Below, piece by piece: positions 1-64,000 of a stretch of DNA of 64,000 nt. The notes beneath the pieces are model-generated. The model was not told the DNA's origin and ran no database searches. It was given only the letters and a program-made list of their open reading frames with translations. Location: positions 7,688,001 through 7,752,000 of the forward strand of contig NC_073416.1 in the NCBI RefSeq assembly GCF_028641065.1, written 5' to 3'. This DNA is from Leucoraja erinacea (lineage: Eukaryota). Numbering within the stretch: the first letter of the stretch is position 1; every line of letters starts with the position of its first letter. Position numbers and translations under genes: made by a program.

Positions 1-26
1 TGCCCTTCTTTAAAGTAGGAGACAGG

Positions 27-200
27 ATGAACGTTGGTGTCGCTCACAGTGAGGTTAATCCCAACACTCGGATAATGAACAGCCGGGGGATCTGGCTAGC
101 TTACCTCATTTTAGTTGGAATTCTCCACGTCGTCCTGCTGAGTATTCCATTCTTCAGCATTCCGGTGGTGTGGACCCTCACTCATGTCATCCACAACTCG
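27..200 (+). CDS. ORMDL2: ORMDL sphingolipid biosynthesis regulator 2, coding exon 1
   Basis: [26 protein letters not shown]...[14 protein letters not shown] is an ORMDL N-terminus, closest to ORMDL2 ([16 protein letters not shown]). GTGAGT donor at 201; 174 nt, phase 0. Convergent neighbour DNAJC14 as in human. Confidence 0.93.
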
Positions 201-469
201 GTGAGTGTAGGAGACTGGGCAGGGGTGGGGCTGGGAGGGTTAGGTATTGGAATAGATGCTCTATAAGGCTGCTGCCATTCTGGCCATCTTTTAGGAATAA
301 CATCAAAACAGTTGACTGTAAGTTTGTGATACAAGTGTGTCCAGTGTCTGGAGCTGTTCGGAACCTATGTAACTGCTGCTATAATCAATCATTGGAACTC
401 CCTCCTATCTTTGGTTACAGGTGAACAAAGGACTAGCCAAGTCATCTTCTGATAATGTGTGACGTAGAA

Positions 470-598
470 TCAGTCCACTGTTCCTGCTTCCTCCCCATAT
501 CCCTTGATTCTGTTAGCCCCAAGAGCTATATCTAACTCTCTTGAATACATCCAGTGAATTGGCCTCCACTGCCTTCTGTGGCAGAGAATTCCACAAAT
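470..598 (-). mobile_element. CR1-type LINE 3' fragment in an ORMDL2 intron
   Basis: Matches the 3' end of the CR1 copy at 8453-8700 (ctccccatatcccttgattc...ttctgtggcagagaattccaca). Confidence 0.75.
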
Positions 599-829
599 TA
601 TAGAAGATTGTGTGTGTTTTGTTACATATTGGATCAAGCTTCTCTGTAATGTCCACTACCTCCCCTTCCCTCGCATATCAGAGATGGTGAAGGTTTCTTA
701 GCCATGTTTTATTGCTCAAGGGCGTTGAGATTGTGCCCACTCCATAAATATATACCTAGGTTGTTTCAAGATGTCTGTTCTACCCACCACAAAACGGTCA
801 CCAGTGTTGTAACGAGTGTCTGTTTGTAG

Positions 830-981
830 GCAATGTATTGGTTTCTGCACACTGTCAAAGGAACACCCTTTGAGACTCCAGACCAAGGCAAGGCACGGTT
901 ACTGACGCACTGGGAGCAAATGGATTATGGGATCCAATTTACGTCATCGCGCAAGTTTCTCACCATCACACCAATAATTCT
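830..981 (+). CDS. ORMDL2: ORMDL2 coding exon 2
   Basis: tttgtag acceptor; [50 protein letters not shown]; GTAAGT donor at 982; 152 nt. Confidence 0.95.
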
Positions 982-1134
982 GTAAGTCCTTGTTTTGTGT
1001 TTGTGGTAGCTGCTTCAATTGTTTTAAACTGGTAGAAAATCTGGGACATTATTGTGAGAGGGAAGAGGGAGCCAGAACCTACCAGTGAAATTCAGATGAA
1101 GTAAGTTTTAACCCGATTTCAAAGCTGTCTTGCC

Positions 1135-1450
1135 CATGGATCAGAAGTTCCACTCCTGAGCCTTGAATGTCTTTCTTTGAGACAATGCTAGACCTAGTTT
1201 GTTCTGATGTAAATGATCCCCCAGCACCATTGCAAGAACAAGAGCATTCTCTCCATTGTATAAGGGCAATGTTTATCCATAAACCAGCATTACTTTAAAA
1301 ACAGATAATCTGTTCCTTATCAAATTGCTTTGGGGGCAAATCTTTTACATTGTTATAATGCCCATGTGCCAAAAAATGTCTGCTTGATTGTAAAGTGCAT
1401 TTTAGAAGAGCAGAGGTTGTGAAAATCTCTGTAGAAATGCAAGTGTGCCC
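1135..1450 (+). mobile_element. Degraded Deu-domain SINE (SacSINE1/AmnSINE-like)
   Basis: gaacaagagcattctc...atgtttatcc...aaaacagataatctg...gttgtgaaa...gtagaaatgcaagt resembles the Deu-SINE body and tail. Related degraded copies near 3320-3850, 4770-4950 and 25640-25890. Confidence 0.5.
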
Positions 1451-2410
1451 TTTTCACATATCATGCAGTGAGGATCTGCAACTCATACGGTGGCCCTGCG
1501 AATGAGAATCCACCTATTGGTCATCAGTCAGGCCTTGGATGTTTCACAGAAAAATACTCTCAACATACTCGCACCTTAAGTGTTCTCACGATGAAGGGAC
1601 GGCAATACATTTCCAAAGCAGGGTGGTGTAACTTGGGAAGGAACCTGCAGACAGCGGTGCTCACATGTGCCCATCACTCTCAACTCCTAGGGGGTGGAGG
1701 CCAGAGTCACTGTCAGAATAGCCTAGGTGACATTTCATGCAGGTAATGATACAGTGCAGCCACTGTTGCCTGGTGGAGGGAGAGAATTGAGCATGCACTT
1801 CACTCTGGGTGATGTTGAGCTTCTTGAGAGATATTACACTTCATCCATCATACCCTTTTCTTATATCTTGGAGATGATGGAAAGGCTTTTAGCAAGGAGG
1901 GAGAGTTCGGCTGCCGGTTGCTTTATGGAAACAAACGTTTAATAAAGTCAATTATCAAAGTAAAGATGATTTTGTGGAGAGTGGCACCAGGTGGGCGGAC
2001 ATTGGAGAAACAGATTGTTTCCTGAACAGGGGAAAGGGAGAATTAATGGTGACCTTCAAAACTATGTGAAAAATCAGGGAGGAGGGCAATGGTGAAGTGG
2101 TGCAGGCAAGAGGGGCCTGGTGCCAAATTTCTGCTCCTATTTTCCGATGTGGAGGCAGAGAAACTTTCCAGAGGCTGGAGGGGCAGCAAACACAATTATT
2201 TTTTGTTTAAGATGACTGACATAACATTACACAAAGTGGTTATACATTTACAGGCCACTAGGGAATGAGCAGGGGAGTTGAACTACTTGGAGTGATTGTT
2301 TTTAAGGATAGCACACATTGTGGGCTGAATGGTACTTTTCTACAATATGATATAATTAATTAACTTACAGATTGTGTGTCATTTAATAAATGGTTATGTT
2401 TTCTTTCCAG

Positions 2411-2546
2411 GTATATGCTAGCAAGTTTCTACACTAAATATAACGTTGTTCATTTCCTGGTGAACACTACATCTTTGCTTACTGCCCTCATTCCCAAACT
2501 CCCCCAGCTGCACGGGGTCCGCCTTTTTGGCATCAATAAGTATTGA
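2411..2546 (+). CDS. ORMDL2: ORMDL2 coding exon 3 (terminal)
   Basis: ttctttccag acceptor; [47 protein letters not shown]. Exons sum to 462 nt = 153 aa, the canonical ORMDL length. Confidence 0.95.
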
Positions 2547-3020
2547 GCGGGTGGTTGGCAGCTGAGCGAATGCTGCCAGTGGCTCCAGCCAGCCTCAGAC
2601 AGGGGTCCGTATGAGTGATGGGCACAATGTACTGAGACAATGAACCGAGAAGAGCCTGCTGACACAACCATCCAAATTAGTGACGATTTACTTACAGCCA
2701 AGATCTTCCACTTGGCCACGTAGGAATTGTGCTCGTGTATAATTTTATATTTTTTCTCTCCTTTTGCATCAATTGTATACATAAAAAATGTTTTGTCACT
2801 GAGGGCGTGGTAGTGTTTGTGCACGTAAGAACATGAATGCATACATCAGGCAGTATTCTGCTCCTGGCTCCTGTCTACACTTCCTCTCAGATTCTGACAA
2901 TCTCCTATTGTCAGAGGAAAAAAATGGACAAGTCCAGAACAATGATATACATTTCTTCAATGTTCCTACTCCTGTCCAAAAAGCACTCGGTATATTAGAA
3001 CAATTACTTGATTTTGGCTG

Positions 3021-3026
3021 AATAAA
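3021..3026 (+). terminator. Probable ORMDL2 polyadenylation signal
   Basis: First AATAAA seen downstream of the stop codon, about 475 nt into the 3' UTR. Confidence 0.55.
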
Positions 3027-4989
3027 CGATAACACTTGTGAGGCACTGTCACTGCATGGGGTATGATAGATCTAAACCTTGAACTTGGGGCTGGTTATAG
3101 CCCTTGCAGTAAATAGTAACTTGGCAGAAAGATTCAACTGAGAGGTAAACCACACCACCTACCATACCTTGCCCAGAGGTGACACCGCCAAAGCCAAACT
3201 TAATTAATTTTTAGTTTTTACAAAGCATCTACTTAAAAGTAAATGAATTTATCATTGCAATTGTTTATACTGTTTGGTGCAGCCATCATTTAACATTCAT
3301 ATACACAATCAACTTGGTTAAGAGAGCTGTGCTCTCTCAACTCTGAATCAGAGCGTTTGCTGCTGAAACTGGAGCACAAAAATCCACGTTAACATTCCCA
3401 GTGAATGCACTAGTGTTTGACTGTTCATTGTCAAATCAAGATTCTATTCTCTTGCCCAAGGCACTGTTTTGAAGAACAGTTAGTAAGTAAGTAAGTAAGC
3501 AAATTTTATTTATATAGCACGTTTAAATCCTTGCGTTGAAAACAGGTTAGTTTACCCCAAATTTATCACCTAACCAACATCACATAATAACCAACATAAT
3601 AAAAACTGCAGGTGCTGGGAATCTGAAATAACAGAAAATGCTGAAAAAGCTCAGCAGCTCAGGCAGCATCTGTGAAAAGAGGAACCTGAAGAAGGTTCTG
3701 AACTTTTATTTTGCCTCAGAGATGCTGCCAGACCAGCTGAGTGTCCAACGCATTTTCGTGGAATCCCATTGCACATGCGATTACATTAAAAAAAATACTT
3801 GATTGGATCAAAAGCCATCAAGGCTCTTAAGGGTGCTATAAAACATGGAAATCTCTGTAATCAATGACTGGTTCATGATATCTTTAACTAACTTTTCATT
3901 CCCCAAACCTTAGAACAAAAACTATGACACAAGTTGTGCTCAGTTCCCAAAGATCTAAGCATCCAAGTGTATATTTTAAAGTGCTTTTTACCCCCCTTCA
4001 AATGGGAGCCACTCCAGGTATTGAGCCCAGCAATGTGGGCATCATTCCTTTGCCTCCACTGTACTGGTCAATATATTATTCAGACTGTAGTTCTGGCCTC
4101 CTGCTCTGATGGATTAATGGGATAGGAGCATTTCTTCCAGTCACATTTTTTAAAACTCAACTAACACAACCAAACAGATTAACTTGACACTGCTGCTTAT
4201 GAGATCCAGCTATGCACAATGTGGAAATCACATCATTAAAGCCATGAGCTGGATTGTGCGCAGCCTGGGACACCTTGTTGCATCTCCAGGCTTTGAGTTT
4301 CAAAAATCAACAATGCCAAACGTTGTCTCTTGAGTGCAAGAATCCCAAGTGAAACAAGAACTGTAAGCCTGTAACAAAAGTTCCAGCCCCTGCACAACAC
4401 AACTTGACATTGTGACGGCAACATTTGAAATCCTAGCAAACTATAATAAATAGATAATGCAGATTCAATAGCAACAAATCTAATTTCAGCAGTGATCCTT
4501 CCACATTTTGCATTTATCCAAACAGGGCTAGTTATCAAATAGTGACATGCACAAATGTTAAATATTATTGCACCTTCCTGGTTTGGCTTCCTAAAATTCA
4601 ACACCTTGCACATATCTGAATTAAACTCAATTTGCCATTCTTCGACGAACTTGCCCAACTGATCAAGATCGCACTGAAATTCTTAATAACCATCTATAAA
4701 AAAACACCACTTTAAACGTCACCTTACTGATCGTAAATATATGGTAGAAATCTTTTCTTAAAAGGGGACCTCCTGAGAGCAATATTTAATGATCTAACAA
4801 CATCCAAACCAAATGTATTTAATTGTTACCTGTACGAGCTAGCTGTGCGCAAGTGGGTGCTGCTATTCTTATATTACACCTTAAAAGTACTTTATTGGCT
4901 AAAAGTACTTTGGGATATCCTGAAGTTATGAACGGTAAATGCAAGCAAAGCAATAGCAGTTCAGCTATGATTGAGATTTAACAATGCTA

Positions 4990-5315
4990 CAGTGCCCTCC
5001 ATAATGTTTGGGACAAATACCCATCATTTATTTATTTGTCTCTGTACTCCACAATTTGAGATTTGTAATAGAAAAAAAATCACATGTGGTTAAAGTACAC
5101 CTTGTCAGATCTTATTAAAGGGTATTTTTATACATTTTGGTTTCACCAAACTAAACATGACTACTTTCATTTACATGACATTGCTGTGTCCCAAACATTA
5201 TGGTGCCCTGAAATGGAGGGACTATGTATAAACACTGCTGTAATTTCTACATGGTGATACCAAAATGTATAAAAATACCCCTTAATAAAATTTGACCATT
5301 ATGGACGGCACTCTG
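4990..5315. mobile_element. Tc1/mariner-derived MITE
   Basis: TA|CAGTGCCCTCCATAATG ... CATTATGGACGGCACTCTG|TA terminal inverted repeats with TA flanks; internal inverted blocks 5111-5148 vs 5252-5290. Confidence 0.7.
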
Positions 5316-5802
5316 TATGGTTGCTGAGTGTATCATATTTAAAAACCAAATCCCTTTCTTTATAAAGAAAAATACATTTTAGTAATGCAATATGCATTTA
5401 TTTTTACTCTTCCAAAAGTTCTGGCTAATTGTGTTGGGATCTGCAAGCCTTTTTACAATCAAAAGACTGGAGGTGCACTGAGTGCACCCATCGAATAATG
5501 CAGTATTAAATTTGCCCATGGCCACCTCAAAATCAGCCCTAACTTCAACAGTAATATTCAACAGATCTTTGCTAACAGCTCACTGGCTTCTACATTTAAT
5601 AATCTGGCCATTAAAGGCAAATTACTTGGATATCTCAAGACAACTAAAGTTGGGGGGGGGGGAGCTATTTTTACAAGATAGAACTATAACTTACGAGGTT
5701 ATTTAATTTTAAACTTCATCAAATGGAAAATAAAATGAGAAAATGTTGAACAGATCAGCAAATCACAGAACCTCAGTGGATTCACCCACCAAGTTTACTG
5801 TT

Positions 5803-5978
5803 TAAGAAGGAACTGCAGATGCTGGAAAAATGAAAGGTAGACAAAAATGCTGGAGAAACTCAGCGGGTAAGGCAGCATCTATGGAGTGAAGGAATAGGTG
5901 ATGTCTGAGGAAGGGTCTTGACCCGAAACGTCACCTATTCCTTTGCTCCACAGATGCTGCCTCACCTGCTGAGTTTCT
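5803..5978. mobile_element. Penelope-derived short fold-back element with hammerhead core
   Basis: Inverted pair of PLE terminal repeats; core CTGAGGAAGGGTCTTGACCCGAAACGTC at 5905-5932; direct repeat CCACCAAGTTTACTGTT at 5786-5802 and 5979-5995. Confidence 0.75.
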
Positions 5979-7441
5979 CCACCAAGTTTACTGTTGGAGG
6001 CTAGCAAAGTTTCTGATAGCTTGAATGCATGATAGGGGCACATGTTTGAGGCATCTTTTGAAATCCAGGATTTCAGGCATACATTCAACTAACTACATTG
6101 ACCTAGTTTTCCTGAACAATCTCAAGGTAGTGCGTCAGCATCTCAGGTGATTTAGATCTTGTCAAGTTGAAAATAGCAATACAAATTGCAGAGAACAACA
6201 CAGCGGATCATCCTGGAATGTACACTATCCTACTGTCTGAGAATTGATTTTATGCATGGGTCACAGATTTTGCAATTTTTTGGGTTGAGTCAGTAGTAGA
6301 CTTATAGGGTAGCATTCTATACACAATATAGTAAGCATTTATTAAGTGGACATGTTTTGGCCAAGTTTCCAGAGAAAGCAGGTTAAGTTGCCAACAAAGT
6401 ATACATACTGAATCTATCAATAAATACACTTCCCATTCCCACCCTATGGAGCAGTGAACACATGATGCAAAGGTTGGACTGCGTAAATTCCAGTGTTAAC
6501 CCCTGGGTACCTCATTTGGGTTGCAAGGCACTTCATAGTTGTGTTCAACTGTATGGTGAATTCTGCAGACATCAATGTAACAATGTAACTTGCGCCATTA
6601 CTATGAAAGAAATGTTCAACTTTGTTGAGGAATTTTGTTAAAGCCAATTAAGGAGCTGAAGGAGAGGGGGGGACAGAGAGAGAGGAGTAGACATTACAAC
6701 AATAAGAAACAGCAGAATAAAACGAACACAACTCCATTTTTCTATTTATGGTAGAGCTATCAAAGGTTCATATTTTTTATAAGATTTGTGTACGATTTCT
6801 GCAGCACAATAATTTTCCAATAAATATTTAATTTTTTTAAAGTTACAAAAAGAAATTGTATCCCATCTCTAAATCACAATAAGTGTGGCAATTTTACACA
6901 GTTAACTCAAATTATTTTCTGGTTCCTTTAAACAAAAAAAAAGTGCTTTCTTTTAAAAAGAAAATACCTACCATACAGTGGAAATCAGGCCAGCAGCCAA
7001 GCACAATGTTTAGTCTGTTCCTTTTGCATTGCAAACTTTTCCCCATTAAAAATGGTCAGGAGGATGTATGACCTTGGGGAAAGGAAGAGCCGAGAAACGG
7101 AACATTTCAGGAGGAGGTAGCCGAGCATGGAAGAATAATAAAGCATTGAAAAAAGTCACCTACTGGGTAATTTTTCATCTACCTGTTGAAACCAGAAATT
7201 AATTTGTCTTTACCTAACAAATTATAAAGTAAAGCCCTCTTAAGATCACTTTAGTTGCTACTGTACATCCAAATTAAAATGTTAAAAACAAGGTACAGTT
7301 AAAGTCTATTCATTCAATTCAATAAAAGAGGACTTTTATTTGTCTTTGTTCTAATCTAGAATCAGGATTTGACCTTCTCAGTCAGGCTGCTATCTAGCTG
7401 ACTGAGGTGATCGCTGAGGTTTGTTTTAGCGCTTTTAAGGC

Positions 7442-7649
7442 TCAGCGCGGGAATGTCCGTCGCACCTTCTTCCTTCTCTTTTGCTTTGTATCGGTTCTCT
7501 GCGTGGACTCTCCTTTTGCCTGACCATTGGGCCCCATTTGTGATGGGTTGAAGAAGCTCCCGTTGGCCTGCGGTGGCACTCCCTGGAAAATCTTGCTGAA
7601 AAACTCTTGGAGGTCAGCAGGAGAACTTGGGCCATTCTCCGAGCCAGCT
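7442..7649 (-). CDS. DNAJC14: DNAJC14 terminal coding exon
   Basis: ctttgtag acceptor; (R)AGSENGPSSPADLQEFFSKIFQG...KQKRRKKVRRTFPR-TGA matches the DNAJC14 C-terminus (PADLQDF..RIFQ; KRRKKVRRPFQR); 208 nt, phase-consistent. Confidence 0.92.
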
Positions 7650-8452
7650 CTACAAAGAGAAAATAAAGATGTTATGGAACATTTTTAGAACCACTTCTTC
7701 AAATGACAATATCCTCATGCAGTAGGCTGTCAAAACCCTTAACCAAGCAGACCGTTGAATTCAAGACTGCCACATTCCCAAAGCAGAGGTACAACAACAC
7801 AACTGCAGCCAACATTGGCTGTGGAAAAAGTCGAACAATGCCCTTTTTAATGCCCTTTCCATTGGACAGCACTTGTCCTTTCATCAACTTCTCCAAAAGC
7901 AGAGACAAGACAGAATAGACAATAACCACAGTGAGGTATATTTTCCTCCATTTAGTGAAAGACAATACGGCGTTTTACTAACAAAGTATATTCCGCTACA
8001 TTTAAGGGCATGAGGCGCCATCTGTTCAAACTGCTATCAGAGCAACATGATGTGCATTCTATTTTGAAAACCATAAACAAACACTCAAATGATAGATTTT
8101 CCAAACTATTTTAAATATTTCTCATTCTCCCATGGGCATAATTGTCCTCAGGAAAATGACGGCAATCTCCTTAAATCACTTCAGTCCATTGGTGAATGCA
8201 CTCCCACAGTGCTGTGAGATAATAACCTCCCAAGAACTGCAATTCAGCTTGAAAAATAACATTAGAATTGCAAATTTACAGCTGTAGTTTACAGTTCACT
8301 TTTTATCAATCAACAAGAAACACCCACCAACACCAGGCACAATAACCATGTTTAGTTTAATGATACAGTGCGGAAATATGCCCTTCGGCCCACACAGACA
8401 GCAGCCACAGTTAGGATAGAACCCGGGTCTATGGTGCTGCAAGGCAGCAACT

Positions 8453-11318
8453 CTAGAAACATAGAAAGTAGGTGCAGGAGTAGGCCATTCGGCCCTTCGA
8501 GCCTGCACCGTCATTCGATATGATCATGGCTGATCATCCAACTCAGTATCCCATCCCTGCATTCTCTCCATACCCCCTGATCCCTTTAGCCACAAGGGCC
8601 ACATCTAACTCCCTCTTAAATATAGCCAATGAACTGGCCTCAACTACCTTCTGTGGCAGAGAATTCCACAGATTCACCACTCTCTGTGTAAAAAATGATT
8701 TTCTCATCTCGGTCCTAAAAGACTTCCCTCTTATCCTTAAACTGTGACCCCTAGTTCTGGACTTTCCCAACATCGGGAATAATCTTCCTGCATCTAGCCT
8801 GTCCAACCCCTTAAGAATTTTGTACGTTTCTATAAGATCCCCCCTCAATCTTCTGAATTCCAGCGTGTACAAGCCGAGTCTATCCAGTCTTTCTTCATAT
8901 GAAAGTCCTACCATCCCAGGAATCAGTCTGGTGAACCTTCTCTGTACTCCCTTTATGGCAAGAATGTCTTTCCTCAGATTAGGAGACCAAAACTGTACGC
9001 AATACTCCAGGTGTGGTCTCACCAAGACCCTGTACAACTGCAGTAGAACCGCAAGGCTCAGTGCTGGGACCCCAGGACTGCAGTAGAACCTCCCTGCTCT
9101 TATACTCAAATCCTTTTGCTATGAATGCTAACATACCATTTGCTTTCTTCACTGCCTGCTGCACCTGCATTCCTACTTTTAATGACTGGTGTACCATGAC
9201 ACCCAGGTCTCGTTGCATCTCCCCTTTTCCTAATCGGTCACCATTCAGATAATAGTCTACTTTCCTGTTTTTGCCACCAAAGTGGATAACCTCACATTTA
9301 TCCACATTATACTGCATCTGCCATTCATTTGCCCACTCACCCAACCTATCCAAGTCACCTTGCAGCCTCCTAGCATCCTCCTCACAGCTAACACTGCCCC
9401 CCCAGCTTAGTGTCATCCGCAAACTTGGAGATGTTTCATTCAATTCCCTCATCCAGATCATTAATATATATTGTAAATAGCTGGGGTCCCAGCACTGAGC
9501 CTTGCAGTACCCCACTAGTTACTGCCTGCCATTCTGAAAAGGACCCGTTTACTCCCACTCTTTGCTTCCTGTCTGCCAGCCAGTTCTCTATCCACATCAA
9601 TACTGAACCCCCAATACCATGTGCTTTAAGTTTGTATACTAATCTCTTATGTGGGACTTTGTCAAAAGCCTTCTGAAAGTCCAGATACACCACATCCACT
9701 GGTTCTCCCCTATCCACTCTACTAGTTACTTCCTCAAAAAATTCTATAAGATTCGTCAGACATGATTTACCTTTCATAAATCCATGCTGACTTTGTCCAA
9801 TGAATTCACCACTTTCCAAATGTGCTGCTATCCCATCTTTAATAACTGACCCCAGAATTGTCCCCACCACCGATGTTAGACTAACTGGTCTGTAATTCCC
9901 CGTTTTCTCTCTCCCTCCCTTTTTAAAAAGTGGGGTTACATTAACTACCCTCCAGTCCTCAGGAACTACTCCAGAATCTAAAGAGTTTTGAAAAATTATC
10001 ACTAATGCATCCACTATTTCTGCGGCTACTTCCTTAAGTACTCTGGGATGCAACTTATCTGGCCCTGAGGATTTATCGGCCTTTAATCCATTCAATTTAC
10101 CTAACCCCACTTCCCGGCTAACCTGGATTTCACTCAGTTCTTCCATCTCATTTAACCCCCGGTCCCTTGCTATTTCCGGCAGATTGTTTATGTCTTCCTT
10201 AGTGAAGACAGAACCAAAGTAGTTATTCAATTGGTCTACCATGTCCTTGTTCCCCATGATCAATTCACCTGTTTCTGACTGCAAGGAACCTACATTTGTT
10301 TTAACTAATCTTTTCCTCTTCACATATCTATAAAAACTTTTGCAGTCAGTTTTTATGTTCCCTGCCAGTTTTCTTTCATAATCTATTTTCCCTTTCCTAA
10401 TTAAGCCTTTTGTCCTCCTCTGCTGGACCCCAAATTTCTCACAGTCCTCTGGTAGGCTGCTTGTTCTGGCTAATTTGTACGCTTCATCTTTTGTTTTGAT
10501 ACTATCCCTGATTTCCCTTGTTATCCACGGATGCACTACCTTCCCTGATTTATTCTTTTGCCAAACTGGGATGAACACGTGTTGTAGTTCATCCATGCAG
10601 TTTTTAAATGTCTTCCATTGCATATCCACCGTCAACCATTTAAGAATCATTTGCCAGTCTATCTTGGCCAATTCACGTCTCATACCCTCAAAGTCACCTT
10701 TCTTTAAGTTCAGGACCCTTGTTTCTGAATTAACAATGTCACTCTCCATCCTAATGAAGAACTCAACCATATTATGGTCACGAATGCTCCTTGCATTAAG
10801 ATACAAAGCCTTCAGGCTTGTCTTTACAACACTCTTACTCCTTATACAATTATGTTGAAAAATGTCCCTGTTTGATTTTTGCCCTGGATTTGTCTGCCTG
10901 CCACTTTTACTTTTCACCTTGCTACCTATTGCTTCTACTCTCATTTTACACCCCTCTGCCTCTCTGCTCTTGCACCCATCCCCCAGCCACATTAGTTTAA
11001 ATCCTCCCCGACAGCACTAGCAAACACTCCCCCAAGGACATTGGTTCCATTCCAGCCCAGGTGCAGACCGTCCTGTTTGTACTGGTCCCACCTCCCCCAG
11101 AACTGGTTCCAATGCCCTAGAAATTTGAATCCCTCCCCCTTGCACCATTTTTCAAGCCACGTATTCATCTGCAATATCCTCCTATTCCTACTGTGACTGG
11201 CCCGTGGCACTGGTAGTAATCCAGAGATTATTACCTTTGAGGTCCTACTTTTAAATTTATCTCCTAGCTCCCTAAATTCACCTTGTAGGACCTCATCACT
11301 TTTTTACCTATATCGTTG
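8453..11318 (-). mobile_element. CR1-clade LINE, 5'-truncated, with ORF1 SGNH-esterase remnant and disrupted ORF2 reverse transcriptase
   Basis: ORF1 tail ...KQDGLHLGWNG...; ORF2 RT motifs [42 protein letters not shown]; (TTTCTATG)-type 3' tail at 8453-8467; frameshifted; lies in the last DNAJC14 intron. Confidence 0.95.
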
Positions 11319-11684
11319 CACCACTGTGTCGCCATCTGAAAACATTTCTGGCAACCACTATTTTCTATGCAGCTGGTAAACGCTACATAGCATCAATGTG
11401 GAGATTGGGCTCGCAGGCTTGCCAGTCATTAAAAATCTACACAAAGTGTGAGTTGGTCACTCCACTCCAATAGCTATTGTAATTTTCACAAGACCAACAT
11501 TGGTCACTGCTTCTGATTAAAAAAAAATTACACAGGCATTTTATTTGGCTGCCTCGTATCAAATCTCAAATCTGCACTTGGACTGTTACGTAAAATGTAC
11601 TGTTTGATGCCATAAAAATTACATTTAGTCAAAACAGTTGGAAAATGATGATGAATATGCCAAGTTCTCTGCATTTTTACCCAC

Positions 11685-11787
11685 CTATGCCGACCACTGC
11701 TTCCAGAAGTTCTCGTAGCAAATGATATATGGTAAGGAACAAGATGTATGTCAGGAGATATTCCTACCTTCTGACACCCAGCCCATT
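11685..11787 (-). CDS. DNAJC14: DNAJC14 coding exon 5
   Basis: ttttcag acceptor; [23 protein letters not shown]...GRH(R); GTGGGT donor; 103 nt. Confidence 0.93.
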
Positions 11788-12725
11788 CTGAAAAGAAAGA
11801 AATAGTTACCAAAGATTGTGACTGAGAAAGATGCAAGCTCTCCTAATCCTCCTTCTAACAGATTGATGGACAATATCACAATGGCTAAAGTAACGCAAAA
11901 GAAATGCAAGTACTTTGTATCCTTGCTCTCAAATGATCTTCTCCTGGTCCAATGAACCATTCTAACTTTCCTTCCCACTATCGCCAAGCCACCACTTTCT
12001 ATCTGGTGGCCCGACGCCATTCAAGCAAGCAGCATATGCCAAACCCATGGCACTCCACACCACTTCAAATAAAACTAACGACTTTAAAACCTTTGAAGGT
12101 TTACTTTCATCTGCAAAAATTTAAACGCAGACCTGGCTTCCCCCTTATTTTTCCTTTGATTATTTCCACTGCCGTTGACAGGATTTTAGACCACTGCAAG
12201 AATCTTTTGCAATGCCCTGGAGTACAATTTTAGCCATATTCTCCGGAAGAACACTCCAGGGAGTACTTTGACATATTCAAGCATTTGCTGTCATTTGGGA
12301 GAGCTGTGGCAACAGCTGCTGCAATAAAATATATTTCTTCCATCAACATCCCCTATCATTCAGCAGGAAACAAGGGCTGTAGTCTTGTTCAGAGGGTAGC
12401 AACATTTCTGTTCTGTTCTGTTGCTTTGTAGGTTCGAATATTGACTACTTTTTGCAAAAACATAGGAAGCTTTTCTTCAGTGTCAGTCAAGACTGGGATT
12501 TTCATGTTAAGTTATACAGACAACACATTCAGTCCCAGTGAGTTGGTGTCTCTGCTCCATAAAACCACAGTGCTGCAGTAACCAGGCAACTAGTTTCATG
12601 CAGCACACTAATTCCAAATTCTCATCACATGCAAAAGGTCACCAAAAACTAACAGTGTTTGTTTTTTTCTTATTACAACACGCTGAGAATGTTTCAAGAT
12701 AACTTCAAGTTTCTCATAGTCGTAC

Positions 12726-12886
12726 CTGTGATATCATAGACTTTCCCATCCATCATAGCAAAGTAGGTGATTTTCAATCCCAGCATGCTTGATTCTGCCC
12801 AGAAGTCTCCAGCCTCCACAGGGTGCCTCTTGTTACATTCGGCACAGTACCGAGCGGCCTGAGGGTCACGGTCCATCTCAAACCTC
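12726..12886 (-). CDS. DNAJC14: DNAJC14 coding exon 4 (Jiv domain)
   Basis: [53 protein letters not shown]; tgcag acceptor, GTACG donor; 161 nt. Confidence 0.95.
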
Positions 12887-13633
12887 CTGCAAATAACCGT
12901 CACACTTCATTGTTACACACAAGTAGATAAGGAAACATAGTTCCAAAAAGACGATTTGAGATTAGACCCTGATGTGGACTTGTCTGGGAATTATTCCTTA
13001 AACGGTCATGCATGAATCTTCTGCAGCTTTCAGAGTGTTGCGGAGAGCAAGGAAATACATTGTGCAGACTCGATGGGAGCAAAGCTATTTTGGGAATGGA
13101 GAGGGGCAGGACAACCAGCCTGAACAGAGTTACAAGCAGGTGCACTAGAGCAGCTAATAGTATCCAGAGGAGTGACAAGGAATTGCAGATGCTGGTTTAC
13201 AAAGTGCTGGAGCAACTGAACAGGTCTGGCAGCAACTGTGGAGAACAGGGATGTATCAGGTCTGAAGAAGGGTCCTGACACAAAACATTGTCCATCCATG
13301 TTCTTCAGAGATGGTGCCTGACCCACTGAGTTACTCCAGCATGCTGCGTCTTTTTTTCTCCCTCCTCTCTCTAAACTAAACTTGGATGGATACATTTGAC
13401 TGAGCACAGTTAAATCATTCCTATGTTGGAAATATGTTCCATTGTAATTGAATGAAGAACCTGACAACTGTTAAATTCTATTCTAAGAGTTGACTCCAGG
13501 GAGAAGAGGTGGGGTTGAGCGGGGAGGGGTGGAGGAGAGGGAAAACCCGATCAGGGAGACTAAAAACAAAATGAAAATCACCCAGCTATAACACTTATTT
13601 TAACAGATTAGCAAAAGATAAATGAGCACAAAC

Positions 13634-13753
13634 TTGTGTTTTCCTTCACATTTACTGCACATCATCGTGTTCATGGCCTCCTTCAGGTCATCCTGGAGTT
13701 TGGTAAGAAACTCATTCATGGATCGGTGTAACTCACTCTCTGCAGCCCGTTTG
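13634..13753 (-). CDS. DNAJC14: DNAJC14 coding exon 3
   Basis: KRAAESELHRSMNEFLTKLQDDLKEAMNTMMCSKCEGKH; tttag acceptor, weak GTTTGT donor; 120 nt keeps phase 2-2. Confidence 0.92.
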
Positions 13754-15065
13754 CTAAAAACAAAAGAAAAATAATTGGTATTATCTGGAAAGAAATCAAG
13801 AGCAGAAAGTGGTTGAGAAAAGTAAACTTGGATTCTGCAATTGCTCAGAAAAGGAAGACAATACAAACCTCTCACAAGAAGATTCGAAATTCAGCCACGA
13901 TAAAATGAAAAACATATACAAAAGCCTTTGCATTTACGCAGCACCTCTTTACATTTGGAGGTGTGCAGACACTGTCTCAGAGGCAAACGCGGCAGCAAGT
14001 TTGCGCATAGCAAGATCCTGCAAATAGCAAATGACTAGGATAGTCAGCTTGGCTGAAGGACAAGTGGTAGCCACAACACGGGAGAATTCCCCTGCTCTTC
14101 AAATTGTGCCATGAGATCTCTTCTGCCCATTTGAGCAGGAAATCAAAGTCTCCGTTTGGAGACCAAGTAAACAAAGCAACCAATCATCTCAAGGTTGTTC
14201 TTGCACAGCACCAACAGCAAAGTATAGAACACAAAATAACATCTCATGCTTTCTCCATGCCACACTCTCCCTATGTTAAATCTATTCACATCATTGTCTC
14301 TTTCAACTAGGATCAATCAAAAATACTTTTAAAGTCTGGAAAGGCAATCTGCCACAAAAAAAAAGATTAAAAGACAATAGAGAAAGGTAAACCTAGAGTT
14401 AATTAGAGCTAATTAGAGTATTAGAGCTAATATTATTCTGAGTTGCAAAATAATACTTTACCTGTCAAGTCGTAAGAAAGTGGGAAATTATGAACGTGCA
14501 TGTTTTGATGGATTTTTGTGCTGAGCAATAGTATATTGTCAGTGCCAAGTAACAGGAAACTTTTTTTGCGTCCAGTTTCAACATCAAGCAGTTCCAAAGC
14601 AATTTTATAGCTTCTCTCTGTGAGACTGACATGTCACTATTAATTGATGTGAATTTTACAGGCAGTTTTGCGATGTAGGATTAGGAACTCAATCAAACCT
14701 GCCAAGACTCAGTACACTTGGGAATTCTGTAGCCGACAGAGAGGAGAATTTCATTCCATTGGCCTGGACCGCACTCCAAACCAAGTTGAAATAGCAATAT
14801 TCTTAAACGTTAGCTGCAGGGAGCTTTCTTAAACATTAAACTTGCTGACATGTTTAAGCAGAGTTTCGCTCCCCAACTCAAAACGGCAATCTTTGAAATG
14901 GACAATTATAAAGAGTAATCAAATTTAAGCAGCTCAAAACATGCTAAAATACTTTTGATATCACAAATAGAAGTTAAACTAACATATTCAAAACAATGGA
15001 GCCTGCAAAGATAAAGATCACAGGTCACATGATGTATCTGGAATGCAGCACTGAATTTTGCTTAC

Positions 15066-15172
15066 ATTTCATATTCCTTCCTCCTCTCAGGATTGCTCAC
15101 AATATCCCACGCTGCTCGCACCACCTTAAAAGCTTCCTCCGATCGAGGGTGTTGGTTTTTATCAGGGTGAAC
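15066..15172 (-). CDS. DNAJC14: DNAJC14 coding exon 2 (J-domain HPD motif)
   Basis: VHPDKNQHPRSEEAFKVVRAAWDIVSNPERRKEYE; ttgcag acceptor, GTAAG donor; 107 nt. Confidence 0.95.
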
Positions 15173-16419
15173 CTGCAATCACAATGGGGCGATTACTTTA
15201 AAAGAGAAAGGCTTTGAATTGATGTGTTTTGTTCAACTACTGCTGGTGATAGTTCACATGAAGATATATCAGTCTTCATTTTAAAAAAAATGTTTAACTA
15301 AGAGCTCACGCTGCAACTTGGGCAATAAATGAGTAAAATCAAACTTTACCCCAAGATGATGGGGCTTGGGTAACAGCATTTTGGTAGAAGCAGCTTTACT
15401 CACTGCTGTGTGTTATGGCTCATTTTATGCAGTGGGATACCACAACTCACTTCAGCACCCAACACCTTTGAGTGAGAAACCAGAAGCTGGGGGCGGAGTG
15501 GTGAAAGAAAAAAAATGAAAGTACTCAGCAGGGATTTACTGTCATGACTATTGCTTAGTCTCCCAAGGTTAGATGTCTGCACCAAACGGGGGTGGGGGGG
15601 ACATGATTAAGTTCTGATGTGACATCTAAACAGTCTGCTGACACCATCTTGGCTCAAAAATGAAGACTGTTACTATTCCTTCTCATGATTTTATGGTCAG
15701 CAGAAGTTGACCTGTTGAGGGAATTATTTAGAAGGAAGCAAAGATCCAAACAGTCAACTGCCGTATGTATTGAAGTGAAATAGTGAGATTCAACTAAATA
15801 CTGTTTGCAGAAGGACAAATCTGCCGAGTTACACCTATGCATTTTATGTACAGAAGCCTTGCTAACCCACAGAACAGAGGCGAGCACTTGAACAAATGAG
15901 GAAGAAATAAGGAGAACTCTGAAAATGGTGAAAGGAGTCTGCAAAGTGAAAGTTGCACAATTCATGCAGAAATCAGGCAACAGCTCAGGCGTTAATCTTC
16001 TTTCAAAACATTAAAGCCTGTATATTTGATACTTCCTGATGGGATGTTGCTAGCTGCATAACAAAGATTGCCTATGTGTATATCGGAAAAACACATAATG
16101 CTTCATGTGACAGGGATCTTTATCTAGGTTAGTTCTTAATGAGTATCCGTTGACGTCCACAAAGATTAAGAACAATTCTTAATGTTGTTTAGCAATCTGT
16201 GGGAGAACAAAAATTACAGATGAACTTACTCTGTGGAAAGCGACGTTATTTTATATATGTCAATATTTCACACAGTGCCTTCAGGCAGATGTTTTGATAG
16301 TCTATCCCAGTTTGATGTTATGACTTTACTAATAATTGGGCAAGGTGCTGCAAAAGACTGGGTACAAATAGCATGGGTGACTTCAAAGATCCTTTCTTGG
16401 TTCATTAGCTGTACAACTC

Positions 16420-16800
16420 CTTAGTTTACATTCAAGCCCAGCTCCAGAGACTTGGACCACAACCCAAGCTAAAGCTTTCAACATCCTCATTACTGCACTA
16501 GAGATGCCGTCCTTAGGATGAGACACTGAACTATGATCCCATCTACCTTTTCAGGTCGACATCAAAGATCCCATGACACTACTGGAAGAGCAGGGGAGTT
16601 CTCTGGTCTCTTACCCAAGTTCCATCCCTCAACCAATATATAAAGTAAATCAGCATGCTGCTGTTCGTCAGATCACTTTGTGCGCAAATTAGCCGCTGCA
16701 TTTCCATTCATGACAAAGTTAGCTGCAGATCTTATTTCATTGGCGACAGTCCTTTAAACTGCTCTGGGGCAGAGAGAGATTGCAACAATGTATAAAATCT
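16420..16800 (+). mobile_element. Deu-domain SINE (SacSINE1/AmnSINE-like)
   Basis: ctccagagacttg...gatgccgtccttaggatgagac...aaagatcccatgacacta...gaagagcaggggagttctc...tgtgcgcaaattagccgc resembles the Deu-SINE consensus. Confidence 0.65.
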
Positions 16801-17334
16801 TCCTCACATTTCCTCATTTGTTGTGTATTTTGCTTGCCTCTACTGTTGTTTTCAAATAAACTTAACGCTGCAATTACAATAAATGTGCTGTCAGAGAGGA
16901 GTGACCCTTTCCAGTGATGGATTCCTCTTTACAGTCACAAGATTCCACAATTTCTGCTCACATTCAGAACTTAAATGATGTAGCGTTAACTTTCCAGAAT
17001 TGCAAATGGAGCAAGTGACCCCCCCCCCCCCCCCCCAGATACCTACTCACAAGAGAAGAGCACAACACTAACAATTTAGTGTCCAATCGGAGCAAAGGAA
17101 CAAAACTAAACTGTTCCCATGTCTTATTCTAAACCCCTCCCACTGTGTCACCTTGCCGGACTGCCTTGGACCTTAAATTAGCACCAGAGGTCAAAAACAG
17201 AATTGAGCATAACACTGGAGCAGCTGAGCAAGAGCAGACAACAATGCCACAGGCCTGCTCTGCTGTCGCAGCTGGAAAAGCTTTCCTGGTGGAAGTGCCG
17301 TGACCCACTGTGAGTGTACATATGCAGAAAACCA

Positions 17335-17866
17335 GCCACCTTACTTCGCTGAACACCTTTGCTCAGTCAGCCTGGACCGACCTGATCTCCTGGCAGCTAA
17401 ACAATTTAATTCCCCTTCCCATTCCCACACTGATCTTTCTGTCCTCGGTCTCCGACAGTGTCAAAGTGAGGCTAAACGCAACTTGGAGGAACAGCATCTC
17501 ATATTTTGCTTGGGCAGCTTACAGCCCAGTGGGATTGATTTATTTAACTTTAAGTAAACCTAGCATTCCCTCTCTCTCCATCCCTCCCCCACCCAAGTCG
17601 CACCAGCTTCTCATTTTCACCCAACAAACAGTTAACAATGGCCTGTTTCCCTTATCATCGTTACTTTTTTTGCATATCTTTCATTCATTGTTCTTTATCT
17701 CTCTACATCATCGTCTATATCTCACATTTCCCTTTCCTCTGACTAGTCTGAAGATCTTGACCCGAAATGTCACCTATTCCTTCTTTCCAGAGATGCTGTC
17801 TGTCCCGCTGAGATATTCCAGTGTCAATCTTTGGTTTAAACCAGCATCTGCAGTTCTTTCTTACAC
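17335..17866 (+). mobile_element. Penelope-like element 3' fragment (GIY-YIG C-terminal part plus terminal repeat)
   Basis: FAEHLCSV...PDLLAAKQFNSPSHSHTDLSVLGL...KRNLEEQHLIFCLGSLQPSG resembles the end of the PLE GIY-YIG endonuclease. It is followed by the tctgaaga...gacccgaaatgtcacc...ccagcatctgcagttc repeat found throughout the window. Confidence 0.8.
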
Positions 17867-20800
17867 CTTACTTTTAACCTCGAGCTGCAGCAGAAAATTC
17901 TAATCTTCGAACGTTGTTATAGGATCCTCTATAAATACTCGCTGGGTACCTTGAACAATAGCAAATGTGCTGCTGAGACACATTATAGTGAGCTGGTAGA
18001 AGCTGAATTAATTGATTACTCATGCCAGACATCATGTAAGGGCAGCACAAAAAGATTCTCCAGCATCTGCAGTTCCCTCTTAAACATCATGTAAGGGCAG
18101 TTGCCACGATTCTCACTATAAACGAATAAAATACATCTGTTTTCTTTGGAAGCCACACATCATTTCATGGGACAGGATCTAGCTGTTGTCAAGTTTGCAT
18201 CAGTAACTTGCTACTGATCAGCACCTAGCCAATTCAACTCCCTTCTGCACGCATGCTATGAAAAAGATACAATCGCAATTTGTCACAAATATACTTTATA
18301 TCCCATATGCTTAATAAAATCTTTCCCTCTCTCACACATATACATAAAGCATTTTCAGAAAAAAGGTATATTACTATTTATTGTATGCCACGCACAGAAC
18401 TGACTTAGAAGACAATATCTACACTTCTCGGGTTTCTCTCTACGATGGTCGCCGACAAGAATGGAAAATATAATCACACGAGGAAAAGCACTAAAGGAGG
18501 GAGGGGAGTAATAGAGCACTGGGGAAAGAAACAAACTGCGTTAAAGGACAAGCTGATTATTATTACAGATGATTTAAAAAATAAATATAAATCAACTTCA
18601 CAAAACATGCAGAACTAATTTTACAAAAGAACCTGGACATGAACAGGGAAAGCAGGGAGCTGCATTCACCACACTGCTGCATCCCAGACCAACATTGCTG
18701 CGGGCTGGAAAAGACCTATAATCTGGGTGCAGCAATCTCAAGCTGCAACCTAATCCTAGCATCCAGTCAGCCTGCTCAAAGCCTCGTGAGTAGATTGCAG
18801 AAGCATAATATGTACGAGAATGCTGTATTGGAGTTGCATTTTGTTTCTTCAAATGTTAGTGCAAGTGTTCAGAAGAGTGTGTGCTTTACGATGGTCTAAT
18901 ATGCAGAGAATGCTGACAGGAAGGTTTTGATTTTAAAAGACAACTCTAGTTAAAACCTGATAAACCATTGCTGCAATAATGTAAAATTAGCTGAAACATC
19001 AAAAGCAAAAGTCCACCATCAAAATCACCAGAAAGGTGTGATAGCGGGTGTGAAAACAAAACTGCTCAGCTTATTTAATATTTTGAAACAGTAAAGAACC
19101 ATTGACCCAGAATTGCTGAGAAGACAGAGCTCAATGCTCTTGGCATCACTAGTGAGTAATTGCCTCAGTAACATGTGGTAATTGAGGGCTACCCAGTAAA
19201 TTGCGAACTGCCACGTTGCTGAACTATTTGCTTTGCTCCACCTTGCAAAAACAGCCACTGATTGCCATTCTTCAAATATGTTTCAAGGTATTTGCTGCAT
19301 TTGCGCCGGTAAAACAAACAGAATTTATTGCAAAATCTACGATGCAAGCACCTTGTGAGATTTATCTTCTTGCAAACACAAATTCTTTTCAACCCAGAGA
19401 GAAAAGAACTAAAATTGGATTATCATTCCTGCAGGCAGTAAACTGTTTCCAGGTTTTGTTTTTAATTTAAATGCAAATCTTTTATTTTTCTCAGACAATC
19501 AAAACTGCAGATGCTAGAAATTTAAAATAAAATCAGTAAATGTTGGAAATAGTCAGCAGATTAGGCCACGTTTGTGGGAAGAGAAAGTTCAGGTCGAAGA
19601 CTTCACCTGTTAAAGGGTCCTTGACGTGAAATGTCAGCTCTTTTACTTTCCCTGTCTCTTTTCAATTTCTTTTAATCTATACATTCCGCACTTCTCTTTT
19701 TGCACTTAATTTGAAACTAATTCCCCCATTTCCTTCACCATTATACCTATTAAATCTTATGCTAAGAAATCAGTCTGCTTGTTCTGTCATTCACTAAGGT
19801 CCCCGATGCCCCATTATCCTTGTCAAGCAGTTATCAGTAAACATTTCCAGCAATTTGCAACGTAAAATAGTAAGTTGCAAGGGTGAAAGAAAAAATCTAA
19901 CAAATGAGGCACATCACCAGATGCTCAGGCCCACTAAATTCTAGGCCATTACACTGCAATTCAAAGCAAAATGCATCATTAAGTGTTGTTTTGTGGATTA
20001 ATGTCTTTTACCCACACATAAATAATGTGTTTCAATAGAACACACTAAATATTCACAGAACATTGGCTTGAATTGTCCTATTTATCACTTACTACTCTAC
20101 AACAGCACAGTAAGTGGTTGGAGTTTTGAGATTTGACAGGAAATGCCCCATCAGTTTTTCTGCTATCTTTCAGATCCCAGTCACGACTGCAGAGTCAGTT
20201 TAGAGCAACGCCTAAAACACCACACTGCCTACCTCTCGCCAAGGAACCCAAGACTCTGTGACAGCACAGTGAACATCAAATTCAGTGTTCCTGTGTGAAT
20301 AGGAAGTGAAAACAGGCACTTTCCAGCTAGATGTCCAGTTTGCCATTTGCTTCTGATAGGCCTCGAGAGATGCTTATGCTTTAAACAACACCAGATGCAC
20401 TTAGAGTTGTTGCTACATAGGGGGTGTTAGCACACTGAAGACTGGAGCAATTCCCATAGGTTTAGAAAATAAAGATTGTTAAATCACAGCATAAGGGAAA
20501 CAATGTTTGTAATTATGTGTACAAAATATGTTATCAGGCAAAAAATGAGCACCAACAAAACAATTTGCTCGGATGCCAGGTCCCAATCATTACCAACCAA
20601 ACTCCTTCTGGAAACACATAAATGTAACCACCAGATAGAGGTTGAAAGCCCTTTGACTTCACTGCCACTGTCAATAAACTAGAGGTTCAATGGCACAGAA
20701 GGAATACATGTGTAAAGGCATTTATTTAAGGGGAAGGAGGGGGTGGGGGGGGGGGGGGGGGGGGGGGGGAGGGGAGGGGTACTAAAAATAACAAAATTGA

Positions 20801-20918
20801 GACATTTTGTACTGTCATTCTCAATTAGAACATTAGTTAAGGTAACTAGCTCAATAGAAATAACTGAATGAGACAGTTGTACTTTGTCTTTAATGAAATG
20901 TTTTTACACAGAACTTAC

Positions 20919-22757
20919 CAGCACGGCCAACTGCCGATAAGCCTTTTTCAGCTCGGCATCAGTGGCCGTTACCTCCACGCCTAGAACTTTAAAAGGATCC
21001 AGCTCCTCCTCTGGTACATCAGCCATTGCCAACAGCCGGTCAACCTCGTGATCTGGCTGGTACCTATTAGCACTAGGAGACTGGGGCGAAGGAGGCGAAG
21101 AAGGAGACTGGCCCGCAGTCCGCCATTTAGCAGTTAGCCACAATCTCATTTTCAATTTTTCCCACAGTCTTTTCAAATAATTCCAAGTTCTAGATTCTTC
21201 TATGGTGGAGCACAAGTAGTGCAGAAAACAAACAGTTACCGTGTGGGGAAAGTTTTCTTGGCCCCTGGTGGGTAACCTCTGAAAAATCATGAAAACACCA
21301 GACTTTGCATATTTGTAGCCAAGTCGTAAGCATCCTATAAATAACATTAGTACTAGAAAAAGCAGAGCAAGCAGCATTTTTAAAAACTTTAGAGTCATCT
21401 TCATCAAGGAAAGGCAAAACCTCCTCAGCTTCTCTGACCCCAACTTTGCCTGCTTAAGAAGCCACATGCTTGAGGTCCTTGCACTGCCCTTTAAGGAATT
21501 AAAATCCTCTTTTTGTATCTGGCAACATGAATACACAAATTTGCCGCCCATCTCCACGTACTCCCCACACTTGTGGGTCACAAAAAGAATGACGTCCATT
21601 ACAATTTTGATGTAGGTTACACATCTCCAAAGCAGCTCCTCGGTTTGTTTCTGGATTCCAAACTTGAATCTATCCCGGTTTTCGGTATGCTGCCGCTTCC
21701 TCTCAGCCTTCGAGTGCCTTTGTTTATTAATGGAAGACTTGCTATTTTTCTTTGCGTGCTCCCTCGCATCCTCTTTATCGTAGGCGTTTGAAGAGTTCTC
21801 TTTTGTCACCGATTTGTTTCTTTGCCTTTTGCTGCTTTTTCTGTTGGCCAGCTTCACCGGCTGCGTGACATCTTCCGTCACCTTTATGTGGCTTTCGGCC
21901 GTACTGTCATGTTCATTGAATTCATCACATTTGTCCATTCCATCTTCTTGTGAAACATTGGCAGAATGAATGCAGTCCAAGTTGTCAAGAAATGACAGAT
22001 TGTCATCCGTGCTGAATGGGAAGTTGTGGTCTCCGTAGCTTCGGGATTCAAAACACCCGTCCAAAAACATCCGAGTACCTGCGGGACTTTCCAACAGAGG
22101 AATGGATGATCGGCACCCATCCTCCTGCGAGTCATTCTCAGTCACACCGTCGCGATTGGTTATTGCATCGGAAAGAGAGTACGGCTTATCACTACTGGAC
22201 AACTCAGTCTCTCGGTTTTGAAGGTTACATCCCTCACATGATGTGCCGGAACAATAAAGAGGTGACAGTTTCCCTGTAAAACCCAGCTGTCCACAGGGGA
22301 AGCTCAGTCCTTCCATATCCAACGTCTTCAGCTCCTCGTCTAAACGTTGATCTGAATATGGTTCTTTGTGGTCAAAGCACTTCACGTCACCGAGAGACCA
22401 ATCTGACAAGGGCGGACTCTTCCCTGTCTCAGTATTTCTCCCAGGTTGTTGGCTTGCTCTTGACCAGGTCTGATGACGATGCGATGTGTCGACATGTTCA
22501 GAAATATACAGATCTGAGTCGATGTTGTCACGTTGTGCACGACAGGAATAACTTGGAAAAGCATCCGTTTTTTCATCATGAGGAGAAATGGCAACTGGCC
22601 GATTTATCTGGGCAAACTGACAATGGCTGTGATGGAGCAGTTGGGATGTAACTCGCGGCTCTTCCTCCTCCTCCTCCTCCTCCTCATTCCAGTGGGTTTT
22701 GTTTCTTTCTGACCACTGCAAATCACCTCTCCTACCATAGTGATCCTTTCCCTCCAT
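20919..22757 (-). CDS. DNAJC14: DNAJC14 large coding exon 1 (613 codons; disordered N-terminus, hydrophobic segment, start of J-domain)
   Basis: Ends EVDRLLAMADVPEEELDPFKVLGVEVTATDAELKKAYRQLAVL before a GTAAGT donor. ATG in ACAATGG context with in-frame stops upstream; acceptor ttgcag at 22806. Total CDS 2538 nt = 845 aa. Confidence 0.93.
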
Positions 22758-23077
22758 TGTAGCTGAATCTCAAGTTACTGGTAATCATGTTTGGTCCATC
22801 TTCACCTGCAATCAACAAGATATAATCAGTTTTTAATTCTTCAATTGAAGTAAATACATATAGATATTCAAATCTTGCAACAATGACATGGTAATAATTA
22901 ATAAAAGCCACCTCACAAATCAATACATTGCATCTATGCACAGTTATTTCCACAGTTATCTACACATACATAAATAACCTACCTGCCTTAATGCAAGTCA
23001 TGAATAACATTACAGACACACATCTCTATAAATAACTTCACACCTGCAGATACCGAACAAAAAAAGAGCGTGAGGAA

Positions 23078-23447
23078 CTGAAGGATCCCAATCCAAAATG
23101 TCGCCTATCCATGTCCTCCAGAGATGCTGCCTGACCCAATAGACACTAGACAATAGGTGCAAGAGAAGGCCATTCAACCCTTCCAGCCAGCATCGCCATT
23201 CAATATGATCATGGCTGATCATCCCCAATCAGTACCCCGTTCTCCCAATATCCCCTGACTCCGCTATTTTTAAGAGCCCTATCTAGTTCTCTCTTGAAAG
23301 CATCCAGAGGACCGGCCTCCACTGCCCTCTGAGGCAGAGAATTCCACACTCACCACTCTCTGTGAGAAAAAGTGTTTCCTCGTCTCCGTTCTAAATGACT
23401 TACTCCTTATTCTTACCCACCGAGTTACTCCAGCACTTGGTGTCTTT
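23078..23447. mobile_element. PLE terminal repeat (+) interrupted by a CR1 3' fragment (-)
   Basis: gatgctgcctgACCCA|CR1 tail about 23140-23415|ACCCAccgagttactccagc; the PLE repeat resumes after the insertion. Confidence 0.65.
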
Positions 23448-23639
23448 TTTTATTCACGCCTTACGCTTGTTTACAATCATTATATTATAATGAAGACTGG
23501 AGGCTGCAATTACGACTCCAGATTAATTATTCACTCAGAGAGAAACGTAACAGTATCCAGGCCAACCAATGCTTTCTTACCCATCTCACGACAATTCCCT
23601 CAATTTTCTTCTTATCTATAGTGAGAACATGTGTTAATA

Positions 23640-23805
23640 AGCCATAAAGACGTTAAGTTCCGGGATCAGTCTCTCAGCCTCTGAGTGAAAAATGAATGAC
23701 GGGATGGTGGTATCACTGGAACTGTCTCTCAGCACAGCTGAGCACATTCGTTTTTCACTCTCAGAGGCCGAGAGACTGATCCCGGAACTTAACATCTTTA
23801 TGGCT
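23640..23805. mobile_element. Fold-back MITE-like element, about 60-bp inverted arms
   Basis: AGCCATAAAGACGTTAAGTTCCGGGATCAGTCTCTC... (23640-23698) is the reverse complement of 23745-23805 with 3 mismatches and a 2-nt indel. Confidence 0.75.
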
Positions 23806-24207
23806 ACGGGCTGCAATGAAGTTGCTTATTAACACACAATACACAAGAGGTCAGAATTTAAAACACACACACAAATTAAGTTTGGATTGTGCAAGAAAAT
23901 ATCAAATTAGAACGTGCCTTTCCTCTAACTTTTCCAACTGTTTGTTTTTCTTATACCAGGCCAAGATGTACAACTGGGATTGGAAGCTACAACACTGGGG
24001 AGATTTTTTTAAACTAGGTCTCATTGCAGTTCGCATGTAGACAATGAATCCTGGAGAATGCCAGGAAAATATTTCACCAGTGAACGTGTGGCCTGATAAA
24101 TTAATTTGCTGCCATTAATTTAACAATTTAAAAAGGATGCAAAATGGTATATGATGGATAACAGCTCCATATCTTAGAAAAAACAACCAAATTGATGAAA
24201 TGGTGAA

Positions 24208-24962
24208 CTAGGTAAATTGTCAGTATGTTGTTAGATTTATTCCCATTTTAGTGTTGAGAATATCTTCCAAGACATGGATTCTGGAATTGATCCTGTGGAC
24301 TAGGGGATAGAAAATGTGATCCCCCAGAGGGCAGAGAAGAGGAGCGGGCAGAGGACAGGAGGACAGGAGGAGCAGGCAGAGGAGAGGGCGAGAGGGGCGG
24401 GCAGGGAGAGCGCATGAATTCTAAGAAGAGAAGAATTAGATTCAAATTGGCTTGGAGGAAGGAGTCTCGGATGGTGGTGAAGGGGTGTTTTCCGATAGGA
24501 GGGCCCACTCCCCCACTAAACACAATGTTTAAATAACATTTCTCCTCCACCCCTCCCACACTCTCCTTACAACAATGTAACAAATGCTTCATTGCACTGG
24601 GTGGAACACTGTTGACGGGCAGTTTATGTAAATGAGACCCCATTGTGATGTCATATGCTGCTATCTGCCAGTGGAACATGGCTGAGGGGCAGTTGATGTA
24701 AATGAGATCCTATTGTGACATCATAGCTGCTAACCGCCAGTGCAGATGAAATTTTTTTTTTGAAAGTGGCGTTTTTTGTAAAGTAAAAAATGTGAATAAC
24801 TTGTAACGTATAACATCAATCTGAACGAAAGTTGATACAGGGCACCACAGGACAATTGTGAGTAAGGTGGTCCAAAAATGGTAGCGCTATTATGTACCGT
24901 TTTGGTGTAATTCAGGGCATGACTCACAAACAAACAAGATGAGAGTTTTAGTAATATATAGA
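24208..24962 (-). mobile_element. Possible non-autonomous Helitron-like element
   Basis: Minus strand starts TCTATATATTACTAAAACTCTC followed by (TTTG)n; candidate CTAG end near 24208; internal duplicated ccattgtgaYRtcata blocks. 3' boundary uncertain. Confidence 0.35.
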
Positions 24963-26154
24963 CAAACCAAATAGGACTAGCCCAATATGTCAACATGACC
25001 GGCATGGGAATATGGGGAGAATAAAAACATGTGATTAATGTAAAATTAGTATTGATGGTGGTTGATGGACAGCACAGACACTGGGCAGAAGGGCCTGTTT
25101 CAGTGCTGTATCTCTCTGTGACTCCATGTGATCAGCCGTAGTATGCACCCTGCCACTCCTATTGAACTTGGCTAATGAAGCAGGGGTGCTGAATCAGAGC
25201 TCTCAATGGTCTGTGGCTTTAATTTCTTCACACAAGTTGTGGTTCTTTGGCATTTTCCACCTTACAAGGTGCGAATGCACAGTGGTTAACCGTATTTAAG
25301 CTTGAGATTTATTTTGGCACAAAAGGAAATTGGGCATTGGGAGAGAAAACAAAAGTATAGGATGACATTGAATGGTAGTCAAGGGACTGCAAAGCTTACA
25401 ATAGCTTTAGTTTATGTTCTTAACGTGCCACGGTGTATTTAATTGCCGACCACTGCATTAATGGTGTGCATTAGTACCTCAGTGCACAGGATGAATTTCC
25501 AGGAACAAGAATGTTAATGAAATCAGCACAAACGAGTCATTATGTATACAGAGGCATGTTACCGATAATGCTCCGACACCTGGAAATTTCTTCAGCTTCT
25601 CTTGGTGCCACCACAGGTACATTTCTCAACCAAGTCAATTCACGGCCCATTTCAGCCTTGACGCCACAATATAGACCAACATTTCAGTGGTGCATGGCAG
25701 AAACAGTATCTTTCAGATAACATATTAAATCAAAGTGGAGATACAAAATATCTCAAAACCACTGGTTAAAGAGCAGGAGAGATTTTCCAGTACCCTGATC
25801 AATATTTACCATTCAAACAAGAACACTGTAAAATGTTATTTTCTTGCGCACAACTTGGATGTTGTGATTCCTGAATAATTATAGTGGCATCTCTATTCAA
25901 ATCTGAATATGGGTTTTGACCAAAAACGTTACCTATCTATGTTCTCCAGAGATGTTCCCTGACCTGCTGAGTTACTCCAGCATTTTGTGATCTTTTGTGG
26001 CATTGCTAAAGTTTGCATGTACTCTACTATGGCCATCCTGCAGATCACAGATTTCCTATAGTTTTCTTGGCCTTCCCATCCAAACACTCACAGTAAACAC
26101 ACTCTGTACTTTAAAAAAGGCATCCACTCAGGCTGCACATTGTTGTGCTGGGAA

Positions 26155-26632
26155 CCATATAACCATATAACAATTACAGCACGGAAACAGGCCATCTCGG
26201 CCCTACAAGTCCATGCCGAACAACTTTTTTTCCCTTAGTCCCACCACCTGCCTGCACTCATACCATAACCCTCCATTCCCTTCTCATCCATATGCCTATC
26301 CAATTTATTTTTAAATTATACCAACAAACCTGCCTCCACCACTTCCACTGGAAGCTCATTCCACACCGCTACCATTCTCCGAGTAAAGAAGTTCCCCCTC
26401 ATGTTATCCCTAAACTTCTGTCCCTTAATTCTGAAGTCATGTCCTCTTGTTTGAATCTTCCCTATTCTCAAAGGGAAAAGCTTGTCCACATCAACTGTCT
26501 ATCCCTCTCATCATTTTAAAGACCTCTATCAAGTCCCCCCTTAACCTTCTGCGCTCCAGAGAATAAAGACCTAACTTATTCAACCTATCTCTGTAACTTA
26601 GTTGTTGAAACCCAGGCAACATTCTAGTAAAA
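26155..26632 (-). mobile_element. CR1 LINE 3' fragment (second subfamily)
   Basis: FTRMLPGFQQLSYRDRLNKLGLYSLERRRLRGDLIEVFK; (CCATATAA)n tail at 26155-26170. Confidence 0.85.
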
Positions 26633-26819
26633 AACCTGGCATGAAATGCTGCCTGTCCTGTTGCTGTTCTTGGGCTGGGACTCTGATGCAAATCCCTGCG
26701 TTCCTGCTGGCACTCCTGCAGTAATGAACTGCTCCAGTGCCCAAGATGGAGAGGCTGCCTCTCCATACTGAGCCTACTCTCAATTCCCTCGTCTCCACCG
26801 CATCTGCTCCCCAGATGAC

Positions 26820-27420
26820 GTAGGAAGGAACTGAGGATGCTGGTTTATACCGAAGATAGGCACAACTGAGACAAAGCATAGACTCAGCGACCGTTCGATC
26901 TGCCGAGGTCTACAGGATCTCCCGGTTGCTAATCATTTCAACTCCCCTTCCCACACTGTCCATTCTGTCTTGGGCCTCCTCCATGGCCAGAGTGAAGCCA
27001 CTCTGGCCATCATGCAAATTGGAGGAACAGCACCTCATATTTCGCCTGGGTAGCTTATAACCAAGTGGTTTGAACAATGAATTCTCTAATTTTAAGTAAC
27101 TTCTACAAACACTCCGCTCTCCTTCCCCTTTCCTCCACCCTAGTTGTTTAACCAGTTCCAAAGTTCACATTATATCTCTCTGGAGATCACACCTTCCCAA
27201 GCCAACAATGGACCTACCAGGTCACCACCTTTGCCTGAGGTAATTTAGTGGCAGCTCTGATTGGTCCTGGTCTTTTCTCATCTCCAGCTCTTTCCCCCTC
27301 CCCCCCTCAGTCTGAAGAAGGGACCCGACCTGAAACACATCACCTATCCTTTTTCTCCAGAGGTGCTGCCTGATCCACTGAATTACTCCAGCACTGTCTG
27401 TCTATCTTTGGTATCTTTTT
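26820..27420 (+). mobile_element. Penelope-like element fragment with inverted 5' repeat
   Basis: Inverted repeat tail 26820-26865, then degraded GIY-YIG coding (ETKHRLSDR...DLPVANHFNSPSH...LEEQHLIFRLGSL), then terminal repeat with tctgaagaaggg at 27311. Confidence 0.75.
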
Positions 27421-28753
27421 CAAGAGTCAAGTCAAGAGAGTTGTGAGTCTGTTGAATTCTCTGCCTCAGGGGGCGGTGGAGGCCGGTTCTCTGGATGCTT
27501 TCAAGAGAGAGCTTGATAGGGCTCTTAAAGATGTGGGGGTGCAGGGGTGCCATTGGATTTAGACATGGATGTTGTTCCTGTCTCCCCATGTCTTTGGTTG
27601 ACCACACAGCTCTCCCCACCCCAGACATTTCCTGCACAACTCCTTTAAACTTTGCTCATGTATAGATTTTCCACTGACTGGACAGCATGCAATAAAAAAG
27701 CTTCTCACTGTATCTCGGTACATGTGGCAATAAATTAAATTGAAAGTTATGCCCTCTAGTCTTTGACATTTCCATCCTGGGAAAATGTTCCTTTTTTTTT
27801 GTATCATGTACTCAGTAAATTTGATTAACCTTGTGTACAAAGAGGCCTTGAGAATGACGTGATTAGCAGTCCATCCTCAAAAGTTACAATTACAGCACAC
27901 GGACACTTTTCTGTGCCACTCTAGATGCCCGAGAGGTGGCAAGTTGCGCCACTTCTCCACAATTAGATGCTTCAGAATTTTTTGACACAATTTTGGTTGA
28001 CATTGAACTTCATTCCTTCCTCAACAGTCTCTATTCATCTGGGAAAATTGCAAAACAATGCCATCATATCACTTGGGGAACTGCACAGCTACACGCAGGT
28101 GTGCACATCTCATTTTAAGGAAAGTATCCTTTTTCGAGTTTTACTTTCAACTTGAGAATTTAAAATAATTAAATTGAAGCACTATCAAAAAATTTAATTG
28201 GACTCCGACTGAATAAATTGGACTCTGACTGACTGCCTGATAAAGATTTCATTACAACTCTCAAGAATGACAACATTTGTCTAAAATGTAGATGCCTTAC
28301 AGGCTGTTTGGAATTGTTTTCAACAAGCAGAGATACAAAAATATAAATCCCAATTGTTCTTTTCAATCTATGTTTTTTCCAAAAGGTTAAGAAAGCTTAG
28401 AACATTTATCTTTCATATTTTATAACTGGGAAAGTTTTAATTGTGTTATGCCGATTCAAATCCTTTAACTAATGTGGTCAGCTCACTAAATTAAGTTAAC
28501 GATTCTTTAAACAATTAAGACATTTCAAAGGGGACTTTATTAGCTATAAAACATCCTGACAAGGGATGCAAGATAATGTAAATCGTTTCTATTTGTCTGG
28601 ATTTCCCTCTAAGATGCTCTTGTGTACTGATGTACTCAGTAAATGTGATTGTGTACCTTAACAATGCTTTTGGCCATCTTCACTAATGGTGCGTTATGAC
28701 CACCATTACTTAGCGTTGAGTGTTGTTTGATAATATTATCATGAAATCCTTGA

Positions 28754-28943
28754 AGGTAGACAAAAATGCTGAGATACTCAGCGGGTGAGGCAGCATCTAT
28801 GAAGCGAAGGAATAGGTGACGTTTCAGGTCGAGACCTGAAACGTCACCTATTCCTTCGCTTCACAGATGCTGCCTCACCCACTGAGTTTCTCCAGCATTC
28901 TTGTCTACCTTCGATTTTCCAGCATCTGCAGTACCCTCTTAAA
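28754..28943. mobile_element. Penelope-derived fold-back element
   Basis: Near-perfect palindrome centred on GGTGACGTTTCAGGTCGAGACCTGAAACGTCACC; 14-bp TSD CATGAAATCCTTGA at 28740-28753 and 28944-28957. Confidence 0.8.
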
Positions 28944-30579
28944 CATGAAATCCTTGAGGTGCTTTACTATGTTAAAAAACTAATAAGTGCAAGTTTCAAT
29001 TATGTTATCCCATTGAAAGGTCAGATATGTTTGGGTAATTGAAACAGTTCTTGGATAATCCTTGTTTAATATTATTGCTTACAATAGGTATCCAGGGAAT
29101 ACTGCTTGAAGGGACATCCTAAACCAAAACAACAGAATTTAATTGATTGATAAACAGCCAGTAAAACAACAGTCTTCACAGCACATCTATTTTTGTTACA
29201 TCCACATTAAGGAGTATACAGGTTTATTTTAGATCCGTTTGATAATCAAGTAACACTCCTTTCAGATGATCCATGCTGACTGATTAACAGTGGTCAAGAA
29301 TTATGTCAATGTGCCAACCTCCTCTTCTCACAACGGAGCTGTAATCACTAGTGCTCATCCTTGCATTCTATAACCTCTGCAGATACATATTGCATTCAAA
29401 CAGATTCTTGTAATATTAGCACTTTCTGCAATTCAGGTATATACAGCTTGAGGATTTTACATATATCCCAGTGGGAACAAATAGTGAAATGTATCCACAT
29501 TAAAAACAATCCTTATGTAAGTCACAGTAAAACCACTATTACGTCTCTACACAAAATTCATATATTTTTTAAAACTGCTACCAAAGTGCAAAAAGGATGC
29601 GGCTGTTAGAATATACCTCACGCCTCAATTAATGCCCTCCAAGTTACTTCTACCATGTTTTCTCCAAAAGATACAAAAACATATTAAAATAATTGAGCTT
29701 TGCGTGTATCTGCAGGCTTGCCAGTAGTTAAATAATAATAGTAACCATGTACAAAAGGAAAGCTGATAACATGCCATTAACCATTTCAGCACAAATGTTT
29801 AAACACACAAAATGGTAAGGAGAAAACATCCAATGTTTGAAATGTATTTTCAGTTTCATTTCTGTCAATAGGCTAGTTACTTTTTAAATTATAATCGTGA
29901 ATAGATCTATTACCATACTATAAATACAGAAATTATCTTCTTCTTGCTTCATCCCCAAATGCTAACAGCTTGATGCACTTTAAAACCACAGGAAGCAAAG
30001 AAGAATATGTGAATATGAACATGGAGCAGAAATAAGTGATTCTGATGCAGTATTACGAGTGGCACGCTATCAGTTTTACTTTCTAATCTACTCTTAGAAC
30101 AATCTCATGCTGACCTAGCAAATTTAACATTATCCCATGGCAAGCTGAGATGGGATAATGCCATTTTTACCACTGTCACATCTACAGTAGTTTAACAGCG
30201 GTAATATCACTAATGACTTATTATGCCTCTTAGCTCATGACATAATCAGTTTATCTCGTATTATTTTTTTAAATTTCCCAAACATTACATTTGGCTCCAA
30301 AATATAGCAACTTGAAATATAAAACCTGGGGTAGGGTGGGGAAAGAGTCAATAAAATCAACTTCAATAAATTGATTGGCAAGTTATAAAATTACAGCATA
30401 TAAAAAAATCTTGAACCAATCTGCTTGAAATTTTTATTTAGATACCTCAGACTAATCACTAAAGAAAACCATTGCCCCAACCAAAAGATGATTATGAATT
30501 GATCTTGGAAAGATTCGTGGTGGTTGTAACAAATTCAGCTCCTTTGGCAATGGGGCTATTTACAAGCTAATGGTGAGGA

Positions 30580-31090
30580 AACGAAACCGCCCCTTCAGGC
30601 GCCCGCCTCCTCTGCGCGCACATTGGTTGCAGCGCTTGCCGGGGGAGACAGGCCCTGCAGCCATTGGCTGACGCTGCTGTCAGTCAGCGTGTCCCACAGG
30701 GATGATTGACGCGCCCGCGCGCCCCTCCCCCTTTCTGTTTAGATTCAGTTTACCAGGTCCGATTGTCAGAATGTAACGGCGTGGATCTCACCTCGACTCC
30801 CGGGCGCCGCTGCTCTCACGCAACGCAAGTGACAGGCGCCGGCCGCCGAGCGGCCGCCAGCTCCGCTCGAGTGAGACTTTCGCCGTTTGTGTTTCCAGGC
30901 GAGCGCCGTTCAGCCACTTTCTCAGAGCGTCGGGGCGGGTGCCAGCTCCATTTCCGGTGTGAGCCGGAATGGACGTCATCCGCGAGAACAAAGCCTGCAC
31001 GCGGCCGTGTGGCCCGGGCGGCAGTCCTGCAGCAGGGCGCTGGGGGGCGCCCGCCCCGGCGGCCAGCCATTTCAATAAGCTGCTCAAAGT
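30580..31090 (-). promoter_or_regulatory. DNAJC14: CpG island promoter of DNAJC14
   Basis: Sharp CpG/GC enrichment; ETS-type CCGGAA at 30952-30957 (-) and 30964-30969 (+); CRE-like GACGTCA at 30972; GC box at 30932; CCAAT boxes (-) at 30622 and 30663. Confidence 0.75.
30792..30930 (-). other. DNAJC14: Probable non-coding exon 1 of DNAJC14 (5' boundary unknown)
   Basis: Strong donor GAG|GTGAGA at 30792/30791 inside the CpG island; the first coding exon has an acceptor upstream of its ATG. Confidence 0.55.
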
Positions 31091-31165
31091 AATAGCCCAT
31101 GACTAATGGCAGTCCAGGAAGGAATTCATTGCAAAATATTATTAGGCAACTCGTGTAAAGTCCAT

Positions 31166-31171
31166 TTTATT
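31166..31171 (-). terminator. Candidate NEMP1 polyadenylation signal
   Basis: First canonical AATAAA (tttatt on +) I found downstream of the NEMP1 stop; implies a 3' UTR of about 3.6 kb. An ATTAAA near 32953 is an alternative. Confidence 0.4.
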
Positions 31172-34100
31172 TAAGGTGCACTTGCTGCCACGTTTAAATA
31201 TGCATTCCTGATGGATCTTACAATCAACAATAACATGCCACACACACTCCCCAAGGGTTCTCCTCCTAATTCCACACGGCCCTCTTTACTTTTGATTTAC
31301 ACGTCTTGGAAGTTTAACGTTTCTACTCCCAGTCAAGTGCTTTCCTGAGGTAATCATTGCAACCTTTAAGGACCAACTCAGGATGAGTAATGGAGACAAG
31401 GAACTGTTGGAGTAACTCTGGAGAACATGGATAGGTGATGTTTCAGACCAGGACCCTGCAGAGTGATCTGAAGAAGGATCCCAACCCAAAACATTGCCTA
31501 TCCATGTTCTCCAGAGTCAAGTAAAGAGAGTCTATTGTCATGTGTCCCAGATAGGACAATGAAATCCTTGCTTGCTGCAGCACAACACAATATTGGAGGC
31601 ATAATACAGAACAGATCAGTTGCTGTCAAATCATGAGAGTTACTCCAGCTTTTTTGCAGATGTGTAATGGATGCCAATATGGACAGTACTGCATCCCAAC
31701 CCAAAAAAAAGGCTTTTTGTTAGATGCTGCAGATGTGTGTTAGATGTGGGTGAACCAACCGTAGTCTCCTTTCCCACGCCAACCTCTCCAAATGGACCAT
31801 TGGTCCGCTGCATTGGTAAGGACATGTTGTCTGCATCCCCAACCACAAATTCATAAAGCATTATCTTTAGAGTTTGATCATAAGGAGATTATCAAGTGCA
31901 CAGAGAAAGCAATTCAAGGAGATGATCAAAGTGCAACATCCCCAACAATTGTGTCATTCTGTAGAGATCCAACTTTTTAAAACCACCACCCAAAGAATCT
32001 TTTGGTCACTAAACAAACAGCAATACTGGGTATTAATGCAACAGAAATAGGTCCACAATCTATCATTTATCATAATTATCAATGCATGTTGTATCACCAC
32101 AGGAAAATAAAGAATGAATTTAGATATGCAATGTTATAGCAGACAAAACAACTTATTTGCATTCCCGACATCAGAAGGTAGATGGGTCACCCAACCACAT
32201 ACCGTATATTCAAACATTACAAAGATTGCACAAGGAAATTCGTCCTATCCCAACCAAACATTTTCAAACACGAGTCTAAAGATGGGTCTCGACCCATAAC
32301 GTCAAGTCTGAAGAACAGTCGGCCCAAAACGTCACCCGTGTTCACCCGAGTTGCTGCCGTTGGTGTTACTCCAGTACTCCGCGTCCTTATGTGTATTAAC
32401 CAGCATCTACAGTTCCTCGTTTCTAGATACCAACCAAACACAAACGTCTTCCCAGCCACAACCCCACATTTTCCCTCCCACACATGGAAAGATACAAAAA
32501 TCAACCAAAGACATTTTCCTGATATGTTTATTAGAATTCAAAATCCTTTCAATAAAACAGATCATTTCTCATGTAATCAGTGCTTAACAGTAAAACACAG
32601 GGATATTCACAGATTTAAACATACATTTTATACATGCCATTGCCTCGGGTTTGGTTAGTTTAAACTGCCTGAGCATTTGGATACTGTGACTGCGTCTGGT
32701 TATTGCATAGCCATAGCTTTTACACCTGAATTTTAAACAATCTCACTAAAAGTCAACATATTGCGCCAGAGAGCATCATCCACAGTAACTTGAGGTCCTA
32801 AGAATCAAAAACAGTTGCATCAGTAAATAAAATCCCCAACTTACAAACATGCCGAGGCTCCAAAGTGTTGGGTAATAGCATTGTTACCCTCAAGAATATT
32901 TCAGACTAGCACAGCAGCACCACCATTGCACAGATGGAAAAGTAGCACCAACTTTAATTTGTTGTGTATAGCAGAGGCAAGAATGAAGTTTGAGAGAACG
33001 GCAAGTGCAAGTGAAGATGGTAATCCATACTCCATTACACATTACCTTTAAAATAGCAATACACCATCTCTACCACAATTCTATTCTCCAGATCATGGCC
33101 AAGATATTCAACAATATAAAAATCACTGCAATGCAAAGGTTCCCATATTGTTCAGCTAGCTCAAAATATATAGTGCAAATTGATGAGCCCAAATAGACTC
33201 CAAATATTGGACAAGGTATTCGAGGTTTTTTTTTTTGTAAAACATCAAGTCTCTTCCCCTCCACTTTCCCCAATTACGTGTAAATTTTCAGTGGAGCTAG
33301 CAACATGATTTGACTTCTGTGTCAAGGGAAGTATAAAAATGAATCAAAATGAAGTGCACATTCCATAGCGAGGATCCTGTTTAAGGCCCTGTCTTTCCTA
33401 AAATTAAAAGTGTCTAGCTTGGATCAGTGTTTGCCCAGTGACCCATTAATGCAGGAGTCCCACTATAGAATGAGTGTCAAGAGAAATATCCTCTTGTAAT
33501 ACCGTTTAAAGAATAGAATATGGGTTGCGTTAGACTCCCACTCATTTTTACACCTCCGGGATGCTGAGGTCAAAGCAGAGAGTGGGTTGAAGCAGAGGAC
33601 AAGACAAGTAATCATGTTAATATTTCCACTGAAAATAAAGTTACTTAAAATATATGCCAACTATTGAACTATTGAAATAATGTTATTTTTGGTTTCAGCT
33701 ATTCCTACATTCTTCCAACTGCTCAGAGTGAACAGATATCACAATTGGGTACAGATTGAGTTATTAAAGACCCCTTGCTTTGAAACTAGATTAAGAATGG
33801 GCGATACAGCCTGGAGAAAGATAAGTACGCCATTAGGTGCACAACTCCCTATAATAGGATTAAAACCAAGATAAAATTGCTCAAAACAGAACAAAATACA
33901 AAACTACATTATTCGATACCCACTTCATTGTTGGGGGAAAAAAAGCAACTGAAATCATGACGTTTTCTTTGCAGACACAAGTAACCAGACACAAACGTGC
34001 GTGGACTTTGGTGTGACTGCACTAAACACACAACTCTACAGTTAATATAGTTAATATTTATATTTTGATTCAGATACGCATTTAGCTGTAATGCCAAAGT

Positions 34101-34744
34101 ACAGAGGGTGCATTAAAATAATAGAAAACACTGTAAAGTTTCCTTAACGTCAAATATCTATAACAGCAAATCTAACCAACAAATTGATAAAAACTTAAAA
34201 GGTAAACAATGATTGTGTTGGGAAGTTCACCAGGCCTTGGAAATATCTCCAGGGTTTTCCTCTCTTAGCTTGAAGGAGTCAGGATATCAAAATGTAACCT
34301 TTTCTTTTCAATCACCCCTCACAAAAGTTTTTTTTTTCCAAAGTGGAGCCATTAGTTTCTTGACTTCTGAATTCCAAGTATTGTGTACCGGGTCAGATCA
34401 ACTTTTAAGAAGACCCAGTAAAGCCACTAAAAATTCAAAACACCCAAAATGTGACTGAAGTCAGGGCGCAAACCCCTTGCTACAGCTGTTTGATGAATGG
34501 CCTTTGTACTAGGGGTGTGTGAGAACCAAGTTCATACAGTATCAGCCCCCAACACCTCTGGTCCAATCTAGATAAAGATCACTCCTGTACTGAAGTAATT
34601 GCTGTAGTTAATATCTTAATTATTTCAATTATCCAGGTCAGGAGTCCAACAAGCAGCATTGCAAAGTATTTCCTCCTCCACAGAAAGGGCGCTCCACTAC
34701 GATCGACAGTGCTCGTGCAGAACGTTTTCTGCCAAGGCCCAGTC

Positions 34745-34892
34745 TCAATTTTCATCGTCGTCGTCGTTGTCAAACTCAACGTCAGACATCTCATCGTCTA
34801 GAGCAAGCAGGCTGCCTAGACCGTATTCTTGTTCGTGAACAGAACTTTCGTTTGGGTTGAGGTGGCACTCCCCTTCAACAAAGTCCGCAAAT
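34745..34892 (-). CDS. NEMP1: NEMP1 exon 9 (terminal)
   Basis: (R)[29 protein letters not shown]...acidic tail-TGA matches the NEMP1 [23 protein letters not shown] motif. Confidence 0.95.
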
Positions 34893-35151
34893 CTGCAGGC
34901 AAGACAACCCGACAGTCACACCAATGTCCCATTGAAATCATGTCAGGAATATGCATTCTAGAAAAACTCTCCCAACATAGTACTTCATGTTACTAAACGT
35001 AAACACAGACATTTTGTGGAAGAAGCATCAATTATTCTTAAAAATGATCAATTCTTGACAACATCGTTGATATCAAACAAGCCAGGCGTCAGAGTGCGAC
35101 CGATGTCAGTGAGCTACTCAGTAGACAGGCTCAACCCCATATTTCTCCTCT

Positions 35152-35478
35152 TTGACAATAGACAACAGGTGCAGGAGGAGGCCATTCGACCCTTCAAGCC
35201 AGCACTGCCATTCACTGTGATCATGGCTGATCATCCCCAATCAGTACCCCGTTCCTGCCTTCTCCCCATATGCCCTGACTCAACTATTTTTAAGAGCCCT
35301 AGCTAGCTCTCTCTTGAAAGCATTCAGAGAACCAGCCTCCACCGCCCTCTGAGGCAGAAAATTCCACAGACTCACAACTCTCTGTGAGAAAACGTGTTTC
35401 CTCGTCTCCATTCTAAATGGCTTACTCCTTATTCTTAAACTGTGGCCCCTGGTTCTGGACTCCCCCAACATCGGGAAC
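35152..35478 (-). mobile_element. CR1 LINE 3' fragment
   Basis: FPMLGESRTRGHSLRIR...FSQRVVSLWNFLPQRAVEA; gacaatagacaa tail. Confidence 0.85.
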
Positions 35479-37513
35479 TTGGTTGTCCAAGATTTCCAAG
35501 AAATGCTACAGATTTCCAAGAAATACTGGAGAGTTGGAATAAACAGATACCCTGGCTAACAGTGTCCTCTGCTTTGAATGGGAACAGAGGTACTGGGATT
35601 AGCTAATGCATGCGTGATGTTTTAGGTTGGGGCACTTCTTCAGACGCACATTTTGTGTTGGCATCCTGCTTCAGATCTGAAGGATTTCGACCAGAAACAT
35701 CACCTATCTGTGTTCTCCAGAGATGCTGCCTGACCTGCGGAGTTACTCTCTTACTTGCCAAGAGAGCCGTTTTATTAGCTTTCAAGCTCCAATAACTTGT
35801 GGGGGGCTGTAAAAGAATAATTTACAGGGGAAAAAAAAAAATGGTGACACATCCTCTTGATAAAGCCAAATTAGGAAGCCAGAGCTTGATCACGTTTCAC
35901 TGACGAGTGTAGCATCTCTTTACAATCTACAAGCTAGTTTTTTATACAAACAGGTAATTTTTCATTGGGGAGATAAGAAATCCAGTGATCTTTTAGTTTG
36001 GGGCCAGGCTTCACTTAAAACATTTTTTTTTACACAGGAGTCTGCGGAACTCAACAAACCTTTTTGAGACCTATAGAATGGTCGCTGTACGGAGAACAAA
36101 GATTCACAAAGGGACAATTTGAGGGCAAATAGGTCTATGTTCAAGGAGAGAGGAGACTTTACTGCATTTAGATTCATTCTTCAAAGATGGGAATTCATGA
36201 TGGTGGAACCGGGCAGTCAAAGTACAAAAACATTTTTTTTTAAAAATCAGTGTTTCACCATGCATGCAACACCACGACTGACAGAATGCAAGCTGGTGAA
36301 TCCACGCCATACACCAAGCTCATGATTCAATGTGCAGAGGCAAGATCACCTCGTCTATTGATGCGAGGAGAAATTGGAGGGAATTGACACACCTCAGCCA
36401 CCGCATTCTTGATTTTATTCCAATATATAAGCCATTTAAATCCGTTGCATGTGATAAATACCCTAAGTTGCCAGTATAGTCCTTCATCCTGGCAATCACT
36501 GCACCCAAGGAATATTGAAATGTTTTTTTTCCCCCCTGGAATCTGGCTTGCCTGACATTCTGATTGGGGAACTTCAAACTTCGGTCCATGCAGTGAAATT
36601 CTGAGGGATGCAAATAATATCGCACCTTCCCACAATGAAGCACGATGTTTACACCAGGGACGTACTGAAGATTTCAAGCAGTGGCCTCGAACAATAAGTT
36701 GGATGCTTGTTCAGTGCTAAACTTTGGACATTCTCAGGTAATTCACTTTGACGAGGAAGATGAGCAAATTGTGGAAAGTTGATCAAATTCTCAGATGGTC
36801 TCAGAGTCAAATCACTCAGCACAGAAGCAGGCCGTTCTGCCCATCATGCCCATGCCGTCTATTGTACTTATCTATAGCAATGCAATTTCCCCACATTTGG
36901 CCTGTGGCCTTCCATGCCTCGGAAATTCAAATGCTTGCCTCAATGTTTCTGAAACACACGTTTCTGCCTCCACCTCCTTGGGTACTGTGCTCCAGATTAT
37001 ACCACCCTCAGACTTCCTCTAAACCTCCTACCCCTTACATCATACACCCTTGTTTTAGACATCCCCACCAAAGGAAAAATATTGTAACTATCTACTGCAT
37101 GTCCTCATCCCCCAGAAACCGACATGCTCAGTGGATCACATCACCTTTTACCATTGCTTCTTTTGGACTTTTCCGTCTGGATGCTGGATGCATGCTGCTG
37201 GATGCATGCTGTCACACAATATAATGAGGCCTTATAATGCTAAGCTACAGAACAAAGAGGTACATTTACTACCTGCCATTTCTCCATGCACCCAGTTATC
37301 TGCCTTGACTATACAGTCAGTGGCAGGTCAGAAAACAAGGTCTGCTCTTTCTTTATTCAAAGTTAAAACACAAATAAGTGTTCTTGCACATCTCCTAACT
37401 GCCGGCATGAAGGCAGTGTTGGCAAACACCTGGGAACAGGCTGTGTCCATTTTTTTCAGGACAGAGGAAGATAGCACATGCGCAAGAGGATTTAAATGGC
37501 ACAAGAGCATTAC

Positions 37514-37687
37514 CTCTTTGGTGTTGAAAGTCTGGACACTACTTTCCACGGATGGAACTCAGGGCTGCTGCAGTGCTTTCGCAGTTCCACCAAAGCTTTT
37601 TGGGTTTCTATTTCTCCTTGCTTTTGAAATTCTTCCTCAGTTAGAAGCCGTCGGGGCTCTGGCTTGTTTCTTAGTTTGAAAACCTTC
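37514..37687 (-). CDS. NEMP1: NEMP1 exon 8
   Basis: [57 protein letters not shown]; tttag acceptor, GTAATG donor; 174 nt. Confidence 0.95.
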
Positions 37688-38269
37688 CTAAAATTAGAGT
37701 ATTTAGAAAATTATGAAAAGGTCACTGGGATATATTTGAGAGAAATCTTGGCTTTTTTAAAAATCCCTCTTTCTGCCTGTTCCCAAGGAATCAACTCATG
37801 GCAGCTGTCAAAACTTTCTGAATTCTTTCCTTTCCCATACCAAACCTTATTTCAGGAGTAAACATGAAACCAAAAATAAAATCTGATCTGCGGGGATAAA
37901 AAGGGACTTAAATAACTTGGGTCCTTATGGACTTTATATTTTAGGTGCCACAACATGATCTCAAGAGCTGAGAGTTAAAAGGAGTTTCTTGGTCTCTACC
38001 AATCTACAACCTCCCACTAGATGGCGCCCATGAGGTAAGTGTGTTGAACATTAATTGTCCTTCACAATACTGTATGATCAGCAAAGCAAGCAGGGTGTTG
38101 TCGTTGCAAGTTGATACACAGTACAACTTATGCCTTAGTTTCATACTAAAAGCAACTGTTCCAGTCAGTACCTATAATGCCAATGAATTAACAATGGAGT
38201 TGAAAAAATAAATGCACTCTTTTCTTCACATGCCACCAGATGCATTGGAAGTCGGTATTGAGGAGATTC

Positions 38270-38500
38270 TTGCCAGTGGTAGAGCTGCTGTCTCTGAGTT
38301 CCAGTCACCCAGCTTCAACCGTGACCTCCGGCATAAACTATGCGGAGTTTGCACGTTCCCCGTGTGACAGCACACGTTTCCTCCAGATGCTCTACTTTCC
38401 TCCCGCATCCGGAAGACAAGCGGGTTGGTGGGTTAATTGGCCACGACACTTTGCGGTGTGGGGAGTTTAAATGGGATGAGTGTCAATGGGTGCTTGATGG
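38270..38500 (+). mobile_element. tRNA-derived V-SINE
   Basis: agtggtagagctgctg head and ggagtttgcacgttccccgtg...ctcccgcatcc central V domain. Minus-strand relatives at 46770-46935, 63870-64000 and 8390-8455. Confidence 0.7.
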
Positions 38501-38569
38501 TCGGCAAGAATTCTGTGGGATAAGCACCTGTTTCCATTCTAAATGACTTCATAACACTTCAACACTTAC

Positions 38570-38795
38570 TTGTATGCAGTGTAAGACCATTGAAAGGGCA
38601 GTTCGATGTTCTTGATGCAGAAAGCCACAATGAGCAGGGTCAGGGCCACCTGTCGTACTTGAATCCCGGAGTACATTAGGAACAGCCCAAAGAGTTGCAG
38701 GCTCCAGTTCAGCAGATTGATACTTCTCTCCTCCTCAGGGGGGCCATACTTGTAACACACAGCAAAGCTGATGAAGCCAGAAACTGTCACATAGC
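38570..38795 (-). CDS. NEMP1: NEMP1 exon 7
   Basis: GYVTVSGFISFAVCYKYGPPEEERSINLLNWSLQLFGL...QWSYTAY; ttcag acceptor, GTAAGT donor; 226 nt. Confidence 0.96.
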
Positions 38796-39248
38796 CTGAA
38801 ACATTAACAGCAGATGAGAAAAATAATCTTGGAGACACAAGGAACTACAGATGCTGGCTTACAGTGTTAGAGTAACTCAGCGGATCTGGGAGGACATGGA
38901 CAGACGACGTTGTGGGTTGGGACACTTCTTCAAACTTAAAATAACCGTCCCAGACTTGATGCCTGCATCTCCTAGATAATCTGGAGAGCACAACCCTATG
39001 TCACTTGAGCTGCGGAGTACTGTATAACTAGGAGTGCAGGAAGCAGAATAGAAAGACATGGCCACACTACTTGGAATAAAGTAGGGACAAGCCAGTAGAA
39101 TAAAGACGTCACATAGATCAGGAAAGGGGAGGGAAATATGGAGCAATGATCACCCACACTCTCTCAAACAGACTTGACCAGATGATGGCACATAGGTAGA
39201 CGGTAGCCAGCAAATTGAGGTATGACAAGTGTATGAGAATGTGCCTAG

Positions 39249-39353
39249 TGTGATGTATATGTAATGTAATATGTAATGTAAATGCCAGTGCCCCTTGAGG
39301 CCAAAAGCAGAAGCTGGCATTTACATTACATGTTACATTACATATACATCACA
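39249..39353. repeat. 40-bp inverted repeat (39/40 match, 25-nt loop)
   Basis: 39249-39288 is the reverse complement of 39314-39353 except T39270/G39332; followed by a tandem repeat of about 28 bp to 39413. Confidence 0.9.
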
Positions 39354-39538
39354 TCTCCCACTTCACTTTAATTACATCACATCTTCCCCTTCACTTTAAT
39401 TACATCACATCTCGTACAAATTTAGTCACAAAACCCCAGAGTGTCAATATTTAACAATACATGCTGGGTATCATACAGACGAACATTTTCAGAAAAATAC
39501 TCAATGTACCTTAAATTAAACACTGCGAACATTCTCAC

Positions 39539-39653
39539 CTAAAACATACTGCCAGTATTCTTTTAAGAGAAACTGCAAATTCCTAAGGGTCACTTGGATC
39601 AAATACAGAGATACAGACCAGCCACCTGCTACCAACAAGTAGAGAGAACTTCT
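39539..39653 (-). CDS. NEMP1: NEMP1 exon 6
   Basis: RSSLYLLVAGGWSVSLYLIQVTLRNLQFLLKEYWQYVL; tttag acceptor, GTGAG donor; 115 nt. Confidence 0.95.
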
Positions 39654-40245
39654 CTAAAATGGAAAGAAAGGAAAATATTAGCATTTTGTTTTGATGTTTA
39701 CTGAAAGCAAGTGGCATGCATTGGGGATCTTGGAACTACTAAAGAACTGTTCTGATACAGAAAATCTCACACTTTTGCCCCAACTTTCAGACAGCGCAAA
39801 TTTTGATTTTTACCCATGGCAGCTTCAACCTGGGTTCAAGTTCAACCCTTGCAGATAAACTCTCCTTCTATTAGGATTGTCTAGTTTGGATCACATCTTC
39901 CAGTGAGCTGAGTAAAGAAGTCCTCCCAATTCAGCATCAACTTTCCAATCACAGTCCATTTTTGACAAGTAAAATGCACACTTGTGCAGTCATGACTCCA
40001 TTTTGGAGAATGGAACACTTTAAAAGCCAACTTCCATCTTGTACCAAACTTGCATTGCATCTGTAAAAACAATGCTAATAGTGGTTACATCAAATGGAAA
40101 AAAGCTTTCAATTGCCCACTCCGGATATTAATTACCCCAAGTGCGAGCAAATTCAACCAGGCTACGAGGACCTGCTCACAAAGCAGGACAGAAACAGATG
40201 TCAGTTCATTTTTCTAACCCTGGACAAAGGCATTCTCCAACTTAC

Positions 40246-40339
40246 CTTGGGCAGTAACCGAGCCAGAATGAAGATGACAATAACGGCTGAAGCCAGGATA
40301 CCCAAGCTCATTCCTGACGTATAGAAGAAAAGCTGACTC
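40246..40339 (-). CDS. NEMP1: NEMP1 exon 5
   Basis: SQLFFYTSGMSLGILASAVIVIFILARLLPK; tttag acceptor, GTAAG donor; 94 nt. Confidence 0.95.
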
Positions 40340-40629
40340 CTAAAAAGAGGAAAAAAATCTCAAATACTTGTGAAATATATTTTAAAAAGCAATACCAGCA
40401 CATGAACACAATCTCCCCCATCACTACAAAGATGAATGAGCTCCAGCTCAAATTTAAATATCACAACATTTAAAAATGGTCTGCCTTTTAAAAAAAAGTG
40501 ACATTTTTACTAGTTTAGAAACGTTAAGAGATGAAATGCTTACCTTAGTACCCAATGTTGTGCTGCTCCTCCCTGGGGTTGGTTGCCAACGTCACCAACA
40601 TTTTCATGGGACCAGTTTTGATTGCATGT

Positions 40630-41160
40630 CCCTGGCACTGATTTTAAATGCAGTATGCTATCCAACGTGCACTGCTGCTGCTCAATTTCAACGCTACTTT
40701 TAAATGCATTACATTTTGCTGCACTGCTGCTGCGCCAGTCATGCACTGCTTTTAATTGACTTATTTTTCAATGTGCTTTGCCGTGCGATTCTTGCGCTGC
40801 TTTGGAATAACGCTTTCCTGCATTGCTGCTTGTCGATATTGCATTGCTTTGAAATGCATTACATTTTGCGACATGCTTTGCTGTATCATTGCTGCCCAAT
40901 TCTTGCCTTGCTTTTAAATGCTTTGCACTGCTTTCAAGTGCACTATGTTTGCCAACGTGCTTTGCTGCATTGCTGCTGCTTGATGCCTGCACTGGTTTTA
41001 AACACACTTCACTTTCTGACGTTCTTTGCTGCCAGATTCATGTGCTATTTTTAAATGCAGTACATTTCCTATGCACTTTGCTGCGCTGGTTTTAAATGAA
41101 CCCGTTTCCAAAGTGCCTTGCTGCGTGATGCTGGGCTGCTTTTAAATGACCCCACCCATT
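40630..41160. repeat. Degenerate TGCT-rich minisatellite
   Basis: About 10 recurrences of gcactgctTTTAAATGc-like anchors separated by tgctttgctgc blocks; unit roughly 40-70 bp. Confidence 0.75.
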
Positions 41161-41655
41161 TTGCTTGTGTTTTTTTGAACAACTTTTAATTGTTCTGCTC
41201 CAAACTGGCCACACACACACACACACGCGCCTCGCCCCATGGCCTTTAAATTTAGAGATGGAAAAATAGGTATTATACAGAAGATTGACTTGGTGAAAAC
41301 AAGGACTCAGTGAGCAAAAAGGTTGAAGACAGAGACAGGGGGACACTGTGCCAGTACAGCAGTTATGTCGAGGTAGGTGGAAGAGCCAGTGAGCTGGGCA
41401 AACATTTTCCAGCAGACCATGAGCGCAGGCATTTTGAGGCATTTTGAAGTAGGCAAGATAATACAGCTGTCTAAAGAAATGAGGTAGTGATTGAGTTGGC
41501 ACAAGTAAAGTTGGAAACCCTCGAGATGCCAAAGTTTATTGAGATACCCAAGACATTTTTATAATCAATAAAAGAGGACTGTAAATGATTATTCTTTTCC
41601 CTGAAGGTTTTGCTCAAAAAATTAATGAGTCTGTATTCTGAATACATTGGCTGAC

Positions 41656-41869
41656 GTAGGAACTGCAGATGCTAGGTTTAAACCGAAGAGACACAAAAAG
41701 CTGGAGTAACTCAGCAGGACAGGCAGCATCTCTGGAGAGAGGAATGGGTGATGTTTTGGGTCGAGACCCTTTTCGAGTCTGAAGAAGGGTCTCGACCCGA
41801 AACATCACCCATTCCTTCTCTCCAAAGATGCTGCCTGACCCGCTGAGTTGCTCCAGCTTTCTGTGTCTA
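41656..41869. mobile_element. Penelope-derived fold-back element
   Basis: Inverted terminal-repeat pair; core CTGAAGAAGGGTCTCGACCCGAAACATC at 41779-41806; 12-bp TSD ACATTGGCTGAC at 41644-41655 and 41870-41881. Confidence 0.8.
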
Positions 41870-41946
41870 ACATTGGCTGACATGCCTTTCATCCAGTGTG
41901 TCCCAGTTTAGCTGGGCATTATTCTGTTTCTTACTTCAATGCTTAC

Positions 41947-42019
41947 CTGCTTAAGTTTTCAGCATAGAAGAACAGCAGCAGCCCAAAAGTGAAGATAAGG
42001 ATCAGCTGTGGATCAAAAC
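41947..42019 (-). CDS. NEMP1: NEMP1 exon 4
   Basis: (R)FDPQLILIFTFGLLLFFYAENLS(R); ttgtag acceptor, GTAAG donor; 73 nt. Confidence 0.95.
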
Positions 42020-42658
42020 CTACAAAAGAATAGATCAAGATGAGACAGATGCACAACTTAACCAAAGGTAGACGTACTTTATTGTCACTTGTACCCAAGT
42101 ACAGTGAATTTTGTTTTTGCATACCATTCAGTGACAATCCTACTATACATGATACACAATTAGTGCAGGATGATAGACCACACTGAGGCAATACACAAGA
42201 GTAATAGTCTTAACTTGGCCATAAAAACCCAACGTCTTGGTACTTCAATAGGTTCAACAGTTCAATGGGATTAAGAGACTAACTCAGCCAGAAAGAGATA
42301 CAGGTTGAAACCATCTGGTCCGGCAACTCCTGTGGCACGTTTTGAATCTGGTGCCACTGGTTTGTGGGGAAGCCACCAGGCAGGTGTAGCACCAAACTGC
42401 CAAGATTGTTTATATTTGTGGCTGATATTTTCTGTTTTAAGCTTTATTACACATATTTCAACAGCATGAAAGTGCAGTAGAGTCTCAACTGTAAGCTTCA
42501 TATTATATTTCAGAAAATAAAAGCCATTTCTGGCAGCATTAATCAGAGTTTTATTTTACATCGTAATGACGTAGCAACAAATATTCCGGGTGAAATAGCA
42601 AGCCTAGTGGTTTTGGCTTGTGTCCATGTAGGGGGGTCTCAGGGTAATTTCTGTGATC

Positions 42659-44075
42659 CATAGAAACATAGAAAATAGGTGCAGAAGTAGGCCATTCGGC
42701 CCTTCGAGCCTGCACCGCCATTCAATATGATCATGGCTGATCATCCAGCTCAGTATCCTGTACCTGCCTTCTCTCCATACCCCCTGATCCCTTTAGCCAC
42801 AAGGGCCACATCTAACTCCCTCTTAAATATAGCCAATGAACTGGCCTCAACTACCTTCTGCGGGAGAGAATTCCAGAGATTCACCACTCTCTGTGTGAAA
42901 AAAGTTTTCCTCATCTCAGTCCTAAAAGATTTCCCCCTTATCCTTAAACTGTGACCCCTTGTCCTGGACTTCCCCAACATCGGGAACAATCTTCCTGCAT
43001 CTAGCCTGTCCAACCCCTTAAGAATTTTGTAAGTTTCTATAAGATCCCCCCTCAATCTTCTAAATTCTAGCGAGTACAAACCTTGTCTATCCAGTCTTTC
43101 TTCATATGAAAGTCCTGACATCCCAGGAATCAGTCTGGTGAACCTTCTCTGTACTCCCTCTATGGCAAGAATGTCTTTCCTCAGATTAGGAGACCAAAAC
43201 TGTACGCAATACTCCAGGTGTGGTCTCACTAAGACCCTGTACAACTGCAGTAGAACCTCCCGGCTCCTATACTCAAATCCTTTTGCTATGAATGCTAACA
43301 TACCATTCGCCTTCTTCACTGCCTGCTGCACCTGCATGCGTACTTTTAATGACTGGTGTACCATGACACCCAGGTCTCGTTGCATCTCCCCCTTTTCCTA
43401 ATCGGCCACCATTCAGATAATAATCTACTTTCCTGTTTTTGCCACCAAAGTGGATAACCTCACATTTATCCACATTATACTGCATCTGCCATGCATTTGC
43501 CCACTCACCTTGCAGCCTCCTAGCATCCTCCTCACAGCTAAAACTGCCCCCCAGCTTTGTGTCATCCGCAAACTTGGAGATGTTGCATTCAATTCCCTCG
43601 TCCAAATCATTAATATATATCGTAAATAGCTGGGGTCCCAGAACTGAGCCTTACGGTACCCCACTAGTCACTGCCTGCCATTGTGAAAAGGACCCGTTTA
43701 CTCCTACTCTTTGCTTCCTGTTTGCCAGCCAGTTCTCTATCCACATCAATACTGAACCCCCAATACCGTGTGCTTTAAGTTTGTATATTAATCTCTTATG
43801 TGGGACCTTGTCGAAAGCCTTCTGGAAGTCCAGATATAACACATCTACTGGTTCTCCCCTATCCACTCTACTAGTTACATCCTCGAAAAATTCTATAAGA
43901 TTCGTCAGACATGATTTACCCTTCATAAATCCATGCTGACTTGGTCCAATGATTTCACCACTTTCCAAATGTGCTGCTATCCCATCTTTAATAACTGATT
44001 CTAGCAGTTTCCCCACTACCGACGTTAGACTAACTGGTCTGTAATTCCCCGTTTTCTCTCTCTCTCCCTTTTTAG
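42659..44075 (-). mobile_element. CR1 LINE, 5'-truncated RT pseudo-ORF, same subfamily as 8453-11318
   Basis: [43 protein letters not shown]; in-frame stop near 43651; 18-bp deletion between TCACC repeats near 43510; +1 frameshift near 43390; (CATAGAAA)2 tail. Confidence 0.95.
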
Positions 44076-44288
44076 GCACCAGTCATGTCTCAAGGTTGCT
44101 GAACTAGAGTGTTTCAACCTCTAAAAAGTGTTTCAAAAGATTACAAATAAAAAGTACACCCGCAGGGATATTAAGATTAGCCTTCAGAGTAAAACACTTT
44201 ACCTAGCTAGATATGTGAAAAAGACCACTTGGAAAAGGAACGAGTGTGTGTGGCATCTATGGTGATACATCTGTTCAATTCAGCAGGA

Positions 44289-44361
44289 AATGGGTGATAC
44301 ATCAGGGGCTGCACCCTGTAAGAATGGGGTGATACATCAGGGGCTGCACCCTGTACGAATG
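44289..44361. repeat. Tandem duplication, about 35-bp unit x2
   Basis: GGGTGATACATCAGGGGCTGCACCCTGTA occurs twice in tandem. Confidence 0.85.
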
Positions 44362-44909
44362 TTTACTTTTTAAAAAAATCTTTCAGACTCATTTCCATAA
44401 ATACTCTGGAACCAAACTTAGAACATAGTACAGACATTGAGGGCCCTTTGGCCCTCAATGTCTGTGCCGACCATGACACTAATTTAAACCAATTCCAGCT
44501 GCCCGCTCAAGATCCAGATCCCTCCATTACCTGTCCGTTCATGAAATCAAGATTTTTGTCCGCCCCCCCCCCCCCCCCCCCCCCCCCGCGCTTCAAAATG
44601 CCGCGTCAAACCTTCCCAGTAAACAGTTCATTCAAATCTTGGAAAACACTCACGTCTTAGCCATGAAAACCTCAAAATAAATGAAAATATGAAGGTGCTG
44701 TTTATAGGAAGCTCTGCCAACTTATAAAACCAATTGGCAAAAGACTTACTGAGGAAATGGGCATTGGGGAAAATGTCTGAAAAGTGACAAACAGCAGACT
44801 TGAAACAAGGAGGCAGCAACCAAACAATATGAATTTACATCAGCGTCATGGCACTGCAAAACAAGATGCCATGAATTATAAGGAACAAAGTTGATTACTA
44901 AATACTCAC

Positions 44910-45129
44910 GGCGTGTTAATAGGACGTTATAATCCACTTTACTGCTTGGTTCCACCTTAAAGCAAGTTTTGTTGCTGAACAAATCAACATTAAGGTACGT
45001 TTCATTCACTCTCTCCTTCAGCATCGATGTGGCTGAATCCACGATCCAACTCCACACCCCTGGATCTTCCATCTCCATTTCATCATCCACTTGTTTGATT
45101 TTAAATTTCTCAGAGCTGTTCACTCGGAT
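44910..45129 (-). CDS. NEMP1: NEMP1 exon 3
   Basis: IRVNSSEKFKIKQVDDE...KERVNETYLNVDLFSNKTCFKVE...LLTR; ctcag acceptor, GTGAGT donor; 220 nt. Confidence 0.95.
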
Positions 45130-46354
45130 CTGAGAAGCAAAAATCAAAAAAGAATTGGCTGTAATAATGGACAAAATTAATGTCAATCAGGATTGTAGGT
45201 TACTCCAGTGTGCCAATATAGAACAATTCATCATTACAACGTGTTATTAGTGACCCAGGCTTAGCATCGGCACACTAAAGACAAAGGTAACGGTTTATAT
45301 GAAGCGTTCTGCTTTATTGCACTGCTTAGAGTTGTTAAGTGTTTGAGCCATTTTACTTGAGCAACCCTTTGGGAATTCTCAATTTATCATGCCTTATGAA
45401 CCCAAAACAAAAAAAGTCACACCACTAGTGTCAAAGAACGCAGGACAGTGAATGTTGAAAAAGGGGTTTGAACAAAAAACAACAGGATGTGTTGATCAAG
45501 AAGCTCAAGTTCAGGTTACTCGTTGATCAGCAAGTCCTCTGAGCACAATCGCTACCATTGGCACAACTGCAATCTCAGTGCTTCCATCAACCTATGCACA
45601 ATCAACCTTACGGAACTGCACCAATCCCGGTCCGATTCAACCGTGACTGTTCACCACTTCCTCTGCTCTGCTGCATTGAAACAATTAATTTTGGCCCCTC
45701 CAAAACACAACTTCCCAGTGTCAGAGCTCAAAAATTGACAAATAAATTATTTTAATAGACCAAAATCATTGACTATTCTTTGCACCAAAGGTTTTTTATA
45801 ATTTGCACGGGAGAAATTCAATAGCTTTTTGGGGGGGGGGGGGGGGGGGGGGGGGGGGAAATTCTGATAACTTTAATACAATTAACAGTCAGCCTCAAAC
45901 ATCTTTGGAGAGAAGATACTGCAGATGCTGGAATCTGGAGCAACAAGCAATCAGCTGGAGGATCTCAGCGGGTAAAGCAGCATCTACGGAGGGAAGGGAA
46001 TGATCGACATTTTGGGTTGAAACCTTCATCTTTGCCTTGGGTCAATGCGCAAGCTAAAAAAGACATACTATGATCCATTTACATTTATAAAAGGGAGACA
46101 AGCTGTCCGCAAAGTAAAATAAAGATGAATGGATACATAAACCAGGATATCAATGCTTGGTTTTATGTGATATGGGTATTGGTGGCTAATTGAAGGACAA
46201 TTTGATCTGCAGACTCTGACCACTTCTGCAAACCTTTCCTGTCACTATTTGCCCGTCTTATGCTATAATTTCCATTGCACTAAAACCTACCTCCTTCAGA
46301 GGGCAGCAGACGTGAAATCATGAAGGATGCAAGTTTTAAACTGACTTTCTCAGT

Positions 46355-46382
46355 CTGAAGAAGGGTCTCGACCCGAAACGTT
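46355..46382 (+). ncRNA. Minimal type I hammerhead ribozyme core in a PLE terminal repeat
   Basis: CTGAAGA-A-GGGT(CTCG)ACCC-GAA-ACGT-T: all conserved core residues, 4-bp stem II, palindromic stem III; local stem I only 2 bp. Confidence 0.55.
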
Positions 46383-47233
46383 GCCTATTTCCTTCGCTCC
46401 ATAGATGCTGCCTCACCCTCTGAGTTTCTCCAGCATTTTTGCCTACCTTCTCACGCTACCTCTCACCATCCTCAAGACTTCCCATGAACTTTAAACATAT
46501 TCTCCTCTCAGGCAGGTCCCAATCAGCTGCCCCATTATTCTCCATCTCTACCTACTAGGTGGCAAAACATAAAATCACAATAGTCATGGACAAAGGAGGC
46601 CATTCAGCCCGTCGAGTCAGAACTGACTTTATACAAGAGCGATCCAACTATCCCCCTTCCACCACTCTCTCCCAGTTTTTAAGTACAGCATGGAAACAGG
46701 CCCTTTGGTCCACGCCAACCATCGTTCATCCATTCACACTAGTTCTACATTGTCCCACTTTCAGACCAATTAATCCATTTTGGGATGTGGGAGGAAACCG
46801 GAGCACTTCGTGGAAAGCCACACGACACAGGAAGAACGTGCAAACTCCACACAGACAGTACCCGAGGTCAGGATCGAACCCAGCTCGTTGGAGCTACGAG
46901 TTGGAACTCTACCAGCTGCATCACTATATCGCCCAAGTCCCAAATCCTTTCCAAGTCCTTCGAAATCTTTTGAATTATACTATTGAACATGCTCTCACTA
47001 CAATGCCAGGCAATGCACCCAGATCATAAATGCTTGTTGTGAAATTATTTTCATCATATAAATAAAAGGCACATAACAAACACCAGCTTGACATGGATGA
47101 ACTAGATTTGAATACAGGTTGCATGGAGAAGTAAAAACATAAATGAAAGACAAAGAGACAAGAGTAGATTGGCAGATATATCCAAATGAAAGGCATATTG
47201 TCAGCAAGAGTGTTGGTGTGGAAGGGCTCCTAC

Positions 47234-47361
47234 CTGAATCCGTGTCCAAATCTCTCTCCAACCGGGAGACATTTTATTCTTAAAGCAAAAGTGATTCAGT
47301 TCATTGGAGCACTGGACTTTGCCTTCTTTAATGTGGACAATTCTTCCATTTCCTTCCGTTA
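47234..47361 (-). CDS. NEMP1: NEMP1 exon 2
   Basis: (V)TEGNGRIVHIKEGKVQCSNELNHFCFKNKMSPGWREIWTRIQ matches NEMP1 FCY.N...W..IWTRIQ; aacag acceptor, GTAGG donor; 128 nt. Confidence 0.93.
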
Positions 47362-48425
47362 CTGTTTCAATAAGACATATATTAGCAAATTACTCACCGA
47401 ACGATCATCTTGATGGCTATTTCTGAAAACTATATCTGCCATTCTTGGTGGTCAGATGTCTACACAAGAGCATTGTGACAGCCCTGGTGGCCTACAAGCT
47501 GTCCTGATCAAGACCTTCTATGAGGAAGAGGCAAGTCAGGGTTAATGTCAGGAGCCGAACTGACCAGGGATAGTATCCATTCCACTTTACAATGCACCTC
47601 CTCGAATTTCAATACGCAGGGCACCATTGACAAGTAGCCATCTAGAAAACCAATGCCAGCCTTGATAGAGATACCAGCAAAGGGGCAAGCAGCAAATGCA
47701 AAAGGATGCAAATGTGAATTCTGTTCATGTTTACATTAGGCAGGATTTACGCAGAGAAAAAACATCTCAGGTCAACAACCTTCTATCCAAATGGCTCAAA
47801 TAATACTGTAGGCGATGAGATGGCAAACTGCACTAAGAAGGAAGGAGAAAAAAAAAACAGAAATGGGGAAGGCAATGAGCAATAACAGAATCAGGACAAA
47901 AAGGGACAGTGACACGGTGATGGGGGTGCAAACAGTTGGCGGTCATGCACTCAGAGTGTTGACATTATTTACTATTGATATCTAGAATGACTCAACAATT
48001 GGGCAGTTTGAATTCTCTACATTTGTGTGGGAAAGGTTTTTGACTACCCTATTCATACATTTAGGTATAATGTAATCCCTCAGCCTCCGTTGCTCTTTCC
48101 TTAGTTACCCTCCAGGTCCTAATAATGGAACGGAAGGACACAAAGTGCTGGAGTCATTCAGCAGGTCAGACAGCATCTCAAGAGAACATGGATAGGTGAT
48201 GTTTCAGGTCAAGACATGTTCTCCAGAGATGCTGCCTGGCCTGCTGAGTTACTCCAGCACTTTGTCCTTGTGTGTATTAAGCAGCATCTGCAGTTCATTG
48301 TTTCTACTTCTAGAATGATTTGGGCTTCTGCCTCATTTTACTTGCCAAACCCATAACCAACTGTCATGTCATCTGCAAACTTACTAACGACACCTCTTAG
48401 GTTACCTACATCCAGTAGGTTCAGT

Positions 48426-48453
48426 CTGAAGAAGGGTTTCGGCCCGAAACGTC
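48426..48453 (+). ncRNA. Minimal type I hammerhead ribozyme core in a solo PLE terminal repeat (insert 48421-48519)
   Basis: CTGAAGA-A-GGGT(TTCG)GCCC-GAA-ACGT-C with a GUC cleavage triplet; 10-bp TSD TCCAGTAGGT at 48411-48420 and 48520-48529. Confidence 0.58.
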
Positions 48454-48629
48454 ACCTATTTCCTTCGCTCCACAGATGCTGCTGCACCCGCTGAGTTTCT
48501 CCAGCATTTTTGTGTACCTTCCAGTAGGTAACTGTTGGCTGTCTACCTATTATCGAGGTGGTGGGACCATTTGCCAAGCTCTCAACTGGAAAGTGTGGTA
48601 TCGAGTGCCAGGATGCGCTGTAATGTGGG

Positions 48630-48750
48630 CAAAATGTGTTGGAAGCGACTGCAGATGCTGGTTTCGGTGGGCAAGGATGAGTTAACCAGGGAGTTGCGAA
48701 GGGTACGATCTCTGCGGAAAGTGCAAAGGGGTGGAGATGGGATTGTCACC
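48630..48750 (-). mobile_element. Penelope-like element internal fragment (RT-to-endonuclease linker)
   Basis: PSPPLCTFRRDRTLRNSLVNSSLPT resembles the PLE pP..afRR..sLr..LV linker; abuts a terminal-repeat tail. Confidence 0.6.
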
Positions 48751-48907
48751 TGCAGATACTGGTTTAAACTCAAGATAGACACAAAAAGTTGAAGTAACTC
48801 AACGGGGCAAACAGCATGAGCATCTCTCCAGAGATGCTGTCTGACCCAAAAATGAACCATTCTACATTTCCTTGAAACATCTGCTTTGATCTGTCAATTT
48901 AACGCCT

Positions 48908-49330
48908 TACATAGAAACATAGAAAATAGGTGCAGGAGGCGGCCATTCGAGCCAGCACCGCCATACATTGTGATCATGGCTGATCACCCCCCCCATGCCT
49001 GCCTTCTCCCCGTATCCCTTGACTCCACTAACCTCTATAGCTCTATCTAACTCTCTCTTAAATCCATCCAGTGACTTGGCCTCCACTGCCCTCTGTGGCA
49101 GGGAATTCCACACATTCACAACTCTCTGTGTGAAAACGTTTTTTTTCACCTCAGTCCTAAATGACCTCCCCTTTATTCTAAGACTGTGGCCCCTGGTTCT
49201 GGACTCTCCCAACATTGGGAACATTTTTCCTGCCTCTAGCATGTCCAGTCCTTTTATAATTTTATGTTTCTATAAGACTCCCCCTCATCCTTCTAAACTC
49301 CAGTGAATACAAGTTCAGTCTAAACTCCAG
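48908..49330 (-). mobile_element. CR1 LINE 3' fragment
   Basis: FPMLGESRTRGHSLRIKG...FTQRVVNVWNSLPQRAVEA; (ACATAGAA)2 tail. Confidence 0.88.
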
Positions 49331-49479
49331 CCTTATCCATCCTTATCTCGGCGTCTTCCTCTCCCCCGACTGTCTGAAGAAGGGTCTCAACCCATTCCTT
49401 CTCTCCAGAGATGCTGCCTGTCCCGCTGAGTTACTCCAGCACTTTGTGTCTATCTTCTAATGTGGGCATAGTTTGCCAA

Positions 49480-49925
49480 GGACGCCTCTCTCCGCGTTAC
49501 CGAGTGGCCACCATCAAGCACCGCACCCGGGGGAGGAGAGATAAAGAGGCCCAAGCGCCCGCCATATTGACACCACGCAACCTCGCCCTGACCGTACCTG
49601 CCGTACAAAAGTGCGTGACTGAAAACCCAAAAGCCGCCCAAACTATGAAGGCGAATCGGCCATTCAGCGGCAAAACGCCGAGAACTTTCATCCGTCCCGC
49701 CATCAGCAGCCCGGGCCCAGCGTGCCGCCGCGGCCCAGCGCCCGCCTCTCCGCTGACTGACTGACAGCCCGCGCCGCCAATCAGCCCGCGCCCCTCAACG
49801 GCCCAATGTCAAACCAACCAATGGACGCGGGGCGGGGGCGGGTCTTCCGCTGCCAGCTGCGAGGCGGCCTGGAGGACAGGAGCGGCCCGAGGGGCCGAGC
49901 GGCCGAGGGACAGGAGCTTTAAAAA
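49480..49925. promoter_or_regulatory. NEMP1: CpG island promoter of NEMP1 (possibly bidirectional)
   Basis: CpG-rich; CCAAT at 49777, 49803 and 49818; tandem GC boxes 49829-49842; TGACTGACAG at 49758-49767. Confidence 0.8.
49598..49703 (-). CDS. NEMP1: NEMP1 exon 1 (signal-peptide-like N-terminus)
   Basis: MAGRMKVLGV...FIVWAAFGFSVTHFCTA; human NEMP1 begins MAGGMKV; GTACGG donor, phase 1 joins exon 2. Total CDS 1284 nt = 427 aa. Confidence 0.88.
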
Positions 49926-50267
49926 GGTAAAGAAAAGTAGAGAGTTATACAGTTGTTAACAAGATGTTAATAAGATGAACTGCTCTGGCTATAAGTATAA
50001 GAGAGACTTGAGAATGTAGATTTATTTTTTTTAAAGATGAAGCCGAGATAGTTTAATGATGACCGAATTTGAGTTCATCAAGTTTAGGAAGGTTGACGAA
50101 GAGGTAAGGAGTCACAGATTGGTTGTCAAGGCAGTAACAAGATTGCATATATTAACATAACCACATAATGTAGGTAGAAGTTACAAATACATTCTAGGAT
50201 GTGGAATTCCCAATCATAAACCATTGTTGAAGCAGAGGTTTTGAAAAAGGAATTAGGTGGTTAAAGA

Positions 50268-50562
50268 GTCATAGAGTGATACAGTTTGGAAACTGGCCCT
50301 TCAGCCCAATTAGCCTACACCGACCAACATGTCCCGTCTATACTTGTCCCACCTGGCTGCATTTCGTCCAATCCTCCCAAACCTGTCCTATCCATGTACC
50401 TGTCTGGCAGCTCGTTCCGTACACCCACCACCCTTTGCGTGAAAAAGTTATCCGTCAGATTCCTATTCAATCTTTTCCCCTTCACCTTAAACCTATGTCT
50501 TCTGGTCCTTGATTCACCTACACTGGGCAAGAGACTCTGTGCATCTACCCAATCTATTCCTA
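50268..50562 (-). mobile_element. CR1 LINE 3' fragment
   Basis: VDAQSLLPSVGESRTRRHRFKVKG...FFTQRVVGVRNELP. Confidence 0.8.
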
Positions 50563-51778
50563 TTGGAAAATAAGGAACATGGTGGGGATAGGCATGGTGG
50601 GCCAAAGGGCCTGTTTCGTGTTGTATAACTCCTTACGATGGAGAATGCATAGTCATTAACATGGAGATACAAGTCTCCTGCTGTTATTTGATGGTTGTAT
50701 GGTTATTGCGTGGAATCTTGTTTATTCCACGTGAAAAGTGTGGGAATCATATGGCCGTTAGGCTAATTTCCATTGATGAAAGCTGAGTTCTGTTTGGCTC
50801 CTTTCCTGATCCGAGGCACACTGAATTGAGGAAGTGCTGAGTGAAGGAGGTGGAGGTTGGAGAGTGATCACAGAAAATTAAGAGTTGCATCTGTGTGCCA
50901 CAGAAGGTGTTGACTGGGCTCCTGTGGTACCTGTGCCCCATGAGGTAAAAATACCAAACAAAACAAATAAGGTTACAAGAATGAAAATGGGACAATGCAC
51001 GGCTACATTCCAACCTCATCTAAAGCACCCTTCATTTATTTCCTGTTTCTTCTCACCATATTTGTGGTCTGGCTGGGAAAGCAGAAGTCTTGGCTGCCAG
51101 ATTCAGCCACATCATGCCTGCAGCTCCTTCCTGTAATAGGGGATTTTTGTTACATGCAGTCTTTTTTTCCCTGAAGTGGAACCAAATCGGACAGCCAGTT
51201 CTGTTTCACACTTGCAACATAATAAATCCCCTCCCCTACACTACGCCCACACTAGCCCCTGTGCTCCGGTTCACTTGTGTATTTAACTATTCACTCAAAT
51301 ATTTCACTTTGTGAAACTGTGTCATACAAGATGGCCCCATGTTGCAAAGCTGGATACATGTGCTTAAAAGATGGCAAAGGAGCGGAGCCAGATCAAGTGG
51401 CTGGACAGGAGCTGACAAATACAAGAGGGAGTGATGGGATCGTGGTTATTTCCCCAAACTTGCACTCCAGAGATCTTGCGTGAATTTTTACCATAGCACC
51501 TAGAGATTCCACACTCAATAAATTAAACAAAAACTGTATTACTAAGATTATCAAACTATGAATTGTGGTAATGCCTTTTAGTGAAGGAAATGTACTGTTT
51601 TTGTCCATATGTGACTCCAGACCTATGATAATTGCTCACCTTGTCAACAGTATCCACTTGCCATGAATGGAAAAAAAAATCATCACATTGTCAAAATGGC
51701 TTCCCGTCAGGCTAACAACTTTGTTGGATAGATCTTCACTTTGTGCCATCCAGGTGACAGCAGCCAGCAACCTGGTTT

Positions 51779-51968
51779 CACAGTCTCGAAACAAACAACT
51801 GCAGATGCTGGTTAATACACAAAAGGACACAAAGTGCTGGAATAACTCAGCAGGTCAGGAGTACATGGATAGGCAATATTTTGGGTCAGTCTGAAGAAGG
51901 GCCTCAATCCGATCCATGTTCTCCAGAGATGTTGACTGACCTGCTGAGTTATTCCAGCACTTTGTGTC
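51779..51968. mobile_element. Penelope-derived fold-back element
   Basis: Inverted terminal repeats around gtctgaagaaggg; 11-bp TSD CAACCTGGTTT at 51768-51778 and 51969-51979. Confidence 0.7.
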
Positions 51969-54575
51969 CAACCTGGTTTTAAATTTTATTTCCCTATTGG
52001 GGGAATGTATGCACCACTGGCAAGGCCAGCATTTATTGCCCATCCCAAATTGCTCTGGAGATGATGGTGGTGACTAATTTACACGAATCACGGCGGTGCT
52101 TGTGGTGAAAGTGCTCCCACGGTGCTGTTGGTGTGAGTTCCAGGATTTACTTTACTCCTTGCTGCATTTGTGCAGTTCGTTAAACTCGTTCAGCCTGAGC
52201 AGTAATGTCAACCATTACCATCACCAGCTCATGTCAGGTAAGATTCGTGGTGTTTAGTTGAGCCTTGCAGACGCCAGGGCCATGGGTTTGATCTGGATGT
52301 GCAGCGCAAAGAGAAAATGGGTCAACGTTTTCCCCACATCAGATCAATGAACACCTGCACGTTTCTATAGCAGGGCCACCCACACAATTGGCACAAACTG
52401 GAGGATCGAGGCTGTTCGGGAGACTGACTCGTGATTCTGAACTCTCCTCTGATTGACTTGAGGAGGCCTAGAAGGCCTAATGTTCACAGACCCCATCCCC
52501 CAATCGCAGAATATACAGGAAGCCAGGCTGTTGTCTCGACCTGTTAGTGAGGCAACATCTCGGAAGACTAAGCTTTTCTAAGTCAGTGGTGACAGAAGCC
52601 TGCAACCTTGTGTGGTCACACTGTAGCCTTGCGCCCATGTCTGGACATTTTGTGTGTGGTGTTCATGCTCACTTCACCATCAACCGGCATTTCTTAGGCC
52701 CTGGATCGTTCCCGTCCACAATTTCGCTTGGGTTGATCCATGTGAAGCCCCTCGCAACTTTTGATTTTTCCAACATCTGCAGTTCCTTCTTACCAAACAG
52801 AACCACAAATTTACATAGCATTAATTTATGACAAATTTCAATCCCCCTCTCCTTTCAAAACAAAGAAGACACTTTTTGCTCACCACACCCATTAGGGAGG
52901 TGAGGCCCAGAAAAATGTATCCATCTCTGCAAGTGGTCTCACTGATAGAAGACAGGGACAAATTTGCCAGGCTCCCAGCAATATCACTTGGTAAAGAATC
53001 GAGGAGGAGACACATTTGGAAGAAAAACTCGACCAGTTCATAAAGGATTTGAAGTATCCTGTCCATTCATGTCACTATTTGTGCAAAATGATCTCCAGGT
53101 AGACAAGTATTCTTAATTATAGAACATTTTAAGGGATTATTAATTACAAACTAAGCAAGAGTTTGGATTTCATCTATTGATACTCATACGGTGGTTATCC
53201 ATATATTGCTCTAAGATGAAGTACTAGCAGTTCCTAACTTTCTCGATACATCTGCCACATGACTCCTGACAAACTAGAACACTTTCATCTCCTTGCTGAA
53301 GGGGAATGGAATGATGCCTTAGCTACGACTAACAACTGGGGGAGCAATGAAATTTTCCAAGAGGGAGAGCATAAAATGCATTAATCTATCTCCCAGGAGC
53401 TGCGTGGTTTATCTGTTGGATTCCTAATGCATCAATGATTGGAAGAAAGGTTTTCAACTAACAACAAATATATCAATATGAATAATAACTGACTGGTGCA
53501 TTCCCTGATGCTCGCCTTCCAACTCAGCTTAATTGGCTCACTACTCTAAAGCAATGTTTCTATTCCTTCTGCTGAAAGGCTGCTCCCTTTTGGTGGGACG
53601 GTGACATCCGTGATGGGTGTCCGTGATTCTCTTGACTCAGAATTGCTGGTTTCCAATAAGTGCCTCGACACCAGAGGATCAAGTCTTGGATAGCTGACTG
53701 TGGGACAGGGGCAAAGACATTGCCTGAGAACCAACAATCAGAGGGGAAGAAGGATCTCGACATGAATCGTCATCTATCCACGTTCTCCAGGGATGCTGCC
53801 TGACCCACTGAGTTACTCCAGCACTTTGTGGCTTTACATGGTAAACCAGCATCCTTGAGAAAGCAGTTCCTCGTTTCTGCAACGAGAGGAGAAATATTGT
53901 CACCCTCAGCACTTCTATTGCTCACAAGGCCAGACGATGCTCCTGGGATTGGGCTGTGCAGGACACACTGGTCAACCTGAGGAGCACGTTCAGCAACAGA
54001 CTGGTATCTTGTTGTATTCTTATGACTGTTGGCAGACCAGTTTCTATTGTCTGAAGTTCTATTGTATCGTATCTGCAGCAGCCCAGATCACTTAACTGCC
54101 TTTAAGACCTCCGGAGCCAATACCAATAATCAAAGCCCGTGGTACAGCTGTCTCTCCCTGAAGGCAGCAAGAGGAGCGTGTACATGGGCTGTACAAGTTG
54201 ATCCAGTGGGTGGAAAGAGCCTGCGATAGGGCAGCCTGTGTGGCTGTGGGCGAGCATTCAGTGGGTGTTAGAGTCTGTAACAGCGAGGGTGTTTCGACCA
54301 TCTTTGGTTTCGAGTGAGGGAGGAGATTCAGTGGGCGGAGAAAGTATTTAAAGGAGCAGAATGCCTGATTCAGTGGGTGGGTGGGTGGGCAGAATATGTG
54401 ATAGGGGAGGGAGAGTGCCCATCAGCTGCAGAATAGGTTGTCTATTTCTTGCCTAAACTGATATTTCTTGATTAATTTATAATACCTAAACATCTACCGA
54501 TGTCTATTGAACACTGAGTGGGAGAGCGAGCTGTGAAAGCAATGCAGTTTACAGGGAAATACTAATAGGTTAGGT

Positions 54576-54872
54576 CAGGGATGGGGAACCTTTTCATGTC
54601 AGAAGGCCGCATTAAGTTAGATGTAATCTAAAAAGGCAGCATTCAAGAAACTTCAATTAGATATAGGATTATTTTGTTGAATCTTCTTTTAGTCTTTGGT
54701 ATTTTAAATAGGTTCATTTTAAGATTAAAATAACAATAATAAAAGACGAACAAAAACATATTAATAAAAATAAAAGGATTTGTTTCTACAAAATTTGGAT
54801 TCATTCACAAGGCCGCACTTAATGGCCTAGAAGGCCGCATGTGGCCTTAAGGCGGCAGGTTCCCCACCCCTA
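54576..54872. mobile_element. hAT (Charlie-like) MITE nested in a degraded CR1 RT fragment
   Basis: TIRs CAGGGATGGGGAACCT / AGGTTCCCCACCCCTA; 8-bp TSD GGTTAGGT at 54568-54575 and 54873-54880; the flanks rejoin to encode RLGEWAKSWQ of CR1. Confidence 0.85.
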
Positions 54873-55796
54873 GGTTAGGTGAATGGGCAAAAAGTTGGCA
54901 AGTGGGTATAATGTGTTAAGCAGTTCACATTTGAAGGGAGAAAGAGGACAGAACATTAATGAAGTGGAGAGAAACAGCAGGAAGCTGCAATACAAAGGGA
55001 TTCTGGAATCCTTGTGCACGAAACACAAAGCAGAGAATAGCAAAGACAGGTGAAGTGTTGGCTCTTATTTCAAGTCTTGTAATGTAAAGCCGGACCCTGG
55101 TAGGGTCACACCTGACACACTGTGTGCAGGTCTGCTCTCTCTACCTTGGCGAGGATAGCTTTTCACTTTTCACTGTACCTCGGTATACGTGACAATAAAC
55201 AGAACTAAGTGAAACCGAGATAGAATCATAGAAATGCACAGCACACAAACAGGTCCTTCGGCCTGTATCACTCGTTATCACCTGGCCCACAGCCAACAAT
55301 AGACCATTGTGGGCTCCACTTTTCCTTTAGCATCGCTACTTTTTGCATATCTTTCATTCATTTGTTCTCTATCTCTCTACATCACTGTTTGTGTCTCTAG
55401 TCTCCCTCTCCCCTGACTCTCAGTCTGAACAAGGATCTCGACCAGCTGAGTTACTCCAGCTTTTAGTGTCCCTTCGGCCCATTTCGCCCATTACTATCCA
55501 CGCTGATCCGATTTGGCCGATCAAGGGCCCCAATGGCCAACTCCAGGGCTTGTGGTCTTAGAACGAGGATAAAGTGATTCATGAAATGTGAGGGCGGAGT
55601 GAATGTTTCCGTCAGCAGTGTGCGGGTTGGGTTTTTCAGGGTCTGCTGTCTCCTGCCGCCCTCTGTTCGAGAGTCTCCCCGGGACACGGAGGTGACTATT
55701 CGGCTGGACGTGGGCTGCTCGCCGCCCCCGCTTCCACCCACGGACGGACACGCGTCATTCGGCGATCGACCCTCCACCTCCGCCGTGGAGGCGTGA

Positions 55797-55972
55797 ATGG
55801 AGCCGGAAATATCCAGCTGCCTCTCAAATAACACACACGAAGATACATACAGCGCCCCACAGCAAAGAGAAGCAGCGGGGAAGAAGCGACTCAGCCTGGG
55901 ACACTCCAGCAACCTCGCAGCCAGCCAGCGTGTGACGGCAGCTTCTGCTAAGCATCTCGAGTATAAAAAAAG
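55797..55972 (+). CDS. NAB2: NAB2-like coding exon 1 (predicted)
   Basis: ATG in a GC-rich region; open for 58 codons + 2 nt to an AG|GTAATT donor; phase 2 joins exon 2 in frame ([18 protein letters not shown]). No sequence homology recognised for this exon. Confidence 0.6.
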
Positions 55973-56199
55973 GTAATTGTAAACACCGGGGATAGACAAA
56001 AAAATGCTGGAGAAACTCAGCGGGTGAGGCAGCATCTATGGAGATAAGGAATAGGCGACGGTTCGGGTCGAGACCCTTGGTAGACACAGGGAACTGCAGG
56101 TGCAAAAGCAAGACACAGAGTGCTGGAGTAACTCAGCGGGTCAGGCAGCATCTGTGGAGAACATGGGTAGGTACAAAGTGCTGGAGTACAGCACATGTA

Positions 56200-56395
56200 C
56201 AGTATGGTCTCTACTGCTTACGTGTACGGCAAGATATACTGTTTTTACACACACAATAAATGTGTACTATATACTATATGATATACTGTGTGTATTCACT
56301 GTACAAGATACACTGTATGCAAACTTCACAACACAGTGACTGTATAAACACCGTATGATACATCTAAATGTTATGCAGTATATATAACATACACT
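56200..56395. repeat. Low-complexity (TACACTGTA-like) degenerate repeat in NAB2 intron 1
   Basis: Recurrent gatatactgt / tacactgtat / cactgtac words. Confidence 0.55.
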
Positions 56396-56937
56396 GATTC
56401 CTTCTCTCCAGAGATGCTACCTGCCCCCACTGAGGTACTCCAGCTTCTTGTGCCTATCTTTTGTGTAAACCAGCATCTGCTGTTCCTTCCTACACAGAAA
56501 AGATGGTCTGTTTCCGTGCAGTGTGACTCTGATACTGTCACCGTGTCGCTGTGAGATGGCGGTGGCTGTTCTTTTGTGACATATAGTTCTTTTATGTCCT
56601 ATAGTAATATGAATTCATGGTTCAACAGGGGGAATGAAGCAGTCGATAAGTCAAGTGTTTTATTGTCAAATGTCCCAGATAGAACAATGAGATTCTTACT
56701 TGCAGCAGCACAACAGTACACTGTAAACAATATAATAAACGAGGAAAAAAGTTCAGTGTGCGTCTAAAAACAACAATAATAGTGCAATAATAACATTAAT
56801 AGTCTATACAATTCAGAGCTTGTTCAGGGAGGTTGTAGTGTTTAGCCTGGTGCCTGTATATTTAATATGATTGATAAACGACAGTATTTTTAGTGAGAGC
56901 GGGCTCGGGGTTTCACGTTGCTGTTACTTGTTCCTAG

Positions 56938-57577
56938 GTCCGACAGCGACATGTCTTTGCCGCGGACGCTCGGTGAACTGCAGCTGTTCTGCCTGCTGCA
57001 GAGGGCCAACCTCACGGCCTATTACCAGAACTTCATCCAACAGGGAGGGGACGACGTGAGGCAACTGTGCGAGGCCGGAGAAGAGGAGTTCCTGGAAATC
57101 ATGGTTCTGGTTGGCATGGCCTCCAAGCCTCTGCACGTCCGCAGGCTGCAGAAAGCCTTGCGCGAGTGGATGGCCAACCCTGCCGCCTTCCACCGCCCAC
57201 TGGCCAGCAGCCTGTCCCGCTTCAAGCTGTCCGCCTCCTCGACTCGCAAGCCAAAGAGGAAAGCGCTCGATGGCGGCAGCGCGGACGCCTTCCCTGAAGG
57301 CAAACGCCTGCGGAGTCTGGTCCCCGCGCCCACCGGCAGCGACAGCCCCAGTTCCTCCTCGGACGGCGAGGGCAGGAGTATCCCGGCGCTGGGGTCGGAG
57401 GAGGAGGAGGAGGAGCAGGAGGGCCGGTCAGGGGAAGCCCCGGGGCACTTGAGGCTGACAAAGCCGGTGGGGACGGAGGGCAGCGATCCCGTGAAGAAAG
57501 AGGAGCGCCTGGAACACGGCTCCGAGCGAGCAGCCAACGCAGCAGATTGGAAGCTGATGTCTGCTCCGTCTACGTGA
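56938..57577 (+). CDS. NAB2: NGFI-A-binding protein 2-like exon 2: intact NCD1, eroded NCD2, early stop
   Basis: [73 protein letters not shown] is NCD1; ttcctag acceptor; head-to-head with NEMP1 as human NAB2; frame ends at TGA 57575-57577. Confidence 0.85.
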
Positions 57578-58048
57578 ACAGAGGGAGCTAATTCAGGAAC
57601 GGTTTAATAATGGGGTCACCCAAACCAGGGCTTAAGCCAATTCTGCTTTGGAAGCCAGCTTTGCCAATACCCACCCAATTCCCTCGGCCCAGTGTACCAG
57701 GGCTGCTGCAGTGAAATAAAGAGTAATTTCGTTTCGATGTTTAATAATATTAACAAAAACGGACATTGGGGTAAACCAAGGGTTATGGGCAGACGAAACA
57801 GTTTGGCGATTAAAACCTACAGATTGTTGGAGGAGGAAGGATTGAGATGCGACACTGTTGGGGTGATGCTGGGACGGGGTGGTAGGGGGTCAAGTCATCT
57901 CATATATTCAGCTTTTCCTTGTATCGCTAAGAACCAGTTGGGAGCAGCCTCCAAGCAGCCATAGTGTTGGACAGTCAGGAAGAATTTGTCAAATAGCATG
58001 ACATGGATTCAATAGGGTGCAGGTACAACACAAGGAGGATAATGGTTC

Positions 58049-58138
58049 GTAGACAAAAATGCTGGAGAAACTCAGCGGGTGAGGCAGCATCTATGGAGCG
58101 AAGGGAATAGGCAACGTTTCGGGCCGAAACACTTCTTC
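58049..58138 (-). mobile_element. Solo PLE terminal repeat
   Basis: Same family; 8-bp TSD AATGGTTC at 58041-58048 and 58139-58146; core truncated. Confidence 0.75.
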
Positions 58139-58904
58139 AATGGTTCCCTGTCCAAAACTGTATGTACAACTCTTGCACTATTTCACAATGTCATTCTCAT
58201 CTACCAGGAAAGGCATGTAGAGGGTGCACTGGGATTACCCCCCCACCACACACACCAAGTTTTGCTTTAAAGTGTATATGAAAGGAGATTCACCAATCAA
58301 AATAATAAATACCTTTTACTCGCGTGGCTTCCATTGACTGATCTCTTCTTTTAGCGCCTTCATTCTGACAAGGAAGGCAGGCCTTCACTAATTGCCACTC
58401 TCATTACAGCACGTTGACACCATCAGCTGCTCATTACCTGGGATCATCAGCCTTTCTAATTCCAAAAATATAGATCGAAAATGCTGGAAACCCTCAGCAC
58501 GCGAGGTAGTGTCCGTGGAGACAGAAAGAGAGTTATTGTTTCAGGTCAAAACTGATCCAAACAGGTGTTCCGTTACAGTCATTCTGCTATCAGCAGTCGC
58601 GCATTCACTAGTCTGCGCTCTGGGCTCTGGTATTCCCACGATGTACATTCGTTCCAGGACCAGACATTTTGGGCATCTTTTTCAATATCTCCCAAATGTG
58701 GCTGACCTCACATTGTTTGATGATGATGATGATATTACTGTGAAATGCCTTACAACATTTTACTATATTAAACTATTTTATATTTTACCATGTTGAATTG
58801 TTGTTATTTGGTACTTGAACCTAGAGTGGGAGATACCAACTCAACTAATAATTTCAAATCTGCAATTGATTATTTTCCCCTTGCCAAGAATATTGAGCGA
58901 TATT

Positions 58905-59378
58905 CATGTTCATAAGTGATAGGAGCAGTATTAGGCCATTCGGCTCATCGAGTCTACTCCACCATTCAATCATGGCTGATCTATCTCTCCCTCCTAACCC
59001 CATGCTCTGCCTTAAAAATATCCATTGACGGCCTCCACAGCCTTCTGTGGCAACAAATCCCACAGATTCACCACCCTCTGACTAAATAAATTCCTCCTCA
59101 TCTCTTTCCTAAAGAAACATCCTTTAATTCTGAGGCAATGACCTCTGGCCCTAGACTCTTCCACTAGTGGAAACATCCTCTCCACATCCACTCTATCCAG
59201 GCCTTTCACTATTCTGTAAGTTTCAATGAGGTCCCCCCCTCATCCATCTAAACTCCAGTGAGTACAGGCCCAGTGCCATCAAATGCTGATCATATGTTAA
59301 CCCACTCATGCCTGGGATCATTCTCGTAAACCTCTGAACCCTCTCCAGAGCCAGCACATCAATCCTCAGATATTGGGT
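58905..59378 (-). mobile_element. CR1 LINE 3' fragment
   Basis: DVLALERVQRFTRMIPGMSGLTY...KGLDRVDVERMFPLVEESRARGH...QRVVNLW. Confidence 0.85.
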
Positions 59379-60224
59379 CACGAAAGTGAAATATAGATCA
59401 ACCAGAATCTGATTTGAAGAGTGTAACGGAGTTGAGAGGGGCTGAATGACCTGGCTTGCCCTGTCCCCGTGTAGCAGGCTGGAGAGAAAGGGGCAGAAGA
59501 ATCTCCTGTTTCTGTACAACAGGCCGGGGAGAGAGGACGTGAACGACCGCCTCCTGTCCCCGGGTAACAGGCTAATCAGCTGAATTTAAATTCTGTGGTC
59601 AGATGCGAACTCTGGATTACCAGTTTAATCAGTGTGCCACCACAGACTACACATTAATTTTATTTCTCTCCCCACCGATCTTAACAAACTATGTCCTATC
59701 AGCTATTCAACGCACTGATAATTCAAATCATTGCGTTTCGTATTGAGGTGGGGCACAGGATTTACTCTTTGCTCACCAGAATTCCCCGTTCCTCCAAATA
59801 GGGGCCGTCAACTGGGACTGTCAACTCACCTGGATTCAAGGCCCAGTTCTGGACCAAGAGTCTGAAGAAGGGTCTCAACCAGAAACGTCACTTATCCATG
59901 TTCTCCAGAGATACTGCCTAATCCGCTGAGTTACTCCAGCACTCTGTGTATTGACCAACATCTGCAGTTGCTTTGTCTCTAGTACTTATACAATGAAAAT
60001 ACCGTACTCAGTTATAGCAGACAATCGGTAATAGCCCCCACCCCTGGACTGTTATAATGAGGGTTTACTGTAATATTTATGAGACACAATACAGAAGATA
60101 ACCCCTAGAGGGCAGCACAGATTTAGCTTAAGATTCCCCCAGCAAAGAGGCACTCAAGTGGTCAGGCAGCATCAGTGTGGGGAATGGACAGGCGACGTTT
60201 CAGGTCGGGACCCTTCCATCAGTC

Positions 60225-60447
60225 AGTTGTGAGTCTGTGGAATTCTCTGCCTCAGAAGGCGGTGGAGGCCGGTTCTTTGGATGCTTTCAAGAGAGAGCTA
60301 GATAGGGCTTTTAAAAATAGCAGAGTCAGGGAATATGGGGAGAAGGCAGGAATGGGGTACTGATTGTGGATGATCAGCCATGATCACATTGAATGGCGGT
60401 GCTGGCTCGAAGGGCCGAATGGCCTCCTCCTGCTCCTATTGTCTATA
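60225..60447 (+). mobile_element. CR1 LINE 3' fragment flanked by PLE repeat halves
   Basis: VVSLWNSLPQKAVEAGSLDAFKRELDR...GEKAGMGY plus the CR1 3' UTR. Confidence 0.8.
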
Positions 60448-61359
60448 GAAATATCATCTGTCCATTCCCATCACAAATGCTTCCTGACTCATTGAGTTCC
60501 TCCAGCACTTTGTTTTTTTGCTCAAGACTGATATCTGCAGTTTGCCGTGTCACCAGCATCTTCTATTTGGCCATTTTCTGAGCACAACAGGATGAACCTG
60601 ACATGAAACATCACACATCTGTTACCAGGGATAGGCGGTTATCACAATGACCCTCCCCAACTGACAGCCAATTACAGAAAGTTCTTCGAGGGTTCAATGC
60701 TCAGAAAATACATTTCATGCTATTGAGTTTCAAATGACATGACTTGTTTTATGTTAAACAATTTGGCTGGCTGCCCCAAGCCAGACAGACTGGTTCTGTG
60801 GATTAACGCCTCACAATGCTTTCTTGAAATTCATTAATTGTCAACATGACAAGAGTGTTGGACCATCGTTTGAGGTTTGTTTTCACATTACAGTTGCAGA
60901 CGGGAAAGTCCAAGGTCCACAATGAGGTCGTTTGGGAGAACAGGACCAAACCGACACCCTAGCCTGTGGGAGGACTACTCAGTGGTCTGATAAAATGGTT
61001 ATGAGCTTTCAAGAATGTAGGAATGATGGCAGTCAAATTCTAGCAAACACAAGTACATTCGAGCCACACATGGGTACAACAGGTAGGGAGTGCAAAGAGA
61101 AAAATACCAGAGTGCAGAATATAATATGACACCATTGTCTGCTGGGATTGACTGGATAGCACGCACATAATCCTTGAAGGTAAGATGGTACACACCAATA
61201 ATAAGCCAATACCATTATAATTCCTACATAGAAATCATTCACTCAAGGTGTTTAGGGATATCCTGAGGCTCTGTCCAACAGCTGTTTGGACAAGGTTACA
61301 CAGAAAAGCTGGAGAAACTCAGCGGGTGCAGCAGCATCTATGGAGCGAAGGAAATAGGC

Positions 61360-61387
61360 AACGTTTCGGGCCGAAACCCTTCTTCAG
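61360..61387 (-). ncRNA. Minimal type I hammerhead ribozyme core in a solo PLE terminal repeat (insert 61295-61388)
   Basis: Minus strand CTGAAGA-A-GGGT(TTCG)GCCC-GAA-ACGT-T; 13-bp direct repeat CTGTTTGGACAAG at 61282-61294 and 61389-61401. Confidence 0.55.
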
Positions 61388-63607
61388 ACTGTTTGGACAA
61401 GTTGACCTGCAGCCCAGAAAAGCAAATCAGTGATTTCAGAGAGAGATCATGGAGGGAATCAGAATGGTGGGAATTGTTCTTCAAATGTAATCTGAACCAA
61501 GAATGAAATGAGACACATTGCATTATCGAGAATCGAGGAATTTTATTCTCATTTTCTTACAAGCTTGAGACGTTTTCAGCAATCACTTTGTAAGAAGTTT
61601 TCTGCCAAAATAGTAAGTGCAAATGGAGAAAGAAGATAGAATGTTTTTTGACCAATACAGAACACGATCTAAATGCACCAATGATGGAAAAATACATTGT
61701 TATATAATGGCGGGATAACCCCCTCTCGACGATTGCAATCTATTTGGGTGTATGAAAACATTGTATGTACAGTGGATTACAAAAACTAACACTATGTCAT
61801 ATCACTAAGAATTACATCTATGGACAACATTATTTCAGGCAACCATTCTGAAGCAATGGTCTATAAGCCATTAGAACACCACAAGCTGAAAAGTGATTTG
61901 CAGATTTCCGAGGACAAGTGCAGACTGAAATAATTTAGGGAAGAGGTAGAAGAGACTGTTTTCTTTGGAGGGTAGTAGGCTAAGGTTGAATAGTGGAGAT
62001 ATGAAATTTATGTATATTCTGTACTGAATTACCTGTGGGAATCAACAATTATCTATACAGAACAATCCCTCACAAGATTATAAGGCTAGTGAGATCTCAT
62101 GCTAAAGCAGAATGCTTCCTGGGATGTGGAATTTGGTATTCTAGCGCCATTATGTTCTTAAATTGTGTACAAACCATATTAACTCAAAATAAATTATTTA
62201 AGCTCCGTACAAGGTATATAGTTTGCAATGGCAAAACAATTCTTGCAATAGGCTTCAAAGTAAGTGTTCCTGTCCCAGAGGGGCATGTTAAATGTCTCTA
62301 TAGCATTGATTCCTATCATTTGTATTTTTATTTGTTGAATAATGTGCAAGCCAAAGTGGATTACATGGTAACCTCACGCAAGTCCACTGAACAATTGATT
62401 TAGTGCACTGTCATCTTAAATGTTCCCTCGTATCATAAACAGTTCTGAAAAACCATTGGCACTTGCATCCTGCAGGCACCAAAATCACAAACACTCATTG
62501 TTAAAGGACTATTGTCATTGCCACAGAGCAGTCGCACGTCATGTAAAATCATTACTCTCCGCTCCATCCAGTGCATCAGTTGCTCCACATCAACTGTCCA
62601 AATATACTTTCAATTAATTGTAAGCACACTATGATATCTTTTTACATATTTACTTAGAAAATAAAGCTTCTTTGTGCCATATGTGGTTGCTAATAGATGA
62701 TAACAGTTCCAGATGCAATATATTGACTTAGTATAAGCTAATACATCAATTAATTTGATTTTTGTGATCATTTGAACTCAATAAGTAAAAGTCCCACTTG
62801 ACGCTATTTTTATGATGTATTTTGTAGATATTGGATTAGGATGCTCTGGTGGGCAGGATAGATGCTATAAAACAGCACATCAACTTGACTATATTAGCTG
62901 AAGAGTTAATACATCTTGTTAAATTCATAGCAAGGAAACAACACTTTCATGAGCATTCATAATTACAAATCTTTGAAAATAAAGGTGCGCTTTAGTTTGG
63001 CCTAATCTCATATTATGTTTTATGAAAATATCGGATTGGAATGGACTGAATTTTCTATAGCAAGTTACTTTATGTTAAATTCCTTTCTGTTTTAAGGTGC
63101 CCAAACTTGCCAAGTGTTTGACTCCGAATATCACAAAAGTGCCTGCCCTCCACTTGGCACCTCCCCACAGTAACACTGTTAAAATTCAGAATATACTCTA
63201 CGTTTGGTCAAAGGGGATCACCAATCTGAGGTTTATCTGCTGGTTAAAAGGCACTTGACTGTGCATCTCTTTCTAATTTATACAGGAAAATGCACAATGG
63301 ACTCAACAGACATCTTAATTTGAAGCTCAACCACTGACAGAATGAGCCTTCCTTTAAACATATGAATATGCCCCTGCATAACTGGCGCCTGATGGCTATT
63401 GTTCCTCAACTCACAGACATCTCAAAACTCAGTTGAATCTTCTATATCCATGTTCAGAAAAGCATTCAGGTCCAATTCAGAGGGCACATGAAGATTTTCA
63501 GTGCTGAAGGGAGAACAAAAATAGGATGTGACATTAATGTTCTCAAAGAATAATACAACCCTCATGTAGGTATGTATTTTTGAGTGGCACTGCATAATCT
63601 ACTACAG

Positions 63608-63778
63608 AATAGATCAGGTAGATGCACAGAGTCTCTTGCCCAGAGTAGGGGAATTGTCAACTAGAGGATATAGGTTGAAGGTGAAGAGGGAAAGGTTTAA
63701 TAGGAATCTACCTTTTCCACACAAAGGGTGGTGGTGGGTGTATGGAACGAGCTGCCGGAGGAGGTAGCTGAGGCTGGT
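63608..63778 (+). mobile_element. CR1 LINE 3' fragment
   Basis: gtagatgcacagagtctcttgcccagagtagggg...ggaacgagctgcc, same subfamily as 50268-50562. Confidence 0.7.
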
Positions 63779-63869
63779 ACCTTCTGAACCTTCTGAATTT
63801 TATAGTCAGCAGGGCACTATTCTGCATATCGCCGACTTGGACAATTTTTACATTTTTATCAAGCCAATT

Positions 63870-64000
63870 AATCAATCCAATTAACCTACAAACTGCACGT
63901 CTTTGGAGTGTGGGAAGAAACCGAAGATTTCAGAGAAAACCCACGCAGATCACTGGGAGAACGTACAAACTATACAGATAGCACCCGTAGTCGGGATCGA
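63870..64000 (-). mobile_element. V-SINE, runs off the window end
   Basis: cgtctttggagtgtggga..aaaccg...gagaacgtacaaact..acagatagcacccgtagtcgggatcga. Confidence 0.75.

Follow-up and report, generated by a model that had tools for sequence, protein, structure and literature searches.

Among the systems closest to the one described here are altered NAB proteins. Svaren and colleagues are said to have engineered, in 1997-98, dominant-negative NAB mutants in which NCD1 carries point changes in an otherwise full-length protein, and from the same work comes, reportedly, a mammalian NAB2 splice form without exon 3, in which NCD1 is present and repression is lost; self-association of NCD1 was reportedly found by Svaren in 1998. 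A further case is the NAB2-STAT6 fusion of solitary fibrous tumour, which keeps the EGR-binding part, loses part of the repressor region and adds the activation domain of STAT6 (PMC11554739). In the unaltered protein, NCD1 binds the R1 region of EGR proteins (PMC2132876; PMC3084842), and regulation and repression have been ascribed to NCD2 and the C-terminal CHD4-interacting region (PMC2768752; PMC11554739). In mammals, EGR sites occur in NAB2 promoters and EGR2 binds and activates the promoters of Nab2; bony vertebrates need feedback between EGR and NAB to myelinate nerves and to develop the hindbrain (PMC2235890).

The NAB2 gene of the skate Leucoraja erinacea lies in the window analysed here, a stretch of 64,000 nucleotides (positions 7688001-7752000 of contig C40, which has 8,084,570 bases). 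In skates this known regulator is truncated throughout the lineage, and the loss of NCD2 is common to three genera, Leucoraja, Amblyraja and Rhinoraja. The skate protein is thus like the tumour fusion in what it keeps and loses, although no STAT6 activation domain or fusion is seen in it, and it differs from the engineered mutants and the exon 3-less form in that an entire lineage carries the loss as a fixed genomic state. Bony-vertebrate NAB2 has the same NCD1, tree position, NEMP-family and STAT5/6-class neighbours and EGR-type promoter sites, but it is 471-526 aa long, with an NCD2 of 171-182 bits and a CHD4-interacting C-terminal part, whereas skate NAB2 has 208 or 271 aa, an undetectable NCD2 and no such part. 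The RefSeq NAB2-like models of L. erinacea (XP_055520325), Amblyraja radiata (XP_032871480/1) and Rhinoraja longicauda (XP_078287627/8) are the same short proteins; they carry automatic names only, and the literature found does not describe the domain loss.

Two exons join in frame, with a GT donor at 55973 and an AG acceptor at 56936-37, to encode a 271-aa product identical to XP_055520325, and the reading frame from the internal ATG encodes 208 aa; both lengths given by the initial annotation, which was made from the sequence alone, are thereby confirmed. The 63-aa N-terminal extension, of which the alternative first coding exon supplies 58 codons and 2 bases, has no Pfam match and occurs in Amblyraja and not in Rhinoraja, which leaves the 208-aa form as the product that is conserved. 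That form would come from the putative upstream exon, a probable first exon of NAB2 judging by its resemblance to the Rhinoraja isoform, with a GT donor after 49926; its start is not defined, and none of its ATGs shares the frame of exon 2. Beyond NCD1, the basic cluster is a possible nuclear-import signal. The features are collected in the table below.

Table. Features of the NAB2 locus, in window coordinates
Feature	Position	Strand	Basis or remark
First coding exon of head-to-head NEMP-family neighbour (probable)	49598..49703	-	ATG-led hydrophobic frame, GT donor
Putative upstream first NAB2 exon	49806..49926	+	Resembles N-terminal extension of Rhinoraja isoform X1
Perfect EGR-type site GCGGGGGCG	49832..49840	+	Upstream CpG-rich promoter region
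Second perfect EGR-type site	55723..55731	-	66 bases before ATG 55797
Alternative first coding exon	55797..55972	+	Run X1 contig joins 55876-55970 to 56936
Exon 2, now terminal exon; ATG 56951, TGA stop 57575-57577	56938..57577	+	
NCD1, residues 4-80	56960..57190	+	Pfam PF04904, E 1e-40
Basic cluster RKPKRK	57245..57262	+	Basic stretch at same alignment columns in rays and sharks
Eroded first half of NCD2, in frame	57446..57526	+	Alignment; below Pfam detection; predicted disordered
Old end of exon 2, now in +1 frame	57525..57557	+	Aligned against SEQPTQQVGS-stop of Rhinoraja
Broken remnant of later NAB2 exon	57932..58044	+	tblastn E 5e-5 and 6e-4, ray proteins

The identity of the gene is supported by phylogeny and by its surroundings. 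A quick tree of 41 proteins places the window protein with shark and ray NAB2 (SH-aLRT 100) and elasmobranch NAB2 inside the NAB2 clade (SH-aLRT 99), and topologies in which the skate proteins are forced to join NAB1 or a third NAB are rejected (p-AU 0.0002 each, 18 proteins); these are quick trees with long branches. Upstream of NAB2 there are NEMP exons by Pfam (37513-40347, minus strand), and the probable first coding exon of this neighbour presumably belongs to NEMP1. At 78556-81157 (minus strand), 21-24 kb downstream of NAB2, there are STAT exons; the name STAT6 for this gene rests on position, since the one exon scored matches STAT5 (65 bits) better than STAT6 (57 bits). A NAB2 between a NEMP gene and STAT6 is also the human gene order. 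Tree, constrained tests and the NEMP-NAB-STAT5/6 neighbourhood all bear out the orthology first proposed. The further suggestion of a partial duplicate fails, given that there is no second NAB2: the genome has three NCD1 loci, and the two outside contig C40 group with NAB1 (C7) and with the third clade (C27). The NAB2 tail and the first exon are each single-copy in the genome. As a candidate, a second NAB2 copy was sought with sawshark NAB2 as query, which found none in the genome.

Having established what the gene is, we turn to how it broke. No Pfam match to NCD2 (PF04905) is found at E<=1 in the 271-aa or the 208-aa product, and the family is absent from 3/3 skate proteins and from contig C40; a genome-wide profile search places it at four sites, on C7 and C27. 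What remains is the segment HLRLTKPVG...DPVKKEE, which aligns with the start of NCD2, as had been read from the sequence. The last ~17 residues, by contrast with that reading, are not a decayed end of exon 2: they come after a frameshift near 57524, where ~11 bases were lost if the Rhinoraja state, as judged from its protein, is ancestral. The Rhinoraja protein ends in SEQPTQQVGS, the shark counterpart at the exon-2 donor being KQLTQHEV, and because this old exon-2 end survives in the +1 frame, the final ~10 residues before the stop are new sequence. The old donor itself, at 57546-57547, has changed from GT to AT. It lies 29 bases before the stop.

Downstream there is a broken NAB2 exon that the initial annotation overlooked. 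It begins 355 bases beyond the stop and contains one stop and two frame changes, so that its match to a ray segment runs through three frames in turn; it scores 84 against that segment, a value reached by 0/100 shuffles. By inference it is the fifth NAB2 exon, which would now be 3' untranslated. The two exons expected before it leave no trace above shuffles in local alignments, and since the remnant is only ~385 bases from the old donor, they have probably been deleted. No exon for the second half of NCD2 was found by tblastn with 12 NAB proteins in the window and 200 kb downstream (264 kb, zero N), which extends an earlier negative over 6.4 kb; tblastn and shuffle-controlled local alignments over the same 264 kb likewise show no rescue exon for the segments after exon 2, bar the one remnant. 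The last ray segment gave a weak local-alignment score (2/40 shuffles) on a STAT exon, which was taken as chance. The protein therefore ends in exon 2 and has no C-terminal CHD4-interacting repression region, and its tail beyond residue 80 is left unstructured in the predicted model.

It could be argued that the short protein is an artefact, either of the assembly or of a full-length transcript that is spliced to exons elsewhere. The raw-read junction tables are swamped by repeats, tblastn can miss short diverged exons, and annotation read-through probably accounts for some of the shark models ending at the exon-2 donor, as in S. torazame, where both forms occur. We nevertheless consider this explanation highly improbable. 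The Amblyraja protein ends in the same way; the stop region is covered by runs X15 and X19 (both of unrecorded type), for which no change of frame is listed, a single X19 contig spanning the whole stretch from 56826 to 58040; and the 264 kb are free of gaps, all of which speaks against the assembly error that had been feared. The exon-2 donor is now AT, the downstream remnant is itself broken and close to that donor, and NCD2 is already eroded inside exon 2.

Expression of the gene is real but low. A contig of run X1 (its RNA status is guessed) joins 55970 to 56936 and continues without gaps to 57878, so that it splices exon 1 to exon 2 and then reads through the stop. Together with two Logan-derived 271-aa proteins in a protein cluster and low raw RNA cover, it speaks for a spliced transcript, which a dead pseudogene would not be expected to have. 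In two oligo-dT raw-read runs, of which 5% was read, the coding bins have ~0-4.5 fold depth, and low cover goes on to about 58800; a single-cell run has zero cover on the coding part, which is also uncovered in run X21, and nothing from run X7 maps to the locus. Poly(A)-type hexamers occur at window positions 57715, 57809, 58304, 58767 and 59085; read cover passes the first two and is zero beyond 59379. The intron and the 3' region are also filled with short interspersed repeats.

The erosion is not confined to skates. In a survey of NCD2 bit scores in 29 proteins, where the bony-vertebrate range given above comes from five NAB2 proteins, chondrichthyan NAB1 scores 186-187 (n=4) and the third NAB 177-184 (n=6). 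Shark NAB2 covers a wide range (sawshark 170, Mustelus 140, S. torazame 118, whale shark 76, bamboo shark 65), rays score 22-29 (n=3) and skates have no match (n=3), whereas NCD1 remains at 136-149 in every full-length elasmobranch NAB2. A further three shark models, which break off at the exon-2 donor, score 55-82 for NCD2 and are possibly annotation read-through; for S. torazame both forms are annotated, one of them ending at that donor. A late C-terminal motif common to bony NAB2 and the third NAB is present in 0/10 shark and ray NAB2 in the alignment. Given how sharks and batoids are related, the nearly intact NCD2 of the sawshark suggests that NCD2 was probably eroded more than once. A holocephalan NAB2 is not among the best 120 matches listed, which does not imply its absence.

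Both other NAB genes of L. erinacea, NAB1 on C7 and the third NAB on C27, keep a full NCD2. The third NAB (C27:9689857-9699857) is full-length and belongs to a clade of its own with chimaera, shark and ray members, its relatives having 526-578 aa; no bony-vertebrate member was recognised among the best 120 matches listed. Contig C27 also bears a homeobox cluster, a STAT gene and a class I myosin, which fits a genome-duplication sister of the NAB2 region. In three species of the stingray group, the contig with NAB2 and the contig with the third NAB are equal in size, which would fit a reported fusion between an autosome and the old X; the third NAB may be X-linked in these species.

The half of the protein that remains has been treated very differently. 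NCD1, the sole Pfam match in the product, scores 138 bits (cut-off 24.3), and is intact as first described. The predicted model has a pLDDT of 90-97 over residues 1-80 and helices at 7-18, 22-30, 36-41, 44-54 and 60-75; the top 14 matches of a fold search are SAM domains (probability 0.91-1.0, E 0.11-0.73), the Pfam entry is itself a SAM domain, and a five-helix SAM-type fold is predicted. The sequence of the domain shows 0/77 differences to Amblyraja and 0/77 to Rhinoraja, while residues 81-190 show 2/109 to Amblyraja (p 0.51) and 14/109 to Rhinoraja (Fisher p 0.0004). Since the linker evolves fast in any NAB, the Fisher test shows constraint, not purpose. Among columns that are near-invariant (at least 97%) in 296 other NAB proteins, 52/57 are kept. 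The five changes are Y13F, R14C, L22T, Q37R and A52V, R14 and L22 being invariant in 296/296 other NABs, and the unusual FCLL noted earlier is indeed present. Between batoids and sharks NCD1 differs at 9-12/77 positions in NAB2 and at 1-2/77 in the other two paralogues. With the five substitutions, this marks NCD1 as itself relaxed: the domain first changed and was afterwards kept constant. The constraint that had been suspected is thus upheld, though not by the CpG content that was offered for it: the tail (0.81) is as CpG-rich as NCD1 (0.66), and CpG content alone is no argument for constraint.

These data bear directly on the view that NAB2 is slowly becoming a pseudogene, with NCD1 the last part to go and transcription kept up by the promoter shared with NEMP. 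The graded erosion of NCD2 in sharks and rays, the long batoid branches in the tree, the substitutions at invariant NCD1 columns, the low expression, the head-to-head layout with the NEMP neighbour, the existence of two redundant NAB paralogues and the raised Ka/Ks reported for shark X genes (PMC10620051) would all be in keeping with it. What makes slow decay fairly unlikely is the behaviour of NCD1: it is identical in three skate genera in which the tail differs at 14/109 positions, it keeps nearly all of its near-invariant columns though NCD2 is beyond detection, and it has no stop or frameshift in the three named skate proteins or the listed rows of X15 and X19. Those of X19 do hold 2 replacements in NCD1 (positions 74 and 78, both variable columns) beside 2 silent changes, which tells against strong constraint. 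Indels before the stop keep the frame: 2/2 coding indels listed for run X9 are multiples of three, as against 0/10 after the stop, or 2/2 against 0/4 (p 0.07) once indels are merged into events. The frame of NCD1 is open, and its identity in three genera speaks against neutral change.

A second way of reading the same substitutions is that NCD1 is under selection for a changed partner, having lost EGR binding and serving as a subunit of a SAM-type oligomer or in contact with something new. Because five near-invariant residues have changed, EGR binding may itself be altered. Six changed positions (13, 14, 15, 22, 26 and 27) cluster in predicted helices 1-2, positions 14, 22, 26 and 37 are changed in rays too, and the domain retains its acidic stretches GGDDV and EEEFLE and its basic stretch KPLHVRR. 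Nevertheless, no solved NCD1 structure is on record in the PDB, so the surfaces are not assigned, and both EGR-type sites at the promoter point to a lasting link with EGR; on balance we regard a switch of partner as unlikely.

Only two perfect EGR-type sites occur in the 64 kb, each beside a NAB2 first exon, where 0.09 would be expected window-wide. Of the local shuffles, 156/3000 (5%) hold a site such as that at 49832-40, which is marginal against local composition, and 37/3000 (1%) one such as that at 55723-31. The NEMP-family gene and NAB2 are separated by a compact head-to-head promoter region that is rich in CpG (49598-49930); a CCAAT-like element and a GC box occur in it, as do upstream ATGs that do not share the frame of NAB2.

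The chromosomal setting is also of interest. Little skate chr40 has been inferred to be the X chromosome (bioRxiv 2025.02.26.637739), and Stat6 is X-linked in five elasmobranchs, dosage compensation of the X being incomplete (bioRxiv 2025.03.13.642935). We infer that contig C40 is chr40 from the number it bears and the genes it carries, and NAB2 is probably X-linked; the X sizes reported, 16.4-28.8 Mb, exceed that of this 8-Mb contig (bioRxiv 2025.02.26.637739). A comparable case is the degenerate HoxC cluster of the elasmobranch X, also a developmental regulator on the same chromosome whose decay is strongest in skates (PMC10620051; bioRxiv 2025.02.26.637739). HoxC differs in that it is in the pseudoautosomal region and seemingly absent from skates, while skate NAB2 is partly kept and transcribed. 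On C40 there is one homeodomain match among 150 scored, against clusters on C2, C7 and C27, which agrees with reports that skates have no HoxC genes.

The explanation we prefer, to which we would give an even chance, is that skate NAB2, with an intact NCD1 and a likely disordered tail, is a low-abundance, non-repressing modulator that weakens repression. Escape of its transcript from nonsense-mediated decay is expected because the stop sits in what is now the last exon, and the product is not expected to repress because NCD2 and the C-terminal CHD4-interacting region are the parts that carry regulation and repression; loss of EGR-driven repression by skate NAB2 is predicted from these domain losses. 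An NCD1-only NAB would then join EGR proteins, or NAB1 and the third NAB, as a weak competitor or a diluting subunit. The two intact autosomal paralogues may have taken over repression, which would have freed the repression half of NAB2 to decay, possibly in several elasmobranch lineages. The two promoter sites may keep the gene EGR-inducible, and if it is X-linked, males and females would have it at unequal dose. Dominant-negative action on NAB is plausible from the domain content; the low expression counts against it, since such action usually needs abundance, and so do the five changed near-invariant positions of NCD1.

A stronger version would make skate NAB2 a natural, EGR-inducible and X-linked anti-repressor, a decoy made of NCD1 only, by which NAB1 and the third NAB would be titrated, and which would reach a higher dose in females because the X is incompletely compensated. 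NAB2 would then have been turned from its role as a negative-feedback brake on EGR1/EGR2, with sharks and rays as intermediate steps. We hold this to be doubtful, and clearly the less probable form of the idea. On the EGR side, the R1 region of an EGR1-like gene (L029:1219-1392, minus strand) differs at its core motif from the R1 of the EGR2-like gene, and presumably also from the mammalian motif; a co-change with NAB2 is possible. The C-terminus of the EGR1-like protein contains many tandem copies of a Ser/Thr/Pro-rich unit.

Taken together, elasmobranch NAB2 forms a natural domain-deletion series, from the near-intact sawshark protein to the NCD1-only skate protein, that asks what NCD1 does alone in a feedback circuit of such importance to bony vertebrates. 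The locus further draws attention to a third NAB of cartilaginous fishes that had been overlooked, and it places one more regulator among the genes in decay on the old X of elasmobranchs; should NAB2 do no more than decay, it would illustrate ohnologue redundancy in a modest way. In open literature and the main text of preprints, among the top 20-25 entries of the larger listings, we found no paper on the NAB genes of cartilaginous fishes, on loss of NAB2 or on the third NAB; two sex-chromosome preprints and a chimaera paper make no mention of NAB2 in their main text, though their tables and supplements may list X-linked genes.

Elsewhere in the window, a 621-aa open exon at 20904-22769 (minus strand) ends in the start of a DnaJ domain and, we assume, resembles DNAJC14. 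Two further frames, at 8543-11016 and 42750-44082 (both minus strand), were judged by eye to be broken LINE-type reverse transcriptases.
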